Source: Eledone cirrhosa (lineage: Eukaryota). Taken from it: 64,000 nt of DNA. Numbering within the stretch: the stretch's first letter is position 1; every line of letters begins with the position of its first letter. Positions 1 to 64,000 of the stretch are shown piece by piece. The notes under the pieces are model-generated. The model saw nothing but the letters and a program-made list of their open reading frames with translations, was not told the DNA's origin and ran no database searches. Position numbers and translations under genes: made by a program. Where the stretch lies: contig OZ024754.1 of the NCBI GenBank assembly GCA_964016885.1, forward strand, positions 2,418,001 to 2,482,000, written 5' to 3'.

Positions 1-2327
1 TACATCCTCATAAATGAGCTGACACATCGCCAAGGATGTAAGCAGATGACATTCTGTTTGTCGGGGTTTTAATATCATATACACTCTAGCACAGGCGACC
101 CTCTCTCATGTAACCCCGTTTAATCTAAAGCCATATTATGACTTTTCCTGCGGATTTTCTCGAGAATTGAATGTCTCCCCTCTTTGCTTCTCCTGCCAAT
201 CCAATCAGTTAAAGATATTGCAATATGAGCGTACTGCGAGGTCCCTACAATTGACCAGAATATTTGAAATAACATAATTGATGTTGTGAGACCCCCTACT
301 AAATATTTTGAATAACATAATTGATGATGATGAAGAAAAGAGTCAGGACCCCGACGGATGAGCTTCCGGCCGTTTCGACAGCTAGATCTAGGTCGATAAA
401 ATAAAGTACCAGTGCATTACTGGTACTTTATTTTATCGACCCCAATAAAAACACTTTCCCAAATTTTGCCCTACCATTTTTGATATTGATTCTTGCCACA
501 ACAAGCTCAACAATTTTGGGAGAGGGGAAAGTCGATTAAATCGACCCCAGTGTATTACTGGTACTTTGTTTTCAGATAGTAAAGGAACGTAACCCTATGT
601 CATATAGTTTGTTGTTCGACCAATGCTGCTAATTCACTCCCCATCCTTACCATCTTTAATATTATAAATAAGACATATTACATATATGATGAGACAATCT
701 ATGTATAAAGACACATCTTCACACACCTTCGATCACAGATCTGATCGATCAGGACTGACCTATGACACAAACAACTATTTTATTTAATATATTGAAAATA
801 TATTCTTCTCTGTGATTTATACCATCATTAATACATTGTCCAATGTCTGACCTCTGGACATGGAAGCTACGCTATCTCTATTTTTTTACCACAATTATAT
901 ATGCTCTTTCATTACGCAACACTCTAAATACAAGGAACTATGTCTCCCTCTCTTTATAAATTCCCACAATCAACAACACCAGCACCACAAGAGCCATCAA
1001 CACCAGCACCACAAGAGTCATCAACACCAGCACCAACACTACAACAACTACATACACCACACCCTCTCAAGCAGTCATTATATGCCGTTCGCCTTTATAG
1101 CCATCACTGACCTCTAGGTTAGACCTTCTGAAATATCCATATTTGCTTCAGTGAACACATTCATACACAAACCTTCAGATCAACAAACTCATCGAGTTCT
1201 GCGCTAAACACTTACGCCACGGTTGGGACTATTTAGAATAATGGAAACGTTTTTTTTTTTTTTTTATGGCAACATGCACAAGAATATATACACAATCGTA
1301 CTGTGAGGGTGGGGAACACGTGCACGCATCTAATCCTACATATATATATATATATACATATATATATATTTGGGGAGGGTCATATATTGATATATGTATG
1401 TATATATATAAATATGTATATATGTATCAATATATATATATATATTGTTTTTCTAAGTGTACATACAAATGCATGAAAACTGATTGAAGTAGCTAAAAAA
1501 ATATAGACTGACTTACAGATATATGTATGATTACATAGAGATATTATTAGATATATTGGTAGTTTAATAGATAAACTGATTGTTAGATTGAAGAGATAGA
1601 TTACTGCATAGATTGAGAGGTGGTGTCTTCACCATTCCATTGTAATATTCTTATTAATAATGTAGTCATGAATCACAGCCAAAAACATCAACAATTGTTA
1701 TAGAAAGTGTATGTTAGATGTCATAAGTACACTGCAAGAGATATGTTCGTTTATCTTCAAGCAATTACACGTCCACCCTAACTCTCATATAAAAAATATA
1801 CATATATCTTTCAGTGTGTGTACGCATGTACGTGTGTGTGTGTGTATATATAAATATGTATGTATACATAAATATGTATGTATATGTATATATATATGTG
1901 TGTGTGTGTGTGTTATAGCTGAGAAATTAAGTATGTTTATTGTGAATACATACTTTTAACTATCATGCACAGAATTTCTTCTTCAAATTCAGTAGAAAAA
2001 AAAAAAAACATCTTTGTAATGGACAATAAAGGAGTAGAGGATTCATTTAATAGATTGGTGGGTAGGGAATTTTTCGTGGAACACGTATATTCTAACACAC
2101 TTACACACACACACCCACACACACACATACACATGTTATGTGAAAAAAAAATTAAATGAAAAGTAAAGAAAAAAAAATTAAATGAAAAATAATAAACATG
2201 AACAGTTCCCAAACCCAAAACCATCACAATCACTACAAACAAAAAAAATATATTCTATCGATAAATGCCACACTATCAGATCACCAATTTATATTTATCT
2301 ATCCTTTGACTTGTTAGAAGCTTTGTA

Positions 2328-2377
<50 letters not shown>

Positions 2378-2752
2378 TCATCAAAATATAGCCTGCAGCC
2401 ACGATCAAGTGCTATTGGGATTAAAGAATAAATGTATGAATGTGTATTTAATAAAAAAAAAAAATAATAAAAAATAAAAAAATATATATATAATTTCACA
2501 GAAATATCCCCACCAAACATTAATAAATAAAATAACATAGCAAATAGTTTATTTAGATCCAGGAGCAGAAATCTATGAGGTGGAATTATCAACAAGCATT
2601 TGTTGGAAATATATTAGAATGTTTGGAAGTAACCTTGTGGAAACTAATGATAGGAGATTCCATTTAAGGGGAAATGGCGATAAATGGAATTATTTCGTGT
2701 GATACAATGTATAAAAAAAAAAGATTCGTAAGAAAGAGGTTTAATGAGATAC

Positions 2753-2818
<66 letters not shown>

Positions 2819-2851
2819 GTATATATCTATGTATATATATATATATGTATA

Positions 2852-2904
<53 letters not shown>

Positions 2905-2929
2905 TTTATGTGTATATATAGATACATTT

Positions 2930-2972
<43 letters not shown>

Positions 2973-2974
2973 TT

Positions 2975-3080
<106 letters not shown>

Positions 3081-3208
3081 ATATGTATATATATATATGG
3101 GAGGTGTAATTTATAGTATATAAATATATGCATAATATATATATATAAATTATATGTATATAATTATATAAAAAAATTCTTATACATATATATATATATA
3201 TATGTATA

Positions 3209-3295
<87 letters not shown>

Positions 3296-3574
3296 TACAT
3301 TAAATGTGAGTACGCGCTCGCGTGTGTATACTGTGTTAGAGGCTATATATATGATGAGAAATAATTTTGATTAAAAAAAGAAAACGAGAGAAAACCTTAA
3401 TATTCCTAAAAACTATCTGATGAAATAAATATGTAGAGATAACATAATTTTTCCATACAATAATACATGTATATCTCCTGTGTAGATAATGTCGATTGGT
3501 TCCCATTTTAACTTCTGAATAGAAAGATGTGCTTCTTCTTATGTTGTTGTATGTGCTTAAACACACACATATAT

Positions 3575-3633
<59 letters not shown>

Positions 3634-3669
3634 TTCAATGTTCGTAAGTATGTATCATGTATCTGATGT

Positions 3670-3710
<41 letters not shown>

Positions 3711-3791
3711 CACGCCAAAAAAAATGTATTCATACTTTTATTAGAATGCTGTTGAAGTGTGTATACATTTTCTGGGGACACATGTGTATAA

Positions 3792-3825
<34 letters not shown>

Positions 3826-3872
3826 TTATACACATACTTATATATATATAAATATGCTGGGTCCGTCAACCC

Positions 3873-3977
<105 letters not shown>

Positions 3978-4135
3978 TATATATATATAGTGTGTGTAAA
4001 ATTATAGACACACATGAATGCACACGGTCCTAAAGGCTTGGCGAACGAGAGGAACCACAAGTTTAACTACAAGAGGTAGAAAATCTCTCTCTCTCTCTCT
4101 CCCTCTATGTGTATGTATACATCCATCTATATATA

Positions 4136-4222
<87 letters not shown>

Positions 4223-4688
4223 TTGTGTGTATGTGTGTTGGGGAGTGAACGTGTGTATCTGTGTATAACAATTTCGCTGTGGCAAATTATTTCCATCTCT
4301 CCAAAATGATGAAAAAATTATTGTTGATATTTATATTATTTGTATTATTTTTGATACTTGTAGCTGTAGTAATGTTTGTATCTTTGTTGGGGTTTGAAAT
4401 GGGTTTGATAGGGGGTTCTGGAACTATAGTTGCTGCCCTTTCATGTAAACAGTATATTTGTCCATTATTAACCAGAAGAAAACCTGGAAAACGAAGGGTT
4501 TTAGGATTTAAAGAAACACACATTCACATAAATACGTTTCACCGTAGACAGATATGCATTCCATGAACAAAAATACACATAAACGCACACATATACATAT
4601 ACACACACATATATACATACATATATATATATACATACATATATATATATATATATACATATATACATATATATATATACATATATAC

Positions 4689-4719
<31 letters not shown>

Positions 4720-4735
4720 CATATATACAAATATA

Positions 4736-4861
<126 letters not shown>

Positions 4862-4882
4862 CATATATATATACATATATAC

Positions 4883-4965
<83 letters not shown>

Positions 4966-5132
4966 CATACATATATACATACATACATATATACATACAT
5001 ACATACATACATACATACACATATATATATATATGTACATATATACACACATACATATACACACACATTTATATACACATCTACATATACACACACATTT
5101 ATATATATATGTTTGTTTGTGTGTGTGTATTG

Positions 5133-5206
<74 letters not shown>

Positions 5207-5330
5207 CACACATAAATACATATAAACTCATAATTTAAGAGTATTTCTGTATATATATATATGTGTATGTGTGTAGCAGGATGTCTCAGTTTTTTTTATT
5301 ATATAAATTTGTGGAGCTTAATAACAACAA

Positions 5331-5366
<36 letters not shown>

Positions 5367-5590
5367 CTACAACAACAACATAACAAAGAAGAAAAACCAA
5401 ACAAAAATAAGTAGTTTAAACACAATCATAAAGCAGAAAAGAGAAGAAAAAGCCGAAATGAAATTTGCTAGGAATTATTGTACTGTCAAAATCCCGTCAT
5501 TGAGGATAGTTTGTAGGGAAGTAGAATGTGGACTGAAGCGATGCATAGGCCATTAGATACTATTACACAGACTAATTGTAAAGCAGAACA

Positions 5591-5625
<35 letters not shown>

Positions 5626-5846
5626 TCCTCTATGTATATAATATACTTTATAAATACATATAATGTATATATATATATATATATACATATACACTTCTCT
5701 GACAGCAATTCACTTTCCCTTTTACTTTCAGTCAATGTTTGTGTGTATCTGTGTGAGTGTATGTGTGTCTGTGGGTGTGCGTGTGTCTTAATGTGCCTGT
5801 GTGTGTGTGTGTATGTGTGTGTGTGGCTATGTGTGTGGCTATGTGT

Positions 5847-5896
<50 letters not shown>

Positions 5897-5922
5897 CTAT
5901 GTGTGTGTGTGTGTGTGTGTGG

Positions 5923-5957
<35 letters not shown>

Positions 5958-6227
5958 TGTGTGTGGCTATGTGTGTGTGTGTCTCTGTGTGCGTGCGTGT
6001 GTGTGTGTGTGTGTATGTGTGTGTGTGTGTGTGGCTATGTGTGTGTGTGTCTGTGTGTGTGTGAACGTACGCACATTATATTTTATTTTATTTTGTTTTG
6101 TCTTGTATTTGTTTAATATGCTGCTACGTCATTCAACTATTATTAAAGCCTCTTTCATTTTGAATGTTTCTCACAAATATCCCCGATACGTTGGTCTTCC
6201 TATATCTTTCTATATTATTATCATTAA

Positions 6228-6392
6228 GTATTGGTAGAGGGTTGGACGCCATACTTTGCAGCATAGAGTTACAGCCCTTTACGGTCTGAGTGTTAACTTT
6301 GCGTTTCATCCTTACGGGGTCGATAAAATAAAGTACCAGTAATGCGCTGGGTAATTGTTGGCCTCGTGTTAAAAGTAGAAACAATTATTATG
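6228..6392 (+). mobile_element. tRNA-derived SINE (major family)
   Basis: It matches the family body tttcatccttacggggtcgataaaataaagtaccagt and the tail gtagaaacaattatt. Confidence 0.85.
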
Positions 6393-6555
6393 ATGATATT
6401 CGGCGATGGATTGCCAGGATCGGTAGAGCGTCAGACACAGTTATTATTATAATAATCATTTCGTGCACATTTAGCTTAAATTCTCTATCTGCCTTTCCTT
6501 CTCTCTGTTTATCATTTAATCTTTATAGTTTATGCTGAAGCCTTATTTCTTTATA

Positions 6556-6853
6556 CCGCCAACACTAACAACAACAACCCCCGCCAACACTAACAACAAC
6601 AACCCCCGCCAACACTAACAACAACAACCCCGCCAACACTAACACACCAACCCCCGCCAACACTAACAACAACCCCGCCAACACTAACACACCAACCCCC
6701 GCCAACTCTAACAACAACAACCCCCGCCGACACTAACAACAACAACCCCCGCCAACACTAACAACACCAACCCCCGCCAACACTAACAACACCAACCCCC
6801 GCCAACACTAACAACACCAACCCCCGCCAACACTAACAACAACAACCCCAACA
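6556..6853. repeat. Minisatellite (ccccgccaacactaacaacaacaa)n, variable 21-27 bp units
   Basis: About 12 visible units. Confidence 0.9.
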
Positions 6854-7084
6854 ATTTCCATATCCCATCCCGACCGTTACATATTCTTTCAATACCTCGG
6901 CTTGATGTCCATTTTTTTAATATTTCTTTCCTATTCTTCAGATTAACCATGATATCTCGATCACTCTTTCAATAATCTCATTCATATTCAACTTCGATTA
7001 AGACCTAATAAACATGTTCCCACCAACATACTCAAGTTTATCATATATTTATAGTATTTCTGCACTTGGACACTTTCTTTACAT

Positions 7085-7326
7085 ATATCATCAATAGTTT
7101 TCCAAGGGATGGCAACATGAATGGACCTGCGATTTTCATCTAAAGACATTTTTTCCTAATTCCACCCCCACTCGTCCCTTCAATCTATCTTATTTCTCAT
7201 TCTTTCTTCTGATGAAGGGCTAGCGTCCGAAACGTTAAGACCCTCTTCCTGCTATTTCAAGCGTTAACCTAATATATTCCTTCCATATACTGTACCGATT
7301 GTGTTGTTATTTCTGTTTACCTTTTA
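7085..7326 (+). mobile_element. Penelope-like element 3' fragment, family A
   Basis: About 230 bp is homologous to 47353-47580. It contains a hammerhead motif and ends at (CA)n. Confidence 0.6.
7205..7240 (+). ncRNA. Minimal type I hammerhead ribozyme motif (PLE family A)
   Basis: TCTT CTGATGA A GGGC TAGC GTCC GAAA CG TT AAGA. Stem I is TCTT/AAGA, stem II is GGGC/GTCC, and the stem III region is the palindrome AACGTT. Confidence 0.7.
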
Positions 7327-7343
7327 CACACACACACACATAT

Positions 7344-7392
<49 letters not shown>

Positions 7393-7849
7393 AACACACA
7401 TTTCTACCCAAGTACAGATTGTTGCATACGCAACAAACACATACACATGAAAATACATCGCCTGCTTGTTTTTTAATGGCACAAAATCAGTTTAAATTTC
7501 AAGTATAAATCTGTGAACTTACGAAGATTTCAATTAATTTCTTTCTTGAGATGTGTTTGACTTCAAGTGGATTTATCATCATCGATATGATTGGAAAAGT
7601 AGATTAATTTTATATTTTATAATTCATTTTTACTGGTATCTTATGTTTATATGTACAGGAACTAAGGCATGTACAGACGTACAGATATGTAAAGATACAC
7701 TCAGCCATGAACGGATGAGTGTATGTGCATATATATATATGTGTGTGTGTGTGTGCGTGTGTGTGCGTGTGTGTGTTCGTGTGTGTGCATGCGTGTGTGT
7801 GCGTGTGTGTGTGAGTGTGTGTGAGTGTGTGCGTGTGTGTGTCTGTGCC

Positions 7850-7960
7850 AGACTCGGAGATCAGAGGGTCGCTCCAGGTAGAGCCGCTATTTCGCCAAGA
7901 GATCACAGCTCTGATGTTATGGACATGTGTTTAGAATGTCACAGGAAATCACTCGAGTTG
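7850..7960 (+). mobile_element. Degenerate RTE-clade LINE fragment
   Basis: [13 protein letters not shown] is followed, after a frameshift, by [15 protein letters not shown]. This resembles the RTE motif RSQLRWYGHVxRM. Confidence 0.6.
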
Positions 7961-8323
7961 AAAATATATTCGATGAAACACGTGTCCGCGACAATGATTT
8001 GCTAATATGTTGTAGAACTAACTCTATACCGAACTCATCCTATGGACTGAGTGCTCTACTTACTACGAATATAACCTACCAGTGTCCTACCACTACATAT
8101 ACATCTTAACTTAAATCTGCCTTCCTTCCAAATCATCTCTGACCCTCACAGGGATACTCCCTTGATAATGGCTTTTAAGCTCAAAAATATTCGGGATTAT
8201 TAAATGTGCTAATGCAAGATTCTGTCGTTTTATCTTAGCACTTTTAATTTTCTAATGCATTGTATAGTTTTCAAAATTATTTAAATCTATATTTCCTATT
8301 CAACAATGCTTCAAGTAAACTAC

Positions 8324-8410
<87 letters not shown>

Positions 8411-8799
8411 CTTATTCACCGCCTATCTAGGCGTATCTCCATAACCAGCCACTTCCTTTAGTTATACCAGATGATTAGTTCCACTGTGTATATTAATACA
8501 TATATTACATAGATCCATACTTTACTCATATTCCTTAGACTAAAATGTCTGTGATCATGATTCCTGCGAGAGTTTCAATGGCTCCTGTTGTTGTTTTTAA
8601 CATAAATATCTAATATTCTATAAAAAATCTAATTCTACTGTGGTATATCATCTTTCTCTCACCCTATAAATTGTCCTCATTTTTTCATTTAATTGCAAGT
8701 AATTCTTCTTCATTATCTTCTTCTTATACTTTTCTTTTTCTTCTTTACTTTTTCTTTTCTTCTTTTTCTTCTAATTATTGTTATTATTATGAACGCTGG

Positions 8800-9185
8800 G
8801 ATGGTGTGCGGCTAGAACATTGAGAAGGAATGTGTGAAAGCCTCATAGTTGTACTCAGATGGTTCCAACTCTCTGACAAGTACCGATTGGATTTCTCGAA
8901 TATACCATTGTGGCCATGATCAAACCGTCATCCAAATCGTATCTAGATAGGGTATTCTGTAGTGAAGTGGATAAAGCTTTCATAAATAGTCGACTACCCG
9001 GACTACATATTTGTAATGTGTGTAGTCGATTTAGATAGGCTTTATAGAGAGGAAACCTGTTACTGGAAGCTGAAGGCTTCTTTCCCAGCGCGCAAAACCT
9101 ACAGAGACCGAAGGGGGTGTAATTATCAACAAATGGTTCGGTCTGAAAAGGGTGATTAGTGTAAAATCGATAAGGTTCAGCAAGG
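8800..9185 (+). mobile_element. Degenerate Tx1/L1-like LINE, AP-endonuclease C-terminal region
   Basis: Frameshifted translation gives FQLSDKYRLDFSNIPLW, SYLDRVFCSEVDK and DYIFVMCVVDLDRLYREETCYWKLKASF. These resemble the LDR...DH...GYWKLN motifs of L1/Tx1 ORF2. Confidence 0.7.
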
Positions 9186-10521
9186 CTGCAGCAATAAAAA
9201 AAAACTAAAAAAAAAAAAAAACTAGATTAGTGAGAGAGAGTTAGTCATGTTTCCTTAGCTCATCTCCTTTACAGAGCTGCAGTCCAGTAATACTGGATAA
9301 TTGCAGGCCTTGTGCCAGAAGTAGAAACAATTATTATAGTTCATTAATAGTGATTTAATTACATTTTAATTTCTGATGTTACATCCCTCCCCCTAAATCT
9401 ACATTTCATTCTCTTGAGGGCACTAAAATAAAGTACCAGTTATGTACTGAGGTCGATTTAATCGACTTTCCCTTCTCCCCAAAAATTGCTGGCCTTGTGC
9501 CTAAATCAGAAACCATTATATACACATCGCTTAAGTCCAGGTCTTACTCCATTCGAATCTATCTCAGCCTTCCTAGTTCGATAAAATATATTACCGCTTA
9601 AATACTAGAGTCGATTGAAATCACCTCTTCACCACGCCTCTTCCATAAAGGAATAATCTGGCATTATGCCAAAGTTAAGTTAGAAATTAGTATTTCTAGT
9701 TTTCGTAATAATCCTAATTGTTATTGTTACTGTCGTCGCTATTATTTATAATGTTGATGTTGTTGTTCGATTCATTGTTTCCTAATTGGTTGCATTAATA
9801 ATTCCTAAATACTATATAATTGGCTGAGATAGCAAACGGCAGGGAACAGTGATTCTTTTATACATTGGACTAATTCATCCGTGAACGAACGTAACATTTC
9901 ACGTCTCGCTGCAATGTAAACAAGAACGGCAACAAACAATCAATATATTGAACAGACTCTCTCATAAGCAAGCTGACCGTTCTATAATTGGTAATATAGT
10001 TGATCAGCATCAATTTTTGCCATCTTCGCATAAATGGAAGTAGCTTGTATGTATTACATTTCTAGTAAATCCGAAACAATGAAATGAAGAAGGTATAGAA
10101 AATGGCTGCCAACTTATAGGGTATATGTTCGAAAATTATGCAGGTATTGCGATGACCAAGAAAGAGAGAGATTTTGGACCTTTTTAAAACAATGTGGAGG
10201 GATTGAAACCTCTTCATATTTAACATACAACTTTCCATCCTATTATTAGCATCAATATCGTAATATTAGCATTTTGGGACCTTTTTAGATCAATGTGGTG
10301 AGATTGAAACGTTTTCATATTTAACGTACAACTTCCATTTTATTACAAGTGAATGTTAACATTTTCTCTTTGCAAGATGACTATTCTAAGAATTGGGAGA
10401 TAATGGTATTAGTAAAAGATAGAAATAAAGAACTGATTTTGTTTCTCAGAACGAGTATTATGGCAAAAATGTATGTACGTGCGAGTGTTTAAACATATAT
10501 TCATATATATGTACGTGCGTT

Positions 10522-10618
<97 letters not shown>

Positions 10619-10711
10619 GTGTGTGTGTGTTTGTGTGTGTATGTGTGTGTTTGTGTGTGTGTGTGTATATATCTATATATATGTGTATATATGTGTTTAT
10701 ATATATATGTA

Positions 10712-10802
<91 letters not shown>

Positions 10803-11257
10803 CATCTATCTATCTATCTCTTTATATATATATATATATTGTGTGTGTTTGTATATACTAATTATGAGGGAGAAATCAGATGGAAATTCGTATGGAATCC
10901 CTCATATGTAATTTATTGAGATAAGCCAAGCAAATAAAGAGTAATAGACAAATCTCCCCCTAGGTATGTTTAACATCTAAAATCACTAATCATTGGAAAT
11001 GAGTCCAATAATATTAGCAAACTAAAGTTACAAGACAATAAAGAGAGTATAGTTGGGTGTTTATTGTGTGTTTAATAAGCATGTTTCGTTCTTAATAGGG
11101 ATCCTCAGCGAAGCGTATTGTAAGCTGTTTGCAACACTTATATTATAAACCGTACGTGTATGTATGTATATATATATATATATATACACGCACACATAGT
11201 ATATATATATGTATATATATATACACGTATATATATATATATATATATACATACACG

Positions 11258-11290
<33 letters not shown>

Positions 11291-11469
11291 GGTTGCTAGA
11301 TAGATAGATACATATATACATATACATGTATCTATATGTATATATGCTTGTGTGTAATCTTTTGTGTGTTTATGTATGTGTATTATCGTTGATCCCAACA
11401 TGTTTTTCAATCATGGAACCTCGGCACCAGAGTATTATAAAAAATGATTTGTCAGGAACCCCTCCCCTG

Positions 11470-11790
11470 ATGGAGGCGAGGTTGGCTCAGTCCTATCAAC
11501 AGTATTGCTGAGAGTAAACTGGAATGGGTCTGCATCGGTTTCGACGATGTTTGTTCCATTGGTTGGATCAATGGATCTGACTGCTCATGAAATTCACGTG
11601 TAACAGTCTCAGTATTCTACTTAGTCTCAGGGACATTTGGCGTGCCAGTGGATGGTATGGCTGTAAAGTCCATTCGACAGATGGGCTTCCAAACAGCTTC
11701 CGTCTGCCTAGTTTCACTCACAAGGCATGGATTAATTTTTGAAGCCATAGTCCATGTAATCTGCCCAAGATTCCGCGAACTGGTGAGAGA
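11470..11790 (-). mobile_element. Old degenerate SINE relic
   Basis: cagcttccgtctgcctagtttcactcacaaggc...ctgcccaag resembles an octopod SINE body and is related to 63160-63510. Confidence 0.45.
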
Positions 11791-12048
11791 AAAATACTTC
11801 GAGAGTGTTTCTTATAAAAAAAATATACATACCGGAGGATCTGCTAAGCCGCACACACACACACACGCACACATACGCCCATACGTACGCACACACTTGC
11901 ATACACACACACACTATATATATATATATAATTCACATACAAGATCAAATTATGATTAAAGGAGTATCTCTAACGCAAACTTTCTTACACTTACTCACAT
12001 AACATACACACAAACTATAACACTTATACAAACGTCATATATATATAT

Positions 12049-12080
<32 letters not shown>

Positions 12081-12141
12081 GCGTACACACACATATATAT
12101 ATATATATATGCGTACACACACATATATATATATATATATA

Positions 12142-12277
<136 letters not shown>

Positions 12278-12278
12278 T

Positions 12279-12310
<32 letters not shown>

Positions 12311-12342
12311 GCGTACACACACATATATATATATATATACGT

Positions 12343-12408
<66 letters not shown>

Positions 12409-12817
12409 GGTGTGTAGATGGAATGGCCTGTGAAAACATTCTACATCTGCTGGTTGTTTAGCAATTTTTCAATCTCCAAAAGAACCACCTTTAAATACAC
12501 TCTGACAGGCCAAACACAGTCTATTAATATCACATTTCACAGCCACATTTGTTACTTTTGCTGTTATTTACTATTTTCACAGCTTTCATGTTTTAACAGT
12601 TTTTTTATAAGGATTATTCAGAAACACAAACTTCAAATCTTTTAATTTAATAGTTGCATTTTCTAAATATTCAGTATTAGCAAAAATTGGCAGAGCACCG
12701 AATGAACTGTGTTATCTCCTTCGACGTGTTGATATCCAATTCTGCAGGTGTACATGTTTCATTTTATTTTACCAGGGTCGATAAAAATAGTCTATCTGTG
12801 ATATATTCTCTTATCTC

Positions 12818-12993
12818 AGTATCGGTAATGGGTGGGACGCCATGCTTTGGCGCATAGAGTTACGGCCCTTGCCATTCTGAGTTCAAATCCCGCCGAGGTT
12901 AACTTTGCCTTTCATCCTTACGGGGTCGATAAAATAAAGTACCAGTAATGTACTGGGTTATTGCTGGCCTTGTGCCTAAAGTAGAAACAATTA
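12818..12993 (+). mobile_element. tRNA-derived SINE (major family)
   Basis: It has the B box gagttcaaatccc, the conserved body and the tail. Confidence 0.9.
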
Positions 12994-13231
12994 TCTTATC
13001 CCACCATCTCTTGCTGTTTGATCGAACTTTACTTCAGGGAATGAGGTTATTGAGACATATTAAGACGGGGTAAGGCTTTCGGATAGTTTTCTGATAGTCC
13101 TATCCATTTAACTATTTCTTCAACCATTCCGTTATCTCTATGGAAGCAATGTCTTACCAGAGCTTATGAGATTAAACCTATATATATATATATGAATGTA
13201 TATCTGCGAGTATTTGTTTATAAATATATGC

Positions 13232-13474
13232 CTAGGTCGGGTAAAATTCCCGAGATCTATGGACGAGTTCTCTCCAGAGGTCTCTGGCCCTCATCATCGC
13301 TGCCATGTCCTGCGTCTCCAAGAGACCAGTGTCTGTCCTTAGGGCATCAAGGTATGTTAACCTCGGTCTTCCTCTTCCAGTGTGTCCATGCAGGGGCTGC
13401 CACGGGAGCAGTGAGTGCAGTGTCAACTCTGGATGTCGGTGAGCATGTCCAGCTAACCTCAGTCTCCTCTATAC

Positions 13475-13475
<1 letters not shown>
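13232..13475 (-). mobile_element. RTE-clade LINE 3' fragment
   Basis: The translation RRLRLAGHAHRHPELTLHSLLPWQPLHGHTGRGRPRLTYLDALRTDTGL...MRARDLWRELV matches the RTE post-RT motifs (RLxxGH, GRGRP, WR). It is flanked by (TA)n. Confidence 0.85.
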
Positions 13476-13557
<82 letters not shown>

Positions 13558-13701
13558 AAAAGTTTGGTAGATATATCCAAGGATAAGATCACTAAGTCGA
13601 TAGGACGATTTAAGTAAAATTAGTTACAACAGTGACATATTCAGGTACTTACCTTTCGCTGGGTTATGCACCCCTACTCATTCACCTTGTTCTGTTATAA
13701 A

Positions 13702-13777
<76 letters not shown>

Positions 13778-13894
13778 GAGACAAACATAGATTATATAGA
13801 TACATAGATATATGTTTGTGTGGGTACGTATTCGCTAAACTATTCGAAAGTAAACTGACACAGAAAAAAAAAGCTACTACGGTTTATGTGTGTG

Positions 13895-13956
<62 letters not shown>

Positions 13957-14204
13957 GATATGAATATGTTTGTACGTAGAGGCATGCCTATATGTATATG
14001 TGAGGTGCTGTGAATGAAGTAATGGGTGGGATGGTGTTAGTAGAGGTTTGGTAATGATATAGGAATGGAGGAAAAACAACTGCCAACTGAATGATTGACA
14101 GGGACCACGTGTTCAAAGATATCATGTCAGTGTATCAGAGACATTCTAGATTGTGAGAGAAGGGTGTAGAGAAAGGAATAAGAACGAAACAGAGAAAAAA
14201 CCGT

Positions 14205-14284
<80 letters not shown>

Positions 14285-14315
14285 AATATATATACACACA
14301 CATATATATATATAA

Positions 14316-14416
<101 letters not shown>

Positions 14417-14877
14417 CGTGTGTGTGTGTGTATGTATATATACGTGTGGATGTGGAAGTGGACGTATATATATATATATGTACGTACATTGCCTGCAGCT
14501 AATAAAATCTAAAAATACAAGGAGAGAGAGAGAGGGGAGGGGGGGGGGGGGAATGAAAGGAAATGAAATCGAAAAAATGAAAGAAAATTAGATGGAATGT
14601 TAAAGAGGAAGAAAGAAGTTTATTAAAGAAGGAATGAAGGAAAACTAGGAAGAAACCAACGACCATCAGGCTATGAAGAAACACAAAAAAGATATATTTC
14701 TGAAAACCGCTGTTTATATAAGCCACCATTGGTGTTACATTCCGTTTTAGTTATTTAGTTCTTATAGTTATTTTGTAACGAGACTTTGGTTTCATGCAAC
14801 GAGATTTAGACCTTCATTTTCTGCTCTTAGACCAGAACATTCTCTGGTGTTGGTTGTAGAGTATTACTCTTTCCTAA

Positions 14878-15060
14878 GGGCGGTGGACTGGCAGTATTAG
14901 TAGAGGGTTGACGCTTTATAGAGTTTCATCCCTTTATGATCTGAGTTCAAATCCCGCCAAGGTTAACTTTGCCTTTCATCCTTACGGGGTCGATAAAATA
15001 AAGTACCAGTAATACACTGGAGTAATTGCTGGCCTTGTGCCAAAATTAGAAACAATTATT
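14878..15060 (+). mobile_element. tRNA-derived SINE (major family), near full length
   Basis: It has the head gggcggtggactggcagta, the B box, the body and the tail. Confidence 0.9.
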
Positions 15061-15304
15061 CCCCTTATTTCCTTTTGGAAATTCTGTTTTCATGTTGTTC
15101 CTTACTGAAACAATTTTTCCCGTGTTGTTACCAAAATGTATTGTTTCAACGTAGTTTGTTTCTGTTGTGTAATTTTTGTTATGCTTGGAAGATGGTAATG
15201 TTGCGAATTTTACCAATAACGACACAGCCACTATTTCATTTTCTCTTCATCTTTATTATTAGTTAGTTCAAAATCTATAATATATATATATATATATATA
15301 TATC

Positions 15305-15494
15305 ACAGGAAAAAAAGAGAATCAGTGTTGCGACGAATGGAATTTATTGGACATATTACAATCGATTCTCTGGCGACCAGCTCGAGGCACGATCGATTTC
15401 ATGATCGAACCTGACTCTGAAAATCGCGACACGAAGCAGATTTTCCTAGGCTCATACGGCCTACCGCATACGGACGCTTTAAGCATCCAACACC

Positions 15495-15495
<1 letters not shown>
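15305..15495 (+). mobile_element. Very degenerate RTE-like fragment
   Basis: LRRMEFIGHI and ILWRPARG occur in adjacent frames, between (TA)n tracts. Confidence 0.35.
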
Positions 15496-15576
<81 letters not shown>

Positions 15577-16218
15577 AGAGAGGTATATAAATATGTAAAG
15601 TATATATCGAAGTTGTATTTACACAATGGTAATTCACACAAAGTGGAATTATTTGAGGTAAACCCCTATACACTCGATGACCAAACAAATGAGTTCTATT
15701 TCAAAGATGACCCTCTCAAAAATTGATGAGAAGGACCAGGTATGATCCTTTAGACACCGTGTAAGCCTTTTTAATGTAGACCCAAACAATATACTCCTAG
15801 AGGCAGGAGTTAGGAAGGAGTATTTGAGCTCTCTGTCCCCACGACCCTCTCAGGAATAAGTGGGTGAAGAAGATGAAAGGACAGCGCTTGTCCCTTCAAT
15901 AAAAACATTATCTTCAGTCAAAGGAAATCATTAATTTCACTCATACTTTACATCCCCAGCAGGATTTAATTTCGGCTTTATTAATCCCCAATTAATTATA
16001 TGTAAACATTTTTTCTATCTATAGCATAATTTATTGAATAATACTTAAATATCTAATTAAATATCTAATTAATATCTTATAAAGATGACCTTCAGATCTT
16101 TTTAATTAAACATTGATCGAAGACATATTGTTCGTTAAGTGGATGGATTATGTGTTGTTGTTTTAGTGTTTTTGTTCAATTTGAGAGGATAAATTATTTC
16201 ATTACTTCAATACCATTT

Positions 16219-16253
<35 letters not shown>

Positions 16254-16279
16254 TACACACACACACACATACACACACA

Positions 16280-16475
16280 CACTCTAGACTCACACACACA
16301 CACACACAATTTAGACTCTCTCACACACACACACACACAATTTAGACTCTCTCACACACACACACACACACAATTTAGACTCTCTCACACACACACACAC
16401 ACAATTTAGACTCTCTCACACACACACACACACAATTTAGTCTCTCTCACACACACACAAATTAGACTCACGCAC
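16280..16475. repeat. Compound minisatellite (CA)n-atttagactctct
   Basis: About 6-7 units. Confidence 0.85.
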
Positions 16476-16791
16476 ACGTGTGTATATATTATGGTGAGAA
16501 CAAGAAAGAGAGAAGAAAAAAAAGCATTCAATAACTGTTGAGTTGTGTAATTATTTTAAACTGGAAAATGTACGGAATATTAAAACGGATTTTCACGTTT
16601 AGGGCGATATGATATTTAGATTGAAGATCTATAAGAGAAGAAGCAGTATATTGCTAAGCATTTAGCCAAGAGCCATGACTTATATCCTGTAGGGCATAGT
16701 GTAACATCCATGATGAAACATCTAGAAGGATAGGGAGTGGAAGGTGAAGAGACCTGGAAAAACACTGTAAAGACACTGACAAATCGACCGC

Positions 16792-17001
<210 letters not shown>

Positions 17002-17214
17002 AAAATTAAATTAAGGGTGTCATGTCCGAGAGACATGTGCCATATCCACTGTAGGAATATTAATCATGTTAAAAGGTATCTATATTTGAAGTTCTAGTTA
17101 AACTTTAATTAGTTACCTGCCTAGCTGTGTGTGCTTACACACTTTACAAATTATCCCCTGTGGTTGTTTCATGTATTTATTTTAGATATATATATATGTC
17201 AATCAATTTCTAGT

Positions 17215-17272
<58 letters not shown>

Positions 17273-17387
17273 TATATCTGAAGCTGAATATCCGCATAAG
17301 GTGAAACAATTGTTCACGGTATGGTGAACTAACTGTTGTGTTACTACTTCTACCAAACTCGTCCCTTGGACTGAGTGCTCTACCCCC

Positions 17388-17425
<38 letters not shown>

Positions 17426-17481
17426 GTACAGAGAGAGAGAGAGAGAGAGAGAGGTGGAGAGAGAGAGACAGAGAGATAGGT

Positions 17482-17537
<56 letters not shown>

Positions 17538-17907
17538 ATATGTATGTATTTGCCTCGTAGACGGTAACTTCTCTCTGCGCAATAGAAACAAAAAAATCTT
17601 TTCGTGCCTATTACCATTCCTGATACGTTCTGACATGAAAAATCTGTATAAGTCTGTAATTTATTTACTTATTAGTCTCGGTGATGTTTTTTTCTTTAAG
17701 CAACAGGTGCAAAATGTAATTAGCCCAACTTGATAAATCATTGCACAGACAGCTGAATATATTCCTGGGTATATCTATGCAATTTAAATACACAACACTC
17801 ACATACATTCTCTTACACACACATACATATATATGCCGATATATGTATATATATTGTGTATATATATATGTATGTATGTTTTTAAATATATATAAGTGGA
17901 TGTTTGA

Positions 17908-17983
<76 letters not shown>

Positions 17984-18290
17984 CGGAGATGCGTTTATAT
18001 AATGTGTGTTAATATACCCAAACGTACAGCGGCCATTATAGTAATATTTGTTTGTGTGAATGTTAAACTATGTGTAGATATGTGTGAGGGTATGTGTACG
18101 TGTGTGTGTCTGTGGGGGTGTGTCGATGTGTGTGTGTGTGTGTAATTGTGAGGCATTGAAAGAGAAAAAACATCGAGTGAATTAGAGAGTGTGTGCGTGT
18201 GAATGAATGAGTGTGTGTGAGAGAGAGAGAGAAAGAGAGCGAGAGAGAGTGAGAGAGAGAGAGAGTGGGAGAGAGAGAGAAACAGAGAGG

Positions 18291-18398
<108 letters not shown>

Positions 18399-19138
18399 AA
18401 AGCACAGATAAACTCTGGAGAAAGCTCACTAGAATATGTAAAGAGATTATCTAGAGAGAGAGAGGGAGAGAGAGAGAGATGGAGAGGGAGAGAGAGAGGG
18501 CGGAGAGAGAGGGAGAGAGAGAGGGCGGAGAGAGAGGGAGAGAGACACACACAGATAAACTGTAGAGAAAGCTCTCTAGAATATGTATGTAATGTCAGAG
18601 ATGTGGGGTGGAAAGTCTGTTTTTTTCTGTTTCTTTATTTTTTTGTGAATTTCTTAAAATCTCAAATGAGGTAACTCTGATCTCACAGCTGCAGAATTCC
18701 ACAAGTGAAGGAATCAGTGTCCAACTGAAGAAATTTATTTCTCAAACTTTTCTACTTGTTTCAAAGGAAACTTTGTGACGTACAACTAAGAGTTTTATAT
18801 TCTTGATTTCTTTTTTCTTCGTCACATCTTGGTTTGAAATCTTGTTTTAGTTAACAGTATCTTTATTCTATGTATTAGTTTTTTTAATGTAACTTGCTTC
18901 GCCAAATCCCACCAGTATCGGATTTACCCTTGTATTCAACGGGGTCGATAAAATTAAAAATACAGTTCATCTAGGAAGTATTTTAATCGAATCTATGATA
19001 GATCAATAAAGTTATTCACTCTAAAATATACAAGGCTCGTAAATTTTCCAGTTATGTATTTAGAATGATTGAATCAATAATTTTCCCCAAAAAGTATTAA
19101 GGTTTTTTTTTTTATCGAGATTAGACAGACTGTTTGCA

Positions 19139-19474
19139 CCCTTTACGTTCTGAGTTCAAATCCCGCCGAGGTTAGCTTTGACTGTCAACCTTACGGGGTC
19201 AATAAAATAAAGCACCAGTAATGCACTGGGGTCAATTTAATCGACTTTCCCCTCCTCAAAATTACTGGCTTTCTGCCTATACAAGAAACCATTATATGTT
19301 ATGCTTTGCAGCATAACGTTACAGCCCTTTATGTTCTGAGTTCAAATCCTGCCGGAGTTAGCTTTGACTTTCAACCTTACGGGGTCGATAAAGCACCAGT
19401 AACACACTGAGGTCTATTTAATCGACTTTCCCCTCTCCCCAAATTGCTGGCCTTGTGCCTATAGTAGAAATCGT
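19139..19474 (+). mobile_element. Two tandem SINE copies (long-tail variant)
   Basis: Two bodies with a B box lie at about 19139-19295 and 19300-19474. The tails contain the extra atttaatcgactttcccct segment. Confidence 0.85.
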
Positions 19475-20004
19475 TAAATAAAGTAAAGGCATGCTGCAGG
19501 TTTACCATTGGCTTTAGATAATCCTCGTTTGGGTATTTTGTTTTATTTTTTCAAAAACAAATTTTCATTCTCATGATGGCATTTAAAATTGATTTGCATT
19601 TTCTATTGAGAACCTTCATGGAGTTCAATGTCTACCATGTAGATTGCAGCCATTTCTTACGTAGATTCACATACTTCTCAATGCTAAAATAGGTCATGGT
19701 TTTTAAAATGAGTTACTCTGTTTGTTAGATGTTATAAGTGTTGCAACAATATTATTGTCATTCATTGTCATTCATGCAAATTTACATGATGTTGAAAGTT
19801 TTGCAAGAAGCCCGCCAACAGAGAGAATGGACGGACAAATATGAACTAAACCTTACAACAAGTTGTCTCATACCTGCTGCAACAGTGTATATATATATAT
19901 GTGTGTGTGTATATCTATATATATGAAACTAATATTAACATTTTGTACTGCCTCTTCGCTTCCACATTGTTGTTTTTCGTTTACTGTCTCAATTTTAAAT
20001 ATAC

Positions 20005-20080
<76 letters not shown>

Positions 20081-20083
<3 letters not shown>

Positions 20084-20264
20084 CGAGTAGGACTCCGACG
20101 GCTGAGTTCAAGCCGTTTCGACGGCTAATTCTGGAATTAGCCGTCGAAACGGCTTGAGCTCAGCCGTCGGGGTCCTACTCGTTCCTGTCACCCACTCTAC
20201 TACCCTAAGTATTGAGTACTTTGGTGCGTTATGGTCCAACTGGTTCCTTACCACATTTCCTTCG

Positions 20265-20266
<2 letters not shown>
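20081..20266. mobile_element. Palindromic half-hammerhead element (family E)
   Basis: Inverted arms surround gacggctaattctggaattagccgtc. The right arm reads GAAA CGGCT TGAGCTC AGCCG TC GGGG on the plus strand, and the left arm is a near-identical mirror. It is embedded in (TA)n. Confidence 0.7.
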
Positions 20267-20303
<37 letters not shown>

Positions 20304-20341
20304 CAAATAGTTTGATAGATTATTGTGTCTCTCTCCCTCTT

Positions 20342-20418
<77 letters not shown>

Positions 20419-20504
20419 CACAGAGAGGTGGGGGGACCAAATTCGGACAATTTAGTTGTAGTGATTAGTTTAGTTCTTTGCATACTAAAATGGTCACAGT
20501 GTAA

Positions 20505-20612
20505 TAATAATTGTTTCTACTGTTGGCACAAGGCACAGCAATTATCCCAGTGTATTACTGGTTCTTTATTTTATCGACCCTGTAAGGATGAAAGGCAAAG
20601 TTAACCTCGGCG
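20505..20612 (-). mobile_element. SINE 3' half
   Basis: It is the reverse complement of the family body and tail. Confidence 0.8.
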
Positions 20613-21066
20613 ATGCACGGGGTGTCAAATTTTCATTACATTTATTGAGATGTTACGCGCGTCTCGCGATTTATCAGCTCATGGTTCGATCTGTATCTAT
20701 CGGACCCGACTCTGGAATACATGTCTTTGTATATGCACGTCTGTGTAAGTTTGATTAGCTTACATCAGTGACAAATAAAGAAATTGTTATCAATAATATT
20801 TCAGCCACATTTTATTTTACTTTATTGTACTTACACTGTGTGATTATATTTAGAGTTTTTACATCCACCTCTCTCTAGATTTCACCCCCATTCATCATAT
20901 GTGAGGGTTTTATGTTTTTACTTTACCTCAATGCCACAAATATATTCCAACTGCTATTCATAGCCATTAAATCCATCACCCCCTTCTCTCATTCTCATCG
21001 GATCTATTATAATATCTTCTGCTCTTACTGTCTACCCCTTCTTTCTTTCAGCTACGACGCACATAT

Positions 21067-21112
<46 letters not shown>

Positions 21113-21117
21113 GCACA

Positions 21118-21164
<47 letters not shown>

Positions 21165-21269
21165 ATATATATATATGTATATATATATGTATATATATAA
21201 ATATATATATATTACACGCACATATATGTATATATAAATATATATATGTATATATATATATAAATATAC

Positions 21270-21304
<35 letters not shown>

Positions 21305-21320
21305 CGTACAGAAAATATCA

Positions 21321-21364
<44 letters not shown>

Positions 21365-21674
21365 TGTGTCCATTTTGAAACAGGTGCATCCAATGCATGC
21401 AGATTAATGAGTCACAGATGTGTGCCATTTTGAAGCGGAGTGTGAGAGCCAAGTAAAGGAATAATTCTATGATGGATCTATAATGAATAGAATGTGTATT
21501 TCGCAAGTACATTCCTTTGTATTAGCAACCCAACGTGAATTTTACTCTTGTTTGTTTTATCTTTAGGTTTTGGCACATCACTCTTGTACTATATTAGCTA
21601 CGTTCAGCAGTACTAGTAATAGATAGTCAGGCCAAGACTTATGTGTTCTTAGACCACATACACACGTGTACGCA

Positions 21675-21768
<94 letters not shown>

Positions 21769-21769
<1 letters not shown>

Positions 21770-21970
21770 ACGAAGGAAATGTGGTAAGGAACCAGATGGA
21801 CCATAACGCACCAAAGTACTCAATACTTAGGGTAGTAGAGTGGGTAATAGGAACAAGTAGGACCCAGACGGCTGAGCTCAAGCTGTTTCGACGGCTAATT
21901 CTGGACTAAATTTAGTCCAGAATTAGCCGTCGAAACGGCTTGAGCTAAGCCGTCGGGGTCCTACGTGTTC
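21769..21970. mobile_element. Palindromic half-hammerhead element (family E)
   Basis: Same family, with the long arm on the left and the centre gacggctaattctggactaaatttagtccagaattagccgtc. It has (TA)n flanks. Confidence 0.7.
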
Positions 21971-22559
21971 ATATATATATATATATACTCATAAAGGTAC
22001 CCTCATCGATCCTAATGACGAGGGCTCCAGTTGTTCTTATCTACGTTTGGCTGGTCTTTACGCAATCTAGTGACATTTTTAGGGACATTCATCTTTCCCA
22101 GTGAGTGTCAAAGCTGGCCATTTGAATTTCAGGTATACTCTATCGAATAGGATTCCAAAGAGTTTCCATAGAAGAACTCGACATTGAAAAGAGATTCATA
22201 AGAGGAAGATGATTCTATATATACAGTAATATTTTTCCGAACAAGAAATCCTTTATCGGCCATACTTTCACAAATTCAGCCTACAATTTCCATATACTTG
22301 GAGTAGCATAATTTACAATGGACAAGTTTTCCGGTGCGATCTCACTTAAGCCTTCTAAAGAGTTGCCAAATCTGGTGTCAATGGGATTTTAATTTTTTCA
22401 AGATTTATAGAATAATTACCATCTATGTTAATACTAGAGGTATATATTTCTCATTTTAATTTACATATGTTTCACATTGTTTTCGTTTACTTAATAACCA
22501 CATATCTTTTTGTGTACAAATGACAGTATATATAATTTAATCCTATACTTTGTAGGTTT

Positions 22560-23572
22560 TTGTACTCTTGTAAAGATATGTTTATTGAAAAGAAAAACTG
22601 GAAACACAGATGAAAACAAATGTGAAATTAGATTAGACAAACAAAAACTGATGTTGTGAAATAATTATAAAGGATTGTTTTTGTTTCTTTTGCTCAAGAC
22701 TTCACTCTTTCTACATTTCAAACATGAATAAATAAATGAAATTTGAAAGAACCCTTGTTTTAGAATATTCTCCGTAAAAACAGTTAAAGTGAAATGGTAA
22801 AAATGTAATTGCTATTTTAGAAAAAATGAAGCAACAACAACAAAATTGAAATATGATTTTCAGCACCTCATTAACACCATCGTTAAATAGTTGTGTACTT
22901 TAAAGCAAACTGGATTGTGAAATTGCTTTTACCTACGTCACCTTTTGTAGATCTAAAAACATCTTTTAGAAGAGAAAAAAAACAACAAAGAATAAAATAA
23001 AACTACGAAAATAGAAACAAGACAACATTAAAAAAAATAACGACAAAATATATATTAGACAGAAAAAAGAGGTGGATTTCAATTAATTAATATATTTCCA
23101 CAAATAACATTTTAAGAGTTGTGAAAAGATTTTGAAATAGAATCTAACAACATAAGGATCAGTTTTCCTTTTCCGAATGTGAACATCAGCAATTTGTTTT
23201 AAGATGTATTGTAACCCAGTTTTTTCCTTAATTGTAGATATTGTGATGTCGATAGTTCCAACATAGTTACTGAAGTGTAGTTAACAATTTAAAAGCTGGT
23301 GTATTATTTAACGTGTTGGCTTCTAATAATTGTATCACTGTGAAACATGTCTAGAGGTTAGATTCTGTTTTCGTTCCATATGTGACTTCTACAATGTGAT
23401 TAATTCTTTGAAACATAAACACGTTTATCTTCATGCTACGTATTTCTGTTGTATGGAGTTTATTTGGATTCGGGGGAATTAAAAGGGATGTATTATTTTC
23501 ATCTCATTAATGTTGTTATTTAAGATTCATGAAGCAAGCTTATGATTTAAGTCAATCTCAGCATGACCACAG

Positions 23573-23611
<39 letters not shown>

Positions 23612-23994
23612 ATGAGGGGGAGAATGAAATTAGGACGAGGTGGACCGTGGATGAGAGGGAGGTATCTATAGAGTTAGAGACCAGTTGATTCTGATCTTTG
23701 GTTTTTGTATCACAGTTATTGTTGTTTAGCATCGGGAAAAATCCCCGATTGAGTAAGATTCTGCTCAAAACCAATTCAGATATGATCACACTTTGTGTTT
23801 AAGGGCATCAAAGCCTATTTCTTGCGCATTTGTTGAAATATGCACTTGCACCAACTCTCTAATTTGATTTTAATGATTTCTCTACTTTATTTTGCTCTTC
23901 TTTGATTTTCCACGAATCAAACCTCCTCCGTGTTCTAATAGGGTTTCACTCACCATGTTGTTGATGAGGGATCGTTTCTTGTTTTACATTTGTT
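22560..23994 (-). other. Putative 3' UTR of the minus-strand gene, with a candidate AATAAA at 22581-22586
   Basis: It lies downstream of the TAA at 23995. It has no SINE and only one short (GA)n, in a window otherwise full of both. Plus-strand tttatt at 22581 reads AATAAA on the minus strand. Confidence 0.35.
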
Positions 23995-24091
23995 TTATGC
24001 TAGATTTTTCATCGCGATTTCGTTTTCCTCTTGTGTTTTCCTTTGCACTGTTGAGGGAAATAACACATCACTACTGCCTACAAATTGTGAT
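23995..24091 (-). CDS. Candidate terminal coding exon of an unidentified gene, (R)SQFVGSSDVLFPSTVQRKTQEENEIAMKNLA*
   Basis: On the minus strand, the acceptor tttctacttctgcttag is followed by 1 nt plus 31 open codons and TAA. It is phase-2 compatible with the exon at 28795-28836 (AG+A = Arg) and is followed by about 1.5 kb of largely repeat-poor AT-rich sequence. Confidence 0.6.
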
Positions 24092-24651
24092 CTAAGCAGA
24101 AGTAGAAACTCTTTATTTATTTCGTGAGAACATTTGACAAAACAAGGTAGATGAAATAGCTTTGTGGGAGGAAAATATTTGTAATAACAAAGGATGATAT
24201 GTATATCATATTAATCTCTATATATATATATCTGTCTATATATCTATCTGTCTGTCAAGCTATTTGTATATCTACTTATTATTCTACATATATGTATATA
24301 TCATTGCATGTATATACATTTTTCTATGATAGAATGTAAGAACAAACAGCTGTATCAATTATTACCGTATATGACTAAATGTAAAATCTGATTACAAAAG
24401 TAATAATGTAGGTTTACATAAACACTGGTGCATCTTTGAATGTTTTGAGTATTGTTGAAACATATATCAAACAGAATTACCAGATGGCAATATATGTTGT
24501 AATCGGTTAAAGACAAACAAAGATATAAATCAAATAATATTAGACATGACTGAATAGTTATTGTTATACTACATAGGGTCGTAAAATATTGGAAATTAAG
24601 AAGCTTCATATAGAGTAATATATATACACCTATATATATGTGTGTGTGTGT

Positions 24652-24692
<41 letters not shown>

Positions 24693-24697
<5 letters not shown>

Positions 24698-24791
24698 GTC
24701 CAAAAATGTATACACACCTTGATTACCTGTCCAGGCAATATTTATTAGAATGCACAGCCTTTGAGTATATATTTTTCGGGGTCACCCTGTA
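24693..24791. mobile_element. Tiny Tc1/mariner-type MITE relic
   Basis: Imperfect TIRs aggtgtccaaaaatgtatacac / gagtatatatttttcggggtcaccctgta lie in TA context. Related copies are at about 3705-3782 and 24899-24930. Confidence 0.45.
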
Positions 24792-24801
24792 TATGTATGT
24801 G

Positions 24802-24895
<94 letters not shown>

Positions 24896-25775
24896 TGCAA
24901 GGTGTCCAAAAAAATGTATACACACTTTGATTGCTTGTACGGGTAATATATATGACAATGTACAGGCTTTGTGTATATATGTTGTGGAGAGACCTTGTAT
25001 ATATATATATATATATACAAGGTCTTCCCCACAACATATATATATATGTGTGTGTGTGTGATTTATATATGGTTAATATATTCGTGTGTGGGTGTGTTGG
25101 TACAATTTCGAAGCAGTGAGGAATTTGAAATTTGAAAATATAATCACAGCAATGCGTTATGTAATCACAGTTATTATTATAGTTATTTGCATTGTGGCGA
25201 TACTATTTTCCAATATACAGTATATAGAGAGGGAGACCCTGAGACGAGGAGAAATACAATCATTGGAATATAGATTGGAAAGAAGAGAGTGAAGGATTAA
25301 GAGATAGGAGAGAGAGGGGGAGATATATATATATATATATATACTGGCTGCAAAATTGATTTATTTGTGTTTATATCTTTAATGATTTATCATTTGTATA
25401 TTTTTTTTTTTTTTTTTAAAACTAATTTCTTAAACTGTTTAACAGCTTTCAAATATTTTTTTAAAAAGTAATTTCATATCAAATGCTTAGTATCTTTGAC
25501 AGGCTGCAGAAGAAACTCGAGTAAACCAAAGCAAAATATGTAGAGAGAAGACAAAAATATATTTAAAATATACAAATACAAATACAAGACGAACATATCA
25601 AAACATGGTTAAATGGATTGCTGAAAAAAATGAACAAACAAACCGAATATTACAACATTTAGGTTAGGAGATGGACAGCAAATGATAGCTGGGTTAAGTA
25701 ATAACTACGAATCACCAGTTGTGGATGATGTAATATGATGATATGTGATAAAAAAAATGTATGTATGTATGTATG

Positions 25776-25824
<49 letters not shown>

Positions 25825-25825
25825 G

Positions 25826-25910
<85 letters not shown>

Positions 25911-25940
25911 ATATATATATATGTATATATATGTATGTAT

Positions 25941-25999
<59 letters not shown>

Positions 26000-26418
26000 T
26001 GTATGTATATATGTATGTATATATATATATGTATATGTATGTATATATATATATATATATATATTACTAGAACAGTATGCGCACGTATGTGTATGCACTC
26101 CCATGTGTGTGTGTGTGTGTGTGTGTATGCATGTATGGGTGTGTTTGTGTCTGTGTGTCACACTGACATCAGTTATTTCTGCTATATATACATATACATA
26201 TATATATATATATATATGTACATATATATATATATATATGTGTGTGTGTGTACATATATATATGTATATGTATATATATATATCAGAAATAACTGATGTC
26301 AGCAGTTGTAGTGACACAGAGACAGAAACACACGTATATATATATATACATATATATACATATATATATATTTCCATATAATAACCCGGCTTATATATAT
26401 ATATATACCGGTCTAGAA

Positions 26419-26717
26419 CTGTTTCTTCTTTTGGCACAAGGCCACCAATTACCCAGTGCATTACTGGTACTTTATTTTAACGACCCCGTAGGAATGAAAG
26501 GCAAAGTTAACCTCGGCGGGATTTGAACTCAGACTGTAAAGGGCCGTAACTCTATGCTGCAACGCATAGCGTGCGACCCTCTGCCGATACCGCCAATCCA
26601 CATTTCTATATAATATAATTGTTTCTACTTTTGGCACAAGGCCAGCAATTACCCCAGTACATTACTGGTACTTTATTTTATCGACCCCGTAAGGATGAAA
26701 GGCAAAGTTGACCTCGG
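26419..26717 (-). mobile_element. One full and one partial SINE copy in tandem
   Basis: 26419-26600 is full length and 26618-26717 is a 3' half, both in reverse orientation. Confidence 0.85.
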
Positions 26718-26796
26718 AAGATAATGGTGCCTATTGTATTGAGTACCTCTTTTATGTATGGACACCTCCCGACACGTATCGTGTATCACCCATAAT

Positions 26797-26865
<69 letters not shown>

Positions 26866-27041
26866 GAGAGAGAGTGAGAGAGAAGCAGAAGAGAGGGGGC
26901 GAGGTCCATATAGATAGATAGATATTGAAAGTTAAAAATATAAACACCGCACAATGTAAGGCGTACATGAGTGAAGCGAATAGAAAGACCAAACTGTGAG
27001 ACCCGAGAATCATGCTTGTGTGTGTGTGTGTGTGTGTGTGA

Positions 27042-27158
<117 letters not shown>

Positions 27159-27592
27159 GAATGAGAAGGTGTGAAAGTTTCTAGAAACTGAAGTAGGTAA
27201 AGAGAGATGAGAATGAGTTAAGTGTTTTACTGTTTTATAGAGTTGTACTTATGTCAGCAGCCGACAAGAAAACAAACATGACATTTGCCGTTAATCTTAA
27301 GCTAGGAGATCAGGCTGTAGCGTAATGAAAGATATTAGTTATCAGATGCCAGCTTAAAGAGGATATCGAATTTACATACGGTATCTGAAGTGATGCATTT
27401 CTTTCGCTAATTCCGGCATTTTGTCCACTTTTTCTTTTATTTTTCCGTTTCAGCTTTTTGTATTGTTTTGTTTCTTTCCTTTTGCTAATTGTTTTGTTTG
27501 AATATTTCATTACGTTATTTGCGAAGCATTTGCTGACGCATACACATCACATTCACCTCCCTACCCTATAGATGTGTGTGTATGTGTGTGTA

Positions 27593-27701
<109 letters not shown>

Positions 27702-27904
27702 CGAAATCAACGTTTCAACTCCAATGTTGGAATCGATTAAATTAAAAGTTAATGCAAATACAAATAATTTCTAAAGTTGAACTTTTACTACATCAAGTCA
27801 GTGGATACGGAAAATAAAGATATGTGGACACAATCCGATCCGAAAGAAATACATACACATTCTCGTTTACACACTACTATGTTAATGCTGGGTCACAACA
27901 AAAG

Positions 27905-28092
27905 GCTCCCAGACCACACTGTAAATGTGGTTGGTGTTAGGAAGGGCATTCAGCTGTAAAATACTTCCCAGAGACACTTCCGTACGAGCGAGACACAGTC
28001 TCGCGACCAATCCCACATGAAATGAAACAAAACCGTCTAACACATGTTAGCATGGAAGATAGACGTTAAACGATGATGATGATGAGGATGAT
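27905..28092 (+). mobile_element. Old SINE 3' part with an RTE-type (GAT)n tail
   Basis: It reads ggttggtgttaggaagggcattcagctgtaaaa ... agcatggaagatagacgttaaacgatgatgatg. Confidence 0.6.
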
Positions 28093-28794
28093 GTATATAT
28101 ATGTATACAAAAAGGATAGGATCCTTAGGTCAATAAATATGAAACCCATGTGATCTACTGATGGAAAAGGGCAGTCTAGTCTAGAAATATCTCTACTTAT
28201 GAAATATTGTTTATGTAACATGTAGGGCGCTCTATATGAAGTAAAAGGGCCAAAGGTGAAATCCCAAACTCAGAAATATTGATGTCAGCAAGGAGGTAAA
28301 AGGACACTTTTTTGAAACAGAAGGGCCTCTGCTACTTTTAGAATCGATGATCAGAGATGGTTTGGAAAGATAGAATAGTACAAGACAGTGCTTTCAACAA
28401 CGCAGCCAGCAAAAAGGATAAAATTGAAAAAGAAAACTCAACATTGCTTCTTCATGGACATTTATTTCCTCAGGAAGAAATTTGAGCAGTGAAATTCTTG
28501 GATATTCTCTGTCAGGAACCTCTCAATCTTTTAAGGAACTTCTCAATATTGCATAAGTCAGAACAAGGCAAGCCAGGTCTTATCTTTTAGTCGTTAAATA
28601 TAAATATAAACAAAGAATAGATCGTTTTGCAAAGCGTTGAACAAATTTGTATTTTGAAAGTATTTTAACTTGTTTTAAGTTGCTAAATCTATATACTAAA
28701 ATATAAGGCGGAGAATGAGGAAAATGTGGGCAGTTTCGCTTTGGTGTAAGGATAACGGTGTCGTCCAGCATATGGTAGCTGTGAGTTAGATTAC

Positions 28795-28836
28795 CTGGGA
28801 CGACCTTCTCCTGCCTCTAGAGGATTATAGTCAAAT
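28795..28836 (-). CDS. Candidate 42-nt internal coding exon, FDYNPLEAGEGRP(R)
   Basis: The minus strand reads tatttctgctgcaacacag|ATTTGACTATAATCCTCTAGAGGCAGGAGAAGGTCGTCCCAG|gtaatc. It has canonical AG/GT ends, phase 2-2, and joins in frame to 23995-24091. Confidence 0.6.
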
Positions 28837-28959
28837 CTGTGTTGCAGCAGAAATATAACAAGTTTAACTTCAAAATAATGTTGAAAAACAATTATAAACA
28901 TACATATACATACAACATTCATATATACAAACGCACGCATTGCGCCTACACACAGACAC

Positions 28960-29058
<99 letters not shown>

Positions 29059-29222
29059 GAATGTTTGCACATATGAATATATTGATGGTAGATGTTTATT
29101 TTCCTTAACTTAGAGTAAATTGAGGCGGTTTTTAGTGGCAATCTTTTAAATGTCACCTAAAAGAAAACACGGAAACGAAAAGTTTATTTATATTATTGAA
29201 AGGTGTTCTTGAAGGAAAGCGA

Positions 29223-29237
29223 ACGCCATCTGGTGGC
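29223..29237 (-). promoter_or_regulatory. CTCF-like motif
   Basis: The reverse complement GCCACCAGATGGCGT fits the CCASYAGRKGGCR consensus. This is a motif match only. Confidence 0.3.
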
Positions 29238-29801
29238 GTGGGAAGAAATGAAACCTAAGCCTACACGATGCCTATCATTAAACCTTTTCAGGTGTTTTTA
29301 TCATCACTTTACGGGGTGTGTCTATTTTTAATGGCTTATCTCTTTCTGAAAGCTTTGTCACACATATGATACACTCACACATTCATGCTAAGCAAATGGT
29401 GGATCCTCAACGTAGTCACTTCTGTATGCTAGAAATAGTAAAGTAATAGAGGATATATTTCTGAAGACTGCTCTAAACTGCATCTTATTTAGTCAGTAAG
29501 ATAATAAAACACATCTTTTAAAACTTTTACGTTTCCCCAACACAAACACCAATATTAACACATGAAACTATATTTTAGGGGCAGGCATTACTGTGTAGGA
29601 TGGGGAGGGTCGACTCAGAACTATTGGTTTCTGGTTCAGTTTCACTGCAAGACAATACTGGATCTTACTAACAATACGTCTACAAAACCTGTATTGTGAT
29701 AGGATATAATGTACCATGTTTCAACGACAAAACAAATCGCTTCTGTTATCGATATTATAGATTACACCTCTCTTTCTCCCCCTCTCTCCTTTTCTCTCTC
29801 T

Positions 29802-29844
<43 letters not shown>

Positions 29845-30435
29845 AACTAACAAAAGGTAATCACTCTACATGGCTGAATACAATAAATATAATCTGAGTT
29901 TTCCGAATATTAATTAGATTCGTTTGCAATTATGCAAACAACCTCTTTTAAGCCATGTCAGTAGAATGAGCTCTTCATTCTTTCTCTTGTGTTGGCATGT
30001 AAACAGAACTGCAGACACTAATGTTTCTGGGTGATTACCCTTCATCGGTGCAGTTTACTGTTCACCTACCAACAGTCAAAGCTAGTGAAAATATTTATTT
30101 ACTAAAATATACAGTGACTGATCGGCCTGATTTCCATATTATCAGACAAACGCTTCTGTCGACCACTGTAAGAGGTTTATTTTTCAACATAGTCCCTCGA
30201 AAGACACATTACAGTTATTAATAAGACTTGAAAGTAATTTTTGTGCCAAAGAACACGTTTGCGTGATTACATGACGTACACATCTACGTATATATGCATG
30301 TATTTACACATATATATATGCACATATGTATGTATGTTTGTATATATATATATATTCACGTGTTATTTCAGGGGATGAATAGACACACACACGTACACAT
30401 ATATCTATATATATATATATGTATGTATATCTATC

Positions 30436-30466
<31 letters not shown>

Positions 30467-30474
30467 ATATACCG

Positions 30475-30506
<32 letters not shown>

Positions 30507-31380
30507 TGTATGTATGTATGTATGTATGTATGTATGTATGTATGCATGCATGTATGCATGTATGTATGTATGTATGTATGTATGTATGTATGTATATATA
30601 TATCGGTTGTATTAAAAAGAATTAAAATGCAATTATATGGACTTCTCTTACATAAAACCATCATAAATGTAATTCTAGGTTTTTTTTCTTTCAAGAAAAA
30701 TAAAATTATTTTCCCTTCAATCTTAAATGAAACAAAAACACAAACTCAGAGATTTTAAATTTACATTAAATCTTTTCAATGCGACACACCCTCTAACTCA
30801 CACACACATATATGCACAGTTATATAGCATATATATATGTATTTATATATGTGTGTGTATATATACATATATACATATATACGTATATATACACACACAT
30901 ATATTTCTATTTGTCAGTGTGTGAGTTTATACAAATGAATATATGCATTTAGCGTACATGATTATACAGCTTTTACAAAATACAGAAGATATGTGCAAAA
31001 TACAGAAGATATATGCAACCGAATCTATGATGGCAACTGTGAAAATGCAACAAAAACCTTGCAACGTTTTATGTATCAAACCAACAACACCATTAACAGC
31101 AGAGTTGCAACAACAAATGTGAAAAAAAAAATGCAATGCAATGCAATACAATCTGCACAAAATGAACGAGCCTATTAGAGCGTATTTAATTTCAAACGAT
31201 TACCTCAACATATGTCTTATAAAAGAACATCAAGTAATGCAGAGACATCTCCACCCGAACAGAAATCCTATACAATTCTCCAAGACGAATGTCAAATAAA
31301 TGAATTGCTATGTGTTACTCATTATGTGAACTGCACGTGTGTGTATGTGCATCAGCGTCATTATGTGTGTGTGAGTGTAG

Positions 31381-31424
<44 letters not shown>

Positions 31425-31426
31425 TC

Positions 31427-31562
<136 letters not shown>

Positions 31563-31564
31563 TC

Positions 31565-31724
<160 letters not shown>

Positions 31725-31902
31725 TCTATGTATATATATATATATGCATCTATGTATATATATATATATAATATATATAATATATGCATCTATATATATG
31801 TATATATATATATATGCATCTATACATATATATGTATCTATATATATGTATATATATATATATATGCATCTATATATATGTATATATATATATATATATG
31901 CA

Positions 31903-31942
<40 letters not shown>

Positions 31943-32038
31943 TGTGTATATATATATATAGATGTGTATATATATATATATATGTGTGTGTATATATATA
32001 TGTATATATATATATTTATATATATATATATTTATATA

Positions 32039-32356
32039 GAACAAAAAAGATGGCGTAGGACAGAACAAAGGAGAGGCACAAAAACAAAGAAAAGAATCCC
32101 CAGTCACTGAAGAGGTCACATAATGTGTGACGAAAGAACTTTGACAATATATAAACAATCATCTGGTTGTGGAACCAGCCAACCAACCGGAAATTTATAA
32201 ATTCTTAAATTTATGAATTTATTATAATAAATTGAAGTAAAAGCAACTGGTGCGTGTGTTTCTTATTGGCAACATGACCCTCCCAAAGCATACAATATCG
32301 GTTTCAACACACGTTTTCAGATAAAGAATCTTGCTAAACAAATACTGAAACGAAAT
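32039..32356 (+). mobile_element. Penelope-like pseudo-LTR, family B, single copy
   Basis: It is homologous to the 35276-35625 and 53091-53585 elements, carries a hammerhead, and lies between (TA)n tracts. Confidence 0.65.
32103..32145 (+). ncRNA. Type I hammerhead ribozyme motif (PLE family B)
   Basis: GTCA CTGAAGA G GTCACA TAATG TGTGAC GAAA G AA C TT TGAC. Stem I is GTCA/TGAC and stem II is 6 bp. Confidence 0.7.
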
Positions 32357-32508
32357 ATATTTATATATATATATATATATATATATACATGCATCTATAT
32401 ATATGGATATGTATATATATATATATATACATGCATCTATATATATGTATATATACATATCTATATATACATATATATATAGATGCATGTATATATATAT
32501 ATATATGG

Positions 32509-32539
<31 letters not shown>

Positions 32540-32617
32540 CATGCATCTATATATATGTATATACATATGTAAATATACACATATATATATATGTATACAT
32601 TAATCTATATATGTATG

Positions 32618-32649
<32 letters not shown>

Positions 32650-32653
32650 TATA

Positions 32654-32695
<42 letters not shown>

Positions 32696-32770
32696 GTGTG
32701 TGTGTGTGTGTCTGATGGTAGCTAAGATGCTTCCATAGTTCAGATGCACCACTGATTTTTCGTTTTCTAT

Positions 32771-32801
<31 letters not shown>

Positions 32802-32820
32802 GTATATATAAACATGCATG

Positions 32821-32863
<43 letters not shown>

Positions 32864-32976
32864 GTATATATAAACATGCATGTGTGCATGTATACGTTTG
32901 TGTACGATGCAGAAATAAATGCTTATTTCATGTTATTTGAATGAATTTCAATGTTTATAGCATCTGGTTCCCATAT

Positions 32977-33018
<42 letters not shown>

Positions 33019-33039
33019 CCCCTCTCTCCCCCTCTCTCT

Positions 33040-33059
33040 CTCTCTACTGATATATGTTG

Positions 33060-33090
<31 letters not shown>

Positions 33091-33251
33091 ATATATGTTC
33101 TCTCTCTCTCTCTCTCTCTCTCTACTGATACATGTTATCTCTTTCTCTCGCTACTGATATATGTTCTCTCTCTCTCTCTCTCTCTACTAATATATGTTCT
33201 CTCTCTCTCTCTACTGATATATGTTCTCTCTTTCTCTCTCTACTGATATAT

Positions 33252-33303
<52 letters not shown>

Positions 33304-33310
33304 GGTATAT
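33040..33310. repeat. Compound minisatellite (CT)n-actgatatatgtt
   Basis: About 8 units. Confidence 0.85.
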
Positions 33311-33445
33311 CTTGAATTAGTGGTGCTGTTCATTGTTTCGGTATTGTTGATGTGGAAATATTTGATGGAAGTCTTCACGTTCTTCAACTCCACTTCAATT
33401 TTAATCTGTTTAAGCTGAAACTATCAACATTATTTGGGAGTTCAA

Positions 33446-33588
33446 GGGCAGTGGATTGGCAGTATCAGTAGAGGGTCGGACATCATGCTTTGCAGCATAG
33501 AGTTACGGCCCTGTATAATCAAAGTTCAAATCCCGCCGAGGTTAACTTTGCCTGTCATCCTTACGGGGTCAGTAAAATAAAGTACCAA
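33446..33588 (+). mobile_element. SINE, 3'-truncated
   Basis: The head, B box and body are present, and it ends at aagtaccaa. Confidence 0.85.
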
Positions 33589-33832
33589 TATATATAGATA
33601 GAGCGCTCGTGATTTGTGAAAAACCACGAGCACTCTATCTCAAAATTATTTTTAAAAACCATAAGAAATGCGCAACCGGTAAAAACTTAAAACTAAATAC
33701 TAACTAATACTTATTACTAATTTATACTTATTCCTAATTAAACTATTTTTCACTGGGAAAAATTTGTCAGCATTTTCTTTTCCTTTTTACTAATATATCA
33801 CAACTCGTGTGTCACACCTCTATTTTTTTTAA

Positions 33833-33934
<102 letters not shown>

Positions 33935-34230
33935 AATTTAATCAACTCTTAGCTATATAGTAACGCCATAACTGTTACATCGTATGACGGCTTCTAACAT
34001 TTAATGATTTCCAATCTTAATTATGATGGCGTAAAATTACTCCTTAAGCATTAAAGAACTTCTTAAACGTTAGACGAGAACTTCAATCATTATTATCATG
34101 TTGGTAAATGTAAAAAGAAAGCCAATTTAGTTTTAATTGAATAACGCTTTTAATTACTTTTACACAAGTTATTAATGTTATGCATTATTTGTCAAGAGCC
34201 CTACGTATGTATGTATGTATGTATGTATGT

Positions 34231-34778
34231 CTCTTTCTCTTAATTTCGAGTATATTTTTTTGACCGGCCACCTTCCTGGTGGCAAGGATGTAAAAGAAAA
34301 GAAATTGTTATCCCTTGAATCGCAAGAATGTGTTGCAAATTTTGAAGATACCAGCTATCGCAGCCATTTGTAGACTATGAATTAGGGAGCTGCGCTTTTT
34401 GTCCGCAAATCCAAGTTCAGTCATACTTTGGTCCAAGCAGGTTGGTATATAACCCGTAGCTCCAATAATGATGGGTATGAAGCTAAAGGTGTATCTTGGA
34501 TACTGGATTTGTAAACTCCTCATCAATGGTCCGTAGATGTCCTCCTTCTCCTGTATTTTTCTGACAACGTTTACCACAAGTGGGCAGCTGATCTCCAAAA
34601 CAGAACACGTTTTCAATGTGTGGTCCCAAACAACAATATCAGGCCGGTTGTGCTTTAATTTGGTGGCAGTTTTTATTTTCAGGTTCCACCAGTATTCCTT
34701 AGTGTCATCTGTCTCAATATATTCTTCCTCGTTTGTTGTTAATTTTGTTTTCCGAAGTGCGTTCCAGATGGTTCTAGC
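34231..34778 (-). mobile_element. 5'-truncated R4/Dong-like non-LTR retrotransposon: restriction-like endonuclease C-terminus plus 3' UTR
   Basis: The open frame 34308-34778 reads ...WWNLKIKTATKLKHNRPDIVVWDHTLKTCSVLEISCP...KIQEKEDIYGPL...IPIIIGATG, matching the RPD..E..K RLE motif. It is flanked on both sides by (TATG)n. Confidence 0.85.
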
Positions 34779-34875
34779 TATGTATGTATGTATGTATGTA
34801 TGTATGTATGTATGTATGTATGTATGTATGTATGTATGTATGTATGTATGTATGTATGTATGTGTGTATGTATGT

Positions 34876-35097
34876 AGGCATTGCTTTATATCTGGAGATC
34901 TCTCTGCACTTGTCGTCACATGGTACCATGGGCCCAGCACTATGTGTCAATAATTGTCACAAGTGTAGTGTTTGTACCAGCGTTTTCAAGTCGCTGGCTG
35001 GACTAAAAAGTCACACTCGTTCAGCGCATCGGTAAGGGTTCTGCTACATGGATATAAAGTAGTGGCCGTACTCGAAAACGAGTTGGCAGCCACCATG
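34876..35097 (+). mobile_element. RTE-like retroelement 3' end with a C2H2-like C-terminus (HKCSVCTSVFKSLAGLKSHTRSAHR*)
   Basis: The terminal CxxC...H...H motif is typical of RTE-clade ORF ends. It has a short 3' tail into a microsatellite and a near-identical inverted copy at 53822-54040. Confidence 0.65.
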
Positions 35098-35275
35098 TAT
35101 GTATGAATATGTTCGTGTGTATGTATACAAAAATAAATACACACAGATCTGTATTGTCTTTCTTCCTCTCTTTATTTGTATATATATATGTGTATTAATG
35201 TGTGTGTGTGTATACATCGATGCATGTGTGTATGTGTGTGCGTCGATATGTGTGTGTGTACATATATATATATAT

Positions 35276-35617
35276 CGTTTCTGAATTTGTTTAGCAAGAT
35301 TCTTTATCTGAAAACGTGTATTGAAACCGATATTGTTATACTTTGGGAGGGTCATGTTGCCAATAAGAAACACACGCACCAGTTGCTTTCACTTCAATTT
35401 ATTATAGATTAAATTATAAATTTTAAAAAAAATTATAAATTTCCGGTTGGTTGTGACGAAAGAACTTTGACAATATATAAACAACCATCTGGTTGTGGAA
35501 CCAACCAACCAACCGGAAATTTATAAATTCCTAAATTTATAAATGTATTATAATAAATTGAAGTGAAAGCAACTGGTGCGTGTGTTTCTTATTGGCAACA
35601 TGACCCTCCCAAAGTAT

Positions 35618-35625
<8 letters not shown>
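35276..35625. mobile_element. Penelope-like family B, inverted-repeat arrangement
   Basis: The arms 35330-35452 and about 35500-35625 are reverse complements. The plus arm starts at tgtgacgaaagaac, inside hammerhead stem II. It is flanked by (TA)n. Confidence 0.7.
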
Positions 35626-35698
<73 letters not shown>

Positions 35699-35849
35699 TA
35701 ACAGATTAAAGTTTAAGCAAAGATTCGCTGCTCTACGGTTCTTATATATTTGATATATATTTATCCTTATCGAGCCTTCTTTGGATTTCAGTCTTCAAAT
35801 TTATTATTATTACTATATATATATATACATATATATGTATTATATATGG

Positions 35850-35910
<61 letters not shown>

Positions 35911-37597
35911 GATTAAACTACCTCACATGTAGCGAATCGGCAGCACTGAGGTTTCCAAATCTACATCCTAATATGTAACGTATACCATTTCTAGATGATT
36001 CTGGTGATAGGTCGAAACGTCTGTTTTTAATCTGACTTCACCACTTATGAGGTAAATAGTCTAATACATTATCTACTTAGACATCTCATCACTATGCCTA
36101 ACTGAAACAATGTGTTTACTTGGTGTTTACTTAGGTGTCTTTACGTCAGAGTTAGTTTTATTTCCCTCCACCCCACCCCTCCTATATTGCTCTAGAGAAT
36201 CGATATAAATAATTACTACTAATCCACTGGGGTCGATTATATTCGACTATAACCGTTACTGAAAGTGTGTGGCTTCGTAAGCAATGTTAAAACTCATTAT
36301 TGTTAAACGTTCAAGTTAAGATAACAATGAATCCATTACAAAGAGCTTCAAGTATAAATTAATTAACGCTTCTGTATCATTAAAAATTAATTAGGGAGCG
36401 TTTTCATTCCATTCTTAGCTGAATTGAAAAACCATTGTCATGCACAGCTGAATGATATCAAACATGATATGAAGGAAATTAAACAATAAACTTTATCTAC
36501 TTTATTATTGAGTGAATTTGCGGATAAAAAATGTTTCCGATACACAAGTTGATTACATAAAAACAATAACCACACAGAATTGAGCCAACAAAGGTCCTGT
36601 GTGTGGTCATTTGGTGTGCTAATAATAGCAGTGATGTTCGCCTAATTCTCACTCTATCATCTACAAATATGAAGTAAATAGTGTATAATGTAGTCCTACT
36701 ACATTACACAATACAGATATATGATGTGAAACTAACAACAGATGTGATGGTCCTGGATAGAATCGATTTAATCATCTTTATTTGACCAGGTCTAACTTAG
36801 TTTTCTTGATCAGGGCTGACCTTCTCTGAATAAGAGACATCCATGGCATATGTGTTCATCTGCTGTTCCTTAACAACAGCTCTGGACGAAGCAGTGCCTC
36901 AGCTCTAAATGTACCGAAATGGTCTTTTATGAAAGAATCAAATTTTATGAAGAATTTTCAACTCCACCCAAAAGAAAAATGAGAGTTTTTTATCCATTAT
37001 TTTCATTTTCTGGCCTGTTGTGATCTTAACGCGTGCGACCTCTACAAATATACAAGAATAAGAATATACAAATAATAGGGGGACAAACAAACAAAACAGC
37101 GCAGTTATATTCCGAAGAACCGCCCTGCAATAAGAATAAATAAATTTTATTCCTTCCAAATTCGTCCACGTCCACACTGAACTAATCTGAATTCTACAAA
37201 TGTCTTGGCATTACTAAAAATAGCAATAACACTTGAACTGGACAGATTCAAGTTCAGTAATATAAATTTAAATGAAGGACAACAGCTGTCTGTTTCACTG
37301 ACGTACAGTAGATTACTGAAACATGTATGCAAACTTTCATTGATTAAAAAATCGATTAACCATGTCATTAGTTGTTTGATTTTAAAATTCTATAAATGAA
37401 GTGAATAAAGGAAAATTGAGTGATCGACAAACGGATTGCCTTGAGTCAGGATGTAGACATGAACTTATTCTTGGCTGCTACTACATCCGAGCAGTCTGTG
37501 AGAAAGGCATTAAAGATAACTTAATAACTGAGGCTGCATTATAACAAAAACAGAAATCAAAAGTATACAATTCGTACCGAAAAATAGGAATTAAATA

Positions 37598-37662
<65 letters not shown>

Positions 37663-38025
37663 GGAAATATATATACATACATATATATATAGGAAATAAA
37701 GTTTGGTGGATCGCATGCGGTATCTGACGACACTGACCGGAAATAAACTGAAGCATATCCTCGTTATTTCTGTTGCTTGTGTCCATAAAGTAAGTTATTA
37801 CTCTCGTAATATGAAGTATGTTTAGTAAATTTAAAAAAGATATCCCCTACAACCCTCTCAGAAATAAGTGCCCGAAGATGAAGAGAGAGCAAGAGATCAT
37901 ATATATATGTGTATATATATATATAAATATTTATATTATATTTTTTAATTTTGATTAATTTTAATTGTATATTAATTTTGATTTATTTTGAAAAATTGGT
38001 TGAATTTTACTTGTTCTGCTTATCT

Positions 38026-38085
<60 letters not shown>

Positions 38086-38091
<6 letters not shown>

Positions 38092-38368
38092 ATACTTGGG
38101 GAGGGTTTGTGTCTATATTGTATTTGTCTTTGTGTCTATAATGTATCCGTATTTTTGACCGTTTGGTCAGTCAATGGCAACATTGAGGACCGAATAAATT
38201 AAATTAAATTAACCGATATAAAAGACACAGAAGCGAAAAGCGAAAACCAACCAAACAGTGACTGTGTTCTGTTATTAATTCTGGCAATATTATTACACAA
38301 ATATGACCCTCCCCAAGTATAACAATATTTGTTTCGACACACGATTTCATATCAAAAACCTCGCAAAA

Positions 38369-38372
<4 letters not shown>
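38086..38372. mobile_element. Diverged relative of PLE family B with a short inverted arm
   Basis: attgttatacttggggagggt pairs as an inverted repeat with accctccccaagtataacaat. The tail tttcgacacacgatttcatat resembles the family B end, and it lies between (TA)n tracts. Confidence 0.45.
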
Positions 38373-38430
<58 letters not shown>

Positions 38431-39652
38431 TCGTTCTCGCTCTGCAATACCTATGAAATCATAGAATCTATAAAAATAATTGTTTCTACTTTTGGCACAA
38501 GGCCCAAGAAGAACTGTACATAGAAGAACTGTACATATGTATGTATGTATGAATATATGTATGTACGTACGTACGTATGTATGTATGTTTGTACATATGT
38601 ATGTATGTATCTATGTATGAATATATGTATGTACGTACATATGTACGTATGTATATATGTATGTATGTATCTATGTATGAATATATGTATGTTCGTACAT
38701 ATGTACGTATGTATATATGTATGTATGTTTGTACATATGTATGTAACTGTTAAATCCTTCCACTGAGATCTACACCATGGACTTGAACTACAGATTGCTA
38801 TTTACGGAAAGCAGTCACTAGCCCACACAGAGGTCCAAGATGCAATGAACCAACGTGGTATTAACTTGAAACCGTAGTAATATACTACATTACTATATTA
38901 GACACGTGCCTAACATTTTAAGGATACATTTAAAGCAGTCACTCCTCCCAGATAAGACATTCCCTTCAGATAAGACTCTTTGATGTGAGTTTGTACAGAT
39001 TAATAATAACCACACCTAAATAGTTTCATCTTATCTGAGTCAAATACGTGAAGTCAGTCATTGAACACCTACATGATTATTTAAACCTGCTAGAAATAGC
39101 AACCAATTTTCCTACATTTGAAGAAAAAAAACTGAAAGGATCTTTATATAATACTAGCAGAAAAATCACCCTATGGGTGGTTTTCTGCTAGCATGTGTAG
39201 TGTGTATATTGATATTATACACAAATATATATGCATGTAAATATGATACATCAAATAAAATCGTAATTGACAATATACACAGAGATTGAACAAAGCCTAT
39301 GTTACACTGTCTTCTGTAATCGGTAATCCATGATATATTAAAAAAAAAAGACGACATTATATATAAACTGCATTAGGAGAAAATTAGCGACGGAAATATA
39401 TGCGATATTTTTATAACTGTTATAATATAACGGCCGCTAACCGGAAGTGGAATTGCTGGCCTTGTGCCAAAAAGTAGAAACAATTATTTATTGAAAGTAA
39501 TCCAACTTATTTTACAAACAGGGTAAAAAAAAAATATTCTGGACGCAATCCCTCAGACCTTCCTTTATTATAGTTAAGATAAATATGCACACATCATGCT
39601 TGCATAAGTAAAATACAACTCGAATGTTTTGGCCCAGAAATATAAATTTGCG

Positions 39653-39685
<33 letters not shown>

Positions 39686-40524
39686 GCAGAAACATCAACA
39701 AGAACCGCAGTATGTTTGAGGACATACACAGTATTTGAGTATATTAAATATTTCTCTTATCATCAAAGAGAAAAAATAAGGAAACATAAAGATGATAGAT
39801 TTTTTTTTTATGTATGCGTTCCTCATTTCTCGTTTTATGTCTATCTTAAACTGATCTGCTGTCACTAATATTGTCACCCTTTGGTAGAGTTATATCTATG
39901 AGATCATCTGCAATATTAAGTAACGTAATAATATTTTTATTAATAATTTTAAAGTCAACACATTGAAATATTGAAACATATGTTGTTATTTTTTTTTCTT
40001 CCTGGTACAGCTGTAAAATGAATTTTATGTTCATAACATTGAGCTTACATTAGTTAAGGGCGGGGGTGAGGAGGAGGAGGAGGGTGAGAAGGAGAAGGAG
40101 AAGAAGAAAGAGAAGAAGAAGAAGAAGAAGAAGAAGAAGAAGAAGAAGAAGAAGAAGAAGAAGAAGAAATGGCCTCTAATAAATGAATAACACCTAGATC
40201 GTTTAATCATTCAATTTAATCTAATGAAATAACAAACACAGTTTAACAGATGTTCACTGGACTATTATTGTAGTTGGTCCTACGTCGCAAACGACGATGA
40301 CTATTCTAGTTGTTTGCTCAACGAAAAGGTTTCTAGTCTTATAGTGTATGTATGGTCTCGTAACTCCTGATAGAGTGGTAGGGGCCCCGTATTGATATAT
40401 GGAGTTTCTTGGACTTTATAAAGCCTGGCGGAGCCCATCCCTGTCCAGGCCTGAATACAGCAGATATCTTCCAGAGAAAGATAGAAAGAGAGAGAGAGGA
40501 AATGAGAAAGAGATGTAGAGGAAG

Positions 40525-40666
40525 AATCGACCCCAGTATTGGACAGTATCGACCTCGAAAGGATGAAAAGCAAAGTTGACCTCGGGTGGATTTGAACTCA
40601 AACAGCAGAGAGCCGCAACGAACACCGCATTCTATCAGACGTTCTAACAACTCTGCCAATTCGCCG
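40525..40666 (-). mobile_element. Diverged SINE of the same superfamily
   Basis: It contains ggatgaaaagcaaagttgacctcgggtggatttgaactc and a head-like ctgccaattcgccgc. Confidence 0.7.
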
Positions 40667-40923
40667 CTTCTGGTCTTACATTACACCTCATAAAAAAAAG
40701 AGGGAATGGTCACGGCAGGAATGCCGTAGGTGATATGTCTATACTCGACAAAACTAGCACGTGCAACATGCATCACGTGAGGTATTGTACATTTATCCAG
40801 CGTTCTAATTGCTTGGCATTACAAAATATTTGCGTGCGTGCGTATGTCTTTGTGTGTCTGTGTGTGTGTGTGTGTTTCTATGTCTGTGTAAGTGTCTGTG
40901 TGTTTCTGTGTGTGTCTTTGTGA

Positions 40924-41034
<111 letters not shown>

Positions 41035-41636
41035 GTTGTCGTTTTTTTCCGTTTAATTTTATTAATTTTGTTTTGTGTTTCATCTGTCATTGTTACCGAG
41101 CTCAAAGAATTTCGCGCTTGAAACCCCCCTCCACCCCCCAAAAACCTCCAACAACAAACACTAAAATAATGATGTAATATATCCAGTAGTTATTTTCTGC
41201 AGCTGCCTAGACATGTTTCATGAATGTGGAAGAAACCTACAGGAAAATATAAGAACTATGTTTGACTGACGTTGAAATAGATATGGAAATGTTCAAGAAT
41301 TTCTACAAGTCTATATTCTCATTGTGGGGACAAAACGAGTTCCTTACATTGTAAACCTTTGAACGTTTGTTAACCTAAGTGTATGTTTATATATGTGTAT
41401 GTCTATATATGTGCAGTAGGGGACTGGTTTTAAAAATATTGGTTGCCAGAAGATGAAGGGGGCCCACCTACATATAGAATGCTATCATTTAATTTTATAA
41501 TGAATAAATAATATTTTCGAAAAATACATACATATATATACATTATTTGTCTGTTAAAATAATCAAATTAAATTAATTCAACAGTTAAACACACATAGGA
41601 ATAATAGGTTGTTACCAAAGGGCCAGAAGATTGACC

Positions 41637-42093
41637 AGAAGTCGACCCTAAATAATACTAATAGCTCTAGGAAAGCCATGAACGCCGCCACATCTTTTTA
41701 ATTTTGATTTTGAAAGTAGGTTTATATTTATCAATTTTCATTACACTTTTGTAGCTGTCTCGGTGGCCTAGTTGGAGAGATTATACAAGGTGGTGAGACT
41801 GGTTGGAAGTTCGATCCTGGTCGGGAGTAGGGTTCCCGGTAAACCTTTTCGGTTTTTTTCTATGGGATATAAAATAAAAACTGAAAAAGGTTCCATATAC
41901 CTCTTGACCAGGATTGAACCCGATACCGGGATCTCCACCGTCTCTAGTACTTACCGCTAGGCCACAGAGGCAACTACGAAAGCCTTTTGAAAATTCATAC
42001 TTATAAACCTACTTTCAAAATTTTCAAACCAAAGTGTTGTGGTGCCGTACATGCCTTTCTTAATGTTATTTCTCCTACTTAAGGTCGACTTCT
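41637..42093. mobile_element. Fold-back (MITE-like) element with two convergent tRNA-like units
   Basis: The ends are agaagtcgaccctaa / ttaaggtcgacttct, with internal mirrored blocks (ttttgaaagtaggttt / aaacctactttcaaaa). Each arm has an A box TGGCCTAG and a B box GTTCRATCC. Confidence 0.6.
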
Positions 42094-42890
42094 AAATCAT
42101 TCGGGTGTCCCATAAAAATAGTTTGTTAAGCTTTCCTCTTGAAAAATTGTTTTGTTTTGATTTCGTTCGTTGTCTTATCCTTCTTTGTCAATTTTATGGT
42201 ATATATACATATGTGTGTATGTGTGTGTGAGTGTGAGTGTGAGTGTGTGCGTGTGTGTGTGTGTGTCTATACACAGAAGGGGTAAATAAAACATACAACA
42301 TATTGCTTGATTTATTTCTCAAACACGCTTGCTATTCACATGAAAAACGATAGTTATGTTGGTTTTAACTTACTTAATATAGTGAGTATCAAAAATCTAA
42401 TTAAAATTACTGATGCGATGAGCAAAGGACAATATTTTCTTAATGAAATATATCACTTTCCTCATTTCGTAAAATACGGGAGGAAATCTGAACATGTACC
42501 AGCCTTTTATGACCTCTTCAGCAAATCATTCACTTTGATGAGTGGAAATCGTGACAAGAAGTTTACTCAGTTTATGAAGCATATTTACAACACGAACAAC
42601 TTTTAATCCGTTATTTTAGTTACTCAGTTGCACGAGGCCCATGGTGTACAAAGGTAACATTTATGTTAATAGATAGAGAGATGGATAGATAGATAGATAG
42701 ATAGATAGATATATAGATAGATACATAGATGGATGGATAGATAGATAGATGTATAGATAGATAGAGAGATATACGGTCAACCGAGGTGAGTAATTTAGAA
42801 TATGACGTGTACTTTGGAATAAATGTGCATTTCTGATTTGTTTGTGTGTGCGTGTATAAACATATGTATATATACATATATAATCACACG

Positions 42891-42931
<41 letters not shown>

Positions 42932-43364
42932 GACATATATGCGTGTGTATATATGCTGTGATTATAATCATCTGTTTCTACAAATGTCACATTTGTCAGT
43001 ATTCAGTTAGTTTCAATGTTTCTTTATGACTTTCTGTGTGAATGCGAATCAGATGAGAGAGAGAGACTGGGGGAGGGGGGAGAGAGAGGGGGGAGACTGT
43101 GGGTGAGAGAGTGACTGGGGAAAGAGAGACAGAGACAGAGAGAGAGAGTGAATGTGGGTGAGAGAGTGACTGGGGGGAGTGAGACAGAGAGAGAAAGAGG
43201 GAGAGAGTGACTGTGGGCGAGAGAGACTGTGGGTGAGAAAGTGCCTGGGGAGGAAGAGAGAGAGAGTGACTGAGTGAGAGAGAGACTGGGGGAGAGAGTG
43301 AGGGTGAAGACACATACTTCATAGTCTCTCCCTCATTCACTCGCTTTATCATTTCTACTTCCCA

Positions 43365-43451
<87 letters not shown>

Positions 43452-43599
43452 ATACATACATATGTATATTATTATACAAATATACATACATGTTTTTATG
43501 TATAAACACGTGTGCTAAACGCTATATTGACACACACTGACTCACACACATGTATATAATATATATAATCACATGCATACTTGTATACACATGTATGAA

Positions 43600-43648
<49 letters not shown>

Positions 43649-43703
43649 ATACATATATATGTATATATATACATATGTATGTATATATTTAAACATATGT
43701 CAA

Positions 43704-43771
<68 letters not shown>

Positions 43772-43790
43772 AACATATGTCAATATATAC

Positions 43791-43881
<91 letters not shown>

Positions 43882-44522
43882 GCTTTACATAGAAAGTGAG
43901 AAGCTATATTGCCGATTACTTTGTTTAAAAAGCTTATGTGTGAACTGTAATTTTCAAGTGGAGTGAACAGAATCTGCCTTCATTCAAGGGTGGTCCAGAT
44001 GTACAACAAATGTTGACTCTTTTCACAGAAGAGCTACAGATGAGGTTTTGGTTGTTGTTGTTTTTTCGTACGTACACACACACAGAATGACAAGGACATA
44101 CAGACACACGTAGTATGTTTGTTAATTCATCTTTCTTTCCTTCTTACCTTCTCTTATTTTCGTTTCTCACATACTCTTTGTTTTTAATCTAATAAATGCG
44201 TGAAAACAAAACAGTAAAAATATATACAACATATGATGGACAGTTAAAAGTAAGGTGAAAAAAGAAAATAAAAGAAATCGGTGGAATGAAAGCGATTGAA
44301 AGAAATCAAAGAGATAACTAGAAAGAAAAAAGTCGAGATGAGAGGCGGGCATTAGTAAAAGATGAGAATGAATGAGGTGCAAGTTAGTGAAGATGTGAGG
44401 GACAGGGAAAGAAAAGAGAGAGGGGGGGGAGAGAGTGAAAGGAGATGTAGATAGAGAAGAATGTTTAGTGAACGATGAGAGAGGGAGAGAGAGGTAAGTG
44501 TCAGTAAAAGATGAGTAAGTTT

Positions 44523-44553
<31 letters not shown>

Positions 44554-45076
44554 GGGGGGGAGAAAATAAGAAGGGAGGGGATCTAGTGAAAAAAGAGTGA
44601 AAACGAGAGAAAAAAATCTTTGAGAGAATAGAATTAAAGATTAGGAAAATAAAGAGGAATATTCTAGTAATTCAAAGCAAGTCATCTGCTGTTTACTTAT
44701 GTCACAAAAACTAACGACCGACATGTTGTTGAGGTTTCCTAGCTGTTGTAGCTTTTCTTTTCACTGTAGATATACAAAGATGGCAATTTGAGAGAGAGAG
44801 TGTCGTTAAACTGTCCTATATAACATTTTTGTGGTTTTTGTTCTGACTTTCCGGGTTCAAAATCCACCGAGGTCGGTTTGGCTTTCATTCTTACGAGGTT
44901 AGTAAAACTCTATCAGGCCATTAATGATGGCCATTCTTCTTCTATATATATTTCTCAATTCATCTCTATCACAATTTCTCTCTCTCTCTCTCTCGCTGTC
45001 TCTCTCACTGTCTCTTTCCTCTTTATCGCTCTCTCCTCTCTCTCACTCTCTCTCTCTCTCACTGTCTCTTTCCTCT

Positions 45077-45136
<60 letters not shown>

Positions 45137-45139
45137 TCT

Positions 45140-45203
<64 letters not shown>

Positions 45204-45206
45204 TCT

Positions 45207-45272
<66 letters not shown>

Positions 45273-45364
45273 GAAGAGGATGGATCCGCCATGTTTAAGA
45301 TAACTAAGACATGTTGTAGGTCTCTACGGTAAAACTACAACTCCATCAGGAGTGACGGGCATTT

Positions 45365-45525
45365 TTCAATAGTTCTCGGTGTTTCCTATTGGTTGCATCT
45401 CTACTAACTCCCTTGGACAATATATCATTAGTACTACTATGTTATGATCCAAGAAAATCGTTGATGTCACCTTTACATTATGGATGAGCACTGCGTTATC
45501 TGTAAAGCAAAGAACCAGGACTATA
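45365..45525 (-). mobile_element. CR1/L2/Jockey-type LINE AP-endonuclease remnant
   Basis: VLVLCFTDNAVLIHNVKVTSTIFLDHNIVV resembles the LDLxFTN...SDHNIV motif at the end of the APE domain. Confidence 0.55.
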
Positions 45526-45684
45526 TATATATATATTCTTTATACACGCCCCGGAGTATAGCTAAACTGGAATATATACCTATTTTCTGCATTTCGTTGA
45601 GCACCACTCTGTTGTAAGCTGACCTTCCCCTACACGGTACATAACACTGTGTCCTGGAAAACCTTAATGCACTCGTGCATAACC

Positions 45685-45726
<42 letters not shown>

Positions 45727-45730
<4 letters not shown>

Positions 45731-45912
45731 AGTTTCAGGCCCCCGACGGCTGAGCTCCGGCCGTTTCGACAGCTAGTTTGGATCTAGCTGTCGAGATGGC
45801 CGGAGCTCAGTCGTCGGGGTCCTGACTCTTTTCATATTACCCACTCTACTACTCCAAGTATCGAGTACTCTGGTGCGTTATGGTCCACCTGGTATCTTAC
45901 CACACCCTCTTT
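45727..45912. mobile_element. Palindromic half-hammerhead element (family E, variant subfamily)
   Basis: The centre is gacagctag...ctagctgtc. The left arm on the minus strand reads GAAA CGGC CGGAGCTCA GCCG TC GGGG. The tail is the same as in the other E copies, and a single-arm relic is at 335-391. Confidence 0.65.
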
Positions 45913-45921
45913 GTATGTATG

Positions 45922-45973
<52 letters not shown>

Positions 45974-46239
45974 TTTCATGCAGACAGTACATGTGTGCTT
46001 ATTCAGACATTTGGGGATACATACATACATTCTTGTTTTTTTCTTATGCTTCTCTATCTATCCTTTGTTTTTCTACCTTTTATTCTTTCTTCAATGAAGG
46101 ACCACCGCCCTAAACGCTAAGACAACTTCATTTTTTTTTTTTTTTTTTATCAAACTTTAAACTAATATATCATCATTGTACTGAATAGTTCGCAAGTGTT
46201 GTTTTTCCTTGTTGACGTTTTACAAATATATACATATAT

Positions 46240-46295
<56 letters not shown>

Positions 46296-46563
46296 CGGTG
46301 GGAGTATAAACACGTGCAAATCGTGGAATCGTAAATCAAGCGAAGTAGCATTGAAAGAATGCTTGAGAAAAGTTTGGCATATAAACATAGAGATATACAA
46401 AGGTTTAGATAAGCAGACAGACATTGTAGTAAACAGATAGGTGTATGTGGGGGGGGGGGATGAAACACACACACTCATATATATATATAAATATATATAT
46501 AAATATATATATAAATATATACGTATATGTGTATGTGTGCCATAGTATATGTATATGTATATG

Positions 46564-46636
<73 letters not shown>

Positions 46637-46871
46637 GCGCGCGCGCGTGTGTGTGTTATGATTTCAGAAATAACTTTAGATATATAAGATATAGTTTAAA
46701 CTATCAAGATAAAAAGAACAGATGATGATGATGATGTATTGGCGCGTGTGTATGTGCAAACGCATGTGATTTCGAGTGTGTGTGTGTGCGATTGCGAGTG
46801 TGTGTGTGTGTGTCCATGCAAGTGTGTGTGTGTGTGTGTCCATGCAAGTGTGTGTGTGTGTGTGTCCATGC

Positions 46872-46938
<67 letters not shown>

Positions 46939-47352
46939 TGTGCGTGTGGAAGTGTGTGTGTGCTTAATGATCAAGTGTTAAATATTATACCCGGTGATAA
47001 ATGAGTATGAAAGTTCGTCATATAATGATATACAATGTCTAAATTTTGTTTTCTTTGCATTTTTGATATTCAGCCGTAAACCAGTGTGGAGCTAGTGTTG
47101 AGGTTTTAGTACAGACAGACCCTTGTGGGTAACAGATCTATTTTCTTACGATTGTGGTTACCAGATCGACCTCAATGCGCTGAATTTAGGACAAAGATCT
47201 TTTAGTTGTTGTAGAATGATTAACTAAAGTCAGGTGAATGGAATATGTGTGGAACACCGACGTATACATAGCACACACGCACTCATACATACATACGCAC
47301 ATATACACACACACACACACACATTATATATATATATATATATATATATAAG

Positions 47353-47580
47353 AGATGGCAACATGTATGGACCTGATATTTTTTTATGTAGACATTTTTT
47401 CCAATTCCAACCCGACCTTCCCTTCAATCTTTCTAATTTCTCAGTCTTTCTTCTGATGAAGGACTAGCGTCCGAAACGTTAAGACCCTCTTCCTGCTATT
47501 TCCAGCGTTAACCTAATAATATACCTTATATACCTTCCATATACTGTACCGATTGTGTTGTTATTTCTGTTTACCTTTTA
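47353..47580 (+). mobile_element. Penelope-like element 3' fragment, family A
   Basis: It is homologous to 7085-7326, starts at (TA)n and ends at (CA)n. Confidence 0.6.
47449..47484 (+). ncRNA. Minimal type I hammerhead ribozyme motif (PLE family A, second copy)
   Basis: TCTT CTGATGA A GGAC TAGC GTCC GAAA CG TT AAGA, with a perfect GGAC/GTCC stem II. Confidence 0.75.
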
Positions 47581-47953
47581 CACACACACGTCTCTCTCTC
47601 TCTCGCTCTCTCCCTCTCTCTCTCTCTCTCTCTGTATATATATATATATATATATGGTGGTACATGGTTCGGCACAATAACGATTATAACCTCTGATGAG
47701 TTTTGTAGGATAAAACATTCTGGCCACTAGAATAGATCTCTAGTTATTTCCGAATAGAAAATAATCACAATACATTATGGTAATATGTATATACATATAC
47801 ATATATATATATATTTATATATGTATATACATATACATATATATATATATTTATATATGTATATACATATACATATATATATATATATTTATATATGTAT
47901 ATACATATATATATATATTTATATATGTATATACATATACATATATATATATA

Positions 47954-48104
<151 letters not shown>

Positions 48105-48469
48105 ATGTATATATATATATATATATGTATGTATATTCACACAATTAATACAACTTACTTCTCTATTGGGTGGAAGACTGATATATGTGTATTAAAAAAA
48201 ACTCCAAACAGGAACAAAAATACAAAGATTCATTGCTGGAGAGTATTTATTACCGTATTTGGGAGGAAACTCTATCTGGTGACATAAAAATAGTTATTAG
48301 CAAGAATATAATCTGAACTTAGGTTCTAGCTATACTGATTCTTACCAAATATACAAGAGCAGTGTTATTGTTTATAGCGAAGCATATTCTTTATGTGATT
48401 ATCTTATTTTCTATCAGGATAAAAATGTCAAAGATATGATGGAAGACAAAGTAGATTAAAATACCATAC

Positions 48470-48633
<164 letters not shown>

Positions 48634-49386
48634 CAGCCACACGTAGAAGTAATGCTAGCCGTATATGCCAACAAATGCAAGCATTGTATTGAGATTCCCA
48701 TCTTGTGGAAATATGTAAATATGTACCTATAATCATATAAAATTGAATACATATATCTGTCCATGTTGATAGATGTATTAATATGCATAATTACACTCAT
48801 GCACATACATACACTCATACACACACACATACACTCATACATACATACACACATACGCACACATAAACTCATACAGATTCCCTCATACACACACATACAC
48901 CTTTGTGTGCATATATATGTATATATATGTGCTTATGTATTTTAAACATGTACATATATACATATATACATATATATGTATTATATATGCATATGTATAT
49001 TAATATGTACAGATATATATATACACATGTTTATATTCATAGATCCTTGCATATATATATATATATAAATGAAAGGTATAGAAAAAGGTGTAGCAAAAAG
49101 CCAATATATATATCACCCTACAGTGTAGTTGATATCTGTATTCTTCTATTATCGATGATGTCTAAGGTCAAACATACTATATAGAACTATAGTATTCTCT
49201 TACTAACTGCTATCACTCAAAATTACCAACATCGACCATTTTTATTACACTTAACTTCCATTTTTTTTATCACATTCTCACATTTTCATAGCTCTTGTGG
49301 TATATTTCATTGCTTATACTATAGCACATAGCTTCATCACTTGTTGAAGTGTATGTGTCTTCGAAATCACGAGATATCACAGTTAA

Positions 49387-49422
<36 letters not shown>

Positions 49423-49424
<2 letters not shown>

Positions 49425-49641
49425 CGGAGGAAATGTGGTAAGGAACCATGTGGACCATAATGCACCAAAGTACTTAATACTTAGGGTAGTAGAGTGAGTA
49501 ATAGGAACGAGTAGGACCCCGAAGGCTGAGCTCAAGCCGTTTCGACGGCTAATTCTGGACTAATTAGTCCAGAATTAGACTATTTAGTCCAGAACTAGCC
49601 GTCGAAACGGCTTGAGCTCAGCCGTCGGGGTCCTACTCGTT

Positions 49642-49645
<4 letters not shown>
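49423..49645. mobile_element. Palindromic half-hammerhead element (family E)
   Basis: Same family, with a small extra duplication in the centre and (TA)n flanks. Confidence 0.7.
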
Positions 49646-49677
<32 letters not shown>

Positions 49678-49732
49678 AGAAAATATATATATATATATGT
49701 GAGAAAAACCACAGACCCTCCATCTCAACTCA

Positions 49733-49770
49733 CCTTTTGAAAAGCAGAAGAACTGCGAAACCGGTAAAGG
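49733..49770 (+). ncRNA. Minimal hammerhead motif, U3-A8 core variant (PLE family D)
   Basis: CCTT TTGAAAA GCAG AAGAA CTGC GAAA CCGG TA AAGG. Stem I is CCTT/AAGG, stem II is GCAG/CTGC, and the palindrome is ACCGGT. Confidence 0.7.
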
Positions 49771-49901
49771 AACCAAATAAATATATATATTTAAAAAAAA
49801 AATAAGACTCCAGTTGCATTTTCGATTTCATCTCTTTTTCTTTATACTTTCACTCGTGTAGGAGACCTCGGTTATTTTTCATTTTGTAAAAAAAACCTCG
49901 C

Positions 49902-49975
<74 letters not shown>

Positions 49976-50019
49976 AAGTTAAATAAAAGTCAAATGATTA
50001 AAATTTAGCTTCGTTTATT

Positions 50020-50074
50020 ACTGCTATATATATTTCTGTGACAGCCATCTTTGGCTGTGACCTCTTCAGGCAGT
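50020..50074 (-). ncRNA. Type I hammerhead ribozyme motif (PLE family C, mirror copy)
   Basis: It is the reverse complement of the 50627 motif, with one change at the base of stem II (A instead of T before GAAA). Confidence 0.65.
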
Positions 50075-50626
50075 TTGAATTAGTATGGTATAGACAAGTA
50101 CATATGTTGTTTAGGTGTATGATATTGTCAATACTCTGATATGCCCAGTTCCTTGCTGGGTTGTTAATTCACTGGGGAACTGGAGTCATATGAATTCAAC
50201 CAAACGAATTTTCGTGTCACAGGTCTCCTTCTCCTCTCATTGGTCAGTTATTAGTGTTGTCATTGTTGGAGTTAGCTTAAAAATTGATAAAATGGTAGAA
50301 GGGACAAGGTGTTGAAGGAACAAAATATCAAAAAATGTGTCAAACTTCCCATTGTTCAGTTCTGAGAGCATTCCTCAGTCAGAAGTCTATAGAATTCTTT
50401 CTGGGGTGAGGCTCCCTGTAGTGTTTATGCCTGCTATTGTTCAGTACATTTGACCTCCACCATTATTTTGGTACTGTTGTTGTTGTAGTGGTCAGCTTAT
50501 ACCTTGCTGCTGCTAAAATAATTAATATAATTTGTGTAATTCCAGCAAGGAACTGGGCATATCAGAGTATTGACAATATCATACACCTAAACAACATATG
50601 TACTTGTCTATACCATACTAATTCAA

Positions 50627-50681
50627 ACTGCCTGAAGAGGTCACAGCCAAAGATGGCTGTCACTGAAATATATATAGCAGT
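50627..50681 (+). ncRNA. Type I hammerhead ribozyme motif (PLE family C)
   Basis: ACTGC CTGAAGA GGTCACAGCCA AAGA TGGCTGTCACT GAAA TATATA TA GCAGT. Stem I is ACTGC/GCAGT, stem II is long with one mismatch, and stem III is an (AT) palindrome. Confidence 0.75.
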
Positions 50682-50822
50682 AATAAACGAAGCTAAATTT
50701 TAATCATTTGACTTTTATTTAACTTTATTTTACACTACTCCGGAGTAACCAAACCAACCTGCGCACTTCGTCGAGTGCTCCAGCCTGCATACTGAGGTGT
50801 TGGTATACAACCAACATAAACT

Positions 50823-50862
<40 letters not shown>

Positions 50863-50864
50863 GT

Positions 50865-51065
50865 GATATCTTCCTTAAGCTAGATGGGTCATTTGGCCGG
50901 TGCCTATCCCAGTTTCATGGCGTGAAGCAACTGAGTGTACAAGACTTTCCCCTGGACAAGACGCCAGTCCATCGCAGGGTTAAACCCCCAGCTATTGCTG
51001 GTACACATTTTCAGCAGAGTATGCAGCAGCAATGTGAAAGTCCAACACACTTAATACTAAGCCAC
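50865..51065 (-). mobile_element. Older SINE relic (Deu/Nin-like central domain, tentative)
   Basis: cccctggacaagacgccagtccatcgcagggtta...gctggtacacatttt resembles the reverse strand of a widespread metazoan SINE core. The family name is from memory and unverified. Confidence 0.5.
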
Positions 51066-51074
51066 TATATATAT

Positions 51075-51148
<74 letters not shown>

Positions 51149-51295
51149 ATAAAAATATTTGCTTGTTGTATCCCAACAAATTAAATATAACTTCTACATA
51201 TATATATATATGTGTGTGTATAAAAATATTTGCTTGTTGTATCCCAACAAATTAAATATGACTTCTATATATATATATATATGTGTGTGTGTATA

Positions 51296-51340
<45 letters not shown>

Positions 51341-51569
51341 ATAATATTAATAAATGGAGACTATCTATATAAAACCATATTTATTTTATTATATATATTT
51401 CAAGGGTACCAAAATTTTAGATAAAATACAAAAGTTGTTTTACAGATAGTGAAATATTCAAACTAGAACATAATGTTTTGAGTTCCATTTGAATAGTCTT
51501 CTATTTGAGTGCTTCTAATCTGTTATAAACTAAATTTGTTGAATAATCAACAAATTAAATACCTCATTG

Positions 51570-51610
<41 letters not shown>

Positions 51611-51772
51611 GTGTGTGTATATTCACACACCATATATACAAGTACAATAGAAATTGTAATCTCGTTCTATGTGGACTATTGAATAGTTTAGCTCTTCCTA
51701 GCATTTCCGTTACTTAAAATGTTACATCGTAGTGAGACAATATATACAGTGTATTATGACTTAAGCATTGAA

Positions 51773-51820
<48 letters not shown>

Positions 51821-51863
51821 TATTCCATGTGTATGTCATAATATACATAATAAACTATATATT

Positions 51864-51902
<39 letters not shown>

Positions 51903-51999
51903 AGCTCAATTTCTTTCAAATGCAATCTTAAACAAGTCACTCTTTGTCGCTTTGTTAATATATATATATTTATTCATATGTATACACACACAACCACAC

Positions 52000-52065
<66 letters not shown>

Positions 52066-52194
52066 CTTAGAGAAACGTCCTCACTCCTCATTTTATAAGT
52101 ATGGGGGTATGTACGTATGTGTATATGTGTATTTGAATCTTCGTGTTTGGAACAGAGATAACATATATGTATATACATGTATTTATATATTATT

Positions 52195-52236
<42 letters not shown>

Positions 52237-52676
52237 TAATTTAATATATCAACTAACATAAGCGCACAGATGCACGCCCATGATAGCAAATACACAGGTT
52301 ATGTCATAGTACCTAGGTGGTTCAATGCAGGAGAATGCAGAACAATAATATAAAGGACGTAAAATAAGAATATATTTAAAAAAAAGCTATTAATGTATTA
52401 TAACTATATATATATATATATATATAGTTATAATACATTAATAGCTTTTGTTAATATGTAATGAAGTAGAAACGTTCGCTAGGCAAATTTCCTTTCTGTG
52501 CGAATAATATGCGTTTAATATGTGTATTAAACCAATATAACCATTTAAAAATCAATCGCTTCATAAGTAATAACAGTGGGAATGTTTCTTGCTATTAATT
52601 ATATTAGTAATTTCATCAAAATCGTTGATATGTTAGTCAGAATCATTTAAAACATTCCCACGCACAACATACATGT

Positions 52677-52721
<45 letters not shown>

Positions 52722-52833
52722 ATCATTTTGTATTGTTTAGCCTTTTATCTGTCTCCACGTTATATATATATATACATATATGTATATATATATAACGTGG
52801 AGACAAATAAAAGGCTAAACAATGCAAAATGAT

Positions 52834-52873
<40 letters not shown>

Positions 52874-53046
52874 ATCATTTTGCATTGTTTAGCCTTTTAT
52901 CTGTCTCCACGTTATATATATATACATACATATATGTATATATATATATATATATAAATATATTTAATTAGATATTTATACTATGCTATGTATTGAGTAC
53001 CTTACTTATTGTGGTTACCCCCGAATAAACTCGGGATAAATTTATA

Positions 53047-53090
<44 letters not shown>

Positions 53091-53093
<3 letters not shown>

Positions 53094-53584
53094 TTTCTGA
53101 ATTTGTTTAGCTAGATTCTTTATCTGAAAACGTGTGTTGAAACCGATATTGTTATGCTTTGGGAGGGTCATGTTGCCAATAAGTAACACACGCACCATTT
53201 GCTTTCACTTCAATTTATTATAAATTAAATTTATAAATTTAGGAATTTATAAATTTCCGGTTGGTTGGTTGGTTCCAAAACCAGACGATTGTTCATATAT
53301 TGTCAAAGTTCTTTCGTCACACATTCTGTGACCTCTTCAGTGACTGGGGATTCTTTTATTTGTTTTTGTGCCTCTCCTTTGTTCTGTCCTACACCATCTT
53401 GGGGTCACAGAATGTGTGACGAAAGAACTTTGACAATATATGAACAACCGTCCGGTTGTGGAACCAACCAACCAACCGGAAATGTATAAATTCCTAAATT
53501 TATAAATTTAATTTATAATAAATTCAAGTGAAATCAACTGGTGCGTGTGTTTCTTATTGGCAAATATGACCCTCCCAAAGCATC

Positions 53585-53585
<1 letters not shown>
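53091..53585. mobile_element. Penelope-like family B, inverted-repeat arrangement
   Basis: The minus arm 53091-53400 has a full hammerhead. The plus arm 53403-53585 starts at ggtcacagaatgtgtgacgaaa (stem II). Confidence 0.7.
53302..53344 (-). ncRNA. Type I hammerhead ribozyme motif (PLE family B)
   Basis: The reverse complement reads GTCA CTGAAGA G GTCACA GAATG TGTGAC GAAAGAACTT TGAC. Confidence 0.7.
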
Positions 53586-53656
<71 letters not shown>

Positions 53657-53821
53657 AATAATAATATTATTTATAGTTATGTATACACTATATACAACTA
53701 TAAACAGGAAAGGTCAGTAATTCATTACTACCTTATTACCAGTAAGAAGAAACGATTGTCAGCAATAAAATGATTTAAACATAGCTTTGATTATTGTGTA
53801 TATATATATATATATATATAT

Positions 53822-54388
53822 ATGGTGGCTGCCAACTCGTTTTCGAGTACGGCCACTACTTTATATCCATGTAGGAGAACCCCTACCGATGCGCTGAACG
53901 AGTGTGACTTTTTAGTCCAGCCAGCAACTTGAAAACTCTGGTACAAACACTACACTTGTGACAATTATTGACACATAGTGCTGGGCCCATGGTACCATGT
54001 GACGACAAGTGCAGAGAGATCTCCAGATATAAAGCAATGCCTGTGCTGTGAAGCTTTTATAGTGAGCAAAGGCACTGCACAAAGCCAGTCCCACTCTCTT
54101 AACCAAGATGATATTTACCAAAAAGAAGAACAAGTCAACATCATTGGAAACCATCAGGGTTGCAGGTGTTATATCACTGTTTTCCTTCTCCTAGAATTCT
54201 GCCTTGACAAAGGCTAAGGGGTCATCTCTCCCGGTGATTTTGGATGGCCATTGACTCTTAAGAGCTCCTTTGCCCTTTGACAGGTTTTGTTTTTAGTCCT
54301 GCAGGATGTCCAAAGTCACCCTCCTCACCAAGAAACCTTGGTGGGGTTGCCAGTTTAGTCGCCAACGACCCGACCATGGGACAGGTTG
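53822..54388 (-). mobile_element. Longer (about 560 bp) copy of the same RTE-derived element, probably non-autonomous
   Basis: 53822-54040 is the reverse complement of 34876-35097. The additional 5' part has no RT ORF, and the element is bounded by (TA)-rich tracts. Confidence 0.6.
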
Positions 54389-54473
54389 TATATATATACA
54401 TATACATATATACATATATATATATACATATATATACATATCTATATATTTATATATATACATATATATATAC

Positions 54474-54504
<31 letters not shown>

Positions 54505-54575
54505 CATATACATATATACATATATATATATATACATATATACATATACATATATATACATATATATATATACAT

Positions 54576-54622
<47 letters not shown>

Positions 54623-54671
54623 TATACATATATATACATATATATACATATATATATATACATATATATAC

Positions 54672-54734
<63 letters not shown>

Positions 54735-54955
54735 CATATATATATATAAATACATATATATATATATATACGTATATATATATATATATCTACATATATA
54801 TATATATACATATACACATATATATCTACATATATATATATATACATATATATATCTACATATATATATACATATATATATATACATATATATATACATA
54901 TATATATATATACATATATATATACATATATATATATATACATATATATATATAC

Positions 54956-55020
<65 letters not shown>

Positions 55021-55071
55021 TATACATATACAAATATATATATATGAGAAAAACCCTCCATCTCAATTCTA

Positions 55072-55107
55072 CTTTTGAAAAGCACAAGAACTGCGAAACC
55101 GGTAAAG
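55072..55107 (+). ncRNA. Minimal hammerhead motif, U3-A8 variant (family D, second copy)
   Basis: CTT TTGAAAA GCAC AAGAA CTGC GAAA CCGG TA AAG. The flanks 55046-55165 are homologous to 49700-49830. Confidence 0.6.
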
Positions 55108-55480
55108 GAACCAAATATATATATATGTTTTTAAGAAAGGACTCCAGCGGCATTTTCGTTTTCGATATAACTGTATTACCAGCTGAAAATGCATTTGTTA
55201 TTGTGGCAAATAAATGATGAGATTATTGTTATTATTATTAATAGTAGTAGTAGTAGTAGTAGGTGGAGGGGGAGGAGGCTGTGTGGAGTGATAAAAAGAG
55301 AAAGATGTAGTTTCTTTGTTGAAACAACGTAGCTTTCTAATTTGCATCTGTTGTTATTGGAAGTGATGTTATATAGATGCATGATACACAAACAGATACA
55401 CACACACATATATATATATACATGCGCACACCAACAGCACGCAAACACATACACGCCTATATCTAACCCCCCCCCCCCAC

Positions 55481-55513
<33 letters not shown>

Positions 55514-55571
55514 CACTACACATATATATATATATATACACTACACATATATATATATATATACACTACAC

Positions 55572-55687
<116 letters not shown>

Positions 55688-55752
55688 ATATGCATATATT
55701 TGTGTATGTTTTGTACTGCCTCTTCGCTTCGTTTTTTTTTTTTTTCCTATTT

Positions 55753-55801
<49 letters not shown>

Positions 55802-55831
55802 GTGTGTATGTATATATACAGTGTGTATATA

Positions 55832-55885
<54 letters not shown>

Positions 55886-56367
55886 CATATATATACATAT
55901 ATATACATATATATATACATATATATACATATACATATATATATATACATATATATATACATATATATATATAGTGTATATATATACACTATATATACTA
56001 TGGTGTTGCTGGAATTAACGATCTCAGTTGCAGAGGGTGTTTTTGTAAATGAAATATCCAGACGGACAGGAAGCGTATAGATATCGCATTTCATTCTAAT
56101 TGGCGTATATACACAAACACAAACATACATTCACACATATACACATACACACGAGCACACGTACTGTTTTAATCACATATATACACATACTGGTAATTGA
56201 ATGCGCATGGATATTGGTTTGGCTCTGTACTCTAATATATGAAACAGACATGTAAATAAACACATTTTATATGTACACATACATACACACATGTATATAT
56301 ATATACATATATATGCATACAAACTTTTGTATATATATATATATATATTATTATATGCATACAAACT

Positions 56368-56399
<32 letters not shown>

Positions 56400-56455
56400 A
56401 CATATATTTACACAAATATGCATACAAACAAGCATATATGTTCATATATATATAC

Positions 56456-56584
<129 letters not shown>

Positions 56585-56593
56585 TATATAAAT

Positions 56594-56644
<51 letters not shown>

Positions 56645-56662
56645 AATATATATATATATATA

Positions 56663-56694
<32 letters not shown>

Positions 56695-56703
56695 AATATA
56701 TAT

Positions 56704-56788
<85 letters not shown>

Positions 56789-58472
56789 TGTGCATTCATA
56801 TTTATGTAACTATCGCTCTCTACGCATGATTGACAATGTATGTATATATATATATATTTGTTTCTATTGTATGAGCTTATCTGAAATATCTGCATTAAGT
56901 GTCTTTCAGATTGAAACAGAAAAGGAAACATTGAGAAAGAGATAGCGATAAAGAGAGAAAGAATGTGTTTGTCTGGCGAAGTTAAATCTATGTCACTTGT
57001 AATATTTCAAAAACGAGACTGTTTGTAAAGCAGAATAAACAAACATTGGTCTCACATTTGGAAAGAAGGTTTCATATCATTGAAATTCAACTAGACTCTG
57101 CTAATGAATCATTTGATAGTTTATCTAGGTTTTTCTTTGTAGCAGTCTAAAGTTAAACCAATGATGATACGTACTTATATTTGATCTTAAGTTGATCTTG
57201 GCTTTCAGACTTATTGTTTGGGTTAGTCTGATCTTTCTTCATTAACAATATTCTCAGCTATCCTTCTTGTCTATAAAGATCTTGGCTTTCAGATTTATTA
57301 GCACTCCTTCTGGACTATAATCTCAATATTCTTAGCACTCCTGGTCTATAATATAGCTCGTCTGTTAAGATCTTGGCTGTCAGATTTATCTTTTTGGGTG
57401 ATAGTCAAACCTTTTTCCATGACCAATATTCTCAGCTATCATAAGCTAGAAATAACACTCAAATGTACCTCAAATGTCACCTTGCCATATAAAAAAATAA
57501 AACACATCTGGTAGTTTAATTCTAAACATACACATCCTGAAAATATGACAGAGTGCTCATGGTGAGAATGTCTTTCACCTTAGGTCGGATTAAATACGAA
57601 GGCATTTAATCCGAGGCACTAATTACATTGTGTGTGTGTCTGTGCGTATGTGTGTGTGCGCGCGCATGTGCACGTGCATGTGTGTCCTATCAAAATTCAA
57701 TTCTATTTAAAACAAAAAAAAACTATGCACCGTTTAAAACACAATAAATCTAGCCTTAAAGACGTGAACAAAAAATGTTTAAAAAATGTTTAAAAATACA
57801 ATCATTATTTAATTTCTTTTCCTAACAATGATCTAATCTTTAATATTGTTCGCTTCGTAGTTATTGTAATTACTGCTACTGTTTTTGTTGTTGTTATTGC
57901 TGTTGCTGTTGCTGTTGTTGTTGTTATTGTTGCAGAGAGTTTTAATTTTCTTCTATTTTAATTAATATATGTCTAAGACTTATTACACATCTTGAACTCG
58001 AAATACTCGCTTCAATCCACACTGCATAACTCTCTTGTCACCTCTTTAAAACAATCTGTCGTTCTTCACAACCTTGTTTTATATATATATTATTTGTTAT
58101 TTCGTTTGTTTCGGCTTTTGGAGGAAAAAGGGAAGAGTGGGGGGGGGGGGGGGGGCTGCTGTCGTTCTTGTTTTTTATAGTTGTTGTTTTTGCTGTTTTT
58201 GTTGTTAATTGCGACGTTAGCAATGATGGTGATGCTGATGCTATTGATGATGATGATGATGGTGATGATGATGTTGGTGATAATTATCACGATAATGGCG
58301 ATGACTATGACGATGACATTGAATGTAACGTTGTGTACCAATGTAAGAACTTATCGATTATAGAATAAGAGATTCTGTGAGTGAGTCTCTAAGGAAATGT
58401 CTTCAATTCCACCATTTTATGTTTCCAGTTCAAATTCTCCTAAAGATGACTTTTGTCTTTTATTTCCATACT

Positions 58473-58880
58473 TCCAGGTACGAAAGGAACAAGAAAAAGA
58501 AACGACCACCCCGCAAACATGTTCAGGTAATTCCAGGTACGAAACGAACAAGAAAAAGAAACGACCACCCATCAAACATGTTCAGTTAAGTCCAGGTACG
58601 AAAGGAACAAGAAAAAGAAACGACCACCCATCAAACATGTTCAGTTAAGTCCAGGTACGAAAGGAACAAGAAAAAGAAACGACCACCCATCAAACATGTT
58701 CAGTTAAGTCCAGGTACGAAAGGAACAAGAAAAAGAAACGACCACCCATCAAACATGTTCAGTTAAGTCCAGGTACGAAAGGAACAAGAAAAAGAAACGA
58801 CCACCCATCAAACATGTTCAGTTAAGTCCAGGTACGAAAGGAACAAGAAAAAGAAACGACCACCCATCAAACATGTTCAG
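58473..58880 (+). repeat. 59-bp tandem repeat, 7 copies
   Basis: The unit tccaggtacgaaaggaacaagaaaaagaaacgaccacccatcaaacatgttcagttaag starts at 58473, 58532, 58591, 58650, 58709, 58768 and 58827. Copies are nearly identical. Confidence 0.95.
58478..58526 (+). CDS. Candidate 49-nt exon, YERNKKKKRPPRKHVQ (first unit of a tandem array)
   Basis: A strong polypyrimidine tract and acceptor (ttttgtcttttatttccatacttccag) precede an open frame (phase 2 to 0) and the donor CAG|gtaatt. No neighbouring exons were identified. Confidence 0.4.
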
Positions 58881-59087
58881 GTGAGGAAAGTATTCCCTCT
58901 ATTGCGTTTATTTCAGTTCTATTCTTTATTGGATATTGGCCTTTCCTTGGATGTTGTTGTTGTTCTTCTTGTTGTTGTTGTTGTTCTTGTTGTTGTTGTT
59001 CTTGTTGGTGGTGGTAGTAGTGTAGTAGTGATAGTAGTGGTGGTAGCAATATTAACAACAACAACAGCAGCAGATCATATCTCTACT

Positions 59088-59350
59088 AATAATTGTTTCT
59101 ACTTTAGGCACAAGGCCAGCAATTACCCAGTGCATTACTGGTACTTTATTTTATCAACCCCGTAAGGATGAAAGGCAAAGTCAACCTCGGCGGGATTTGA
59201 ACTCAGACCGTAAAGGGACGTAACTATGCTGGAAAGCATGGCGTCCGACCCTCCACCGATACTGCCAATCTCTACTAATAATACAATATTAAAGTACCAG
59301 TAATGTACTGGTTAATTGCTGGCCTTGTGCCAAAAGTAGAAACAATTATT
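59088..59350. mobile_element. Full SINE (minus, 59088-59270) plus an inverted tail fragment (plus, 59290-59350)
   Basis: Direct sequence match to the family consensus seen elsewhere in the window. Confidence 0.85.
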
Positions 59351-59577
59351 GTCGTATTTAACTTCATCGCTGTTATTGAAGCTTACATTGTTGAAACTGC
59401 TGCTGCTGGTGCTGCTGCTGCTTTAAATTGTGGTGATGATGATGATGATGATGTTCTGATGGTGATATTGATGATGATGATGATGATGATATCTATAATG
59501 ATGATGTTGGTGATGTTGTTTCTAATCATCGTCATTTCTTTAAAGGAATGCTGAAATAAACAAATTGATAGCGAAAG

Positions 59578-59671
<94 letters not shown>

Positions 59672-59808
59672 AGAGAGCGAGAGGGAGAGAGAGAGATAGA
59701 GAGAGAGAAAGACAGTGTGTGTGTGTGACAGAGAGATAGATAGATAGAGAGAGAGAAAAAGAAAGACATTGTGTGTGTGTGAGTGAGCGAGAGAAAGACT
59801 ATGTGTGA

Positions 59809-59852
<44 letters not shown>

Positions 59853-59937
59853 GAGAGAAAGAGAGAGCGAGAAATACAGTGAATGTGTGTGAGAAAGAGA
59901 CAAAGAGAGTGTGTGAGAGAGTGAGAGAGAACGACAG

Positions 59938-59995
<58 letters not shown>

Positions 59996-60187
59996 GGAGA
60001 GAATCATATTGATGTTATCTCAAGTATAGCAATGATGAAATGCTGTTTATTTGATGATAACTGATGAAGAAGATAGCAATAATTGGACAGTATCTTTAAA
60101 TTGAAGTCCTATTTAATGACACATCATTTCTACTGTCACGTTTTCATTTTTTCCTCTTACCATATTCAATATCATCTAATTATCATT

Positions 60188-60605
60188 TGGTAGAGGGTCG
60201 GACGCCATGCTTTGCAGCATAGAGTTACGTCTCTTTACGTTCTGAGTGCGAATCCCGCCGTGGTTAACGTTGCCTTTCATCCTTACGGAGTCGATAAAAT
60301 AAAGTACCAGTAATACGCTGGGGTAATTGCTGGCTTTGTGCTAAAAGTATAAACAATTATTATTATTATTATTATTATTATTAGGGTGGTGGATTGGCAG
60401 TATCGGTAGAGCGTCAGACATCATGTTTAGCAGCATAGAGTTATGACCCTTTACGTTCTGAGTTCAAATCCTGTCGATGTTAACTTTGCCTTTCATCCTT
60501 ACGGGGTCGATAAAATAAAATACCAGTAATGTACTGAGGTCGATTTAATCAACCTTCCCCTCCCCCAAAAATTGTTGGCCTTGTACCTATAGTAGAAACA
60601 ATTTT
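60188..60605 (+). mobile_element. Two tandem SINE copies (short-tail then long-tail variant)
   Basis: 60188-60360 and 60384-60605 are separated by (ATT)n. Confidence 0.85.
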
Positions 60606-60959
60606 TATTATCGTATCATTATTATAGGATTGGTAGAGCGTCGGACAATATGCTTTGCGCTATAGATTTACGTCCCTTTTCTTAATTCATGCTACGCTCT
60701 AGCCCCAAGCTGTTTAGTATAGAATACTTTAATAGATGGGAAGAAGGTTCAATCACCGTTTAAGGTAAAGATAAAGTCCTGGTACGGTATAGGGAAGATA
60801 CGAGCTTCGATTCCTCGTAAGTTCCGTGTTTTTCTGACACTAAAGATAATTTACTATTTTTTATTTAGTTATTATTTGTAATAATCTATTGTTATTACAG
60901 TTATTTCTGCCTTTGGGATCCTCACATTTCCAAATTTTCAATAATAATAATAATAATAA

Positions 60960-61146
60960 TAATTGTTTCTACGTTTGGCACAAGGCCAGCAATTACCCAG
61001 TGCATTACTGGTACTTTATTTTATCGACCCCGTAAGGATGAAAGGCAAAGTCAACCTCGGCGGGATTTGAACTCAGATCGTAAAGGGACGTAACTCTATG
61101 CGTCAAAGCATGGCGTCCGATCCTCTACCGATACTGCCAATCCACC
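60960..61146 (-). mobile_element. Full SINE
   Basis: It is the reverse complement of the consensus, with an (AAT)n tail. Confidence 0.9.
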
Positions 61147-61188
61147 ATAATAATAATTGTTTCTACTTTTGGCACAAGAATAATAATG

Positions 61189-61566
61189 CTTTCTTTATTA
61201 ACCACAAGGGTTTACACAAAGTAGACATTAAGGACAGTACAGGACAATACAGGGCGGTACAAATGGGCATTTCTGCGTGTAAAAAAACAAAAAAACAGAG
61301 GATGTAATAATAGAACAATGAAAAAATTCCCCAATAGGGGGGAGACTTCCGAGGGACATTCGTGGAGAAAGCCCATTAAAAAGTCACAGTGACCCTGACC
61401 ACCAGGGCAAGTGCTCTCTCCCAGTTTTCCACCTTTAATTTACAGACACATACTCAGAGTAGGCCCACTCACTCGGGCCATTCTTGCCTCTCTCACCCAT
61501 CTTTCAACAAAATGCTGGGAAGAGAGCACTTCCCTCTCTACCCTGATTTTCCTTTTCAAATGAAAA
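61189..61566 (-). mobile_element. Tx1/L1-like LINE 3' end (ORF2 C-terminus and 3' UTR)
   Basis: The minus strand gives FHLKRKIRVEREVLSSQHFVERWVREARMARVSGPTLSMCL*, then a UTR ending AATAAAG and (ATT)n. The direct repeat aagaataataatg at 61176-61188 and 61565-61577 may be a target-site duplication (TSD). Confidence 0.65.
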
Positions 61567-61589
61567 GAATAATAATGATTTATTATATA

Positions 61590-61781
61590 GACACAAGGCC
61601 AGTAATTTGGGGGGAGGGGAAAGTCGATTAAATCGATCCCAGTGCGTGACTGGTATTTTATTTTATCGAACCCGTAAGGATGAAAGGCAAAGTTAACATC
61701 GACGGCATTTGAACTCAGATTATAAAGGGACGCAACTCTGTACTGGAAAGCATGGCGTCCGACCCTCTACCGATACTGCCA
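61590..61781 (-). mobile_element. SINE, long-tail variant
   Basis: It is the reverse complement of the consensus and includes aagtcgattaaatcga. Confidence 0.85.
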
Positions 61782-62497
61782 AATAATAATGACAACAAAA
61801 ATTAAAAAAAAACTTTTTTTTTAATTTAAAAAAAAGGTGTGGAGGTGGGGCAGAAAGAAACGAAGAATGTAGAATGAAACCAAAGTTAGATCAAAAAGTG
61901 AAAGCTTAATTGAAAAAAAATAAATAAAACGATGAAGAAGAAGAAGCAGAGGAAGAAAGGAATGAGGAGATTACTGTCTGAGACGAAAGCTAGATGGCGC
62001 TAGAGTCTAAAATTTAAGCAGAATAATCTACTGTAATTTAGTTAAGATGTCATATTGTTTCTGCTAATCTTTTTCTTATTATCTTCTGATCATTTCCAAG
62101 GTTTTGTGTTCTAAACTGTTCTCTTTTTTAAATTATTGAAATTGATATTACTGTTGCAGTTTTCATTCCTAATTTTGCCTTAAAAAATAATAAAGAAAAG
62201 GAATTTAAAAAAAAAATAGTAATCCAAAGTTTTATTTTATTTTATTTTACTTTCTCCATTTTTTTACATTTCCTTAATTTCTTTCTTTCTTTCTTTCTTT
62301 CTTTCTTACTTTCTTCTTCTTCTTAGTTGTTTTCTTCTTCTTCTTCTTCGTTGTTTTCTTCTTCTTCTTCTTCTTCTTCTTCTTCTTCTCCTCCACCTTC
62401 TACCGTGTGTTCTATACGTGTATATTATAACACCTTTTTCAACGATTCACTACAATTTACAGCCATCATTATGACATCTTATGACACCACCATTACA

Positions 62498-62952
62498 CGG
62501 TAGATTGGCAGTATCGGTAGAGCGTCGGACACCATGCTTTGCAGCATAGAGTTACCGCCCTTAATGGTCTGAGTTCAAATCCCGCCGAGGGTAACTTTGC
62601 CTTTCATCCTTACGGGGTCGATAAAATAAAGTACCAGTAATGCACTGGGATAATTGCTGGGCTTGGGCCAAAAGTAGAAACATTTATTATCATCGTCATT
62701 ATCATCATCATCGTCATCATCATCATTATCGTCATTATTGTCATCATCATCATATCATTACCTTCATCATTATTGTCATCGGTAGAGGGTCGGACGCCAT
62801 GCTTTGACGCATAGAGTTACGGCCCTTGCCATTCTGAGTTCAAATCCCGCCGAGGTCAACTTTGCCTTTCATCCTTACGGGGTCGATAAAATAAAGTACC
62901 AGTAATACACTGGGTAATTGCTGGCCTTGTGCCAAAAGTAGAAACAATTATT
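62498..62952 (+). mobile_element. Two SINE copies separated by (ATC)n
   Basis: Copies lie at 62498-62690 and 62778-62952. Confidence 0.9.
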
Positions 62953-63196
62953 GTCATCAAAATCATCAATAACATCATCCTAGATAACACCATCCTCACT
63001 ACAACCATAAAGATTATTGCCCACTATCAAAACCATCATCACCCCCAGCATCACTAGCACCACCATCATCACCCCAGCATCAGTAGTACCACCATCAGCA
63101 TCAAATGCCTAAATCAGAAACCATTATGATACAATACTTGACAAGGTTTCAGTTTATTTGATGGCCTTCCATCTTTCGTCTAGACAATTCTACTCA

Positions 63197-63462
63197 GAAG
63201 GGCTCTGCCAGCCAGAAGCTGTGATAGTAAACACTTGTTGGAGTTGCTACCCTGTTGACTCAAGTGAAGGGCTCTGCCCGCCAGAGGCTATGATAGTAAA
63301 CACTTGTTGGAGTTGCTACCCTGTTGACTCAAGTGAAGGGCTCTGCCTGCCAGAGGCTATGATAGTAAACACTTGTTGGAGTTGCTACCCTGTTGACTCC
63401 AGTGAAGGGCTCTGCCAGCCAGAGGCTATGATAGTAAATACTCGGTGGAGTTGCTACCCTGT
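63197..63462. repeat. 69-bp tandem repeat (about 4 copies) inside an old SINE relic
   Basis: Units of the form gaagggctctgccagccagaggctatgatagtaaacacttgttggagttgctaccctgttgactcaagt start at 63197, 63266, 63335 and 63404. Confidence 0.9.
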
Positions 63463-64000
63463 CGAATCGAGCTCTTATGATTCAGAAGGGAACTTTTTAA
63501 CCACTTAGACATATGTGAGAATACATTCATCCTCATCACCATAATCACAACAAGCACCCCCACCATCATTATCACTACCGTCGTCTCCTCCCCGTCGTCC
63601 TCCTCCATAACCTCCCCGCTCCTCCTACTGTTCCTCATCACCTTCATCATCATTACCATCATCATTATCACCAACATCATCATCATTATCACTACCATCC
63701 TCCTCATCCCATTAGATGTGTAGAGATGCGTGTGAATATGTGTACTTATTATGTGCCTATGTATATATTAGAGTGTGTGACGGTGTGTGACTGTGTGTGA
63801 CTGTGTGTGACTGTGTGTGACTGTGTGTGACGGTGTGTGACTGAGTGTGACTGAGTGTGACTGTATGTGACCGTGTGTGACCGTATGTGATTGTGTGTGA
63901 CTGTCTGTGTATGTGTGTGTCTGTGTGTCTGTGTGTGACTGTATGTGACTGTGTGTGACTGTATGTGACTGTGTGTGTCTGTGTGTGGCTGTGTATGACT

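Follow-up and report, generated by a model that had tools for sequence, protein, structure and literature searches.

Palindromic half-hammerhead insertions in the Eledone cirrhosa genome are probably doubly 5'-truncated copies of a Hydra-clade Penelope-like element

Twin priming, as known from LINE-1, uses two primers on one RNA and results in an inversion. Junction palindromes and inverted pLTRs are known for Penelope-like elements (PLEs; PMC3846280, PMC8557442). The Hydra clade comprises C-terminal EN+ PLEs that target (TA)n (Craig et al. 2021, PMC8557442) and are marked by an RWK motif, the change of DKG to DKT, a CxCx5C linker, and CxxC and CxH around E and N (PMC8557442). Among the hammerhead ribozymes of PLEs, U3-A8 is a described variant (PMC4209133), and the function of PLE hammerheads is considered unclear by Craig et al. 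(PMC8557442). In the anole Poseidon element PAc, two internal reverse transcriptase (RT) start sites bound the tail and both target strands are extended; RT runs off 5'-truncated templates, and the template 5' end sets product length (Frangieh et al. 2024, PMC11167929). In the accessible text of that paper, no RNA-seq reads end at the anole PLE hammerhead site, and hammerhead cleavage is dispensable in vitro (PMC11167929). As for transcription, an Inr/DPE promoter lies within Penelope of D. virilis (PMC2377424), the Drosophila Inr consensus is TYAGTY (PMC6483594), and in LINE-1 and SVA the cap leaves an untemplated G as its signature (PMC4859970).

The DNA analysed here (the window) is a stretch of 64,000 nt from Eledone cirrhosa (contig OZ024754.1, positions 2,418,001 to 2,482,000). 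It contains five related loci, all found as described in the initial annotation: four complete copies, each sitting in (TA)n, and one single arm (Table 1). Every complete copy consists of two head-to-head arms reading GAAA-stem III-GTC-GGGG. The short-end arm stops at TTCC^TAT (also TTC(C/A)^TAT; the caret marks an end or a cut), approximately 42 nt past the G of GAAA, and the long-end arm carries a further tail of approximately 80 nt, which ends in TTCGT^TAT. The arm had been read as the 3' half of a PLE type I hammerhead with a GTC triplet and a GAGCTC loop, and the full parent ribozyme described below confirms this. The CTGANGA half, which had been reported as missing from the copies, has no match in the five loci on either strand, and the parent-type core YTGANRAG is likewise absent from them; set against a type I hammerhead, the mini element lacks the 5' core half.

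Table 1. Features of the half-hammerhead loci in the window.
Feature	Position	Strand	Description or basis
Short-end arm, half hammerhead	20080..20119	-	GAAA at 20119 (minus strand); end TTC(C/A)^TAT in (TA)n
Inversion junction	20120..20145	.	Two truncated copies of helix II 3' strand and loop II, head to head
Type I hammerhead 3' half	20146..20172	+	GAAA, stem III with GAGCTC loop, GTC, stem I GGGG
Stem I internal loop, distal stem I, PLE 'tail' of ~80 nt	20173..20266	+	End TTCGT^TAT
Second mini insertion	21769..21972	-	Subfamily as at 20080; both arms reach about -21/-22
Mini insertion, older CCGG-loop subfamily	45727..45915	+	Parent helix II compensatory (CAGCTAGAT/ATCTAGCTG)
Mini insertion	49423..49645	-	Templated duplication at junction, 60-nt spacer
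Single short-end arm, CCGG-loop subfamily	about 335..388	-	Sequence

The terminus TTC(C/A)^TAT of the arm at 20080..20119 is shared by long parent copies, and this arm would be a cDNA primed at a first tail site, about +42 from GAAA; the TTCGT^TAT end of the segment at 20173..20266 would be the second priming site. The predicted cut in the element at 20146..20172 falls after 20168. At the junction, the two arms are truncated about -12 and -16 from GAAA and do not form a native stem II. The symmetry axis had been taken for the stem II hairpin itself; the central hairpin is instead made by inversion, 'gacggctaatt' being an inverted copy of the 3' strand. Nor does the axis always lie at one place, as had been supposed, but in a zone 11-22 nt upstream of GAAA.

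Other repeats are present in the window. Another short repeat, at 52716-52839 and 52838-52911, has two arms that meet tail to tail at a (TA)n centre, and a third copy adjoins them; this repeat possibly represents the termini of some other element that targets (TA)n. Yet another repeat end (ctatgtattgagtacc...), at 52979-53040, weakly resembles the PLE tail, and a repeat end of this type flanks the mini insertion of the genomic copy L055 on both sides as an inverted pair. Pieces of an abundant repeat (atcgaccc...aaggatgaaaggcaaag), which we take to be SINE-like, are found at 389-570 and 20540-20620.

Genome-wide counts were taken over the 3.0-Gb genome, with reversed sequences as control. The 27-nt arm has 24,224 exact occurrences, the sister-variant arm 10,910 and the CCGG-variant arm (the type at 45727) 4,204, and head-to-head arm pairs with a spacer of at most 30 nt number 11,099; the reversed control gave 0 in all four counts. 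The abundance of the palindrome family is far above chance. A subfamily marker agrees between the two arms in 10,806 of 11,040 copies (97.9%) and is discordant in 234, against an expectation of 51% agreement and 49% discordance if arms were drawn independently; part of this agreement may come from the subfamilies having had separate periods of activity, or from one arm being repaired by the other. Most junctions are distinct (46 in 49 copies of one sample, 108 in 125 of another; both samples leave out L001-L050, which were picked by similarity or motif, and the 49-copy sample additionally leaves out L171-L190), and the recurring ones are shared by up to 5 of the 125 copies. Every subfamily tested has long parents. 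For the CCGG variant, the parent is present at the ribozyme level. The AGCTGTC subfamily appeared 'parentless' (2 parents among 100 listed), a pattern artefact, and has long, ORF-intact parents that differ in a stem II base.

The parent has an ORF encoding an RT plus a GIY-YIG domain at the C-terminus, and ends in a full type I hammerhead. In L112, an ORF of 710 aa is followed by a 3' UTR of approximately 1.1 kb, the full hammerhead and the tail; L193 and L204 also carry the parent ORF. Its motifs include RWR, SDKT, the RT core YRDD, CNCPDRSIC (CxCx5C), CNLC..EE..LLNK..CKH and NVIY..AYIG. The single ORF with RT and GIY-YIG, the RWK/DKT/CxCx5C/CxxC-CxH motifs and the insertion into (TA)n are those of the Hydra clade, and the parent is identified as a Hydra-clade PLE by motifs and architecture, Hydra-1_Obim having been compared by eye. 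The Naiad clade was dropped as parent identity, as domain order and motifs disagree. Pfam and PDB sequence searches with the parent ORF were blank; Pfam applied to 17 aligned homologues gave an RVT_1 match in one and a weak GIY-YIG match in one. Homologues of the ORF are widespread (403 matches, 35-52% identity).

The insertions show the architecture of PLEs, with partial tandems (pLTR), an inverted 5'-truncated copy and a tail at one end only. In tandem copies, which have a period of approximately 3.5 kb, the tail leads straight into the 5' UTR and ORF, and is thus the head of the next unit. Long two-arm copies have one short and one long end, as do the minis, in all 18 scorable cases (from 28 loci, the pairs of which were hand-picked as long). 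Minis and long two-arm copies share their ends, and the mini insertions fit PAc biochemistry. Young tandems with a period of approximately 3.54 kb are found at L193:3278-5635 and in L315-L318; their open frame already starts in the ribozyme, 68 codons preceding the first Met, and the near identity of these copies suggests recent activity. A second, more distant PLE family, which has a Hydra-like endonuclease region, is joined to or adjoins arms in L067, upstream in L069, and in L126.

A 5' half of the form ACCCC-YTGANAA-G..CGGCTA, located upstream of the arm, occurs 3,552 times in the genome. Among 65 distinct full ribozymes, the core is TTGANAA in 48, CTGAGAA in 14 and of another type in 3; core pair 3-8 is U3-A8 in 48/65, C3-A8 in 14/65 and other in 3/65, and all four bases occur at core position 7. 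A search for a parent with CTGANGA had been suggested; a parent does exist, but its core is mostly TTGANAA (48/65) or CTGAGAA (14/65), and such a search misses it because the core reads YUGANAA, the U3-A8 variant. It yields 21 matches, 20 of which were read and are junction variants or chimeras, with no true parent among them. In L033, L037, L039 and L041, the half arm is fused with a CTGANGA region from what seem to be other PLE families; these chimeras were found by a pattern that selects for them and are no evidence of a preference.

The 65 distinct copies feature the type I core Y3UGANR8A..GAAA..UH and three helices. In one young natural copy, the hammerhead is the predicted minimum-energy fold without constraints. 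An alignment of 26 hand-picked copies has 88.6% of cells paired, and helix II includes three pairs with two-sided changes (covariation score 0.140, reached in 0/500 shuffles; the 26 sequences are related, and the shuffle figure is not a probability). No covariation was seen for a pairing between loop I and loop II, which was sought by eye. In long parents, the 5' strand of stem II reads G-N-T-CGGCTA-TTT; stem III has 5-6 bp, and loop II approximately 33 nt. An Rfam scan of the window had no hammerhead family among the 150 matches listed of 702. Self-cleavage of the parent ribozyme is putative, with indirect evidence in the 206 insertions that end at the predicted cut site.

The ends of the palindrome arms lie between 11 and 22 nt upstream of GAAA, with their centre at the A (-18) of a conserved TYAGTY in loop II; the arms stop before the 5' strand of stem II. 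Among 96 position-ordered arms, 81 stop at most 24 nt from GAAA, none at 25-55, and 15 beyond 50. In a sample of 250 arms, which leaves out L001-L050, arms are lost most steeply between -17 and -22; of the 33 arms that match to -22, only 2 continue past it. The edge is not sharp to a single base, with ends scattered between -11 and -22, and an apparent match in the stretch -19 to -22 may be templated, A-tailed or due to overlap with the partner arm. In the CCGG subfamily, which has a different upstream sequence, 26 of 30 arms stop in the same zone (by inspection). On the question of whether breakpoints are random, the ends are clearly non-random and cluster in helix II/loop II. To this extent, the initial annotation is supported; simple fold-back in stem II fits poorly, since the arms stop before the 5' strand of stem II and either arm may be the longer one. 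In long copies, the longer arm is the tail arm in 10/18 and the short-end arm in 8/18 (up to 3.2 kb longer), which excludes simple fold-back and rules out a fold-back in which the tail arm always comes first.

Additional features of the long copies point to a template end. The 15 long arms belong to 10 insertions, of which eight have a long partner, two have none seen, and none has a partner ending in loop II. Among tail-to-5'UTR copies, 14 of 22 independent cases pass loop II and 8 stop there, compared with about 15-20% passing at the first pass; a binomial test that left out six jump-type copies and L328 counted 2 stops in 15. The full upstream ribozyme is carried by 16/25 tail-to-5'UTR junctions. 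The lack of mixed short/long insertions, the fact that either arm can be longer and the passage of loop II in tail-to-5'UTR copies favour a template end over random stalling. Seven junctions jump from -15..-21 into the 5' UTR or ORF of the element itself, which indicates that the fixed end lies on an ORF-bearing RNA. Only 7 loci have a jump that leads from -18 to the cleaved 3' end, 1-2 of these precisely at GTC, and few full-length copies start at -18.

TYAGT is conserved across subfamilies within an otherwise variable loop II, and TYAGTY is identical to the Inr consensus, which is, as a caveat, that of Drosophila. A TATA-like TATTTAAA lies near -29; the CCGG subfamily does not retain it. Position -18 is followed by C in 13/30 loci of the GTAC subfamily, where the template would give G; in 100 listed arms of this subfamily (by eye), the following base is G in 62, C in 22, A in 14 and T in 2. 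The signal is weaker in the main subfamilies, with an additional C after -18 in only 15/90 arms, 5 of which are explicable by the partner arm. The loop II end probably marks where transcription begins within the ribozyme. The alternative of a 3' splice site at YAG^ in loop II was dropped, as there is no constant exon after -16/-18. In L069, L074 and L080, truncation of the long arms recurs within T-rich sequence some 420-490 nt upstream of GAAA, which may be another hot spot, of the slippage type. Direct units of approximately 200-260 bp, in which loop II jumps into the 5' UTR or the ORF start, occur in L303/L304, L307, L309, L310 and L312; these short units are of retrozyme-like size and lack the ribozyme 5' half.

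A second class of ends coincides with the predicted cut site. Of 892 palindromes with very short centres, the first 50 were read by eye, and both arms end CCCC^GGGG in 18 of them. Genome-wide, both arms end exactly at GUC^GGGG in 206 loci (TT subfamily 170, CC subfamily 36), compared with 4 control loci in which both arms are at least 3 nt longer, with at most 8 nt between them. Five cut-site loci whose surroundings were read sit in (TA)n and show the short and the long end typical of the family. Parents are U3-A8 in 41/41 cases in the TT subfamily and C3-A8 in 16/19 in the CC subfamily, and the cut-site class accounts for 2.7% of stumps in TT vs 0.76% in CC (odds ratio 3.6, p 7e-15), a difference that may stem from subfamily age or expression. 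Unlike at -18, the bases added at cut-site ends are A/T in 18/21 (by eye). The class is likely the product of run-off on ribozyme-cut RNA, and as such a fossil of cleavage in vivo; the collapse of larger palindromes would be unlikely to favour exactly the GUC^GGGG bond.

The palindromes are, with reasonable probability, dead-end, doubly 5'-truncated insertions of the Hydra-clade PLE, which arose by twin priming on one RNA whose 5' end is likely the capped loop II start. Transcription would start at the A of TYAGTY (-18) within the ribozyme of the upstream pLTR, and the head of the mRNA would then carry the ribozyme 3' half alone. The endonuclease would cut (TA)n, and both target ends would prime at the two UAU tail sites near the RNA 5' end. 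Both cDNAs would run off that end, either the cap (major class) or a 5'-OH (minor class), and would be trimmed and end-joined head to head to give stumps. Priming on read-through or circular RNA would yield long inverted and tandem copies, and RNA already cut at GUC would yield the shorter stumps ending at GGGG. Cleavage of the half-ribozyme in trans by a separate 5' half, which had been suggested for the mini element, is possible for the parent RNA. Cleavage may also be confined to read-through RNA. A further, rather unlikely step is that the 3' half at the mRNA head and the 5' half at the far end of the 3.5-kb RNA (or on two RNAs) might assemble a split hammerhead that cuts off a capped 41-nt leader and switches the mRNA to a circular or uncapped transposition template; the tens of thousands of stumps would then be a genomic 5'-RACE of both forms.

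Twin priming as outlined above could also operate on an RNA whose fixed end is not a capped start, but is set by an endonucleolytic nick at Y^A in loop II, or by a nick in the cDNA loop. Y^A bonds are labile, every subfamily seen has U^A or C^A as its -18 bond, and a nick explains the correlated arm stops and the jumps equally well. Nevertheless, C is the commonest non-templated base at -18 (GTAC subfamily), whereas uncapped cut-site ends gain A/T, and the conserved loop II motif is an exact match to the (Drosophila) Inr; a nick is, in our view, unlikely. Random stalling of RT at the folded helix II/loop II or slippage along the U-tract, after which the cDNA would snap back or join a second stalled cDNA, is quite unlikely. 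The position of the end zone inside a conserved hairpin, and the poly-A/T runs and templated insertions at junctions, are consistent with stalling, and junction palindromes of rotifer PLEs have been interpreted as self-priming (PMC3846280). However, stalling accounts neither for the absence of mixed insertions among the 10 with a long arm nor for the 14/22 tail-to-5'UTR copies that pass loop II, and a subfamily without the U-tract has the same end zone; the short-end arms that are the longer ones in 8/18 long copies, by up to 3.2 kb, are impossible by fold-back.

The remaining explanations take the palindrome as an element in its own right. The initial annotation considered a self-propagating, non-autonomous unit of about 200 bp, and a palindrome of approximately 190 bp with an RNA that an intact partner cleaves in trans would agree with the very high copy number, with the recurrence of some junctions (up to 5/125) and with the existence of tandem units of approximately 230-260 bp without the 5' half (L303/L304). 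This is very improbable, because junctions are mostly unique (108 distinct in 125 copies), arms are concordant, and the subfamilies checked have ORF-bearing or long parents, including the seemingly parentless AGCTGTC subfamily, whose long parents are ORF-intact; moreover, both ends of the minis are identical to those of long copies. An ordinary DNA MITE with a chance likeness to a hammerhead would likewise be short, palindromic and flanked by TA. The minis, however, lack terminal inverted repeats around a unique middle or a fixed internal sequence of uniform length; the palindrome is at one end and the tail is asymmetric. Their sequence is continuous with an RT-encoding PLE, and as the parent already refutes a MITE, the probability of this origin is close to nil. 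Rather than a new mobile element, the mini is a by-product left by a transposon of a known kind.

Under the preferred reading, twin priming on a capped RNA, the genome appears to hold a run-off record, with about 200-300 insertions at the predicted cut, fewer of them where the core pair of the subfamily is mismatched, and over 11,000 insertions that end at a second point within the ribozyme resembling a start site. Thousands of stumps likely record the making and cutting of PLE RNA in the animal. If confirmed, this would be sequence evidence for cleavage in vivo and for a PLE promoter inside its own ribozyme, and would give a simple reason for one family littering the genome with palindromes. 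The same counting of ends is applicable to any PLE-rich genome. Searches of the open-access literature gave no description of the palindromic PLE family found here, and no report of a PLE start site within its own hammerhead or of insertions ending at the cut site.

Twin priming in LINE-1 gives an inversion, whereas here both cDNAs copy the same stretch and a palindrome results; the extra G that marks the capped 5' end in LINE-1 (PMC4859970) may have its counterpart here. Animal non-LTR retrozymes are, like the stumps, small PLE-derived hammerhead repeats, as described in the portion of the source available (10.64898/2026.07.22.740005). They are direct tandems with complete ribozymes (10.64898/2026.07.22.740005), whereas the stumps are inverted, carry half a ribozyme and were made individually; given inverted halves and mostly unique junctions, the stumps are not non-LTR retrozymes.

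The minimal hammerheads of PLEs (Cervera and de la Pena 2014, PMC4209133) have in common with the parent ribozyme the type I topology, the U3-A8 covariation, G10.1-C11.1, a long helix II, a palindromic loop III and opposite-strand pairs from truncated copies. Compared with the hammerheads described there, stem III has 5-6 bp here and the ribozyme is predicted to be stable as a monomer; moreover, the loop II of approximately 33 nt contains an Inr-like motif, and most genomic copies consist of the 3' half only.

With the Hydra clade, as covered in the accessible text of PMC8557442, the parent shares the single ORF with RT and C-terminal GIY-YIG, the RWK-type and DKT motifs, CxCx5C and (TA)n targeting, together with the 3'-end hammerhead, the inverted 5'-truncated copy and the one-sided tail. 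The hammerhead and tail of the parent family are absent from the supplement of that study, and the family is a different one. For instance, Hydra-1_oBim has a ctgaagag core and a short helix II, in contrast to the U3-A8 core found here (PMC8557442). The unit is approximately 3.5 kb long rather than '<3 kb', the tail approximately 80 nt rather than 30-40 (PMC8557442), and, in contrast to the elements described there, the great majority of copies are stumps ending inside the ribozyme. Anole PAc (Frangieh et al. 2024, PMC11167929) also has two internal RT starts flanking the tail, extension of both strands, an AT-rich target and uncleaved RNA as template. While no reads at the hammerhead site are reported in the accessible text on PAc (PMC11167929), here a genomic class ends exactly at that site, and the main class has another fixed point as its end. 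What is new here is that the arms end at two discrete template positions.
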